Origin: a virus
Taxonomy: Duplodnaviria; Caudoviricetes
Length of the DNA stretch: 43,168 nt
Virus record (IMG/VR): IMGVR_UViG_3300050162_000122
Location: 1-43,168 of that record
Strand: one strand, 5' to 3'
Below the pieces are notes generated by a model. That model was given only the letters and a program-made list of their open reading frames with translations. It did not search any database and was not told where the DNA came from. Positions 1-43,168 of this stretch are shown one piece after another; the stretch's first letter is position 1; each line of letters starts with the position of its first letter. Both the position numbers and the translations under genes were made by a program.

Positions 1-162
1 GGGCAATGCTGTGATCTGGGTATTCTCAAGGCAGAGAGAACCTCCCACCGTCAGCCCCTCGGGCAATGCTGTGATCTGGGTATTCTCAAGGTAGAGATAA
101 CCTCCCACCGTCAGCCCCTCGGGCAATGCTGTGATCTGGGTATTCTCAAGGCAGAGAGAACC
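1..162. repeat. 60-bp in-frame tandem repeat (20-aa unit GGxLxLENTQITALPEGLTV)
   Basis: Units start at 1, 61 and 121 and are nearly identical. Confidence 0.97.
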
Positions 163-234
163 GCCATAATGCAACTTCCCGTCCTTTTCTTTGAGCGTAA
201 CTCCTAGTATTTTTTCAGCTTCTAGCTTTTTCAT
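1..234 (-). CDS. N-terminal part of LRR-like repeat protein (continues at 43168..42548)
   Basis: ATG at 234 reads MKKLEAEKILGVTLKEKDGKLHYGGSLCLENTQITALPEGLTVGGYLYLEN... and runs off the window start. Absent from the ORF track. Confidence 0.9.
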   Translation of the reverse strand, partial: MKKLEAEKILGVTLKEKDGKLHYGGSLCLENTQITALPEGLTVGGYLYLENTQITALPEGLTVGGSLCLENTQITALP

Positions 235-499
235 TTTTCTTTAATATTTCGATTTGTTCTTTCAATTTCTTATTATGATTTTTTTCAGCAATCAGGCTAT
301 CTTTAACCTCTTTCAGCTCCTTTATTATTTGCTGTTGGTCTAAGATAGCCTGAGTATAAAGTGTATTAAAGTACCTCTTATAGTAATGATACATACGCCG
401 ATAAAATGAAAGCTCGCAATCTTTCGGCTCTGACCATTGCCCATTTTGATCTCTACCGTTATCAAGTAGAGCTTTGCATTTTTCTTCGTATTTATCCAT
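215..499 (-). CDS. Hypothetical coiled-coil early protein
   Basis: ORF tightly packed in the early operon; heptad-rich C-terminus. Confidence 0.7.
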   Translation of the reverse strand: MDKYEEKCKALLDNGRDQNGQWSEPKDCELSFYRRMYHYYKRYFNTLYTQAILDQQQIIKELKEVKDSLIAEKNHNKKLKEQIEILKKNEKARS

Positions 500-1642
500 T
501 TAATCCTCCATATCAGTTGGGTGAATATCCTTTTCTGCCCATTCAGGCAATTTCATGTCAATGATTCCATGTGCGCCACTTTCGGCTCGTGCGTCAAATC
601 CAGGAAACCAGTTTGCATCAAAGCATTGTTTTACAATACTCATAGCTTCACGGTATTTGTATTTTCCGAGTTGAAGATCATCTGGAGCCCACCATAACAC
701 AGCCACATCATACGGTATTACCGTCTGAAGCATAATCATAATAGTCACGTTGAATTTGCGTTCAGTTATTTCGCTCATAACTTCTTGATACATGCCCTCA
801 GATAACTCATATTTGAGTTTTGCAGCATTGTACACGAAATGCCCAATATCATCGCAACGAGTTGTTTTGAAACTAATTACTACATTTACTCCGATATTTT
901 CTTCGATGTTGAAATAATCAGGGCGAACTTTAACCGGTAATCCTGTTGATTTGTCCACACCATAGAATGATGTCTCAGAAATTGCCCCTTTTAGTATTTT
1001 GGGGATAATTCCGCCACCATACCAATAATAATTTCGTTTGAGTGCCTGGATAATTTGATAATGCTCTTTTTGAATGAGCTGATATTTACATCGTTGGTAT
1101 TCGTACAGATACTTTTCTTTCAAATCCTGCATTTTCCAATCTGCTGAGATGTCTGTCGTAAATCCATCGTTTAGATTTTGTAAAAACTTTATCATGATTA
1201 TTACACCATCTTTTGATGCCATATTCACCTCTGGGGCTACTTTTACAGAGTCAAATAATTCAGGCTCTAAAAATGCCATATGAGCGAAAGTACCAAGCTC
1301 AAAACAAGGCTTATTCTCATGCTCGAAAGACTCTTCCCAATCATAAAAAAATGCTCTCGGAGTCTTCAATGCTTCTTTTAGTCCGCTAGAACTAATCCTC
1401 TTTTTTTCAAGATAAGTTTGCATATCATCTTTGACTACTTCGCCATTGACAGATAACTCATATAGGTCGATTTCGTACGGATCTTCGTTGTCGTGAAGTG
1501 ATATATATTCAAGCATCGTCTCTTTTGAAGGGTAATCACCTTCAGCGAAGCAAAGAGGGTTTAGCTCTTTGCCTACTGATAGGTTTTCAAGGTCAATCAA
1601 GCCGTCCATTAGATCTGGATAATTAGCGGTCTTATTGACCAA
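500..1642 (-). CDS. RecE/exonuclease VIII-like PD-(D/E)XK nuclease (true start probably 1609)
   Basis: ISSSGLK, GTFAHMAFLEP, ISETSFY and KVRPDY motifs typical of the ExoVIII/DUF3799 family. Confidence 0.85.
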   Translation of the reverse strand: MVNKTANYPDLMDGLIDLENLSVGKELNPLCFAEGDYPSKETMLEYISLHDNEDPYEIDLYELSVNGEVVKDDMQTYLEKKRISSSGLKEALKTPRAFFYDWEESFEHENKPCFELGTFAHMAFLEPELFDSVKVAPEVNMASKDGVIIMIKFLQNLNDGFTTDISADWKMQDLKEKYLYEYQRCKYQLIQKEHYQIIQALKRNYYWYGGGIIPKILKGAISETSFYGVDKSTGLPVKVRPDYFNIEENIGVNVVISFKTTRCDDIGHFVYNAAKLKYELSEGMYQEVMSEITERKFNVTIMIMLQTVIPYDVAVLWWAPDDLQLGKYKYREAMSIVKQCFDANWFPGFDARAESGAHGIIDMKLPEWAEKDIHPTDMED

Positions 1643-2055
1643 TTATCAGAGCTGAACGCATTCGATTTGTTGCGCTTCTTGCCATTGTAGGTGATCTGAA
1701 GGGGAGTTCCCTGCTTGATAGCTCCGGCGTTGATGTAATCTTCAAGCACACCCACTAATCTGCGAGATCCATTCGTAACAGTGGCGATAGTACCGTCAGT
1801 TTTTTGTTCAAGAAAAACAGCACAGTCAAGGTCGATTAACTCACCAGTGCCATTTGCTGATAGCACCTTTTGTGGTTTTACTTCGACAAAGAACATCCGT
1901 TTTGTTTCGCCCGGATTTTCGGGTGTCCAATAATTACCGGAAAGGTCGATTGGCAATTCATTTGCCTTACTTAGGTCGGGTAGATTTCCTTTTAAATCCA
2001 CGGCCAACACGTCTAAAATGTTAGAATCTTTTCTAACTAGTTCATCTGTTTTCAT
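1609..2055 (-). CDS. Putative ssDNA-binding/annealing partner of the exonuclease
   Basis: Sits directly upstream of the RecE-like gene; beta-rich, OB-like pattern. Function is inferred from position. Confidence 0.5.
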   Translation of the reverse strand: MKTDELVRKDSNILDVLAVDLKGNLPDLSKANELPIDLSGNYWTPENPGETKRMFFVEVKPQKVLSANGTGELIDLDCAVFLEQKTDGTIATVTNGSRRLVGVLEDYINAGAIKQGTPLQITYNGKKRNKSNAFSSDNWSIRPLIIQI

Positions 2056-2074
2056 TTTGTCACACTTTTAAAGA

Positions 2075-2299
2075 TTATTTAATTCGGGTTATGGTAACAT
2101 AGCCCAGTTCTTTTGTTTTTGAGAACAAAGTCCATCTTTTTGGTTTTTCTTTATCTATAATTCGAGATGCCTTATTTACTTCGCTCATTCTCGTTGAAGC
2201 TACACTATGGCTGTCAGAAGGTAATTTTATTGAATCTCCTGGCTTCATTGATGCAATCAAATCATTGGTGATTGTTCCTTTGTAAATGTCATTTTCCAT
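2075..2299 (-). CDS. Small hypothetical, possibly DNA-binding
   Basis: Basic 74-aa ORF overlapping the upstream gene. Confidence 0.55.
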   Translation of the reverse strand: MENDIYKGTITNDLIASMKPGDSIKLPSDSHSVASTRMSEVNKASRIIDKEKPKRWTLFSKTKELGYVTITRIK

Positions 2300-2561
2300 A
2301 TTTCTCTGATTTGTCTAAAATCATAAGTCTTTGAAGTGAATAATATCTTGTTGATGTCGCACCTTTTTCTTTGATTGAGTCAATCAGTTTTCTTTTTTCC
2401 CATGTTTCAACACGGGATTTTCCAAACATTTTAAATGCTTGCCGTTGGCTTATTTTGTCTTTAATAAAACCTAACTGGACAAGCATATCACACCTGCCGA
2501 TGTTGATCAGGTCAAGCGTGTAGCGTTGAAACGTTACATGGTCAAATGTTATTGAGTCCAT
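2289..2561 (-). CDS. Excisionase-like winged-HTH protein
   Basis: ISQRQAFKMFGKSRVETWEKRKLI...RYYS fits the MerR/Xis HTH pattern. Confidence 0.6.
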   Translation of the reverse strand: MDSITFDHVTFQRYTLDLINIGRCDMLVQLGFIKDKISQRQAFKMFGKSRVETWEKRKLIDSIKEKGATSTRYYSLQRLMILDKSEKYGK

Positions 2562-2583
2562 ATCGATAATTTAAAAATTAGAG

Positions 2584-2709
2584 AGTGAAGGCGGTATCAC
2601 TCCGCCAGCACCCGACATTTGCAATTCAGCCCAAACCAATTAATTTGAATTTGCAAACGGGCTTTCTGGGCATTTCACCACACGCAGCCAAGTATGTTTT
2701 TGATTCACT
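2584..2709 (-). ncRNA. Putative tRNA-like structured ncRNA
   Basis: Closing stem AGTGAA/TTCACT stacked on a T-arm-like hairpin GGCGG-AGTGATA-CCGCC; long internal hairpin at 2610-2662; intergenic. Confidence 0.55.
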
Positions 2710-2803
2710 ATTTTTAATTTTATTACGGCATTGCACCGAGGGTCATTAACCCATGTTTTTCGAACCCGCCCACCCGTTCGGGATTTTCGGTTTCGTGTTT
2801 TTT

Positions 2804-2820
2804 CAATACGTCAAAGAGCG
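2804..2820 (-). promoter_or_regulatory. boxA-like antitermination element
   Basis: CGCTCTTTGACGTATTG resembles boxA CGCTCTTTA and lies early in the lytic operon. Confidence 0.6.
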
Positions 2821-2861
2821 ATTAATACAGTGGCAAGAGGGGCGATCAAACCCCTGCAAGC

Positions 2862-3263
2862 CTAGCGATATAGTGATAGTGAACGGTAAGTATCCATCAT
2901 TTGGATGTGGTCAGATATTTCTTCGTCTTGAGATTGTTCTTCGTCAAGCCTCTGTTGAAGTCTTTCGTCAAATAGAATAGGCAATAGCTGATTGATTGAG
3001 CTTTCTATGAAAGCTATGAAATCCTTGTCGCATCCGCATTTGAACCACTTCTTTTTGCCTTCGACAATCTCGGGCTTCATCACAGAAAGCTCAGATTTTA
3101 CCTGTCTATTTGCAGTTATCGAGTAATCAATACAGTAGACAATGCTTTCGTGCATTATTTCGACATTGCTATTTAGCGTCGCCCATCCGCAGAATTCATC
3201 TATTGTCAAATAACTTTCTTCTAGCTCTTTTGCTAGCTTGTTCAGTATTTCGATTGCTTTCAT
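2862..3263 (-). CDS. Hypothetical early protein (likely start MKAIEIL)
   Basis: ORF track 2862..3317; A-rich leader precedes the ATG at 3263. Confidence 0.65.
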   Translation of the reverse strand: MKAIEILNKLAKELEESYLTIDEFCGWATLNSNVEIMHESIVYCIDYSITANRQVKSELSVMKPEIVEGKKKWFKCGCDKDFIAFIESSINQLLPILFDERLQQRLDEEQSQDEEISDHIQMMDTYRSLSLYR

Positions 3264-3351
3264 AATTTCTGGATGATTGATATTGAAATTTCGATTAGAA
3301 AATAGGCTATGCAGCAAATGGCAATGTATAGCTCAGTGGGTTGTTTCTTTT

Positions 3352-3663
3352 TCATGCTATCAGATTTAATTTTTTGAAACATCTGAAATCTTGATTCTCT
3401 GTGTCGAAGTAAACTTGAACAGTGGAATTCTTAGAGCGATTGTCGCCCTTTAATTTGTCGTCTAAATTCTTGAGAGTGCCCCAGGCTTCGCGGGTAGTGC
3501 CATCTACTTTTTGATAGTAGAATTTTACAATGCCTTTTTGAAGTTTTTGAACTAATTTAAAATTAGCCCATGCTATAGATAAGCAGATCGAGAAGCTTTC
3601 GCCTGTTTGTTTTGCAAATTGCCAAGCAAGCTTCATAATTGAGGATAAATTAAATGTTTTCAT
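3352..3663 (-). CDS. DUF2693/WYL_2 SH3 (Sm-like) beta-barrel protein
   Basis: IMKLAWQF, VKFYYQKVDGTTREAWGTL and VYFDTENQDFRCFKKLNL signatures. Confidence 0.85.
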   Translation of the reverse strand: MKTFNLSSIMKLAWQFAKQTGESFSICLSIAWANFKLVQKLQKGIVKFYYQKVDGTTREAWGTLKNLDDKLKGDNRSKNSTVQVYFDTENQDFRCFKKLNLIA

Positions 3664-3723
3664 ATTTGTCGCACTTTAATGAAAATTATTTGTTGTATTT
3701 TTGTCGTTGTTTCTAATACGTTG

Positions 3724-3754
3724 CAAATATACAGACTATAATCTGTAGAACAAA
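3724..3754 (-). promoter_or_regulatory. Early lytic promoter (Bacteroidota -33/-7)
   Basis: TTTG (3754-3751), 19-nt spacer, TATATTTG (3731-3724). Confidence 0.85.
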
Positions 3755-3854
3755 ATAAACTACAGACTATTTTCTGTATTTTAACATACATTAACGTATT
3801 AGAAGCCGTGTAATTATATAAAGTATTGATTTTCAATACAGAATAAAATCTGTA
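3730..3854. promoter_or_regulatory. Three palindromic operators TACAGA-N6-TCTGTA (3730-3747, 3761-3778, 3837-3854)
   Basis: Perfect 6-bp half-sites between the divergent cI and lytic genes; the first lies inside the lytic promoter. Confidence 0.88.
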
Positions 3855-3860
3855 AAATTC

Positions 3861-4553
3861 ATGAATTCAAAAGATAGATTACTCAAATTTATAGAGTACT
3901 TAAAAATAGGGCAGGGCGCATTCGAGAAGAAGTGCGGCATATCGAATGGTTATATAAATAACAATAAGGGCAATATAGGTGCTAGTATATTGAACAGAAT
4001 ACATGTGGCTTATCCTGAATTAAATGTTGAATACATCACAACCGGATCAGGTCAGATGATAAAAGGAGGTTTGCTTACATCAGAGGCTCATATTTTGACC
4101 GAATTCCAATTTATGAATGTACCGTTTGTATCGATACCAGCGCAGGGAGGATACGGTAAGGGGTTTGGAGATGTTGAGTATATCGAGTCGTTGCCAACTC
4201 TTCCGACTATAGTTGACAAGAATTATAAGGGCAAGTATATCATTTTTGAGGTAGAGGGGGACTCAATGGACAATAATACAAGAAGCTCCATTTGCGATGG
4301 GGATAAAATTCTTTGCAGGGAGGTAAGAAAAGAACTATGGTGCTCAAAGCTTCATATAAATGATTGGTATTTTGTGATCGTCATGAAAAATGATGGAATT
4401 ACCGTGAAGCAAATAATCGAACATGACCTGGAATGCAATAAAATAGTACTCCATCCGCTGAATCAAATTTTCGAAGATTTTGAAGTGGATATGTCCGAAG
4501 TTTCGGAGATATATAGCGTTGTGAAAATAATTGATAGAAATACAAGGATATGA
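3861..4553 (+). CDS. cI: CI-like repressor (XRE HTH plus S24 autopeptidase)
   Basis: N-terminal HTH (QGAFEKKCGISNGYI); VEGDSM catalytic Ser and TVKQI catalytic Lys. Confidence 0.92.
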   Translation: MNSKDRLLKFIEYLKIGQGAFEKKCGISNGYINNNKGNIGASILNRIHVAYPELNVEYITTGSGQMIKGGLLTSEAHILTEFQFMNVPFVSIPAQGGYGKGFGDVEYIESLPTLPTIVDKNYKGKYIIFEVEGDSMDNNTRSSICDGDKILCREVRKELWCSKLHINDWYFVIVMKNDGITVKQIIEHDLECNKIVLHPLNQIFEDFEVDMSEVSEIYSVVKIIDRNTRI

Positions 4554-5143
4554 AAAGAATACTTTTTATTGCTTTATCATTTTTGTGGCTTTCAGTTTAT
4601 GCACAAACCATGTCGCAATATCCAAAACCATATGGGATAGATTTTGGAGCAACAAAATCTGCAGTATTTGCAACAATGAAAAAAATGGGGTATAATAGAT
4701 CGACTAAATACTCTGGTATGATTTACGAGAATTTGAAATTCATGGGGTATGATAACTCCAATATCACATTTTCTTTTAATAGCAATACAAAGCTAATAGA
4801 GTCTGAGGTATTTATCCCATTCGAAAGCACAGGAGATGCATATAATGCTCAATATGAAATTATTCAAAAAATAAAATCTAAATACAAGGGATTAATAGAT
4901 ATTGAGCATTTTGAAACTGCACTAAATTGCAAAGTGGATACAATGAAAATAGGGAAAATAATTGAATTTATATCCTCTGGGAAGGCAAGGTATTTTAATA
5001 TATTGACTCCTGGTAACAGTAAGGATATAAAAATAACAGTAGAAGTTACTTTTAATTCATGCGTTAGGATTTCTTTCCAGAATTATGACTTGATAAGAAA
5101 GGATGATAAATTAAAAACGAACAAATCACTAATGGATATATAA
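4550..5143 (+). CDS. Exported protein co-transcribed with cI
   Basis: Signal peptide MKRILFIALSFLWLSVYA-Q; ATGA overlap with cI. Confidence 0.75.
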   Translation: MKRILFIALSFLWLSVYAQTMSQYPKPYGIDFGATKSAVFATMKKMGYNRSTKYSGMIYENLKFMGYDNSNITFSFNSNTKLIESEVFIPFESTGDAYNAQYEIIQKIKSKYKGLIDIEHFETALNCKVDTMKIGKIIEFISSGKARYFNILTPGNSKDIKITVEVTFNSCVRISFQNYDLIRKDDKLKTNKSLMDI

Positions 5144-5155
5144 TTTAATCCATAT

Positions 5156-6400
5156 CTATTTGCATCCAACATCCCTAAACTTCTCCACCACCTTAGTATT
5201 ACTCGAATTTATCCTCCCCCAGTCTTTTTCTATATACTGATCGGTTATTCGTGTTTTTTCGTCTATATGGCAAAGGCATTCATGCACGGAGTACTTATCT
5301 ATTCCAACCACATTTTGCGCGAATGTAGCCCATGTGTGACGGGCTGCATAGAATTCAAGATCATCGAACATAAATTCTGAATCTTCAGGTATTTCTTTTG
5401 CCTCAATCTGCTTGTCGAATATGTCTTTAAAATGCTTTTCTATTTGCTTTAGCCCTATATTTAGAGCCCTATTAAACCCGGATTCATCCGAGTATTGTTT
5501 GTAGAATGAAAAGCACCTATCCACTCCCTTGTACTTATTTACAATTTCTTTTGCTTCGGGAACTAAATCCACGATCATAAGTGCGTGATCATCTCTTCTG
5601 TCTTTTGTTTTTGATCGATTATATTTTACCCTGTCAGCTCTTGGTATTTCTAGCTTGTAAATGTCAATGGAGTTCATACCCATCGTGTAAAACGAGAACA
5701 AGAAAATATCTCTAGCCATGTTTCGCCTGTCTCCTCCATCTGCAAGTTTTGATATTTTTACGATAGCCTCTATGGGGATATTGCGTTTTTCGGCAGATTT
5801 TTGTTTTGGAACTATGAATTTTGAAAATGGATTTCTGGGTATTCTTATAATACCTACCTCCTCGTCGTTGAAGTTTTTTCTAGCCTTATTGAACATATAC
5901 CTGAAGCTTCCAAGGTAAAGAGAGTTTGCACGGACTCCATTCTTTGACATAACGTGTTTTGAATACAGTTCAATGAACTGTACTGTTATGTCGTCAGTGG
6001 TTAGTATGGGGGAATATTCGCGAAGGTTTTTCAACGCTGTTTTGTAATTCTTCCGGCTACTTTCGCTCACGTTCTCTAATTCTGATTCCCAAAACTTCAA
6101 AAAATCAATGGAGTTACTGGATACTTCGGTTGTCACCACCTTAATCACACTTTCAATAGATGCCTCTTTCAGGTTTTTTATCCTTGAAAGCCTTTCGGTA
6201 TATGTGCGTTCAAGTTCATCGAGTTGGAATTTTGGAGTGCAATTCTTCATCTTGAACGATCTTGTGTATTGATCCGGGTAAAATACGATTGAGGTAGGAA
6301 TATGTTTTTTTATCCTGTTATGTGTAACTCTTATTTTGGCCGGAATACTCCCGTTTTCTTTTTTGTGGTGTGGATAAATCACCCCTTTGAATGTTGTCAT
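5156..6400 (-). CDS. int: Tyrosine integrase (Bacteroidales Arm-SAM-catalytic type); likely start MTTFKG at 6400
   Basis: KIRVTHNR arm domain; GMNSIDI; RSKT; YAARHTWAT; LCH; TDQY catalytic Tyr. Confidence 0.93.
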   Translation of the reverse strand: MTTFKGVIYPHHKKENGSIPAKIRVTHNRIKKHIPTSIVFYPDQYTRSFKMKNCTPKFQLDELERTYTERLSRIKNLKEASIESVIKVVTTEVSSNSIDFLKFWESELENVSESSRKNYKTALKNLREYSPILTTDDITVQFIELYSKHVMSKNGVRANSLYLGSFRYMFNKARKNFNDEEVGIIRIPRNPFSKFIVPKQKSAEKRNIPIEAIVKISKLADGGDRRNMARDIFLFSFYTMGMNSIDIYKLEIPRADRVKYNRSKTKDRRDDHALMIVDLVPEAKEIVNKYKGVDRCFSFYKQYSDESGFNRALNIGLKQIEKHFKDIFDKQIEAKEIPEDSEFMFDDLEFYAARHTWATFAQNVVGIDKYSVHECLCHIDEKTRITDQYIEKDWGRINSSNTKVVEKFRDVGCK

Positions 6401-6418
6401 GTTGTCGCACTTTTTTAC

Positions 6419-6449
6419 TGTGACACAATTGTGACACAATGTGTCGCAA
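6419..6449. repeat. Probable integrase arm-type sites (TGTGACACAAT x2 plus inverted TGCGACACA)
   Basis: Tandem 11-bp repeats about 100 bp from the att core. Confidence 0.6.
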
Positions 6450-6478
6450 ATATAGAAATAAATTGCAATAATTGCAAC
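6447..6478 (-). promoter_or_regulatory. Integrase promoter
   Basis: TATATTTG at 6454-6447 with TTG 20 nt upstream. Confidence 0.7.
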
Positions 6479-6482
6479 AAAC

Positions 6483-6512
6483 AAAAAAGCCACTCAATAA
6501 AATGAGTGGCTT
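6483..6512 (-). terminator. Rho-independent terminator
   Basis: AAGCCACTCA/TGAGTGGCTT stem followed by a T-tract on the minus strand. Confidence 0.8.
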
Positions 6513-6540
6513 AATTGCTTGAAAACAAGTCGTTATACTT

Positions 6541-6590
6541 GTGACCCCGATGGGATTCTAACCCATGACCTTCAGAACCGGAATCTGACG
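6541..6590 (-). other. attP core: 3' portion of tRNA-Arg(CCG)
   Basis: TCAGA-TTCCGGT-TCTGA anticodon arm, ATGGG-TTAGAAT-CCCAT T-arm and CGGGGTCA acceptor strand. No D-arm or 5' half. Adjacent to int. Confidence 0.9.
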
Positions 6591-6675
6591 TTTGTTATAA
6601 TACAATATGTTTATTTACAGATGATTAATAGCGTGTTATTGTTTTGGCTGTAGCACATTGGTTGAACAATATCTA

Positions 6676-6861
6676 TTATTCATGAAATTCATATGCCGGA
6701 GCATGAAATTTTAAACCATCACCGCAATAGATCAAAATATTTTCTACGTGCCCTGTTGGTGTGTATCTTTTTACGAATACACCCTGTACGCCTGAAATAT
6801 GCTTGAGTATCTGTTTTGGTTGCTCTGATATATGCCTTAGTACCTCTAAATGTGTATTCAT
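6676..6861 (-). CDS. Small hypothetical, last gene of accessory cassette
   Basis: TAATG coupling to the XRE gene. Confidence 0.6.
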   Translation of the reverse strand: MNTHLEVLRHISEQPKQILKHISGVQGVFVKRYTPTGHVENILIYCGDGLKFHAPAYEFHE

Positions 6862-7088
6862 TAGTGAGATATTTTTTGAATAAAACTTATCTCTAATCCA
6901 AATACATCCAAAATATCAATCAGTCTAGGAACCGACAAGGCATGCTTGCAGTCCTCTATGCGGCCATAGTTTTGTTTAGCCATGCCGATTTTTTCGGCCA
7001 TTTCAGTTTTTGTCAGCCCGTTTTGCTCGCGCAATTCGACTATCATTTTGATTATTCGTTCATTTTCTGTCATCATATGCTCTATCAA
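6861..7088 (-). CDS. XRE-family HTH regulator
   Basis: LREQNGLTKTEMAEKIGMAKQNYGRIE. Confidence 0.9.
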   Translation of the reverse strand: MIEHMMTENERIIKMIVELREQNGLTKTEMAEKIGMAKQNYGRIEDCKHALSVPRLIDILDVFGLEISFIQKISH

Positions 7089-7326
7089 AATAATTATTAC
7101 GAAGCCATTCTTTCATATCTTTAGTTATTAATTCAAGTTTTGAACTATGTTCGAACGATTCATAAGTCATAAAATAAAATTTTTTCGTATCATCGAATTT
7201 CTTATATTCAAATACACAACACACATTATTTTCATAATCATTTACAATCCAATAATTGTACGGATTATCTATGTTTAACCAATGATATCTTTTATTAGTA
7301 CAATGATCTAAGTCAAATCTATCCAT
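7060..7326 (-). CDS. Hypothetical Bacteroidota phage protein
   Basis: WIVNDYENNVCCVFEYKKFDDTKKF; overlaps the XRE gene. Confidence 0.7.
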   Translation of the reverse strand: MDRFDLDHCTNKRYHWLNIDNPYNYWIVNDYENNVCCVFEYKKFDDTKKFYFMTYESFEHSSKLELITKDMKEWLRNNYFDRAYDDRK

Positions 7327-7327
7327 C

Positions 7328-7720
7328 TCAATTATGTTTAGAAGTTTCTTCTTGATTGATTGTACTATCCATCCAGTTCATCCATTTTTTGAAGAACTCG
7401 ATAGCTCCGTCGATTACCGCATCCGTATCCGTATCAAAAAATTCGGTAAGGCTGTAATGTACAGCTACCCTGTAGTTTTCGGTAATTCCGAATTTATTTT
7501 TGAAGTAGAACTGTTTTTGCTTTACATTTTTATTTAGCTGTATCAGATCATCGGTTTGATTGAAAAACTCGAGCATAGTATGTGTTCTTACGTGCAGTAA
7601 CACATCTCTACCTTCCAGTTCATTTCCTGTATGGTTAGCCGCATCCAGGAATACCCATTCGGGGATGGTAAGTGTTTGTTTTTTCATACGATTTATATAT
7701 ATTTGTATCGATTTCCCCAA
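7328..7720 (-). CDS. Hypothetical protein (likely start MKKQTLTIP)
   Basis: PEWVFLD...LEGRDVLLHVRT; abuts the downstream gene. Confidence 0.75.
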   Translation of the reverse strand: MGKSIQIYINRMKKQTLTIPEWVFLDAANHTGNELEGRDVLLHVRTHTMLEFFNQTDDLIQLNKNVKQKQFYFKNKFGITENYRVAVHYSLTEFFDTDTDAVIDGAIEFFKKWMNWMDSTINQEETSKHN

Positions 7721-7786
7721 AAGTGAAGGGGATTACTTTATTTCATAAGATGCAAATGAGCCTATTTTGAGGCTTAAAAGCATTTG

Positions 7787-7822
7787 AATCAGCTGCTAAT
7801 TTGTAAAGATTAGCAGCTGATT
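7787..7822. terminator. 14-bp perfect hairpin (terminator or processing site)
   Basis: AATCAGCTGCTAAT-N8-ATTAGCAGCTGATT, followed by a T-tract on the + strand. Confidence 0.6.
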
Positions 7823-8010
7823 ATTTTTTATGTGCCGTATGGTACCAGCACAAAGGGCGCTATTTCATCCCTTCCATTCATCTATATCCACACCGAAGTA
7901 TTTTCTTTGCCCCTTCCGAGCTAGCGTACTGACCACAAATACTAACCATTTCGACATTATGCGCATAACGTATAATTTATCCGATTCCTTTCGATGCTTT
8001 CCCTGTTTGT

Positions 8011-8334
8011 TTATTGATTAATAGGGATAAAATCATTAAAATATGCTTTACCAGATATTCGGCGGGTATTATTATTCGTTTTTATACCCCATTTACATGA
8101 AGCCACCATCCCGCATCCTTTAACAGGATGGTTGCTATCAAATTCCTTGTAATTCGACCAGTGGTTACTTTCGCGAATCACGTAACCACCAATTTTATCA
8201 TTTCCGTACCAATAACGAGACGAAATATCCCCCGTATGTTTATCGTAACTGATATAATCAGGATTTCGCTTAGGCGTTTTACAGCCTTTGAAAAAAGCCT
8301 TTGTTTGTCTAAAGTAATTTTTGATACAAATCAT
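8011..8334 (-). CDS. Hypothetical accessory protein
   Basis: PDYISY...SSRYWY...VIRESNHW globular pattern. Confidence 0.7.
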   Translation of the reverse strand: MICIKNYFRQTKAFFKGCKTPKRNPDYISYDKHTGDISSRYWYGNDKIGGYVIRESNHWSNYKEFDSNHPVKGCGMVASCKWGIKTNNNTRRISGKAYFNDFIPINQ

Positions 8335-8380
8335 TTTTGCCTGGGATTTTGCCCAGATACGCTCGGGGCTGGAGGTTGTA

Positions 8381-8641
8381 TTATTTTACAAGGAAATTAG
8401 CGTAGCAGCTGTATTGATAACTTGAACCTCTGTCAACAGCTTTAGAAATTGATAATGCACCAGTTGAGTGAACTAATATTTCTAATCTCGTTTTGTGATG
8501 ATAAATTACAGACTTGGTTCCTACCATGTGATTGCCGGAAAAAAGTTCATCATTATTATTTATGAATTCAACGATTGCAGTTTTATCGTTTTTTGAGAAA
8601 AAGTTTTCGCTTGAAAATTTCACGTCTTTAATAGTTGCCAT
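8381..8641 (-). CDS. Hypothetical accessory protein, first gene of cassette
   Basis: Directly downstream of the promoter at 8699. Confidence 0.65.
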   Translation of the reverse strand: MATIKDVKFSSENFFSKNDKTAIVEFINNNDELFSGNHMVGTKSVIYHHKTRLEILVHSTGALSISKAVDRGSSYQYSCYANFLVK

Positions 8642-8691
8642 AATCTTTACTCGTTTTTATTCAGGTGAACCCCTGATCAATTATTATGATA

Positions 8692-8738
8692 CAAAGATAC
8701 TGCATTCTTTTGAAAAGTAATCACATTTGATTACTTTT
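8692..8738 (-). promoter_or_regulatory. Cassette promoter (-7 TATCTTTG) with palindromic operator AAAAGTAATCA-CATT-TGATTACTTTT
   Basis: -7 box at 8699-8692; inverted repeat at 8713-8738 covers the -33 region. Confidence 0.75.
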
Positions 8739-8773
8739 TTCATCCAAAACACGAAAGTTTAACTTCTACACAC

Positions 8774-8805
8774 AAAAAAGCCCCTCGATTCACATCGAAG
8801 GGCTT
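8774..8805 (-). terminator. Late-operon terminator
   Basis: AAGCCCTTCGAT/ATCGAGGGGCTT stem plus T-tract after the lysis genes. Confidence 0.85.
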
Positions 8806-8845
8806 AAAAAAACTAAATACTAAACAAAAAAATATCACAACTATG

Positions 8846-9424
8846 TCACTTTATTTCAATGTGTTTTGCATATTTGAATACCGTTGATTTGTTTTCAGAG
8901 ATAATGTCTAAATTGATTGCTTTGCACCCCCACCGGATAAATAAGAAGCGATGTGGGACTTTATTCGGGATTATCGTCAAAGAATCTTGATATTCTGCTT
9001 CGAGTTTTACCATCTTATTACCGGAATTTAAGCATCCATATATATCAAAATTTTTATCCTGGTACTTGAAGCAAACTGTACTATCATTATTCGTCGAAAC
9101 TGATACTGAAGTATCAACCTTTGCTAAAAATGATACCTGTGTAACTGAGATGATATCAGCAGGACGAATCCCGGCATCCTTTGCTGTCTTGATCACTTCC
9201 GGGTGATATCGTTGCAGTTCTTTCTTTGTGTAGGTCACAGCGGTTGATTTTATAGCCGATTTTCCTGATTTGGTTTTATAAGTCTTTACAGGACTATTTA
9301 GCGCCGTTTGATTTTTCTTAAGTCTCTTTGACTCAAGATTTGATTTTCTGCACTGATCGATCGAGATTATCAGGACTGCAAAAGCAACCGCATACAATAG
9401 GTATTTGATAATTAGTTTATACAT
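8846..9424 (-). CDS. Spanin-like lysis accessory protein
   Basis: N-terminal TM helix, coiled coil, C-terminal HRFLFIRWG; follows the endolysin. Confidence 0.6.
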   Translation of the reverse strand: MYKLIIKYLLYAVAFAVLIISIDQCRKSNLESKRLKKNQTALNSPVKTYKTKSGKSAIKSTAVTYTKKELQRYHPEVIKTAKDAGIRPADIISVTQVSFLAKVDTSVSVSTNNDSTVCFKYQDKNFDIYGCLNSGNKMVKLEAEYQDSLTIIPNKVPHRFLFIRWGCKAINLDIISENKSTVFKYAKHIEIK

Positions 9425-9430
9425 AGTAGT

Positions 9431-9901
9431 CTACTTTAGAATTACATATCCATTCTCTGTTTTGCCGGCTTTTTTTAGCTCTAGTAATTGTTGCCAGGTG
9501 TGACCAAAGGTTTTTTCGAAATGCGGCTTGTCTACAATCGAGCGGAAGTCTCCGCCCCAGGCATATCCGGCATCTTTGAAAACTTTCACTACCTCCATCC
9601 AGTCCGGAACTTTATCTCCGTCAAAGTCCTTCACCGTGTCCCAAATGGTGCGACCACCATCGGCCAGACAGAAATCGAAAGCAAGGCCGTAATTGTGGAT
9701 CGACTGACCTCCCCGGGCATTGGTCACTTTCGGCTTTTGTGCGAAAAGTTTATCCTGCTCTTCGAACGTTCGCAAACCCTGCGTCACGATCATTTTGACA
9801 CTACCTGTCAAAACCTGCGTGTTGATTTTATCAACTAATTCCCGAACCTCGTCACGGATGATGGGGTGTAATGTGTCAATTTTGCTCATTTTTTTCTCCA
9901 T
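9431..9901 (-). CDS. Endolysin, M15 family L-Ala-D-Glu peptidase
   Basis: GLRTFEEQ, SIHNYGLAFD, WGGDF and DKPHFE zinc-peptidase motifs. Confidence 0.92.
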   Translation of the reverse strand: MEKKMSKIDTLHPIIRDEVRELVDKINTQVLTGSVKMIVTQGLRTFEEQDKLFAQKPKVTNARGGQSIHNYGLAFDFCLADGGRTIWDTVKDFDGDKVPDWMEVVKVFKDAGYAWGGDFRSIVDKPHFEKTFGHTWQQLLELKKAGKTENGYVILK

Positions 9902-10070
9902 TTAAGAATATTGGAAGAACTGCTCCTGATACAGCAAGACTTAATCCTATATAACCAACAATAGAATTGCTTGCTGTCAATCCATATCCGGCTATGGTGC
10001 TACCAGCTGTTACACATGCAGCGGCCAGTTTTGTAGCCCACACCGGGGCTTTTTTGTTTATGTTTTTCAT
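9876..10070 (-). CDS. Putative holin (2 TM helices)
   Basis: Two hydrophobic helices, directly upstream of the endolysin. Confidence 0.7.
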   Translation of the reverse strand: MKNINKKAPVWATKLAAACVTAGSTIAGYGLTASNSIVGYIGLSLAVSGAVLPIFLNGEKNEQN

Positions 10071-10300
10071 TTTTCAAGTTTAATTATACGTTTTTCATGA
10101 TCTTCTAGCCTGTCATTGTGGCTTTTAAGTTTGTCTTTTACATATATTTCCTGCTCTCTATCACGCTTTTCTTTTTCTGAATAACCTGCAAGGGTTATAT
10201 CTATTCTGTTGATCGCTTCCGTATTTTTGTACAGAACCCTCAATAGAACACCAAGCATGATCGTGAGGAAAACGACTAAAATGTCAGTTGGTATTGTCAT
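10067..10300 (-). CDS. Membrane protein (TM plus coiled coil), holin/antiholin-like
   Basis: N-terminal TM helix; DHEKRIIKLE C-terminus. Confidence 0.65.
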   Translation of the reverse strand: MTIPTDILVVFLTIMLGVLLRVLYKNTEAINRIDITLAGYSEKEKRDREQEIYVKDKLKSHNDRLEDHEKRIIKLEK

Positions 10301-10311
10301 ATTATTGATAT

Positions 10312-10491
10312 TTAGATGATTTGTACTAAAATAATATCTGTATTTTTATTATCGATAGCCGCACCACCCCAAAATTGTACATATGCAATCTTAGACGTAG
10401 TTATAGCTGCACCAACTGCCTTAATTTCTATTTTCACAGGCTGAAGAGCTATCCCAAATAGCTGTAAATTGAAGTCTGATGTTCTAGCCAT
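10312..10491 (-). CDS. 59-aa protein missed by the ORF track
   Basis: MARTSDFNLQLFGIALQPVKIEIKAVG...ILVQII*; TAATG coupling and fills the gap exactly. Confidence 0.7.
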   Translation of the reverse strand: MARTSDFNLQLFGIALQPVKIEIKAVGAAITTSKIAYVQFWGGAAIDNKNTDIILVQII

Positions 10492-12263
10492 TATGCATAA
10501 TAATTTATATTAACCCAAAATTTAAATGCGTACAATACTATCGTGGTTAGAGTAGGGCCTGTTTTTGAATATAGATAGTAACTATCGTAATCAGCGTTAG
10601 TCACCGCCCATGTACCGTACTCCGTCATATTCAAATCTGATGAAATATTGTAATAAGTCAATAGATCAGAGAAAAGAATTGGTGTATTTATCCGTGAAAT
10701 CGGCACAGATGCATATTTACTTCCTGCTGCTACAGTCATAGACCACGATGCAACGTTCATAACGGTATTTGATGTTATTGAAGTAACAATATGACCTTCT
10801 GATCCTACATAAAACATTTGCCCCACAACAAATTGAGCTAGAAATGATGTACCTGTACCAGTTATTACACCGCCAGTTGTAATAGATACAGTTCCAGCAC
10901 CGTATTGGTGATACCACATTTGCGTTTGTCCATTCAATTTTGATGAAAACTTTGGAAAAGTACTATCAGAACCATCCGAATTTTTTGGCTCTATTTCAAT
11001 GCTCTCTTGAGGCGTATACAATGTAGTATACGACTGATATTTACCTAGCCCGTATCTGGCCGTCAATCCAGATGTGAACAATGATTGTAGTCCATCGAAT
11101 GAATACCCCCTAGGATATATAATTAGATTTGTTTTTATCCTATTCCGATATTGAACTGCTGACGGAGATGGATACAATGACCCATTTGAACCTAATACAA
11201 GTATATCAGCGGTATTACTCGTTTCATTACCATTTGTATCTAGCTCTTTAAGTGTTGAAGTATCGTATGTAGGAGTAATAGAAGCCTTGTATGCACCTAC
11301 ATACGAGCTTACAGAACTCATTGTAAGTGCAGGATTTATATTTGAAATTTTCAATGAAAAATCAATGGGAGACCCGGATGAATACAGATTGAATACAGGG
11401 CAGCAATTAATATCATCGACCACCATAGTTGTTGACGGAAATATGATGGACCAGTTTGATAGTATCGAGGCTAAATAAGTTTTACTTGTTGAAGTAGATA
11501 ACGTATTGTAATACGTAGTAATAGAATTAAATAGATCAGTTTTCCATTGTGCTGAATCAGTTGATAATACACCGGTTGCCGCCGTGTATGTGACAGGTAT
11601 TATTACTCCATTCCACTTCCACAACAATGCCTTTCTCAAAACAAAGTTATTTAGAATTGGATATATACCAACCGTAAGGCTAGAATAGTTGTATAAATCT
11701 ATACTATTGTAAATGATACCATCATATGAATTATCCACTGCACTTTTACAGTTCAAGTAATCTGCTACCGTGATGTTCTTAATAGTTCCAGATGTAGACG
11801 TATTAGAATAGGCATAATAGCTACCAGTTATTAGTGTGTTTTGTAAAGTTGCGCTTGAGGTAAATGTTCCAAACCTCAATATATTTGTTACACAGTTCAT
11901 AACGCTTCCAGCAAATTGCCGAATTCCTGAAATAATATTCAACGTATTAAATATGCCGCCATTTACGGAAAATATCCCACCATCTCCACCGCTCGACATG
12001 GTAAATGTTCCAGTAACACGATAATTATCACCGATTATCGCTGGAAGTGCAGCCGTAGCTGAAAAAGTTATATTTTCATTAAATACTCCCACTGGAAAAA
12101 TATATGTCTTTCCAGAAGTCAATGCTTTAGTAATCGTTGCGTAAGGTGACAATCTTCCACCTGTGTTAGAATCTGACCCATTTATACTAATAACAAAACA
12201 GCAATTAATGTCTGTCAAAACTATGCCGCCAAATGAGTATGGGAATGTTTGAGTTGCCGCCAT
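10491..12263 (-). CDS. Tail fibre/spike, candidate receptor-binding protein
   Basis: S/T/N-rich; GSDSNTG...PYATITKA beta-helix entry motif; GTVSITTGGVITGTGTSF fibre motif. Confidence 0.7.
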   Translation of the reverse strand: MAATQTFPYSFGGIVLTDINCCFVISINGSDSNTGGRLSPYATITKALTSGKTYIFPVGVFNENITFSATAALPAIIGDNYRVTGTFTMSSGGDGGIFSVNGGIFNTLNIISGIRQFAGSVMNCVTNILRFGTFTSSATLQNTLITGSYYAYSNTSTSGTIKNITVADYLNCKSAVDNSYDGIIYNSIDLYNYSSLTVGIYPILNNFVLRKALLWKWNGVIIPVTYTAATGVLSTDSAQWKTDLFNSITTYYNTLSTSTSKTYLASILSNWSIIFPSTTMVVDDINCCPVFNLYSSGSPIDFSLKISNINPALTMSSVSSYVGAYKASITPTYDTSTLKELDTNGNETSNTADILVLGSNGSLYPSPSAVQYRNRIKTNLIIYPRGYSFDGLQSLFTSGLTARYGLGKYQSYTTLYTPQESIEIEPKNSDGSDSTFPKFSSKLNGQTQMWYHQYGAGTVSITTGGVITGTGTSFLAQFVVGQMFYVGSEGHIVTSITSNTVMNVASWSMTVAAGSKYASVPISRINTPILFSDLLTYYNISSDLNMTEYGTWAVTNADYDSYYLYSKTGPTLTTIVLYAFKFWVNINYYA

Positions 12264-12264
12264 T

Positions 12265-12492
12265 TTATTCTATATTATAAATTAAAAACTGATTGAAATT
12301 ATAATTTTCATTTTGAGTATAATACTCTGCTTTTACTATTATACCTGAAAGTATCCACACACTTGGTCGATTAAAATCATCCCTTTGAGTACAAGTATTT
12401 GCAAAATCGATCAAGCATCGTAATTCATCATTGAAATAGTCTTGAAACTCAATTGATTGCTCCGATATTGGAGCGCCATTAATTATTTCCAT
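12265..12492 (-). CDS. Small tail-fibre-associated protein
   Basis: Tightly packed between two fibre genes. Confidence 0.55.
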   Translation of the reverse strand: MEIINGAPISEQSIEFQDYFNDELRCLIDFANTCTQRDDFNRPSVWILSGIIVKAEYYTQNENYNFNQFLIYNIE

Positions 12493-12494
12493 AA

Positions 12495-13547
12495 CTATGA
12501 TTTGAATAAAAGTGAAACTGTTCCGACTGTATAGCCGGCCGATAATGTCAATGAATTGATAGTCATTACAGTATTTGCAGCTAACACAACATTGGTTATA
12601 TTAGCTTTAGTATATGTATTAGCTCCAATTGTAATCGAAAAATCATTCACACCAGGTCCAAGAACATATCCAGTGAATGTTTTAGAAGTTGGCGATCCAG
12701 GATAAGGGGTCGGACTTAAGACTCCATTTGTTGAAGAATATGTAATTAGCATTTCCCTAACCTCCTCATCGACGATATTTACTGACTTATCAGCCCCTAT
12801 AGTTAGCTCAACGCCATTCCATTTTATTTTTTCAATCACATTCGCCTGGGCATTGGCAGGCGCGTGCGAAGATTGACTATGTGCATACGCAGCATCATAC
12901 TGCGTTTTCATTGCAACTGTAAAGCGGAGATATAATTCTGTTTCCTGTATATCTGCAAGTGACAAAACAATGTTTCCAGTTTTGCCGGCTACGGATGAAA
13001 CAGCGTCAGTATTGTCTACTTTTCGCCATGCTCCAGCTGAGATTAACCAGTCACCTGTGACAAAACTTTCACCCTGAAAAACAATTGGAGTTGGCGCATT
13101 GGTAACTATGAAATAACCGCCTTTATATGTCGCATAATCAGCTCCTAACTGGATGCCGTCGTAGTCCTGATTATCACTATATACATAGTTGTTTTGAGCA
13201 TCCCAAATACCACAGAAATGGACATTACCTAAAAGTGAATCAGGAATCTGACTCATCTTTATTTTACCATTCTCCAAATCTGCTTTTTGGGTCAAATCTG
13301 GAAGGTTAGTCAAATCGGTATAGGCGTGAGTGTGATTGATAGGCGCAAATGCCCCGGCAAAAAACTCCTGAAGCGCCTGCAAACTCGCATATTGGTTGCC
13401 TGAAATCTGCATCCTGGTTGCAGCACTCAGGTTTTGCAGCTCCGTCAAATTCGTTGACGGACCTTTCTTCCAGTCGGGCTTTTCCTCTCCGATAGTTACG
13501 TCCCGGTATAGTATTTCTTCACCGGTGATTAATATCTCTCTTCCCAT
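12495..13547 (-). CDS. Tail fibre protein (likely start MGREIL at 13547)
   Basis: HTHAYTDL, KADLENGKI, WRKVDNTDAVSSVAGKTG and AQANVIEKIK fibre motifs. Confidence 0.8.
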   Translation of the reverse strand: MGREILITGEEILYRDVTIGEEKPDWKKGPSTNLTELQNLSAATRMQISGNQYASLQALQEFFAGAFAPINHTHAYTDLTNLPDLTQKADLENGKIKMSQIPDSLLGNVHFCGIWDAQNNYVYSDNQDYDGIQLGADYATYKGGYFIVTNAPTPIVFQGESFVTGDWLISAGAWRKVDNTDAVSSVAGKTGNIVLSLADIQETELYLRFTVAMKTQYDAAYAHSQSSHAPANAQANVIEKIKWNGVELTIGADKSVNIVDEEVREMLITYSSTNGVLSPTPYPGSPTSKTFTGYVLGPGVNDFSITIGANTYTKANITNVVLAANTVMTINSLTLSAGYTVGTVSLLFKS

Positions 13548-13548
13548 A

Positions 13549-14163
13549 TTAGCATAATCTAAACATATAGTTGACAGCCATGTAAGGCTGCATGTTGTTG
13601 TGTGCATCACCTTTACCAGATGGCTGACAAGCTTGCGAATCAAAATAAAAACTTGACGATTCTGGAGCTTTGTCACCAGCTGCTAGTCGGTTCGTAGCAT
13701 TGTGATCACTATTATCACCGCCTGTCATACCATCTATCAGGTGTTCATGCTCTCCATTTTCATCTGCTGTAAGAGCATGCTTAATTTCTCCACCGATAGA
13801 GAATAGACCAAGATTAACGTCATTATACCCCGACACTCCAGCCTGGACAAACACTGTCCCAGGCGCGCAAGGTGGGCACCGAAAAGTACCTGAAGCTTCG
13901 TCACCTAAGTTAAATCGAGTCCCCCAAATTGCGTACAGTTTTGGACAATCGGCTATATTAAGCAACCCCCTATCAAACAGGTGATAACCATCTGGTACAT
14001 TGTCACGCAAAGCGGGAATTGGTACACCGGCCGGACTATCATAATCGATCAACGCGTCAATGATAGCAGCATTTATTTGTTTGTGAAGCGTCCAGTCCAT
14101 CGTGGCGCCGGCTAGCGGAAACATATTGTCGATTGTATCTTTGATAATTTCGATTGCTGTCAT
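13549..14163 (-). CDS. Tail collar/baseplate-domain protein
   Basis: PDGYHLFD...LYAIWGTRF...GGEIKHALT...AHNNMQPY. Confidence 0.85.
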   Translation of the reverse strand: MTAIEIIKDTIDNMFPLAGATMDWTLHKQINAAIIDALIDYDSPAGVPIPALRDNVPDGYHLFDRGLLNIADCPKLYAIWGTRFNLGDEASGTFRCPPCAPGTVFVQAGVSGYNDVNLGLFSIGGEIKHALTADENGEHEHLIDGMTGGDNSDHNATNRLAAGDKAPESSSFYFDSQACQPSGKGDAHNNMQPYMAVNYMFRLC

Positions 14164-14165
14164 AA

Positions 14166-14600
14166 TTATTTGTATTGAGAGTTATTATATTGAGCCATAT
14201 TATATTCATGCACAAGGGCTGATTCACCCACTTTGATAAATAAACCTTCAACGGCACCTTTCACCAGATACAGGCTTTCTGAGATAGTCTGTGAGTCCAG
14301 ATCGGCCATTGCGCCAACTGTCAGAACCTGATAACCGGAACCGGATCCTCCCCCGCCTGATCCGTTATTTTTTTGCACTAGGTCGGCATCAGTAGTGCCG
14401 GCTTCCCACCAATATTCCACCGCCTTTCCGTCAATTACAATTTTCGTGGTCAACCCAAGCCCGCGTACAGCTTCAGGGATATTGGCCAGTGCGTCGGCAA
14501 CAGAATCCCACGGTTTGAAATCATACACGGATGTTCCGGAATGTTTTGCTGCTATTTTAATAGGCTTCCCTAGCGGAAAGCCTTCGGGTAAAGTGCTCAT
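14166..14600 (-). CDS. Tail-associated protein
   Basis: RGLGLT...EYWW followed by a Gly/Ser linker. Confidence 0.6.
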   Translation of the reverse strand: MSTLPEGFPLGKPIKIAAKHSGTSVYDFKPWDSVADALANIPEAVRGLGLTTKIVIDGKAVEYWWEAGTTDADLVQKNNGSGGGGSGSGYQVLTVGAMADLDSQTISESLYLVKGAVEGLFIKVGESALVHEYNMAQYNNSQYK

Positions 14601-14601
14601 A

Positions 14602-15450
14602 TTATTGCAGTATTATAGTTGCCGTCGCTCCCAGGGCAACGTCTTTCTGATATTTTAGAATAGTATAGTTGATGGTTGTAATACCGTCTGGCATCATTAC
14701 CGACACAGTACCTGAGTTGATAAACTCAGAGGTTATATCTTCGAATGAAGCCGTGATGGCCGACTTCACCGACATACCAGCCGGCACACAAATGACGTAA
14801 ATCGGTTTATTAATATTGACCGAGAGCGTTGTCTGTGTTCGCCAGATGGCGGTCAATGCCCGAACGGCTGCCGAATCTGCCGGGGTTGTGTCGACGGCAC
14901 CATGGAATATTTTGTTGAGCCAGGTGACCGAAGCCAGGGAACTATACACCGTTTGCCCGTTGCTATTCACCACCGAGGCCACCCAGCTATTCGTAGCGCC
15001 GTTGGCTGTTTTCTTTACCGATCCGATATTCACCGAGATGGGGCTTGTAATCGGCTGGGCGCTGACTAGCACCTGTGCAGCTGTGTTGTCGGTAATAGAT
15101 AATGTGTTTGCATTCACATTGCCGGCATTGGATAATGAAAACGAAAAGTTTGCATTTCCGGATAGCTCCGTACCAACTTCAACGGGTGATGGGAGCGAAC
15201 TTGCAAAACTGGTAAATGCAGGTAGAAGGTAGTTGTTGAATGCATCGAGTATAACCTCGCTGGGTGTTTTACCAGCTGCTGGAACCAGCTGGCCGGCTGG
15301 GTATTTCCCGAAGGCGGGGTTTGCTGTGAAATCTTCCTCGAACTTAGAATCCGTCGCAATCTCAATTACATGCGATGCTACATTACCAACATACACGTTC
15401 AAATTTAAATCCGGTTGTGCAGATAACGATATTTTCAAGTTTACATCCAT
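14602..15450 (-). CDS. Tail-associated Ig-like protein
   Basis: PAFTSF...VEVGT beta-sandwich pattern; located in the structural cluster. Confidence 0.6.
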   Translation of the reverse strand: MDVNLKISLSAQPDLNLNVYVGNVASHVIEIATDSKFEEDFTANPAFGKYPAGQLVPAAGKTPSEVILDAFNNYLLPAFTSFASSLPSPVEVGTELSGNANFSFSLSNAGNVNANTLSITDNTAAQVLVSAQPITSPISVNIGSVKKTANGATNSWVASVVNSNGQTVYSSLASVTWLNKIFHGAVDTTPADSAAVRALTAIWRTQTTLSVNINKPIYVICVPAGMSVKSAITASFEDITSEFINSGTVSVMMPDGITTINYTILKYQKDVALGATATIILQ

Positions 15451-15794
15451 TATAATACAGAGGTTTGAATTGTAATGCCAGTTTTAAATTCTTTCGTTGA
15501 GTTTTTAGTCCCGTCGCCATCTTCAGAGGAAATTTCAGTGCCTACAGTCATGATTAGATCTCCTGACATTAATCGGGTATCTTCAGAATTCAATATGCCA
15601 TAAACCTGAGATTCTGTAACGGAAAGATCATTATATCCATCCTCATGAGGATAAGCATACTTGACTACTTTCGATCCACAGGATCGGCACGCTATTTTTA
15701 TTTTTGAGAGTTGATTGAAAGAGGTAATTCCACCATCAATTGAATTATCAATTTCCAAAAGAAATTCTATGTCGTCTCCCTGGTACTTAATCAT
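15450..15794 (-). CDS. BppU-like baseplate adaptor
   Basis: YQGDD start and LNSEDTRLMSG motif. Confidence 0.5.
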   Translation of the reverse strand: MIKYQGDDIEFLLEIDNSIDGGITSFNQLSKIKIACRSCGSKVVKYAYPHEDGYNDLSVTESQVYGILNSEDTRLMSGDLIMTVGTEISSEDGDGTKNSTKEFKTGITIQTSVL

Positions 15795-15798
15795 GGCT

Positions 15799-15831
15799 AA
15801 AAAAGTTTTATCCCGGAGTTACCCGGGATAA
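15799..15831 (-). terminator. Terminator/attenuator after the major tail gene
   Basis: TTATCCCGG-GTAACT-CCGGGATAA followed by a T-tract. Confidence 0.7.
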
Positions 15832-15834
15832 TTA

Positions 15835-16383
15835 TTACTCAGTAATTTCGAAACATTTGAAAAGTGACTTAACCGGAGCAAATGGAGTCACGGAAGGTTT
15901 GTTTTTTGAGAACCACTTTGCCTCAACATTCCATACCACTTCACTTTCAATATCTTCCTCTACAGGTGATTTTGAAGTCAATGTAGCTTCTGATCCGGCG
16001 ATGAAAAGTTGTGTATCGGTTCTCCAGGCTAGATTCCAATCCTCTATTTTTTCAGCATCAGCCCAGAATTCAGAGTTTGGCGCAAAAGACGGATCCTTGA
16101 ATGCTAACACGAAATCATCACCAAGTTTCTTTTCCTTTCTGTTACCGTAACCGTTTCCCATCTTAGGGGTTCCACCGTCAAACGTTCCGCGTGAATCAGG
16201 AATGATAATGATATTGCCGGCTTCGACGGCTGCCGTCCATTCCTGAAGATTAAGAGGTATCGTTATCTCCGTTCCACTCTTAATCAAGCATACAGAGCGA
16301 ACACCGCCATTCTCTACTTCATTGCATGGATCGCAATTGTGAGTCAGGGCTTCGTTAGTAGCACATGTTTTATAAGTAATCAT
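15835..16383 (-). CDS. Probable major tail tube protein
   Basis: Follows the neck genes and is itself followed by a terminator; acidic, beta-rich, 182 aa. Confidence 0.6.
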   Translation of the reverse strand: MITYKTCATNEALTHNCDPCNEVENGGVRSVCLIKSGTEITIPLNLQEWTAAVEAGNIIIIPDSRGTFDGGTPKMGNGYGNRKEKKLGDDFVLAFKDPSFAPNSEFWADAEKIEDWNLAWRTDTQLFIAGSEATLTSKSPVEEDIESEVVWNVEAKWFSKNKPSVTPFAPVKSLFKCFEITE

Positions 16384-16389
16384 ATTCTT

Positions 16390-16902
16390 TTAATTGAAAA
16401 TGTTTGATGTGTCAACACAGGCTTTTGATACTTGATATTGAACACGGTATTTTATTGAAAAAAGGGTTACTTCAGGTGCTAATTGTGCATCAAACCCTTT
16501 TATTTCCTGTTTGAAAATTTTGATCTTATCGAAGTCAGACGAAGTGAATTTGACATCAGAAGGTACTACCGAATAAATGAGCTGTTCTAGCTTTTCAGCT
16601 TTAGCATTGAAAGCCCAGCATATTAGATTCATATCAACTATCTGTATAGATTTAGGAGCATCTCCATAGCCTTTGTTGGTCGCATTTTGATACGTTTTAG
16701 CAACAAGTTTATGGTAACACCCAAAACGATAATCATCATCGATAAAAACATTAAAAACATCACCATTTTCGTCAATGATCCCAGGTAAAAAATTTTCTTC
16801 TTCACCTGTCAAACAAGACTCTGAAAGTCCATGAATTTGACAAGGGACATTCAAACAGCTTTGAATTGCTTCATTGATTCGTGTAATGTAATCTTCAATC
16901 AT
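16390..16902 (-). CDS. Putative tail terminator/completion protein
   Basis: Synteny and size. Confidence 0.5.
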   Translation of the reverse strand: MIEDYITRINEAIQSCLNVPCQIHGLSESCLTGEEENFLPGIIDENGDVFNVFIDDDYRFGCYHKLVAKTYQNATNKGYGDAPKSIQIVDMNLICWAFNAKAEKLEQLIYSVVPSDVKFTSSDFDKIKIFKQEIKGFDAQLAPEVTLFSIKYRVQYQVSKACVDTSNIFN

Positions 16903-17443
16903 TGATTGCTTCGTTAATGTATTTATCAGCGATTTGATTTACAACTTTCATCTCTTCCTCAGACACTGCAAATATTTCTTTTCGATATCGCTTTTCATTC
17001 CAAATTGCCTTGTTATAGTTTTCGGAATTATTATAACCTATTCCATAACCGTTATCAACTGGAACAATAGCTAAATCTGACTCCATTTGACGGGTAAGTG
17101 AAAGAATAACTTTTGTATCCGATCCTCGATTGTATCGAGTTCGATTAGATCCTTTTGAAGATCCTTTCGTATAAGAACCGGCATTTTTCAATTTACCTTT
17201 GTTCTTACCCTTGCTGATCTTACCTGAATTTTTGAAAGCACCGGATCTAAAAACTAAATATCCCTTAGAGTATGTTCCGATTTGGGATCTATCCGCTGCC
17301 GTTCCTTCCTCATGAACACGGGTTCTCATCATACCCATAACTGTAGTAGCCTGTTCTCGAGTCATCGCTTCAATATCGATATTTTCAAAATCGGCATTTA
17401 CTTGCTTGATTACATCGTCAAAATTGCTACTGATAGTTATCAT
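16895..17443 (-). CDS. Neck/virion morphogenesis protein
   Basis: Basic insert and VILSLTRQM motif; synteny. Confidence 0.55.
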   Translation of the reverse strand: MITISSNFDDVIKQVNADFENIDIEAMTREQATTVMGMMRTRVHEEGTAADRSQIGTYSKGYLVFRSGAFKNSGKISKGKNKGKLKNAGSYTKGSSKGSNRTRYNRGSDTKVILSLTRQMESDLAIVPVDNGYGIGYNNSENYNKAIWNEKRYRKEIFAVSEEEMKVVNQIADKYINEAIND

Positions 17444-17964
17444 AAAATCGGTATGTGAGTTGAGATAATGTTGTTTGATTCGGGCTCAAAATCTAAGCTA
17501 TCAGCCGGAGTGATCCCCTGTATTGAAGAATCAAGTTCTGTTGTGAATAGACCTATCAATTCAGCATAGATCTCTTTGGCTTTAGCTTTATCGACTGTTG
17601 TGTATCTGTTGATTCTGGAGCTATTGATACGTTCATTCATAAACTCAGCTCCGAATAGATACCATATCGATACTGACAGAAGCTCCTTATTGTCGCAAAT
17701 AAGCTTTTCGATGTCATCAGCCTTCTTTATCTTGTAGCATTCATTGATGCGTTTAAAAAATAGAGTTCTGAATTTCTGAATAGCTCGTTTTTCGATATTC
17801 TCCCAAACACGAGATAAAGCTTCTTCGTCTGTCTCCTGATCTTGTTTTACGGAAATCTTTTCACCGACAATTACTGAGATGTCAGGTAATGCATCTACAT
17901 TAAGACCGCTTGAACCCGTAGACACACTACTTGACAAACCAATATATCCGTTCAAACAATCCAT
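17440..17964 (-). CDS. Putative head-tail connector
   Basis: Helical protein immediately after the capsid gene. Confidence 0.5.
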   Translation of the reverse strand: MDCLNGYIGLSSSVSTGSSGLNVDALPDISVIVGEKISVKQDQETDEEALSRVWENIEKRAIQKFRTLFFKRINECYKIKKADDIEKLICDNKELLSVSIWYLFGAEFMNERINSSRINRYTTVDKAKAKEIYAELIGLFTTELDSSIQGITPADSLDFEPESNNIISTHIPIL

Positions 17965-19034
17965 TATTGACCGATATAGTGGAACGATCCGTTTACACCT
18001 GTCAATCGATCAGTGGCTGCGTACATATCACTTGGAGCATTGAATAGTCCGTATGATTTAGATACGATCAAATGCCATCCGCGTGGAGTTGTAGTTTCAC
18101 CTACAGTAACCGGACAGTCCTGGTATTTCAATTGACAGTCAAAAGTCAAAGCAGTCAACTGACCGTCGGCCAATTGAACAGGTACCGGAATAGTGAAGAA
18201 GTAGCTTCCTCCCTTCAGCCCTGCATAAGCACCTACATTCTTATTGAAGTCTACGAAACCAACCATACCAGGCGTGAATACACCGAAGTGATTTGCTCCC
18301 CAAGCGGTTGTTGAGCGGATATCGTTGTAGAATTTGAACGTCTGGTTAGATCCAAAACCAAATTGATCAGCCGCAGTTTTCAATTTTTGGGCAATGTTGT
18401 AATTATTCACAATACCATTACCAACGATTACGGGAGTTTCAGATCCTTCGTTGAATTGATAGTCAGTCAATAATTTTACAATACCGTCAGTTTGTGAGAT
18501 AGTATTTGCAAAAGTAACAGTCTGAGCAGTTGTGGCTCCTGTTAGCGCATTTTTACCCCACTTAGTAGTTTGTGCTGCCAGTAAGTTATAGTTCATTTTC
18601 TGAATGATACCATTTACCTTAACCAGCAGTGCTTCATACAGCGGCACCATTAAAGCATTAGCTGGAGTTCCGGCTGCAAGTGTCTTCTGAGCATCATCCT
18701 GATACTTTCGCATATCATCGTCGGAGATGAAAATACCAAGTTTTGAGAATAATGGCCGGCCAATGGTCGCCTCCTGGTATGATAAAGTAACTGGTGTTTC
18801 GCAGTCGTCAACGCTGGATACGTCAGACTCCAGTCCGCGTTGTGCGTAACGTACTTTCAGTTCGCGCTCCTTACCGTCCATGATGTCTTTTGCATTCGAA
18901 ATCTTTGCGGTTGTAGGGTTTTCAAGCAGCATCTGCATGAAACCTACAGGAGTAATTTTATACTGAGGGTTGTCTAACCCTGCAAGAATGCCGATATTAA
19001 TCAGCAGTGCCTGTACAAATCCTTGTAAATTCAT
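17964..19034 (-). CDS. Major capsid protein
   Basis: 356 aa, directly after the scaffold gene; capsid-like composition. Confidence 0.75.
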   Translation of the reverse strand: MNLQGFVQALLINIGILAGLDNPQYKITPVGFMQMLLENPTTAKISNAKDIMDGKERELKVRYAQRGLESDVSSVDDCETPVTLSYQEATIGRPLFSKLGIFISDDDMRKYQDDAQKTLAAGTPANALMVPLYEALLVKVNGIIQKMNYNLLAAQTTKWGKNALTGATTAQTVTFANTISQTDGIVKLLTDYQFNEGSETPVIVGNGIVNNYNIAQKLKTAADQFGFGSNQTFKFYNDIRSTTAWGANHFGVFTPGMVGFVDFNKNVGAYAGLKGGSYFFTIPVPVQLADGQLTALTFDCQLKYQDCPVTVGETTTPRGWHLIVSKSYGLFNAPSDMYAATDRLTGVNGSFHYIGQ

Positions 19035-19036
19035 AA

Positions 19037-19909
19037 TTAGTTGTTTGTTTGAACGTCACCCAATGAAGCCTGAAGAGCTGCGTTGAATGCCGATGCGTTT
19101 TGTTGTTGTGCCCCGGGAACTCGTATCGGTGGAGCTGGTGGTGCGGGTGGATTACCGCCGGATACTTCCAAAAGTTTATTTTCTGCCAGTACTTTGTCTG
19201 TAAAATCACCAAAGGTTACTTGTTTGAAAGTAGCGTCGAGATAATCCATAGTCGGATTAGCGGCTTGTTTCAATTTGAGTACTCCTCCGTTATTTACGAT
19301 GATTGCACCGGCTTCTTTTATTTTTGCTTCCAGAAGCGTTTTTGCCGTCAATGTATTCACATCAACAGGAAGATCTTTGTTGGCATAATTCTTACCGGAA
19401 AGGGCTTGAGAGAATAGCATGTTAGTAATTTCGCCACTATGCTTTGAAGTCAATGCTTCAACTTCTTTTGTCTTTGCTTCGGTAATGCCTGCCAGTTGGG
19501 TTTGCAGTTGTTGAATCTGAGCTGTCAACTGAGCTTCTTTTTCGGGATTTGCGCCCTTTTGCTTCGAGGCAAGATCCTGGATTTTTGCATCAATTTTCGC
19601 TTTCAGAATGTCGAATTTTTTGTATGTCGACTTTTCAGCAGTCATTTCGTCAGATGCTCCGAACTCTTCCGCTAATAGTGCGAATTTGTCATCTGCCGCC
19701 TTTAAGATGATTGGTTTGAAGTGATTCAATACTGCGGGGTTATTTTTCGCTGCATCCAGCGACATAAGACCTGTATCAACAGAGTTTGCGAATTCATCCG
19801 CAATGTCCCGGTTTGCCAAGTCTGCATTTGAGAGGATTGCAATTACAGCAGGATCGTTTTCCTTACCTACTTTCTTTGCCAAATTATTGAGAAAATCTCC
19901 TAGTTTCAT
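19037..19909 (-). CDS. Capsid scaffolding protein
   Basis: Coiled coil with Pro/Gln-rich C-terminus, upstream of the capsid gene. Confidence 0.75.
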   Translation of the reverse strand: MKLGDFLNNLAKKVGKENDPAVIAILSNADLANRDIADEFANSVDTGLMSLDAAKNNPAVLNHFKPIILKAADDKFALLAEEFGASDEMTAEKSTYKKFDILKAKIDAKIQDLASKQKGANPEKEAQLTAQIQQLQTQLAGITEAKTKEVEALTSKHSGEITNMLFSQALSGKNYANKDLPVDVNTLTAKTLLEAKIKEAGAIIVNNGGVLKLKQAANPTMDYLDATFKQVTFGDFTDKVLAENKLLEVSGGNPPAPPAPPIRVPGAQQQNASAFNAALQASLGDVQTNN

Positions 19910-19920
19910 AATTCAAAAGA

Positions 19921-20268
19921 TTACGGTTTTACTTCAAGTTCTTTCACTTTAGCTTCAGCTGCTACAAGCTTCCCAGACAGATCTTCGTTCCCGGCTTTGA
20001 GTTCTTTGATCTGAGATTGATAATCGGTAATAGCTGCTTCTGCTTTTACAAGCTGATCCTTGAGATCCTTGATCTCATCTTTGAGTGTTTTGTCGGACTG
20101 CTTTGAGGTTTTGTCAGTCTTGTACTCCGGGAAGTGCTCTACAATTTCGGATTCAGAAGGTTCTTCAACTTCAAATCCCTGCGAGCGATAAAAGGCTTCA
20201 TTGGTGGCCAAAACGACTACTGGATCCTGTCCTTTAGCCGTAACCTTGATAAAATTCTTTTTATTCAT
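19921..20268 (-). CDS. Coiled-coil protein, first gene of the head operon (likely start MNKKNF)
   Basis: The ORF-track start (20316) lies upstream of the -7 box at 20304-20311, so the true start is downstream. Confidence 0.7.
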   Translation of the reverse strand: MNKKNFIKVTAKGQDPVVVLATNEAFYRSQGFEVEEPSESEIVEHFPEYKTDKTSKQSDKTLKDEIKDLKDQLVKAEAAITDYQSQIKELKAGNEDLSGKLVAAEAKVKELEVKP

Positions 20269-20303
20269 TTCAAATATTGGTTTGTTTGACATAAAATCAG
20301 AAA

Positions 20304-20350
20304 CAAAAATACTCATAATGATAAAAATGTATTCAAAATGATTACTTTTG
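20304..20350. promoter_or_regulatory. 47-bp bidirectional promoter element, copy 1
   Basis: TATTTTTG (-) and TACTTTTG (+) flank two TCA-N3-TGA boxes. Confidence 0.75.
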
Positions 20351-20372
20351 TATTAAAATAAATGTGCTCAAA

Positions 20373-20510
20373 ATGGGAAAGCAATACAGACTCCGACATA
20401 TGCCAGAATCTATACATAGTTTTTTGAAAGAAAAACAGAAAGAACTGAATGAGTCAACTGGTAGGTTTCACTCGATTGAGCAGGTTATTTATATACTAAT
20501 TAAAAGATAA
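20373..20510 (+). CDS. 45-aa ribbon-helix-helix (Arc-like) DNA-binding protein, missed by the ORF track
   Basis: MGKQYRLRHMPESIHSFLKEKQKELNESTGRFHSIEQVIYILIKR*: strand-Pro-helix-G-S-helix pattern. Confidence 0.72.
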   Translation: MGKQYRLRHMPESIHSFLKEKQKELNESTGRFHSIEQVIYILIKR

Positions 20511-20569
20511 TATACAGGGGACGGTGAAAACCTTTAAAAGAGTAGCCAAATTTATAAATACATACAGAT

Positions 20570-20845
20570 ATGAAAAAAGGAGATTGGGCAAATTTTATTT
20601 TGCGGAGAGTCGAAAGCGGTATTGAAACCGACACAATGTTAGGTGGATTTTATTCCTACATTGAAAAAGAAAAAAGTCCAAAAGTATTTGAGGGCTTTAC
20701 AAAAGATTGGGATAAAAAAGACTTAGATGGATGTTATGCGATAGTAACATTTTTCGAAGATTCGTTTATGCCATTGTATGAAGATTCTGCTTACTATGTT
20801 ATGACAGATACTGGCGGAACTGTTGCAAACAGAACTAAAAAGTAA
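20570..20845 (+). CDS. Hypothetical moron-like protein
   Basis: Opposite strand within the head module, with its own terminator. Confidence 0.75.
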   Translation: MKKGDWANFILRRVESGIETDTMLGGFYSYIEKEKSPKVFEGFTKDWDKKDLDGCYAIVTFFEDSFMPLYEDSAYYVMTDTGGTVANRTKK

Positions 20846-20846
20846 C

Positions 20847-20880
20847 AAAATAGGGGAGACAAATTTATCTCCCCTATTTT
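20847..20880. terminator. Bidirectional terminator
   Basis: AAAATAGGGGAGA...TCTCCCCTATTTT between convergent genes. Confidence 0.88.
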
Positions 20881-21764
20881 TATTTAAACTTATCCACTAA
20901 GTTTTTAGGTACCGCAAATGCGTTCACCGGTGTTAGTTTATGTCCACAGTTCCACCCTCCATTATTTACCTGAAAGTTTTCCTTAGTGGTTCCTTCGATC
21001 ATTCCGTATGGTAGCCCCGTTCTTTCGTAGATCTTGCATTGATGGCCGTCGATGATCCCGTTTAGTATATCAGGTATTTCCGACTTATGAATGTACTTTT
21101 TCTTGACAAGAAATTCGCAAAATTCCCGACTTGTTTCTTTGTTGGATCCAACGTACATGAACCACTCTAGCCCGAGATCGTCGGTAAGTAGCTTGTTGTA
21201 TTGCCCGGCCAACTGATTGACTGAAGTATTCGCGTAAGTCTGTGCATATCGGGTAAGCGCTCCCTGGCTTTTTTCGTCAGTAGTCAGGAAATTTGTCATA
21301 TCTGTAACCAGATCTGCATACTTGGTACCTGTAGTGATACTTTTGAGAACCATGTCCGAAAGCTTACTTGTCACATTTGCTTCTATACCTGATTGAGTCA
21401 AACCCTTTGTGAGATTATCTACTGCAATATTCTTTAGTAGCTTATATTTATCTCCGAATGTGATGTTTTTATCCAATGTATTGAAAAACCCTAACTGAGC
21501 AGTTATAATACTACCCATTCCATTTACTAAATCAGATACTGATTTTATGTAGTCTTTTGAAAGCACGGCCTTATTTAACCGTGCTTTTATTTCATTGACT
21601 AACTTAAGGTTTTCAATACTTGCATCAATGCTGCCATTCGTAGACTTTAGCTCTTTGCAGATATTAAGCACCTCATCCAGTAATTTCTTCTCGTAAACTG
21701 AAAGTTTGCCTGAGAATTTCTCATTGACTGAGTCGATTGTACTGATAACTTCATGTATGTCCAT
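20880..21764 (-). CDS. Minor head protein (MuF/SPP1 gp7-like)
   Basis: TSREFC and GGWNCGH motifs; follows the portal. Confidence 0.8.
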   Translation of the reverse strand: MDIHEVISTIDSVNEKFSGKLSVYEKKLLDEVLNICKELKSTNGSIDASIENLKLVNEIKARLNKAVLSKDYIKSVSDLVNGMGSIITAQLGFFNTLDKNITFGDKYKLLKNIAVDNLTKGLTQSGIEANVTSKLSDMVLKSITTGTKYADLVTDMTNFLTTDEKSQGALTRYAQTYANTSVNQLAGQYNKLLTDDLGLEWFMYVGSNKETSREFCEFLVKKKYIHKSEIPDILNGIIDGHQCKIYERTGLPYGMIEGTTKENFQVNNGGWNCGHKLTPVNAFAVPKNLVDKFK

Positions 21765-23512
21765 TATTTAAGCCCTCCTAAATCCAATGGTACGGGTACC
21801 GATGAATTTTCTTTCTGAACCTCCTCAGCTAGCTTTCTAATCGCTCCTCTTTTCTTATCCGGAGTAAGACTGTAGAATTGATCGTCATCCTCTACACAAC
21901 GACGAATAAATTGAATGATGTTACAAGAGGTTATATAGTCTAGATCTGTGATCCCTCCGTTGCTCTTTCGAGTCATTTTATCTTGCTCACTAAGACCATA
22001 AAGCGGATCCAATTCGAACACGGCTTGAGCTTCGTAACTGATCTCTGGATCTGTGTTGAATTTTTTCTTTGCGTAATCAATCTCCATTGCCCGAATGATG
22101 ACCGGATTCACGTTTGAATCCCTTGCTGCCTTAATGTCAGAAAGTATCATATTCGAACTAAGAAGATCGTATTTCTCTGGAACATTTATTTGGGGGAGCA
22201 TTGCCCGTCGTTCATCTTCGTTGGTAACTGCCACCATATACCGGTATTCCCCAATGAAAAAATAGACTTCATCCAGGATCCTAACTATATCTTCAGCAAC
22301 ACCATTGACAAAGTTGTTCAATTCGTCCTTATCTACGGCTTTAGCTACTCCACTTTGAGCTAATGGTACTTCAGCCAGAAATTCCATGTTTAGAGTTGAT
22401 AAAGCCTCATATATATGCTGTCTTACCCGTTCATCCTGAAGCTTTGCAATTTCTACTGACTTCTGAACATATGCAATCGGTGGGGTAGGGAGTTGATTTT
22501 CTCCTACACTGGCTGCATTAATCAAGTGGATCCCATATGGAGAAGTGTTCAGAATCGATCCCACACCCCTACATCGTGGACACTGAGTCTTCGTTCCACC
22601 TTCTCCGGTTATTTGTCCGATACCTTTACAGTCGGGGCATTCTGTATTTGTGTACGCGTACTTTTCGCTGTGAATGTGTTGCACGATCTCTGCCTGAAGA
22701 TCTGAGTACTCGCGAGCGGCTTCATCTAGGCTAGGCACCATAGATGCTATTCGGCTTTCATAGATGGTTTGATTGTTCTTCCTAGAGTGATAAAGCCCTC
22801 CAGCCTTGAATGCCGGTAGCTTTCCGAAATTGTGATTGTAGATGGCTTTTTGTTCCAGGTCTTTTTGTACATTGATTTGTTCATATTTAACTATCTGAGT
22901 ATCTGTTATAATATAATAGATAGATCCGTCTGTGTATGTTCTTTTGCCTGCCGGCGTTGTATAGGTGCTTTTATCGTCGCTAAGAAGCACAGCATATTCA
23001 CCCTCTACATAATCGATCACATTTTCACTTGAAAAAAATTTGGCCATCGGTTTGCAGTAACTTGTATTCTCCGGGACATCATCAAGCACAACTGCTACTA
23101 TGCCGTTTGCATCCAATAAATAACGTTTGAGCAGCTCCGAAAATGCCCAATTGGTCACTGAAGAGTAGCCCGGGTAATTATGCTCACAATACCGTTCCAG
23201 TGTTTCTTTCTCTGTGATCACTGGCTTTACTGACTTTGCGTCATACTGGATATTCCAATCTTGAGATCTACGGATTTTCTCGAGCGAGTTGATCACTTTC
23301 GAAATTGGGTTTTTTGTCTTTGGAACGTAGATACTGGCCCTGTATTTTTTGATTTCTTCCGGCTCACTTGGTCTTCGTTCGGTGATAAGATCCCCGGGTA
23401 TGTGGCCATTTGCATGCACTTCTAATTTTCTAGCCAACTTTACGGTTTCGTTATAATTTTGATGCTTTCCGGTGATTGATTTCTTGATAAATTCTGCTGT
23501 AATTTCGAACAT
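21764..23512 (-). CDS. Portal protein with inserted DnaJ-type zinc finger
   Basis: 582 aa; HNFGKLPA and QSGVAKAVD portal-like motifs; CPDCKGIG...CPRCRGVG. Confidence 0.8.
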   Translation of the reverse strand: MFEITAEFIKKSITGKHQNYNETVKLARKLEVHANGHIPGDLITERRPSEPEEIKKYRASIYVPKTKNPISKVINSLEKIRRSQDWNIQYDAKSVKPVITEKETLERYCEHNYPGYSSVTNWAFSELLKRYLLDANGIVAVVLDDVPENTSYCKPMAKFFSSENVIDYVEGEYAVLLSDDKSTYTTPAGKRTYTDGSIYYIITDTQIVKYEQINVQKDLEQKAIYNHNFGKLPAFKAGGLYHSRKNNQTIYESRIASMVPSLDEAAREYSDLQAEIVQHIHSEKYAYTNTECPDCKGIGQITGEGGTKTQCPRCRGVGSILNTSPYGIHLINAASVGENQLPTPPIAYVQKSVEIAKLQDERVRQHIYEALSTLNMEFLAEVPLAQSGVAKAVDKDELNNFVNGVAEDIVRILDEVYFFIGEYRYMVAVTNEDERRAMLPQINVPEKYDLLSSNMILSDIKAARDSNVNPVIIRAMEIDYAKKKFNTDPEISYEAQAVFELDPLYGLSEQDKMTRKSNGGITDLDYITSCNIIQFIRRCVEDDDQFYSLTPDKKRGAIRKLAEEVQKENSSVPVPLDLGGLK

Positions 23513-23535
23513 AATTCAGTTTTTAAAGAGTTTTG

Positions 23536-24270
23536 TTATCCGCAGTTAGAGTTACGGATCGTTCTATTTTGTTGCACCTTAAAGGTTGCCATTGCAATTT
23601 TCTGATTGCATTCATTTTCTGTATAATTGTCCCATTCTATTTCATATTTATCTGATTTTACCACCGATATTCCATCGATCAATAAATGGTCACAAGACAG
23701 GGCTACAAGTATTTTCTCATGCATTGACTCGTCAAAGTACTCAGTAGTGCATGACCATTCTTTATTTATCGATGCATACAATACCTTTCTTTCGCCGTTA
23801 GACGTTGTGTATACCTTATCATCTTGAGGAAGCTGTGGCTTATCCATCAAAATAGGCAGTCTGGCCGTCAAAGTCTTTCCTAGTGAAAATGAAAATCCAA
23901 ACTCGTCATTATCGCACGAATACTCAACCAAAGAGTATTCTGTATCTGGCAAATATTTTAGTATATTCGAATAGAACTGACCATCTGAGGATGTAACTAG
24001 CAGTCTGAAGTAGTTATTAGGGGCTATCAATAAGGATAAATCTGACGTTATTTTTACATGTATCTTACCTGCCACGTTTGTTTTATCGAAAACTACATCT
24101 GAAATATAATTTCCTGTTTCAGATACAATTTCTATTTTTGAAATATCCTTTGATCCTGTCTCAATTGTCGTGAAAAAGGAAATGTCACTACCTATCTTTA
24201 CTGGAATAAATAGGCAGCCGTCAGCCATCTGATCAGATAGCTGAATAAACGAAAATTCAGGGTTAGTCAT
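23536..24270 (-). CDS. Putative tail-tip protein
   Basis: Coupled to the upstream tail gene; beta-rich. Confidence 0.5.
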   Translation of the reverse strand: MTNPEFSFIQLSDQMADGCLFIPVKIGSDISFFTTIETGSKDISKIEIVSETGNYISDVVFDKTNVAGKIHVKITSDLSLLIAPNNYFRLLVTSSDGQFYSNILKYLPDTEYSLVEYSCDNDEFGFSFSLGKTLTARLPILMDKPQLPQDDKVYTTSNGERKVLYASINKEWSCTTEYFDESMHEKILVALSCDHLLIDGISVVKSDKYEIEWDNYTENECNQKIAMATFKVQQNRTIRNSNCG

Positions 24271-26635
24271 TACGTGGTATTAGTTTAAATTTAGCTTCTC
24301 CGGATGAATAATCATACTCTAACTCTTTTAGCCAGGTATCTTCTCCATTCAATTGTATTATCCCATAAGGATCGTTTTTTATTTGATTGAATTCTATGAT
24401 TGAAAGATTGTAACTTACATTCAATAATTCAGATCTTTGCAATGGTTCAATCTTGTCTATATTTTGACTTTCGCTTACTAGCTGATCGCTAAACGGATCA
24501 TCCAGGTAATAAGTATTCGATTGAGATATGGTCTTGCATTTAGCGCTTACATTACCAGTAGATGATGACATTGAAATAGCAGACTTTGCCGAATTGAATT
24601 TGAATAGGTTTTTAACCCATCTAGCTGCGTTTCTTTCGGGCGATATCCTGGCGTTTAAAACAGTTTCCTGGGAAAATATGGTGTCATCTGAGTCGGTAGC
24701 CCCTTGGTCAACAGATAGACTCAAAGATAGGCTTCTTCCAAGTGTTGCTACTCCACTCCAATTGCCAGGAAATAATGATCCTGTAACAGTTATAAACCCG
24801 TTTTGGTAGATATTAGTAATCGTATGTTCTACAGAATCTATTGTTAGTACGTCACCTACAATCAATTTATTCATCAATGCATCATCAGTGACTTTTAAAT
24901 CACCATTTTGATAATGAGTCAATGGTACCTGTGTTGTCGACGGTGAGGCTTTCAATGCTGCTATAAATACTTTCTCATCATATTTCCAATCCTCAGTAGT
25001 TTTATCGATTGCCTTTCGCCTTGTGGTTTCTATTGCATAAGGATCAGCCACAAACTCGCATTTTGCATTTAGCTCATTGTCTACCGCCTTTATACCGGTT
25101 ATAAAGGATCTAAGTGTATGAAATGTGTCAATTGCGTTTATCTCTTCAATGTCTGAGTAGTTCGAATATCCAACAGCAAGCTTTGTATGAGATGCTGTGT
25201 CAATGACTCTTTCTATAGAAGATGGATTATTAATTTCAAAGACAACATTGGTTTTATAAAACCAATCGCTTTGTTCAACTCTTAGCGCCAAATCGTTATT
25301 TTCATTAACAAAGCCATATCCAATGTTATCAATTGCATTTATGCTTTCAAATAATGACTTGAATGATAGATTCAGTTTGTATTCATTTTCTGAAGAATCT
25401 ACTGCATTTCTAAGCCAATAGCCAAGAATGATACACTTCAAAGCCCCACCACCGCATGGAGATGAGTTACCATTTACATCTGAATCTATTCTTGACAACC
25501 AATCAGATTTCACCGATTTACCGCAAATTATCTCACCTATTCGAGAAAACGCCTCATGTACAAGAGATACATTTGAATTTGTATTCACGGCTGTTGTATC
25601 AGAAGTGACTTTGAAATAGTTCCCCGCGCTTTGAACTATGTTTATGGTTGTATTTCTGAATTCTACTCCGCCACCGTTTGTCCCAAATGATGATAAGCCT
25701 ATAAAACAGGAGATCCATTCTACTTGTGATAATTCTACCGGTGAAGTGAAAGACTTATCAATGTCAAATGTATGTGAAAATTCAGAACCTGACTTAGATA
25801 GACTTACGGTTGCCGATTCAAAAATTACAACCGGAGTAGTGATGTTTTTCTTTTTAAGCGCTATGAGGTAATATCCTTTTATAGTGCTAACAGTTGAGTT
25901 GTTTACAGTAATATTGAAGTTTGACTTTATAGTAACCTTTGGTGCTGATCCAGTGAGCGAACTATTATTGATAAAGAATGCGCTATCACTGTTGAATTGA
26001 CTTGTCATGTGAAAAAATTGATCATTGCCTAAATAGTCAATCTCCGCCACATCCTGAGTATTAAATCCAGTTGCTATGTCAATAACACCCGATCTTACAT
26101 CGTCGTTGGCAACTACTGTCAAAGAAGGAAAATATTCATAACCATCGTCATCAATGTATTTGTTCTTTGCGCTAGTGGTGTATCTAATAGCTTTTGCTGG
26201 GAACTCAATATAGCGAGATAAGTTTTTGTACTCATTCAGCGTATCACCGTCGATAGTTTCCAGTGATTTAATATCAACCTCGGTATCTAATCGGTTGTTG
26301 AAGGTAGTCCTTACCCCAATCTCTCCAACTTTCACTTTTACTGAGCAATACTCGCTTTTTTGATTAGAGTAGGTAGATAGATCCACTACTCCTGAGTAGA
26401 TTTCAATATCCTGGTCATCGCATACCTGTACTACCCGATAGGTAATTTCAGTATCTATATCCTGATCGTAGGCATTTTTTATAATGCTGGCAGCTTCATT
26501 GTAAAACTCCAGATCACTCATAGATACTTCAGCCGAAATTCCATGCGTTTCAGCCCTTTTTATTGATGTCTTGAACCCATCATAGCCTATGGGTTCATCA
26601 ATTAAAATATCGTTCAAATAGTGGTTAATTACCAT
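24263..26635 (-). CDS. Putative tail-tip/hub protein
   Basis: 790 aa, directly downstream of the TMP; EPIGYD start. Confidence 0.6.
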   Translation of the reverse strand: MVINHYLNDILIDEPIGYDGFKTSIKRAETHGISAEVSMSDLEFYNEAASIIKNAYDQDIDTEITYRVVQVCDDQDIEIYSGVVDLSTYSNQKSEYCSVKVKVGEIGVRTTFNNRLDTEVDIKSLETIDGDTLNEYKNLSRYIEFPAKAIRYTTSAKNKYIDDDGYEYFPSLTVVANDDVRSGVIDIATGFNTQDVAEIDYLGNDQFFHMTSQFNSDSAFFINNSSLTGSAPKVTIKSNFNITVNNSTVSTIKGYYLIALKKKNITTPVVIFESATVSLSKSGSEFSHTFDIDKSFTSPVELSQVEWISCFIGLSSFGTNGGGVEFRNTTINIVQSAGNYFKVTSDTTAVNTNSNVSLVHEAFSRIGEIICGKSVKSDWLSRIDSDVNGNSSPCGGGALKCIILGYWLRNAVDSSENEYKLNLSFKSLFESINAIDNIGYGFVNENNDLALRVEQSDWFYKTNVVFEINNPSSIERVIDTASHTKLAVGYSNYSDIEEINAIDTFHTLRSFITGIKAVDNELNAKCEFVADPYAIETTRRKAIDKTTEDWKYDEKVFIAALKASPSTTQVPLTHYQNGDLKVTDDALMNKLIVGDVLTIDSVEHTITNIYQNGFITVTGSLFPGNWSGVATLGRSLSLSLSVDQGATDSDDTIFSQETVLNARISPERNAARWVKNLFKFNSAKSAISMSSSTGNVSAKCKTISQSNTYYLDDPFSDQLVSESQNIDKIEPLQRSELLNVSYNLSIIEFNQIKNDPYGIIQLNGEDTWLKELEYDYSSGEAKFKLIPRND

Positions 26636-29112
26636 GATCCTGTGTATTTTTTGTTTAGGTGTGTTGTTGATCCTCTTCCGTCTCTAACTGTGACTCCGTC
26701 GTTACTTACATGCACATGTACCTCTTTCTGTTTTGGGATCCTGACATTATCAGCAACCGCTTTTCCAAGCTTGTCGTAATCGATCTGTTGTTTGTCAGAT
26801 CGCATCCATTTGCTATCAACATAAGGAAGTTCGGGGATATATGGGATATCAAACTTTTTAAATGTAGCTGAATCCATCTTAGCCCCATGAGGAACAATGG
26901 CAGCGCCATCAGGTACCCACATTGTTTCCGGGCCGACTTCACCAACTGTAGCCCAGTGTCCTTTTCCACCTGATTTCTTGCCTTTGGCATATTTGGGTAG
27001 GGGTTTAGCCATTACAGCAGCTGCTTGTGCTGCACCATTGGCAATTACAAAGGCCGTCAATAGTCCGGCTGATATTCCAAAGTCTACCTTTGGGACTTGC
27101 GCCCAGATGCTCAACACTGCCTGAGCCGTACTTAATCCGATATTAAACAAAGCCTGTTGTTTGTCAAGTTTAGCCTGTCTAACCTTAAGATCAAGTTGTT
27201 TTTTAGCAAGTTCTTTCTCTGAAATGTATTTTTTGTTGCTGTTTTTCTTAGCCTCATTGGCATCGGTAGTGTAGTAGTTGCTCATCATTTCTGACTCAGC
27301 AGACATTTGATCAGATTTTATCTGGAAGAATGCAGTACCTATGGTTGAAATCAAATTGGATGTTTCACTAATCAGTGCCATCTTCCTTCTTTCTGCTTTT
27401 TCCGTATTGGCCACGTCTTTATTATATTGATCCAGCCTGTTTTTCATATCATCTTCAATAACCTTACCTACCTTATCAGATGTTTGCTGATGTAGATCTA
27501 CAACTTTTTGTTGCGCAATCTGCTCGGCTGTCATAACGCTTGTATTCTTATCACTTAAAGCATCTAATGTGGTTAGTTTATCTATTTGATAAATCTTCTT
27601 ATTCCGACTTAGTGTCAACTCATCTCGCAAATCATTTTCGACCTTTGAATTGCCTTTTATTACAGATAGCTTGCGCTTAAAATCAACATTAATTTTAGCC
27701 TGCTCCTTGGCGTAACCTTCATCCATGTTTGCGATTCGAGTGTCTTCAAGCTCCTTCTCCATAGCCAGAAGCTCTCTATTTCTTTTCTCCTTGTCTTGTT
27801 TTGCTTTTTCATCTGCTTTTTTATTTGCATCAGTTATCGCTTGGGCATCTTCTAATTGGTATTTCTTTCTGAGTTCTACTAATTTGTTATCTGCATCTTC
27901 TCTTACCTTTTTTATTTCAGCTAATTTCTCTTTAGTGACTTCTATCTCGGAATCGCCATTTATATAGTCAATTCTCATTTTAGAGTACTTCTTAAATGCT
28001 ACATCGGCGTCAATATAGGCTTGTTCAGCATTAGATAATTCATGATGCCTTATCAGCTCTTTTGATTTACCCTGAGCCTTCATAAGCTCGATAGCATAAT
28101 CATTTGATTCAATTTCGGCGCTTGTTGAATTGAAAAAGTCATCAATGCTTTTGTTTAAATTTTCCTGAGCAATTCTTGTTTCATCTGCATTTTTAGTCCA
28201 TTGATATAACCCCACGCCTATTGCGGAAATAGCAGCAATGATCATTACCGCTGGAAATGCATATACAGCTGAATTTAAAGCCCATTGAGCGACTGTTGAA
28301 GCCCCCTTAGCTACCGTAGAACCTTCGGTGGCTGCCGTTTCAAGTATCGTATTTGCAGCCTGTATTTTTGATGCTGTGTAATTCTTAACCTTAGCAATAG
28401 TATTACTTTCCTCTAGTGCTGTTTTGATGACAACCATTGCCGCGCTGTCCTTATTCAGGGTGTTGGCGATCATCTGCACCCCATTTAGTATAGATAGAGC
28501 TGCTTGCACCTTTAAAAATGCCTTGGTTAATTGCTCGCTCTCTCCGCCGAATAAGGCAGCTGCCGATGTAGCTACTGTGAACGTTCCGGTCAGACCCTGT
28601 CCAACAGACATAGCGGCATCAAGGTTTTTTGTGTCACTGGATAAAATGCGAACACGTTGTCTGGTATCACCGATTTGATCTTCGAGTTGTCCAGCGGCAA
28701 CAGCCAGTTTAATAAACCCTTTGTCGGCAGGATCTATTCCTTCCATTTCCATTTTAGCAAGTTCTTGCTTCATCGCCCGGAGTTGAGTAACTAGCTTAGG
28801 AGTTTTGACAGCTCCATCTACAACAGTGTCATTGACGTTGGATAGTTTCTTACTAAAGTCTTCAAGTTGAGACTTTGTTTTCTTCAGGTCGTACTCCATT
28901 TGCGATTGCTGTTTTGTATAGCTGTCACGGAGTTTGTCCGCCGCCTTTGAGTTCTGACCCAGTAGGGCTATTTGCTTTTGATAGTCAGCCTGCATCTTAC
29001 GCATTTGAAGCTGAATATCCACCTCTCTATCTTTCATTGTCTGAAGCTCTGCATTAGCCTCAGACATATCACTCGTTGCCGTGATCTTAATAACTACATT
29101 CTTTTCACTCAT
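26629..29112 (-). CDS. Tape measure protein
   Basis: Long Ala-rich helical protein; AQWALNSA, hydrophobic segments and PKYAKG...VGEVGPE C-terminus. Confidence 0.82.
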   Translation of the reverse strand: MSEKNVVIKITATSDMSEANAELQTMKDREVDIQLQMRKMQADYQKQIALLGQNSKAADKLRDSYTKQQSQMEYDLKKTKSQLEDFSKKLSNVNDTVVDGAVKTPKLVTQLRAMKQELAKMEMEGIDPADKGFIKLAVAAGQLEDQIGDTRQRVRILSSDTKNLDAAMSVGQGLTGTFTVATSAAALFGGESEQLTKAFLKVQAALSILNGVQMIANTLNKDSAAMVVIKTALEESNTIAKVKNYTASKIQAANTILETAATEGSTVAKGASTVAQWALNSAVYAFPAVMIIAAISAIGVGLYQWTKNADETRIAQENLNKSIDDFFNSTSAEIESNDYAIELMKAQGKSKELIRHHELSNAEQAYIDADVAFKKYSKMRIDYINGDSEIEVTKEKLAEIKKVREDADNKLVELRKKYQLEDAQAITDANKKADEKAKQDKEKRNRELLAMEKELEDTRIANMDEGYAKEQAKINVDFKRKLSVIKGNSKVENDLRDELTLSRNKKIYQIDKLTTLDALSDKNTSVMTAEQIAQQKVVDLHQQTSDKVGKVIEDDMKNRLDQYNKDVANTEKAERRKMALISETSNLISTIGTAFFQIKSDQMSAESEMMSNYYTTDANEAKKNSNKKYISEKELAKKQLDLKVRQAKLDKQQALFNIGLSTAQAVLSIWAQVPKVDFGISAGLLTAFVIANGAAQAAAVMAKPLPKYAKGKKSGGKGHWATVGEVGPETMWVPDGAAIVPHGAKMDSATFKKFDIPYIPELPYVDSKWMRSDKQQIDYDKLGKAVADNVRIPKQKEVHVHVSNDGVTVRDGRGSTTHLNKKYTGSW

Positions 29113-29118
29113 GTCATT

Positions 29119-29448
29119 TTATTTATGAGTTTTTTGAGTCTTTTTATTGCGCTCAATCTCTTTGTTGCGCCGGTCGATGGCTTTGTTCAGTTTGAAAAGA
29201 AAATCATAGAAAGCAAGCCCCTTAAGGTTCTCAAGAACTCCACCACTTGCAATTTCTTTCCAATCATCAAAGCTATCTACTTGGTTTTGTAGTTGCACAA
29301 ACGGATAACTTCCGAATGAATTTCGTTTAGCTCTTTGTTTAGAGCCGAAAACGAACTTAAATCGACCTCTGCATTCTGCAAGAAGGGTATTAAGTCCATC
29401 AACGGCTTTTGAGAAAAAAAATCGGACGTCCCCCGATGTTTCTTCCAA
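29119..29448 (-). CDS. -1 frame extension of the tail assembly chaperone (gpGT-like)
   Basis: Overlaps the upstream ORF in the -1 frame and ends 6 nt before the TMP start. Confidence 0.55.
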   Translation of the reverse strand: MEETSGDVRFFFSKAVDGLNTLLAECRGRFKFVFGSKQRAKRNSFGSYPFVQLQNQVDSFDDWKEIASGGVLENLKGLAFYDFLFKLNKAIDRRNKEIERNKKTQKTHK

Positions 29449-29864
29449 TGCTCTATTTTCTTAGAGGAATAGTCCGATTCATATATGGCTGGATTCTCAT
29501 TCTTGTCAAAGAAGACGACTGAAGCAAGCTTATACAGCAGATCCACGTCGGTGATGAGCATTAGACGCTGTTTCATCTGCTCATTGAGCTGCTTTATTTT
29601 GAAAATGTCGATCTCATTGGATGATAAGATAGCATCAATAGCGCTCGTATGAAGTAGTAGGTAGTCCCTAGTGCAGCGCATGTCAAGCTCATTGTATATA
29701 GCTACAGCTGTCAATCCTCTCTCATAAGGCAAAGAGAATACATCAGAAAATTGGTAGTAGTCTATTCCTCCGCAGTTGAAAGCCCACTCGATTACATGTT
29801 CTGAAGTAGGGAAAACAGACTTAGCATCGCGCGCTTTCTGTCGTAGTTTTTTAAATAATTCCAT
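29277..29864 (-). CDS. Putative tail assembly chaperone (gpG-like)
   Basis: Helical protein upstream of the TMP; contains a T8 run. Confidence 0.55.
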   Translation of the reverse strand: MELFKKLRQKARDAKSVFPTSEHVIEWAFNCGGIDYYQFSDVFSLPYERGLTAVAIYNELDMRCTRDYLLLHTSAIDAILSSNEIDIFKIKQLNEQMKQRLMLITDVDLLYKLASVVFFDKNENPAIYESDYSSKKIEHWKKHRGTSDFFSQKPLMDLIPFLQNAEVDLSSFSALNKELNEIHSEVIRLCNYKTK

Positions 29865-30108
29865 TCTCTTTCAGTTTATCGGTTAGCTCTTCTTGTTTTC
29901 CTGTTGCAATCCTGGCATTTGATAGCCGGATCTCAAATCTCATTCGCTTTGGCTGAGTTTTTACCTCATATTTCTTCAATCCTACTGCCTTTGTCCATGT
30001 TTGATTGAGAGTACCACCGCAGGAACATTGATTAATCATTGTAAAACCTGCATTTTTTAGTATATCTTCCATTTTGCTGACACTTTGTTTTATCCGCTCG
30101 GTGAGCAA
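29851..30108 (-). CDS. Hypothetical protein
   Basis: ORF coupled to the downstream gene; CSCGG motif. Confidence 0.55.
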   Translation of the reverse strand: MLTERIKQSVSKMEDILKNAGFTMINQCSCGGTLNQTWTKAVGLKKYEVKTQPKRMRFEIRLSNARIATGKQEELTDKLKENGII

Positions 30109-30128
30109 TACTCACTTTACAGGTTGTT

Positions 30129-30422
30129 TTACTTTCTTTTTGTATCTTTTTGATAGGCTGTGAAGACTGTGTTTTCTTGCCAATTCCATACTCCACCCAG
30201 CTTTTTCTTTATCCGGCGCTTGGTTTCTTTCATCTGGGAGTTAGTGCCAATGAATACCTCATCCCCGGCAACAGCGACGAAGTAATCTTTATTGTTTCGA
30301 TCCCTTAGATATCGAGCCTGATCCTTTGCTTTTTCGATTCTCATTTTCATCTGAGCGCGTTTATTGTGCTTCAGGATCCATTTGATTGGCCACATAAAAG
30401 GCCATAAAAGTATTTTAATCAT
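30129..30422 (-). CDS. Basic hypothetical protein
   Basis: Coupled ORF. Confidence 0.6.
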   Translation of the reverse strand: MIKILLWPFMWPIKWILKHNKRAQMKMRIEKAKDQARYLRDRNNKDYFVAVAGDEVFIGTNSQMKETKRRIKKKLGGVWNWQENTVFTAYQKDTKRK

Positions 30423-30717
30423 AAAGTCTGTTTATTAGTCCCGAAATGATGGTATTTATTCCTATCACCTCAAGCATTGTTATAATGATGTTTAATTCCC
30501 ATTGATAGATTATAGGGCAGAGTATAAGCGTCCAGATTCCACCCATACAGATAAGGCATTCAAATAGTGGTTTCTTTACTTTTAAAGCAGCATTGGGAGT
30601 GAGTATATCATCTATGATATTTGATAGCCATACACGAACAAATGAGAATATCATTCCCTCCCACATACTAACATGGATGGCTGTAATAATCAGTGAAATA
30701 GTTATCGCTCTTTCCAT
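30415..30717 (-). CDS. Membrane protein with CxxC (DUF1360-like)
   Basis: Hydrophobic; KPLFECLICMGGIW. Confidence 0.6.
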   Translation of the reverse strand: MERAITISLIITAIHVSMWEGMIFSFVRVWLSNIIDDILTPNAALKVKKPLFECLICMGGIWTLILCPIIYQWELNIIITMLEVIGINTIISGLINRLYD

Positions 30718-31982
30718 TTGATAAAGTTTTTGTGATACCTGTTTAAGTAATATCTGAAGCAGTCAAGCGCATCAGCTTGTTGGTTTATGTCGTCACGGTT
30801 TCCTTTTTTAATGGTTCCGTCAGCATTCATCTTTACGAACTTGCAGTCTCGAATAAGATTTGCGGCTCCTTTAGGATCTATCTCTATTGGATAATGCTCA
30901 AGAATAGCATTCACAAGCACCTGGTTATCTTCTAGCCGTGGGTTACTTGCCAGATGCTGCATTTGATTCTTACTTAGATTTAGCTCTAGCTTTATTACAT
31001 CGAAATTATTTAGATTATCCTTTTGTAAAGTGCTATTATTTGCACCGGAAGCGTCGCCTGTAACCAAGAAATTACCAGATGGATATTTGTTTCTTATAGT
31101 CTCACATAGCTTGTATATGTTCGAGTTTTCCAACTGAATTACTTCCGGGATTCTAATTGTGTCAGCCTTATTTTCTTCTACCCAATAATGTTGTGTTACC
31201 TGGCAGCTGATTGGGTTGACATTGAAGTCAAAGCTCAGATAAGTAATCTCATTCGGATTCCACGTACATGATTTTACATGTTTCTTTTCATCAAAAGCGT
31301 AACAGAATTTATCCGCTGCGTTCGCAAATGGTATTCCGTAGTACAGCTCGAGAAATATTCCTGTTGGGAGCGTCCTCCTTGCTTCATCTACTACATCCTG
31401 AGTCATTATGCCGGCTGCTATTGCATCGTCAGCGGTTATTCGATAGTACGTCCAGTTTGGTTTGTTGCCACCTTCAGACTCTCTGGCTAATGGGTAAACC
31501 CAGTTGTCAGTTCCTTTTACGTTTCCGATGATCTTACATTTTCCTGCCGTTGCCGTCAATGTGGAGAATACCGCAAACCATGAATCTTGCTTCATACGGG
31601 TTGCTTCGTCAAGAACTACCGCCTTTACATCTTCACCGTAAAGAGAGTCTGGGTTATCGGATCCCTTAAAGAAGATCGTGCCCCCAGTGATTAATCGAAT
31701 TGTCAACTCACTCTCATTGGCTGTATAAAGAGATTTATTCGTAATATATCTCTTCATACGCCTAAAAGCTATCTTAGCAACCGGATGAATAGGAGCTACC
31801 CACCAGTAGTTATCCCCCTCTTTGCCCTGTAAAGCTTGCTCGAATAGCCAAACGATGCAACCTACCGTCTTGCCAGCCTTTGTGGTAGCTTCGACTATAG
31901 AAAATCGAGAAGGGGAGTCAATAAACTCTACCTGCTTTCTGTAGTTTCTGATTGATTGAGGTCGTTTGTATGCTATTTTCAT
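30702..31982 (-). CDS. terL: Terminase large subunit
   Basis: Walker A ATTKAGKT, Walker B VVLDEA, nuclease SFDFN...GDAS...DALDCFRY. Confidence 0.93.
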   Translation of the reverse strand: MKIAYKRPQSIRNYRKQVEFIDSPSRFSIVEATTKAGKTVGCIVWLFEQALQGKEGDNYWWVAPIHPVAKIAFRRMKRYITNKSLYTANESELTIRLITGGTIFFKGSDNPDSLYGEDVKAVVLDEATRMKQDSWFAVFSTLTATAGKCKIIGNVKGTDNWVYPLARESEGGNKPNWTYYRITADDAIAAGIMTQDVVDEARRTLPTGIFLELYYGIPFANAADKFCYAFDEKKHVKSCTWNPNEITYLSFDFNVNPISCQVTQHYWVEENKADTIRIPEVIQLENSNIYKLCETIRNKYPSGNFLVTGDASGANNSTLQKDNLNNFDVIKLELNLSKNQMQHLASNPRLEDNQVLVNAILEHYPIEIDPKGAANLIRDCKFVKMNADGTIKKGNRDDINQQADALDCFRYYLNRYHKNFIKWKER

Positions 31983-32063
31983 AATTTTATTGAGTTGTGT
32001 TGCTTGGTTTTAGCAACTATTCAGCCCCTTCCCTCAACTTTGTAAAGTACAACTCCAATATTT

Positions 32064-32591
32064 TTAAATTTCTAATGTAACCTCGATTTCTCCAGATGCT
32101 TGAACCTCTTTCTTGTCAGCAAGTCCGAGATCCCGGGCAATAATGTTTGGATTCAAGAACCCAGCAGCAGCGCCAGAGAACTTTTGCTCATAAATTGTTT
32201 CTTCAATACGTGTGACGATCTCGCAAAAATCTTTAGAAAGCTGATCTTCTTTATCTTGCTGTCTTTTCTTGAATGCATTGAAAAAGTCTGTATTGCAGTT
32301 CAAATACCTGCATAACCCTTGCATCGTGTAGGGTCTCATTTTGGGCAATGAGATTGTATCCTGGTTTCCTGACAATATCTTTTCGAGTCCATCAATATCA
32401 GTATCTTTCCCTATTTTAATAGATGTACTTCCTTTCTTCTGTTCAACTTCCATGAATGGATTTGCATCTACCCATTCAAAGTACTCACAAGCTGCTTTCC
32501 ACATCAATTGAGGTGTTTCAAACAGCTTATCTCTTCCGTGTTTTGATCTCAGTTTCCAAAACTGATTTCCTTTTGGTGCTCCTTTACTCAT
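32064..32591 (-). CDS. terS: Terminase small subunit, P22 gp3 family
   Basis: APKGNQFWKLRSKHGR...YEQKFSGAAAGFLNPNIIARDLGLADK. Confidence 0.93.
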   Translation of the reverse strand: MSKGAPKGNQFWKLRSKHGRDKLFETPQLMWKAACEYFEWVDANPFMEVEQKKGSTSIKIGKDTDIDGLEKILSGNQDTISLPKMRPYTMQGLCRYLNCNTDFFNAFKKRQQDKEDQLSKDFCEIVTRIEETIYEQKFSGAAAGFLNPNIIARDLGLADKKEVQASGEIEVTLEI

Positions 32592-32601
32592 AATGGTAAA
32601 A

Positions 32602-32666
32602 TTTATGCTGCAAATATACTCATTTTGAACAAAAAGTATTCATTTTGAGTATATTTGCAGCATAAA
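32602..32666. promoter_or_regulatory. 47-bp bidirectional promoter element, copy 2, inside a perfect 21-bp inverted repeat
   Basis: Arms at 32602-32622 and 32646-32666; TATATTTG on both strands. Confidence 0.8.
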
Positions 32667-32672
32667 AAAAGT

Positions 32673-33017
32673 TTAAATCTGTTCGCCTGTGATTACATCG
32701 AATTTTTTAATATCTCCCCAATCCATTAATTGCCCTTTCAATTTGCACGTATCACTATCTTCTGAAGATTCGTGATAAGGACATTCTAAATTGCAGGTTT
32801 TCGACTCAACTACATCTTCCAACTCAGTACACCAAGTCATTTCACCATCTGTACAAGGTATAGCCTCAAATAGTTCGATCTCTTTCAAGTCGTCAGCTTT
32901 AGCATTTTCGATATGATGACTGAGAGGATAACAGTGCTCTGAATCTTCACTTTCGAAATACAATTGTTCTTTAATTTGATCTTTGCTCATATTGTCCAAT
33001 TTTATAAAGCAATTCAT
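32673..33017 (-). CDS. Acidic Cys-rich hypothetical protein
   Basis: Last early gene. Confidence 0.65.
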   Translation of the reverse strand: MNCFIKLDNMSKDQIKEQLYFESEDSEHCYPLSHHIENAKADDLKEIELFEAIPCTDGEMTWCTELEDVVESKTCNLECPYHESSEDSDTCKLKGQLMDWGDIKKFDVITGEQI

Positions 33018-33304
33018 CCCTTAGTTGCTTTAGTTTTTTATTCTGTTCCTGAAGTCTTTGATTTAAAATCTTTATGTTTTTGTAAGACTCTTCCTTTTTT
33101 ACTTCAGATCTCACCTGTCGGTTCAATTCTTTATCTACATTCACCTGGTTCAACTCATACGCCAAATGTTCAATTTCTGACTTCAGTTTACCTATTTCAA
33201 CTATCCTTTTCGGATAGTTGCTTGTTTAGATGCTGAATAAGTTCGTCCTTGGTATATTTTCTATGAAGCTTTATGACAGCTCGCTCAATATAGTCTTCTT
33301 TCAT
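32971..33304 (-). pseudogene. Coiled-coil gene split by a +1 frameshift near 33200
   Basis: MKEDY...LSEKD stops at AGT TGA while the +1 frame continues VEIGKLKSEIEHLAYELN. Confidence 0.6.
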
Positions 33305-33429
33305 AGCTTTGTATTTGTAATTACAAGTATAAATAGGATTATTGCACCTATCACCGTATCTTTCAATAAGAGCTTTTTTTATTCTGGCTAGTTCCCTATT
33401 TTTGAATGCTTGCTTGTCTGACACTTGTT

Positions 33430-33744
33430 TCATTTTGAAATATCCCTTTGTTTTAGAAACTCCTGAAATATCTCCCCTGAACTCAAGACAATCATGATTC
33501 CTCGCTTTGTTACATCAGTCCATTCGTTTTGATTATTGAATGACGGCACAAATGGACATTCTGAGGTTGCCACCCATTCAGCAAATTCAATGGAGATGTC
33601 TTGGATTTCTTTTTCCTTCCATTCGGCACCAGCTTCAAATACCGGCACAACTAAATCCCTTTCTGATTGAGTGAGGGAATTATAAAATTCCCTGTCAGAG
33701 TACAAATAATCTTTTGCGGCTTCTTTGTTAGTTTGATTTTCCAT
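33430..33744 (-). CDS. Hypothetical phage protein
   Basis: FEAGAEW and IEFAEW motifs common in phage accessory ORFs. Confidence 0.7.
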   Translation of the reverse strand: MENQTNKEAAKDYLYSDREFYNSLTQSERDLVVPVFEAGAEWKEKEIQDISIEFAEWVATSECPFVPSFNNQNEWTDVTKRGIMIVLSSGEIFQEFLKQRDISK

Positions 33745-33747
33745 AAC

Positions 33748-34038
33748 TCAAAAATTCAATTCTGTTTGACCTTTAATCTTACGCCTTTTGGGCGTTTTTC
33801 TCTCTGTTTGCATATATTGACACTCAGCTTGCCGAACGGCTTCATACGACTTTACATTTACTTCATCAAGTCCGGCAGATTGCGCTTGTATGTCACGATC
33901 AATCGAGCAACGGAAAGCGGTGTAGTCGCCTGTCTTTTCGTTCAGGTGACTGGCATTAATGCACCGGACGCAGTTGCGATCCTGCCAGATCATCATTTCA
34001 GTTCCGTTACTGAACAGGGGTTCGGTGGTTGTTTTCAT
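33748..34038 (-). CDS. Cys-containing hypothetical protein
   Basis: FSNGTEMMIWQDRNCVRC. Confidence 0.7.
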   Translation of the reverse strand: MKTTTEPLFSNGTEMMIWQDRNCVRCINASHLNEKTGDYTAFRCSIDRDIQAQSAGLDEVNVKSYEAVRQAECQYMQTERKTPKRRKIKGQTELNF

Positions 34039-34306
34039 CTTTGATTTGCTTTATAACTTCCTCTAATTTTTCCTTCCTTCCCTTCCGTTCAGAATCAATC
34101 TGAATAAAAGCCACTCCGATAATGATCAGGATCCAGCCGATTGCAAAGTATGGTCGGCCAAATGTGATCTTAAACGGGTTAAACTCGATCGATACCTGAG
34201 CAAGAAATAACATGATCAGGATAAGTAATGCCAGTGTGATAAGTGTTGTTTTCATACAACTTTCTTTAGGAATTGTTTCTTTTGTTCTGGGGTCATCATC
34301 ATCCAT
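34007..34306 (-). CDS. Membrane protein with 2 TM helices (likely start MKTTLI)
   Basis: Two hydrophobic segments. Confidence 0.65.
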   Translation of the reverse strand: MDDDDPRTKETIPKESCMKTTLITLALLILIMLFLAQVSIEFNPFKITFGRPYFAIGWILIIIGVAFIQIDSERKGRKEKLEEVIKQIKDENNHRTPVQ

Positions 34307-34464
34307 GTTGGAGGCTGATTTGATACCTTAACCGAAACTTTATTTTGAGCTACTTCATTTTGTTTGGCTATCACAAGCAAAGCCTCGGCATTTCCGTTTT
34401 CATATGTAGCGTGCTTCTTTGGCTTTGGCGCTCCGTCGGCTTGACTTACATCCTTTTTTCTCAT
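34252..34464 (-). CDS. Hypothetical protein
   Basis: TAATG coupling to the methyltransferase gene. Confidence 0.55.
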   Translation of the reverse strand: MRKKDVSQADGAPKPKKHATYENGNAEALLVIAKQNEVAQNKVSVKVSNQPPTWMMMTPEQKKQFLKKVV

Positions 34465-36398
34465 TATACTGCTATTTTATTTTGTTTGTGCAATCCATTT
34501 ACAGTCGCCCGGCACAGTACTCTTGCCATAGTCACCTCCACGGCATTACCGATAAATTTCTTTTGATCCGCTTGAGTCCCGATAAGCTTATAATCCTTTG
34601 GGAATCCCATTATCATTTTCAATTCAGGGATTTTCAGCATTCTCATTTTTATATCAATAATTCCGTACATGCACATGAATTCTTTGATGAGAATCATTTG
34701 TTTTGAATCGGTTTCGAAGATTATAATCTGAACTTCTCCACTTTCAGCCTGAACCAAATAAGGTGGCATTTTGTCCATTCGTGCTATCAGAGTAAACGAT
34801 GGAGAATCAACCGATCCACCTGCATTCATATACTGCGGATTCATGAGGTAATGCCATTTTCGATTTGCTGTTATAACCTGCGAAGGCTCGTTTACTGAGC
34901 TTCCAATATTTCCGAAATTGGTATTCATTATCCACGGAGTAATCAGATTTGCCTTTGGAGTCGTAGTGACAGCTGGGCACGGTTTATTGATATCCGAGTG
35001 CTGTCCACCACCAGAATACTGATTCATGATAAATTGATTACAACTTACCAAATTGTATTTTGGATTGGCCGTTAAAGCTCCAAGTGGTTTTTCGGTTGAA
35101 GCAGGTTTCGATTGCCCAAATTGCTGGTCAATAAATTTTGGATTCACAATAGAAAGTCTATCCTTTGTTGTAACTGTAGGGCTTGGATTATCAACTGAAC
35201 TTACATTATCTCCATTGCCGTAGTATGCAGAAATGAATTTGCAATTTACGAGCGAATGATGGTCCTTTGTTGTTATCGATCCGACAGGACTATCGGTCGA
35301 TATATTCTTACTTTCCGGATGTCCTGAAAAGTATTTAGATACGAACACTTTTGCAAACCTGTTATTCGTAGTAAGTACTCCACAAGGTTCTTCTACAGAT
35401 AAATTTCTGTGGTCTGGATTTCCCGAATTATATCGAGATAAAAAATCAACACTACAAACTTGCAATCGACCCTGAGTACTGATAGTTGGGCATGGAGAAT
35501 CAACACCTGGAGCGTTATATCTTCCATTTTGCCCCATTGAATTGTACTTCAATAAAAACTTATCTTTACCACCTGCAACGAATTTTACCAATCCGGCATA
35601 AATACGCTCCAGTGTTTTATCTGAAAGCTGTTTTTTTCGGTCAAATATTGAAACTCCTTCATCTGTAAAGTCAAGTACATCTCTGACTGGTTTCCATTTC
35701 TTGAATTCATCAAACAACCCTACTGATCCACCCTTGCAATGAGTAGGTTCTGGCCATGAAATTGGAAGTTCTGGTTTTGCAAATTGTAAGAATAATCGTT
35801 TTCGTGATGTATAAGCTCCAAAATCAGCAGAATTCAATATCCTGAAGTCTGTATGATATCCAAGATCACAAACCGAACTTACAAATTTCATATAGTCTGT
35901 TCCGTTGTACTTCGAGATTGGCTTTCCGTTTTCATCCATTTCACCCCAGCTCATGAACTCTTCAACATTCTCAATGTGTATGTAGTCAGGATTTAATGCT
36001 TGGATGTAACCAACTCCATCAAAATACTTATTTTCGGATGAATCATAATGTCTGAATAGCGAATAAGCTAATGTTCTGCTATCGGCATCTCTTGACTGAC
36101 CTCCTTTTGCTTTACTGAAATTCGTACACTCTAGCGAAGCCCACAACACAAGCTTTGCATCCGGATGCTGAAGTTTCATAAATTCAACATGAGCTTTTAA
36201 TTTCGTTAGATCAAGTGTTCTTACATCTTCAACAAAATGTAAAGCTTCAGGATGATTTGCTGCATGACTGGCGATTGCATTTTTATCGTGATTGACGCAA
36301 GCGATAACCTTTGCAACTCCGCTTGTTTCGACCCCTGTTGAAGTACCTCCAGCGCCTGAAAACAAATCAACATATAAAAGCTTAATATCCTCTTTCAT
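34464..36398 (-). CDS. DNA cytosine-C5 methyltransferase with a repeat-expanded variable region
   Basis: DLFSGAGG (I), SLECTNFS (IV), IENVEEF (VI), TSRKRLF (VIII), IGNAV (X). Confidence 0.92.
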   Translation of the reverse strand: MKEDIKLLYVDLFSGAGGTSTGVETSGVAKVIACVNHDKNAIASHAANHPEALHFVEDVRTLDLTKLKAHVEFMKLQHPDAKLVLWASLECTNFSKAKGGQSRDADSRTLAYSLFRHYDSSENKYFDGVGYIQALNPDYIHIENVEEFMSWGEMDENGKPISKYNGTDYMKFVSSVCDLGYHTDFRILNSADFGAYTSRKRLFLQFAKPELPISWPEPTHCKGGSVGLFDEFKKWKPVRDVLDFTDEGVSIFDRKKQLSDKTLERIYAGLVKFVAGGKDKFLLKYNSMGQNGRYNAPGVDSPCPTISTQGRLQVCSVDFLSRYNSGNPDHRNLSVEEPCGVLTTNNRFAKVFVSKYFSGHPESKNISTDSPVGSITTKDHHSLVNCKFISAYYGNGDNVSSVDNPSPTVTTKDRLSIVNPKFIDQQFGQSKPASTEKPLGALTANPKYNLVSCNQFIMNQYSGGGQHSDINKPCPAVTTTPKANLITPWIMNTNFGNIGSSVNEPSQVITANRKWHYLMNPQYMNAGGSVDSPSFTLIARMDKMPPYLVQAESGEVQIIIFETDSKQMILIKEFMCMYGIIDIKMRMLKIPELKMIMGFPKDYKLIGTQADQKKFIGNAVEVTMARVLCRATVNGLHKQNKIAV

Positions 36399-36793
36399 AC
36401 AATATTCAATTTTGATGGCATTAATTTTATCTGATCGATTATGTTTTGCATTTCGCTATTATCATCACCCGCTCTATCAATTGCAGTCAAAATCAGCTCA
36501 AGCAACATATCCGAGTCTTCACCTAGCTGAATCTGGGTTTCGTCTTCTGATTCTCTAATGATCGCCTTGTAGTCAGACATTGCAAAAACCAAAGTCTTGT
36601 ATGGAGCAAAAAGTCTTTTCCACGTCTTTTTGCATTCGGAAAAATTGCTTGCAAGTTTAGAAACGTCTTTCTTGTCGATCAATCCCAATCTTTTCGAAAG
36701 ATCATTTTTTTGAGACCGGCACATTTCGGACATATCCATGAATATAAATTCAAGGTTGTTGTATAGTAGTAATTTTTGTTGTGTAAGTGTCAT
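36395..36793 (-). CDS. Hypothetical protein
   Basis: ATGA-coupled on both sides. Confidence 0.65.
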   Translation of the reverse strand: MTLTQQKLLLYNNLEFIFMDMSEMCRSQKNDLSKRLGLIDKKDVSKLASNFSECKKTWKRLFAPYKTLVFAMSDYKAIIRESEDETQIQLGEDSDMLLELILTAIDRAGDDNSEMQNIIDQIKLMPSKLNIV

Positions 36794-37362
36794 TTCATTT
36801 TTCTCCTTTCAAATTCTTTATACGCATTTTCCAAATTAGATACTGATTCATCTGCGTAGTTTCTGCTGGCGTTGTATGAGCTTTCTTCTGCTGCGTTTAG
36901 TCTGTCTGAGGTATATTTGTTTAACCACGACAAAATAACGCTAGAATCGAGCCTGAATATGCCCTTATCATACCTTCCTGCCTTTGCGTTATTGAAGCAT
37001 AATCTGAAATCTTCGATATTAAGCCAGTAGTATTGATCTATTATGTCGTTAATGAGTTCGGCAACCTGATCCTTATCCATTGTCTGCCCCAGGTTGAATG
37101 ATTGAGTTAAGTCTCCGATAATTACCGACATTATCGCCCTTACTGCTATTTCCCCATTCGTTCCGTATGTTTTTCGATAAGTGGCCAGCGACGGGGTTAT
37201 AGATAAAAAAACGTCATTGAATGTTTTCGGGCACAAGGTTTTGTAATACTGACGTGGCCATCTCTGTAAGATCGGATACACTTCTTCTTTTACTTTCGGC
37301 ATTAACTCCTGAGGTATTCTTCCAATTTGAGTTATCTGTTGTTCGTACTTCTGTATTTCCAT
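36790..37362 (-). CDS. Putative helicase loader / lambda P-position replication protein
   Basis: Follows the initiator; YYWLNIEDFRLCFNNAKAGRY motif. Confidence 0.55.
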   Translation of the reverse strand: MEIQKYEQQITQIGRIPQELMPKVKEEVYPILQRWPRQYYKTLCPKTFNDVFLSITPSLATYRKTYGTNGEIAVRAIMSVIIGDLTQSFNLGQTMDKDQVAELINDIIDQYYWLNIEDFRLCFNNAKAGRYDKGIFRLDSSVILSWLNKYTSDRLNAAEESSYNASRNYADESVSNLENAYKEFERRKMK

Positions 37363-38050
37363 TTGATTTTAGCCATTTTTGATATTGTTCATCAGTGTCA
37401 GGATAAGTTACTCCCTGCCATCCATTCTCAATTGCCTTATTCATTAGCATTATTGCGAATTCTTCTTTGTATTTTCCAAGTGAATTTAACGCAAGCTGCA
37501 AAGAGTGCTCTATTTTCTTTTTCCATTTTGGAGTTGAAATAAGAATTCCCCATGTTTGAAGAAATTCGTTTGAAAAAAAAGGATATGATAATTCATCGGT
37601 TTTTGCCTTTTTTGTCGACTTTCCTTTTTCCCCTGTACCCCTTTTTTCTTTCTTATTTATATCTTCAATTACAATTTCATTTTCAATTTCCATATGTTGA
37701 TCATATGTTTTCATATGTTTTTCATATGTTTTTTGATTTTGATTGCTTTCTTTATTGGGTTTTTTACGGTTGTTTCTACGTGACTCACTGTAATTCCGAC
37801 GCTTAACTATGCTATCGGCAACCCATTTAATCTGAAAACCTCCGTCCACTTCAGAAAGGGTGAACATTAATTCTGTTTTTTCATCATCACTGAGTCTCTT
37901 TGTAAAAAAATTTATTTGCTGCTGTGAAATACATATGTTTCTCATATGTTCACACATGATACGATCATATGCGACCTGAGAATTCTCACTTAAACACTGC
38001 GTATCTCGGAGGTAATCGCCCGGGTAGAAAATAAATCCAGGATCGTCCAT
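37214..38050 (-). CDS. Replication initiator (DUF1376/YdaU-like N-terminus)
   Basis: DPGFIFYPGDYL start; internal iterons; AIENGWQG C-terminal domain. Confidence 0.8.
   Translation of the reverse strand: MDDPGFIFYPGDYLRDTQCLSENSQVAYDRIMCEHMRNICISQQQINFFTKRLSDDEKTELMFTLSEVDGGFQIKWVADSIVKRRNYSESRRNNRKKPNKESNQNQKTYEKHMKTYDQHMEIENEIVIEDINKKEKRGTGEKGKSTKKAKTDELSYPFFSNEFLQTWGILISTPKWKKKIEHSLQLALNSLGKYKEEFAIMLMNKAIENGWQGVTYPDTDEQYQKWLKSNGNTEVRTTDNSNWKNTSGVNAESKRRSVSDLTEMATSVLQNLVPENIQ
37691..37730. repeat. Origin iterons (CATATGTT x4)
   Basis: 10-11 bp periodicity in the initiator linker; two more copies at 37932-37950. Confidence 0.8.
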
Positions 38051-38053
38051 AAT

Positions 38054-38386
38054 CTAAAACTTATAAGTTGATTCAAAAAATATGCCCTTTTCGAGCAAAA
38101 GGGCATGCTCAGCCTCCCGAACACACCCTTTCGATAACTTCCATCCTTCACACAAATAAACTCCGTCACAGTCCTCTAAATTGTTCAAATCCTCTCGCAT
38201 GTAATCATCATGCGTTGGGTCACATTTTCCAATAAGATTAAATGACTTTTTGAGCCTATCTCCCAGATCGAATGGGTTTATAACAGAAAAGCCCTTTTGT
38301 TCAAATTCATTTTGAATTTCAAGGGCTTTTAATCTCTGCTTTAGCTCGCATTTACCAGTAATTGGTATTGATATGTAGATTGTCAT
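38054..38386 (-). CDS. DUF4406 / nucleoside deoxyribosyltransferase-like protein
   Basis: IYISIPITG...VINP...CDGVYLCEGWKLSKGCVREAEHA. Confidence 0.85.
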   Translation of the reverse strand: MTIYISIPITGKCELKQRLKALEIQNEFEQKGFSVINPFDLGDRLKKSFNLIGKCDPTHDDYMREDLNNLEDCDGVYLCEGWKLSKGCVREAEHALLLEKGIFFESTYKF

Positions 38387-40914
38387 GCTATATCCTCCAA
38401 GTCAAATAAAGTAGGTGCATTCATGTCATTTTCTGCTTTTCTCAGATAGAATAAACTATCTCTGAAGCTTTCAGGATTCAACTCTGTTGACATTCCACGA
38501 CGCCCCATTAATAAGGCTCTGTATGGTGTAGTTCCTAATCCACCGAACGGGTCAAATACTAAATCACCTTTGTTTGAGAAGCGGTTAATCAATCTATCTA
38601 CAATATCGAATTGGAGAGGGCAAATGTGCATATTAAGCTTCTTATTGCTTTGTGCAGAGTTCAATGTGAGCATACGATTGACGTCATCCCAAATAAAGAA
38701 ACTTCTGGCCGGAATATCCAGCGTCTGAAATGTTGCAGGCAGTTTATTTGCAGCTTCCATTTCTTTGGCAATAGTTACGTGTTTTTCGTAATTATAGACC
38801 TCTTCTGACATGTATTCGCTAAAATACCTGTTTATCTTGTCGATTGGTAGCGCCTTAATTTCTTCGGTAGCTAGAAATCTGTTACCTGAACTATTCCACT
38901 TTGCACGGGCATCAATCTGCCATTGTCCACGTGGATAATCCTGTTTTGTCTTTACTACAGGTTCATCTGCATAAGCCTTTGAAGTATCTGTTGGAAGTTT
39001 GCGGAAAAGAAGCACATACTCAGGGCAACCAACGCCCATTTTTGAGCCGTCTTTTGTTTGTTCTGTCCAACCCAAACGATAAGTTTGATTATTCTCCCTT
39101 ACAACATCTGTTTCAACGGTTATTCTACCGAAATAGCGAAATCCATGTTTAAGAAAATGCATAACTGTAAGGTCGCTGAATGGGTCGAGAGTTGGCATCC
39201 CATCTCCGGTTGCATTACCAAACAAGATTCTGTCCTTAACGTGTATTGCAGCAACTCGACCAGGCTTTAAAATTCTTAGAAGTTCGGGAGTCAAGAAATC
39301 CATTTGTTCAAAGAAATGACCATTGTCATCAGTATGTCCGAAATCATTGTATGTAGGAGTGTATTCGTAATGATTTGAGAATGGTATTGAAGTTACAACC
39401 AAATCAACGCTGTTTTCTTTCATTGTTTGAGTTTCCAATACACAATCATTTTGATATACTGTCCAGCCGTTACCGGATTCTACACGACGTTCAATTCCCA
39501 GTGTTCTGAGTAGTTTTTGCTCTACGTTTGTAGAGGACAATCCGTTTTCTTTTATAATTTTTGTCATTTGCTTAACTAAGTGATTATGTTGTTTCCACTT
39601 CTTTTCGAGAACCTTCAGGATTTCGCTTTCAGATTCTGCATAAATGATATGAATTTCAGCTTTATGGGTTTGCTGAAATCTGTAAATGCGGTGTATTGCC
39701 TGAATAAATGAGTTAAATTCATATCCAATACCTAAGAATATAGCTTTATGACAGTGGTATTGAAAATTACAACCTTGTCCGCTAATTTCCGGCTTTGTGG
39801 CTATGTATTGAATTTTTCCCTGTGAGAAATCAATAATATTTTGTTCTCTTTTCTCCATGTCCTGAGATCCGTAAACCTCGCAAATATCATATTCTGAACG
39901 TGGCATTGACTGCATGATTGAATGTCGTTCATTTTCGAGATCGTGCCAAATGATATAATGGCTATCTCTGTCAGAATCTATAATCTCTTTCATTTTTAAA
40001 ATTCGATTATCGAGACTATCTCGCTTCTCCCTTGCTGCGTCTTTTAATCCAAGAGCTGCATCTCTGAACATTTTAGTCTGTCCGTCTTGCTCACTACCTG
40101 CCGAATCATGATCTACTTTAACCATGTGATAAATAATCTCCATTTCGGGCAAAGCATATCCTTCATCTGAGTATCCCAAGTCAGAAGGGTTTGTAATAAG
40201 CAAAGCCCACGTCGACATCCACAGCCAGAACTCCTGTTCTTTATGTGGGTGAATAGTCAGATTATTAGCTTGTGTAGAATCACGTTTGAAAAAGCGTGTC
40301 AAGGCTTGTCCGGTGTCCATTATTTCCAAATATCCGGCATAATGTATCAATTCTTTATACTTATTTGGGGAAGGTGTGGCGGTGCAAACATATTTGTATT
40401 TAACACCTTTGAATTTTTCAAGAAACGTCTGATATGTTTTAGAGCCATAAGATCGCAAAACAGAAGCTTCATCAAGGCTTGTTACAGCAAAGTATTTGGG
40501 GTCAATACCGCAGTCTCTTACACGCTCATAATTGGTTATACAAATTGAGCCTTCAGGTAGTTTTTCGGCATCTGACATTGTTTTGATATAATGAACTTCG
40601 ATACTAAGTTTGTTTTTGGCATCATTTGTAAATTCCTGTCTTACTCCCAAGGGGCAAACAATCAAAGATTTTCCACCTATATGTTCGGTAATGACTTGAC
40701 AAATCAACAACTGTTGAATAGTTTTTCCCAACCCAAAGCTTTCGAACAAAGCGCGTCTACCTCCTTGGATTGCCCAGTTAATGGCATCTCGTTGGTGTGG
40801 CTTTAAGACTGTGCCGTCCTTGAATTCGATTAACCCAATTTCTATATTAAGCCCTGATTGTGGAGCTATATATACTTTCTTTTTCAGGAACTCAATGTAC
40901 TTGTCACTTTTCAT
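38383..40914 (-). CDS. SNF2-like helicase fused to an N4/N6 DNA methyltransferase
   Basis: GLGKT, LDEAS, TATP and QAIHRIYR helicase motifs; VTSIPF and DPFGGLGT methyltransferase motifs. Confidence 0.9.
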   Translation of the reverse strand: MKSDKYIEFLKKKVYIAPQSGLNIEIGLIEFKDGTVLKPHQRDAINWAIQGGRRALFESFGLGKTIQQLLICQVITEHIGGKSLIVCPLGVRQEFTNDAKNKLSIEVHYIKTMSDAEKLPEGSICITNYERVRDCGIDPKYFAVTSLDEASVLRSYGSKTYQTFLEKFKGVKYKYVCTATPSPNKYKELIHYAGYLEIMDTGQALTRFFKRDSTQANNLTIHPHKEQEFWLWMSTWALLITNPSDLGYSDEGYALPEMEIIYHMVKVDHDSAGSEQDGQTKMFRDAALGLKDAAREKRDSLDNRILKMKEIIDSDRDSHYIIWHDLENERHSIMQSMPRSEYDICEVYGSQDMEKREQNIIDFSQGKIQYIATKPEISGQGCNFQYHCHKAIFLGIGYEFNSFIQAIHRIYRFQQTHKAEIHIIYAESESEILKVLEKKWKQHNHLVKQMTKIIKENGLSSTNVEQKLLRTLGIERRVESGNGWTVYQNDCVLETQTMKENSVDLVVTSIPFSNHYEYTPTYNDFGHTDDNGHFFEQMDFLTPELLRILKPGRVAAIHVKDRILFGNATGDGMPTLDPFSDLTVMHFLKHGFRYFGRITVETDVVRENNQTYRLGWTEQTKDGSKMGVGCPEYVLLFRKLPTDTSKAYADEPVVKTKQDYPRGQWQIDARAKWNSSGNRFLATEEIKALPIDKINRYFSEYMSEEVYNYEKHVTIAKEMEAANKLPATFQTLDIPARSFFIWDDVNRMLTLNSAQSNKKLNMHICPLQFDIVDRLINRFSNKGDLVFDPFGGLGTTPYRALLMGRRGMSTELNPESFRDSLFYLRKAENDMNAPTLFDLEDIA

Positions 40915-41068
40915 AATAATCCATGCATTTAATTGGCGAGTGCTGCCATATTTGTTTCACTTTACACCAGACTTTAAAGTCTTGTATTATACCTCCGTTT
41001 TTGCAGTTTCTACAGTAGCAAACATTGGGTATTATTCTTTCTTTTTGTTCTTGGTTTTTCTTTGCCAT
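40904..41068 (-). CDS. 54-aa Cys-rich (zinc-binding?) protein missed by the ORF track
   Basis: MAKKNQEQKERIIPNVCYCRNCKNGG...WCKVK...KCMDYYEK*; overlaps the helicase start. Confidence 0.7.
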   Translation of the reverse strand: MAKKNQEQKERIIPNVCYCRNCKNGGIIQDFKVWCKVKQIWQHSPIKCMDYYEK

Positions 41069-41072
41069 GTCT

Positions 41073-41106
41073 TTAAAGAAATACCCCGAGCTGAATTGCT
41101 CGGGGC
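41073..41106 (-). terminator. Terminator-like hairpin closing the RNA cluster
   Basis: CCCCGAGC-AATTCA-GCTCGGGG followed by TATTTCTTT. Confidence 0.7.
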
Positions 41107-41161
41107 ATGGTTCCCACTTGCAGACTGTTCCTGCCTGCCAATCCTCTTGTGGGTGATTGTG

Positions 41162-41262
41162 TGATGTAGATCGGATTTGAACCGATGACCTGTTGGTTGG
41201 GGGCGACTTACCTAATCTGCACCCTTAATTTCAATCGCTCTACCTGGCTGAGCTACTACACC
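41162..41262 (-). tRNA. tRNA-like RNA (101 nt) with a 34-nt structured anticodon loop; no assignable anticodon
   Basis: GGTGTAG/CTACATC acceptor stem, TA-GCTC-AGCCAGGTA-GAGC D-arm, AGGTC variable loop, ATCGG-TTCAAAT-CCGAT T-arm. Confidence 0.85.
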
Positions 41263-41263
41263 G

Positions 41264-41302
41264 TTACCTCGAAGCGAAAGTGCGACCAAACGCCCCGGGT
41301 AA
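41264..41302 (-). ncRNA. Hairpin displaying loop TTTGGTCGCACTTT, putative antisense RNA
   Basis: TTACC-CGGGGCG / CGCTTCG-A-GGTAA stem; its two G-U pairs form only on the minus strand. Confidence 0.65.
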
Positions 41303-41305
41303 TAT

Positions 41306-41665
41306 TTAAAAAGGAAGATCGTCAACCTGTGGCGAAAAATTACTTGTAGCACTTGGCTGCATTTCTGCTTTTTTAATCGGTTTTACACCTCCGATAATAG
41401 GGATAGCGTTTTTTTGCTCGTCGGTTAATGTTTCATATATTTCCTTTGGAATGCTTTGTTTGATGAAGTGAGAATCATCATACTTTTGCTCTTTGAATTC
41501 AAGAGCTGTTGCATCAAGATAAACTCCTTTTTCACCGACGAATAGTCCAGCATCTTCTACTGGTATTACTATGCAAGGTTTTTGTTCGCCAGACCTTCCG
41601 GTTAGTTTAGTGAAGATGGCGCCAGGTATTCTGGTTAAATTGATTTTTATTGCTAAGTTGCTCAT
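41306..41665 (-). CDS. SSB-like protein
   Basis: Beta-rich core with acidic DDLPF tail. Confidence 0.7.
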   Translation of the reverse strand: MSNLAIKINLTRIPGAIFTKLTGRSGEQKPCIVIPVEDAGLFVGEKGVYLDATALEFKEQKYDDSHFIKQSIPKEIYETLTDEQKNAIPIIGGVKPIKKAEMQPSATSNFSPQVDDLPF

Positions 41666-41925
41666 TTTTTATGTGCTTTTTGATGGCAATGCTCGCACAA
41701 TAGGACTAAGCAGTCCAAATTATCAAGCTCTTTGCCAACGATTGATACTCCATTTTTCTTATATGTGATGTGGTGAACTTCAAGATTATAATCCTGATCG
41801 CAATCACGGCATTTATGTTTATCCCGAATCCTTATTTGTCGTTTCACTTCGTTCCAGTATGGATTTTGTTTAAGGCTCGACCGATATTTAGTCGGTCGGC
41901 CTTTTTTATGCTGAAGCCGTGACAT
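41662..41925 (-). CDS. HNH endonuclease
   Basis: RDKHKCRDC...LEVHH...LCEHCHQKAH. Confidence 0.9.
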   Translation of the reverse strand: MSRLQHKKGRPTKYRSSLKQNPYWNEVKRQIRIRDKHKCRDCDQDYNLEVHHITYKKNGVSIVGKELDNLDCLVLLCEHCHQKAHKK

Positions 41926-42536
41926 TATTCTTCGGGTTCAAGTTCCTGCACTTCTTCCGGTATTTGTTCTGCTGGCTTGATTGCGCTTGCCTCAATTCCG
42001 TAATTTTCTTTGAAAAATTTGGCATTTTTAGTCGATGAATTGAACACGTCGTTTCGCTCCCAACTTGGTATTTGTCGAACGCACGCAAGCTTAAACTTAT
42101 CATTCACCCACGAATAATACAGGTAGTTTTCACCTACAGGGATTCTAAATGTTTCTCCAAATTTTAGGTTCATCTTCTTTGTGCCGATTCGAACCTGTGA
42201 TACAAGATCGTCGATTTCTGTTGATACGGCTGAGTACTTGGCCTTAGCCTCTTTTATTTTTGCTTTACTTTCGGCAATAATAGCTTCAAGTTCGGAGCTT
42301 AAACGTGGCTTTTTGCTTTCAAGCAAAATTTGATACTCGTCTCGAATCCATTCTTTTTCGTTGTCATCGAGTAGTCTTATGGCAACAGTATCTTTCTCCT
42401 GTATTGCGATAAGTTTTTCAGCTATAGCCTGCCTTACATCTTCTACAGACATAAGGTCTTCGAAAATAGCTGGCGGAAATCCTAATTGTTCAGGAACATC
42501 AAACTTGACGTCCTGAGGTAAATAATCTTCTTTCAT
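41925..42536 (-). CDS. Hypothetical early protein
   Basis: 203-aa ORF coupled to the HNH gene. Confidence 0.7.
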   Translation of the reverse strand: MKEDYLPQDVKFDVPEQLGFPPAIFEDLMSVEDVRQAIAEKLIAIQEKDTVAIRLLDDNEKEWIRDEYQILLESKKPRLSSELEAIIAESKAKIKEAKAKYSAVSTEIDDLVSQVRIGTKKMNLKFGETFRIPVGENYLYYSWVNDKFKLACVRQIPSWERNDVFNSSTKNAKFFKENYGIEASAIKPAEQIPEEVQELEPEE

Positions 42537-42547
42537 ATTTATTCATT

Positions 42548-43168
42548 TTATGTAAAAAATTCCTTAAACGCATTGTGTCCGTATTCCCCTTTGGTTACTT
42601 CGATTATCTCTGATACTGTATATTTTTCAAGTCGTTCTACTAATCTATTAGATACGAAATCCTTAGTTCCAAAAGTACACGCCCCGGTTATTACTCGGTA
42701 GCATTCTATCGATTCTTCAAAAGTCAATTCGCTGTCCATTTTCAGATTTTTATAATCTGACTTATCTCGATTGGAAATCTTGAAAATCAAATCCTCTTTT
42801 GCCTCTTTAATAGTATGGCCGTGGGAGTATTTGCCATTTCCATCAGTGACAAGATATGATTCTTTGAGTTGTCCTATTTCCTGAATTTTGAACACATTTT
42901 GTTTGCAAGAAATAACCTTGGAAAAAATACCGTCAACTTTGATATATTTGTTATTTCTCCACGAGAAGAATGATTTTTCATTAATATTTCGATTAACCAT
43001 GCTTGTGTCGGTGATCTGCGTACCTTCTAGGTAGAGATGACCTCCCACCGTCAGCCCCTCGGGCAATGCTGTGATCTGGGTATTCTCAAGGTAGAGATGA
43101 CCTCCCACCGTCAGCCCCTCGGGCAATCCTGTGATCTGGGTATTCTCAAGGACTATATAACATCCCAC
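42548..43168 (-). CDS. C-terminal part of LRR-like repeat protein
   Basis: Repeats followed by HGHTIKEAKEDL...YRVITGACTFGTKDF domain; open at the window end. Confidence 0.9.
   Translation of the reverse strand: MGCYIVLENTQITGLPEGLTVGGHLYLENTQITALPEGLTVGGHLYLEGTQITDTSMVNRNINEKSFFSWRNNKYIKVDGIFSKVISCKQNVFKIQEIGQLKESYLVTDGNGKYSHGHTIKEAKEDLIFKISNRDKSDYKNLKMDSELTFEESIECYRVITGACTFGTKDFVSNRLVERLEKYTVSEIIEVTKGEYGHNAFKEFFT
43011..43168. repeat. 60-bp tandem repeat, same unit as at 1-162
   Basis: About 2.6 copies. Confidence 0.95.

Follow-up and report, generated by a model that had tools for sequence, protein, structure and literature searches.

The tRNA fold serves for cutting by RNase P/Z, or for the display of a foreign RNA in the anticodon arm, in mascRNA/menRNA, in engineered tRNA scaffolds and in tRNA-gRNA arrays. 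All of these are eukaryotic or synthetic; the element described here would be their natural counterpart in a bacteriophage, with cargo that can be exchanged. Among phage RNAs, RNAC (rnaC, species 1 RNA) and RNAD of T4 are small stable RNAs of the phage tRNA cluster, the function of which is unknown (NC_000866; accessible text of PMC9697503). RNAC ends in a T-arm and carries non-tRNA hairpins in its middle, and its predicted fold lacks a canonical D-arm. The locus considered here resembles both in encoding what would be a small stable phage RNA; however, unlike RNAC, it keeps the acceptor stem, D-arm, variable loop and T-arm, and unlike either T4 RNA it stands alone in a 43-kb temperate phage, fused to a pseudoknot. 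By analogy, the mimic may work as an RNAC-type stable RNA or as a natural tRNA scaffold rather than as a decoding tRNA.

Oversized pseudo-tRNAs with conserved inserts in the anticodon region also occur in the Lak phages of Bacteroidales, for which, according to the accessible text of Devoto et al. (10.1101/356790), excision is predicted to leave an anticodon and alleles without the intron are found. The present element shares their size, their kind of phage and the anticodon-region insert; in contrast, no excision restores an anticodon loop in it, and its relatives carry other non-canonical bodies. A third counterpart is the theta (minimal HDV-like) ribozymes of Kienbeck et al., which, in the accessible part of PMC10879173, are compact pseudoknots in phages of Bacteroidota, located 3' of CCA-less tRNA genes and reused behind different tRNA bodies, as is the pseudoknot described below.

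The window, i.e., the whole stretch analysed, is a virus record of 43,168 nucleotides (IMGVR_UViG_3300050162_000122) with an integrase-like gene, a repressor, and replication, terminase, portal and tail genes. The phage is temperate and of Bacteroidales type, and relatives are found in Bacteroidota contigs. Both ends of the record (1-190 and 42990-43168) consist of a 60-bp tandem repeat in a gene for a leucine-rich-type repeat protein and, when joined, read as one ORF in frame; the genome is therefore probably a near-complete circle that was opened inside this repeat. Matches to the Bacteroidota-type promoter consensus number 11 in the window against 2.9 expected. None lies on the minus strand of 32657-43168, and the nearest upstream match on the strand of the element is at 3724-3754, across the joined ends, so that, judged by its position, the element is likely part of an early transcript. 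The first gene after this repressor-divergent promoter match encodes a WYL_2 protein (PF10902, Sm-like; 3352-3663, minus strand).

All neighbouring genes named here are on the minus strand. Upstream of the element lie a 119-aa ORF (41306..41665; phrog_36980) with an acidic, SSB-like DDLPF tail, and an HNH endonuclease ORF (41662..41925; PF01844), which serves as a synteny marker with the related loci L122 and L229 and is 67% identical to the L229 protein. Downstream follow a 54-aa Cys-rich ORF (40904..41068), with orthologs in L122 and in a further related locus, L121, and an SNF2 helicase-methylase fusion (N6/N4 methylase; 38383-40914). A second large DNA methyltransferase is encoded at 34464-36398, also downstream of the cassette.

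The first-pass annotation of the window had described positions 41162..41262 as a tRNA mimic with canonical acceptor stem, D-arm, variable loop and T-arm but no anticodon, leaving the strand unstated. The mimic is real, and the strand is minus: the element runs from 41262 to 41162 (101 nt). A cmscan search of Rfam matches it to the tRNA family RF00005 with 47.3 bits (E 3.8e-7); the match runs end to end over model positions 1-71 and is interrupted in the anticodon arm by an insert of 36 nt. Read from the sequence, the body comprises a 7-bp acceptor stem, U8/A9, a 4-bp D-stem, a 5-nt variable loop and a 5-bp T-stem with TTCAAAT; acceptor stem, D-arm, T-arm and elbow nucleotides are all canonical for a tRNA. 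The features of a decoding tRNA, namely a 5-bp anticodon stem, a 7-nt loop, U33 and purine 37, are absent. In the anticodon domain (41192..41235, minus strand; 44 nt), the stem ATTGA/CCAAC forms three Watson-Crick pairs between two A·C mismatches and closes a loop of 34 nt (41197-41230), and the discriminator A is followed by CAC, not by an encoded CCA. The annotation had read the mismatched stem, the loop length and the missing CCA correctly. Its 27-nt insertion is merely 34 minus 7 and lacks defined boundaries, and its loop sequence is off in one detail, as the C-run consists of five C's.

The whole 101-nt RNA is predicted to be unusually stable (fold z = -3.2; 0 of 200 shuffles as stable), while the anticodon domain alone has no significant fold (z = -1.16; 24 of 200 shuffles equal or better). 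In one Paludibacter genome, for which 46 tRNAs are listed and 40 were compared, the closest bodies are Arg(TCT) with 42/57 and Lys/Ala with 39/57 identical positions, and no parent isotype stands out. Upstream of the element, a 10-nt leader, GGTCGCACTT (41278..41287, minus strand), is identical in the window, L121 and L122 despite flanks that do not align; it loosely resembles a boxA.

The homolog of the element in L122 is identical to it at 90 of 101 bases, with 29 of 34 in the loop and 61 of 67 in the body. Four-fold sites in four flanking genes are identical between the window and L122 at 97 of 227 positions, which gives the loop an excess of conservation with p = 4e-6; loop and body do not differ from each other (p = 0.5). 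Since the loop is kept to this extent relative to the four-fold sites, the comparison supports selection on the 101-nt element and speaks against one-off decay. The six body substitutions fall at variable D-loop positions, at position 26, in an A-U to G·U pair and at the discriminator (A in the window, U in L122); they appear structure-neutral, which favours selection over recent transfer, while a recent transfer of the cassette could have contributed to the identity. L122, L151 and L401 are one and the same sequence, and the tRNA-like family hence counts two independent copies. A metagenome scan by loop motif returned one match, with the same sequence as L122, and among 24 loci with the upstream gene L122 alone carries a homolog. 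In GenBank phages, short tRNA-like matches were the most that was found, and 0 of 401 Bacteroidales genomes matched the element in a search run without a positive control.

The annotation's central idea, selection for shape rather than decoding, is thus strengthened by the kept loop, by the structure-neutral body changes and by the lack of a recoverable anticodon. The inner hairpin that it had drawn in the loop (GGGTGC…GCCCC) is rejected, as 2 of its 9 pairs are broken in L122. A candidate 4-bp GGYG/CGYC helix is compatible with both copies, with two one-sided changes; two sequences are too few to establish a fold.

The annotation had also offered a tiny intron. In this reading a short intron, in the manner of the Lak 'enigmatic introns', interrupts a tRNA gene, the transcript of which is spliced to a functional tRNA. 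Conserved tRNA introns are reported for Lak phages in the accessible text of 10.1101/356790, and the outcome of ARAGORN, another check that the annotation had named, depends on its mode: the standard run yields 0 tRNA genes, whereas with relaxed intron settings the element is called as tRNA-Gly(GCC), the intron being 25 nt long. However, the same relaxed mode calls the L122 homolog Arg(TCG) with a 21-nt intron, so that the anticodons disagree between the homologs, and 0 of 8 possible 27-nt excisions yield U33. The anticodon stem has only 3 pairs, the discriminator varies, and the annotated ORFs, many of which have no assigned family, include no RNA ligase or splicing nuclease. No intron-less allele was seen in the small sample of L121, L122 and L229. 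No anticodon is recoverable from the element; because no excision restores U33, an intron-bearing tRNA is very improbable, and the failed excisions together with the A-versus-U discriminator argue against any decoding role.

Comparison of orthologous loci revealed that tRNA-shaped modules are swapped between them. L121 has the same neighbour genes and the same leader, but its body is a 114-nt Leu-type tRNA body, the middle of which is unrelated. In L229, a Bacteroides contig whose locus is orthologous (upstream proteins 42% and 67% identical), an unrelated 64-nt body without an anticodon arm is followed by the same pseudoknot and a homologous terminator-like hairpin; the junction of body and pseudoknot is retained despite the exchanged body. 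Upstream of this 64-nt body, at about 1258-1330, L229 carries one more degenerate tRNA-like module, the T-loop of which is altered. In the Draconibacterium loci L227, L231 and L232, near-identical flanks surround homologous bodies whose anticodon domains are unrelated to one another; one slot is near-canonical in L227 and long-looped in L231 and L232. As these tRNA-shaped modules are replaced by unrelated ones at orthologous loci, the anticodon domain, to judge from the sequences, behaves as an exchangeable cargo slot. Of the functions proposed by the annotation, 'processing tag' and 'scaffold' gain support from the swapped modules and from the pseudoknot in fixed register downstream. In the near-identical prophage-like loci L227/L204, L231 and L232, a stretch of about 1.2 kb is free of genes and holds several tRNA-bodied RNAs, between which loci the anticodon domains and spacers are swapped; the cargo-slot idea could naturally be tested on them.

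A generic pattern for long-loop tRNAs matched at least 120 stretches of viral contigs, and among the matches listed 96 of 116 distinct ones have a single tRNA body, a paired acceptor stem and a long middle; 23 of these 96 resemble Tyr introns, and some may be tRNAs with a long variable arm. Oversized phage tRNA-like genes are, by this count, a recurring kind. A separate long-loop family (L006, L014, L020, L042, L046, L093, L094 and L115) has an anticodon domain composed of a hairpin followed by an ACAGCAA/ACTGCAA-like motif, which is also repeated in the flanks; G002:C31:14876-14996 (L469) may be a related copy.

That the mimic is a mere shape decoy for tRNA-targeting defences, such as anticodon nucleases or elbow binders, with an arbitrary loop and an unrelated pseudoknot as neighbour, would agree with its canonical elbow positions as read from the sequence, with the very different loops carried by similar bodies and with the abundance of long-loop tRNA-like genes in viral contigs noted above. 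We nevertheless consider it improbable. The loop is conserved as much as the body; the anticodon loop, which anticodon nucleases recognise, is absent here; and the junction with the pseudoknot survives the exchange of the body.

The annotation overlooked this pseudoknot, which is the better-supported new element of the locus. The motif occupies 41113..41160 on the minus strand (48 nt), and its consensus is A-YAAUC-A-NCCAC-AAGAG-GAUYG-[hairpin]-AA-GUGGN. Helix P1 pairs 41159-41155 with 41143-41139, and P2 pairs 41152-41149 with 41117-41114, with a variable fifth pair 41153/41113; the AAGAG loop (41148-41144), the P4 hairpin (41138-41120) and an AA (41119-41118) complete the structure. A CA spacer of 2 nt (41160..41161, minus strand) separates it from the discriminator, and the A of this spacer is motif position -1, so that P1 begins at N73+3. 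Behind the motif comes a terminator-like hairpin (41071..41108, minus strand), which is rich in GC, has a weak U tract and has homologous counterparts in L122 and L229; the next ATG past it is at 41068.

Exact-pattern scans of viral and genome contigs yielded 36 candidates, of which 34 were kept; these distinct copies represent 27 flank-independent phage or prophage contexts. Left out of the counts were L293 and L304, which passed the pairing filter and were judged chance by eye, L149 and other coding matches without the hairpin, L408 and L414 as weak model matches without the motif helices, and L418 (12.3 bits). Covariance model R1 scores the window copy, which was in its training set, at 69.2 bits, and the next match in the window at 11.8. 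P4 has a length of 18-20 nt in 31 of the 34 copies, and alignment A2 comprises these 31 members, with the long-P4 copies of L145, L148 and L174 excluded. In it, 95.6% of cells are paired, among members that had been pre-filtered for pairing, and two-sided changes occur in all 6 P4 pairs and in 3 of 5 P2 pairs. P1 has no two-sided change in its 5 pairs and is supported by complementarity and a U·G/C-G exchange only. The structure is therefore shown by covariation in two helices, P2 and P4.

A scan that imposed no pairing filter on P2 gave 77 distinct matches, 24 of them with an 18-20-nt hairpin; AA comes next in 24 of these 24, and P2 is fully paired in 23, in the versions CCAC/GUGG, CCUC/GAGG and CAUC/GAUG. 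Freeing most of P1 produced no structured member with a different P1, and freeing the AAGAG loop produced none with another loop; the sequences of P1 and loop were fixed in most search patterns, and their invariance is thus partly by design. With Rfam 15, the window region gave, at E up to 10, chance matches to lncRNA and miRNA families besides tRNA, and the motif had no match at gathering score in 20 loci or at E up to 0.01 in 9 loci. Its sequence strings had no literature match; the unnamed candidates of Fremin et al. 2023 (PMC10690425) and Weinberg et al. 2017 (PMC5737381) may include it. Literature searched by topic held no description of the motif, nor did the accessible parts of the Minerva preprint and of the supplement of PMC10085705. 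The pseudoknot is apparently an undescribed RNA motif family.

For comparison, phage pseudo-ToxI RNAs are grouped here with the type III antitoxin RNAs. ToxI, CptI and TenpI, as described in the accessible parts of PMC12283969 and PMC13682666, resemble the motif as small pseudoknots with A-rich flanks before an intrinsic terminator. Unlike these antitoxins, which are repeated, the motif is single copy, has an extra inserted hairpin and has no annotated neighbouring toxin gene. No toxin family was found among 51 flanking proteins scanned (of 88 listed), and ToxN (PF13958) gave 0 matches in 401 genomes, with control genomes likewise giving none. The type III antitoxin reading is weakened, if not rejected, by the absence of tandem repeats and of toxin families in the scanned neighbours.

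Nine of the 34 copies (7 of 27 independent contexts) begin at N73+3 behind a tRNA body, and the register is identical in all nine. These copies lie within the 5 nt of a tRNA 3' end that define adjacency for theta ribozymes. Eight of the bodies are parsable, and only that of L177 is a canonical tRNA. In the other 25 copies no tRNA lies directly upstream; a tRNA body is thus not required for the pseudoknot. Since N73 is followed by CA in 19 of 40 host tRNA genes, more often than by any other trailer, CA alone is generic, and the fixed register may reflect tight packing. Two matches to permuted tmRNA (RF04321) lie beside the motif, at 1627-1909 (minus strand) of L177, which is viral, and at 1620-1853 of L234, a Bacteroidales contig.

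These features bear on the possibility that the pseudoknot represents a novel type of small self-cleaving ribozyme, functionally analogous to theta, that trims the 3' ends of tRNAs and mimics. Its strand order P1-P2-P1'-P4-P2' matches that of HDV, here without the HDV core. The fixed register behind nine tRNA bodies, the A at -1 in 33 of 34 copies and a host phylum shared with most theta ribozymes agree with such a role, and the 48-nt size, the pseudoknot and the near-invariant unpaired bases fit the candidate criteria in the accessible text of Eckert et al. (PMC10085705). Unlike theta, however, the motif is a single pseudoknot plus P4, without P3, L3 or P1.1, in the place of which stands the 5-nt AAGAG loop; it has no catalytic C, J4/2 being AA in all 24 hairpin-bearing matches, and the preceding base is paired and covarying. 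It also stands mostly before terminators rather than behind tRNAs. From its N73+3 start, a cut 5' of P1 would yield N73-C-A and not N73. In 6 of the 34 copies, moreover, an ORF of 55-114 aa uses the UAA of P1 as its stop codon (the ORF of L230 has a homolog 72% identical), so that the same cut would create a non-stop mRNA. Ten similar candidates showed no cleavage according to the accessible part of Eckert et al. (PMC10085705). Taken together, we regard a ribozyme as unlikely.

A terminator-like hairpin starts within 6 nt after the motif in 18 of 34 copies (13 of 27 independent contexts), compared with 9 of 600 random positions, and several other copies precede another tRNA body at a distance of 4-5 nt. 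A second hairpin of the form ~GRYAGC-NNN-GGAAAGAC-NNN-GCA, a group that overlaps the terminator-like category, follows the pseudoknot in 11 of 34 copies (L146, L148, L182, L186, L207, L233, L243, L267, L271, L302 and L309); it is also found before tRNA genes in L183, L212 and L234 and has no Rfam match in the scanned loci.

The position before terminators or tRNA bodies could mean a cis-acting role for the pseudoknot at the 3' ends of RNAs, whether in put-like antitermination or pausing or as a block to exonucleases, with the mimic as a co-travelling stabiliser. Consistent with this, the hairpin of the window divides the upstream genes from the helicase and replication genes, in the very minus-strand stretch that has no promoter match. 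On the other hand, the motif and the terminator stem do not overlap, and L121 has the same gene order without motif or hairpin. At L238/L285 and at L230/L235, the closest downstream ORF that is shared lies on the other strand, so that read-through would be pointless. A cis-acting role is thus rather unlikely.

The genes neighbouring the motif vary and include terminases, HNH, primase and tail genes, and no ORF family is common to more than 3 loci within flanks of 300-2600 nt. WYL_2 was rejected as a partner (0 of 27 motif-bearing records; 1 of 20 controls), as were motif matches in Bacteroides uniformis phages, which lie inside CDS and are due to chance. Each of 5 searched phage records has one copy of the motif, and 20 phage records with the same upstream genes, including that of L121, gave no convincing one (best 12.3 bits). 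The nine genome matches are in Draconibacterium, Paludibacter, Bacteroides, unclassified Bacteroidales and Cyclobacteriaceae records; among other Bacteroidales genomes, 0 of 150 sampled carried the motif, with 39 candidates scored per genome. In the data searched, the family is confined to phages and prophages.

The cassette also invites comparison with the RNA anti-CRISPRs, i.e., Racr/SRU (accessible text of PMC10651486) and the phage crlRNAs (accessible text of 10.1101/2024.10.29.618823), which are small intergenic phage RNAs that act as decoys. In such a reading, the anticodon domain would mimic a crRNA, and TAATC…ATTG of the pseudoknot would mimic the core of a host repeat. In the family of the Paludibacter genome, CRISPR repeats have ATTGAAAT as their last bases and a commonest spacer of 36 nt, and the same tag-like ATTGAAAT opens the anticodon domain in both homologs, after the stem and one purine, leaving 36 nt. 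Unlike the known RNA anti-CRISPRs, the cassette has no full repeat, and no target was found: the loop had no target in 301 genomes at up to 3 mismatches, in this phage or in GenBank phages, and the phage's own genome holds 0 15-mers at up to 2 mismatches as an antisense target. The likeness is also common by chance, as genome windows score equally in 3.8% of cases for the tag, 8% for the pseudoknot and 29% for the leader, whose likeness to host CRISPR repeats in their 5' half stays within background; the 8-mer ATTGAAAT is present 9 times in the Paludibacter genome. Identity to 6 repeat types of one host family is 48-57%, below the 90% of the solitary-repeat rule in the accessible text of PMC10651486, and the lead arose post hoc. 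The Racr reading is weakened, if not rejected, by this repeat identity and background-level likeness, and an RNA anti-CRISPR is quite improbable.

We favour, at slightly less than even confidence, a mechanism in which the anticodon-less tRNA mimic heads a cassette from which the host cuts out two RNAs, probably accessory decoys that bind protein. The cassette would have three non-coding parts, the tRNA mimic, the pseudoknot and the terminator-like hairpin, and would be transcribed within the early operon. The tRNA parts that are kept across the swaps are the ones recognised by RNase P, by the nucleases that act on 3' ends and by the CCA enzyme, which suggests that the host cuts the mimic from the early transcript. 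The intact acceptor and T-arm would recruit host RNase P and 3'-end nucleases, and the cutting would free a stable 101-nt RNA that displays the exchangeable loop and is presumably not aminoacylated, together with a pseudoknot-plus-hairpin RNA of about 85 nt. A near-invariant sequence across distant hosts, a free location and a patchy single-copy distribution point to a trans-acting, protein-binding RNA, and both RNAs may act in trans as decoys for a conserved host protein, in an accessory role. We infer transcription, host processing, non-aminoacylation and the trans decoy role from these features.

More broadly, and more tentatively, Bacteroidota phages may possess modular RNA effectors composed of a host-processed tRNA chassis, a cargo slot and a pseudoknot that is either a ribozyme or an aptamer-like decoy, a generalisation that we find plausible and still doubtful. 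If it is true, the decoy would neutralise a conserved host defence or RNA-decay protein.

Phage 'pseudo-tRNAs' are common in annotations and are usually taken as decay or as unexplained introns. The present locus exhibits a pseudo-tRNA under selection, from which no anticodon can be recovered and which related phages swap as a module; this suggests that tRNA bodies are used as carriers. The locus has in addition led to a pseudoknot family that is compact and covaries well. If its function is borne out, this would be a new class of ribozyme or a new form of RNA counter-defence; a positive outcome would also bear on the long-open role of T4 RNAC-type RNAs.
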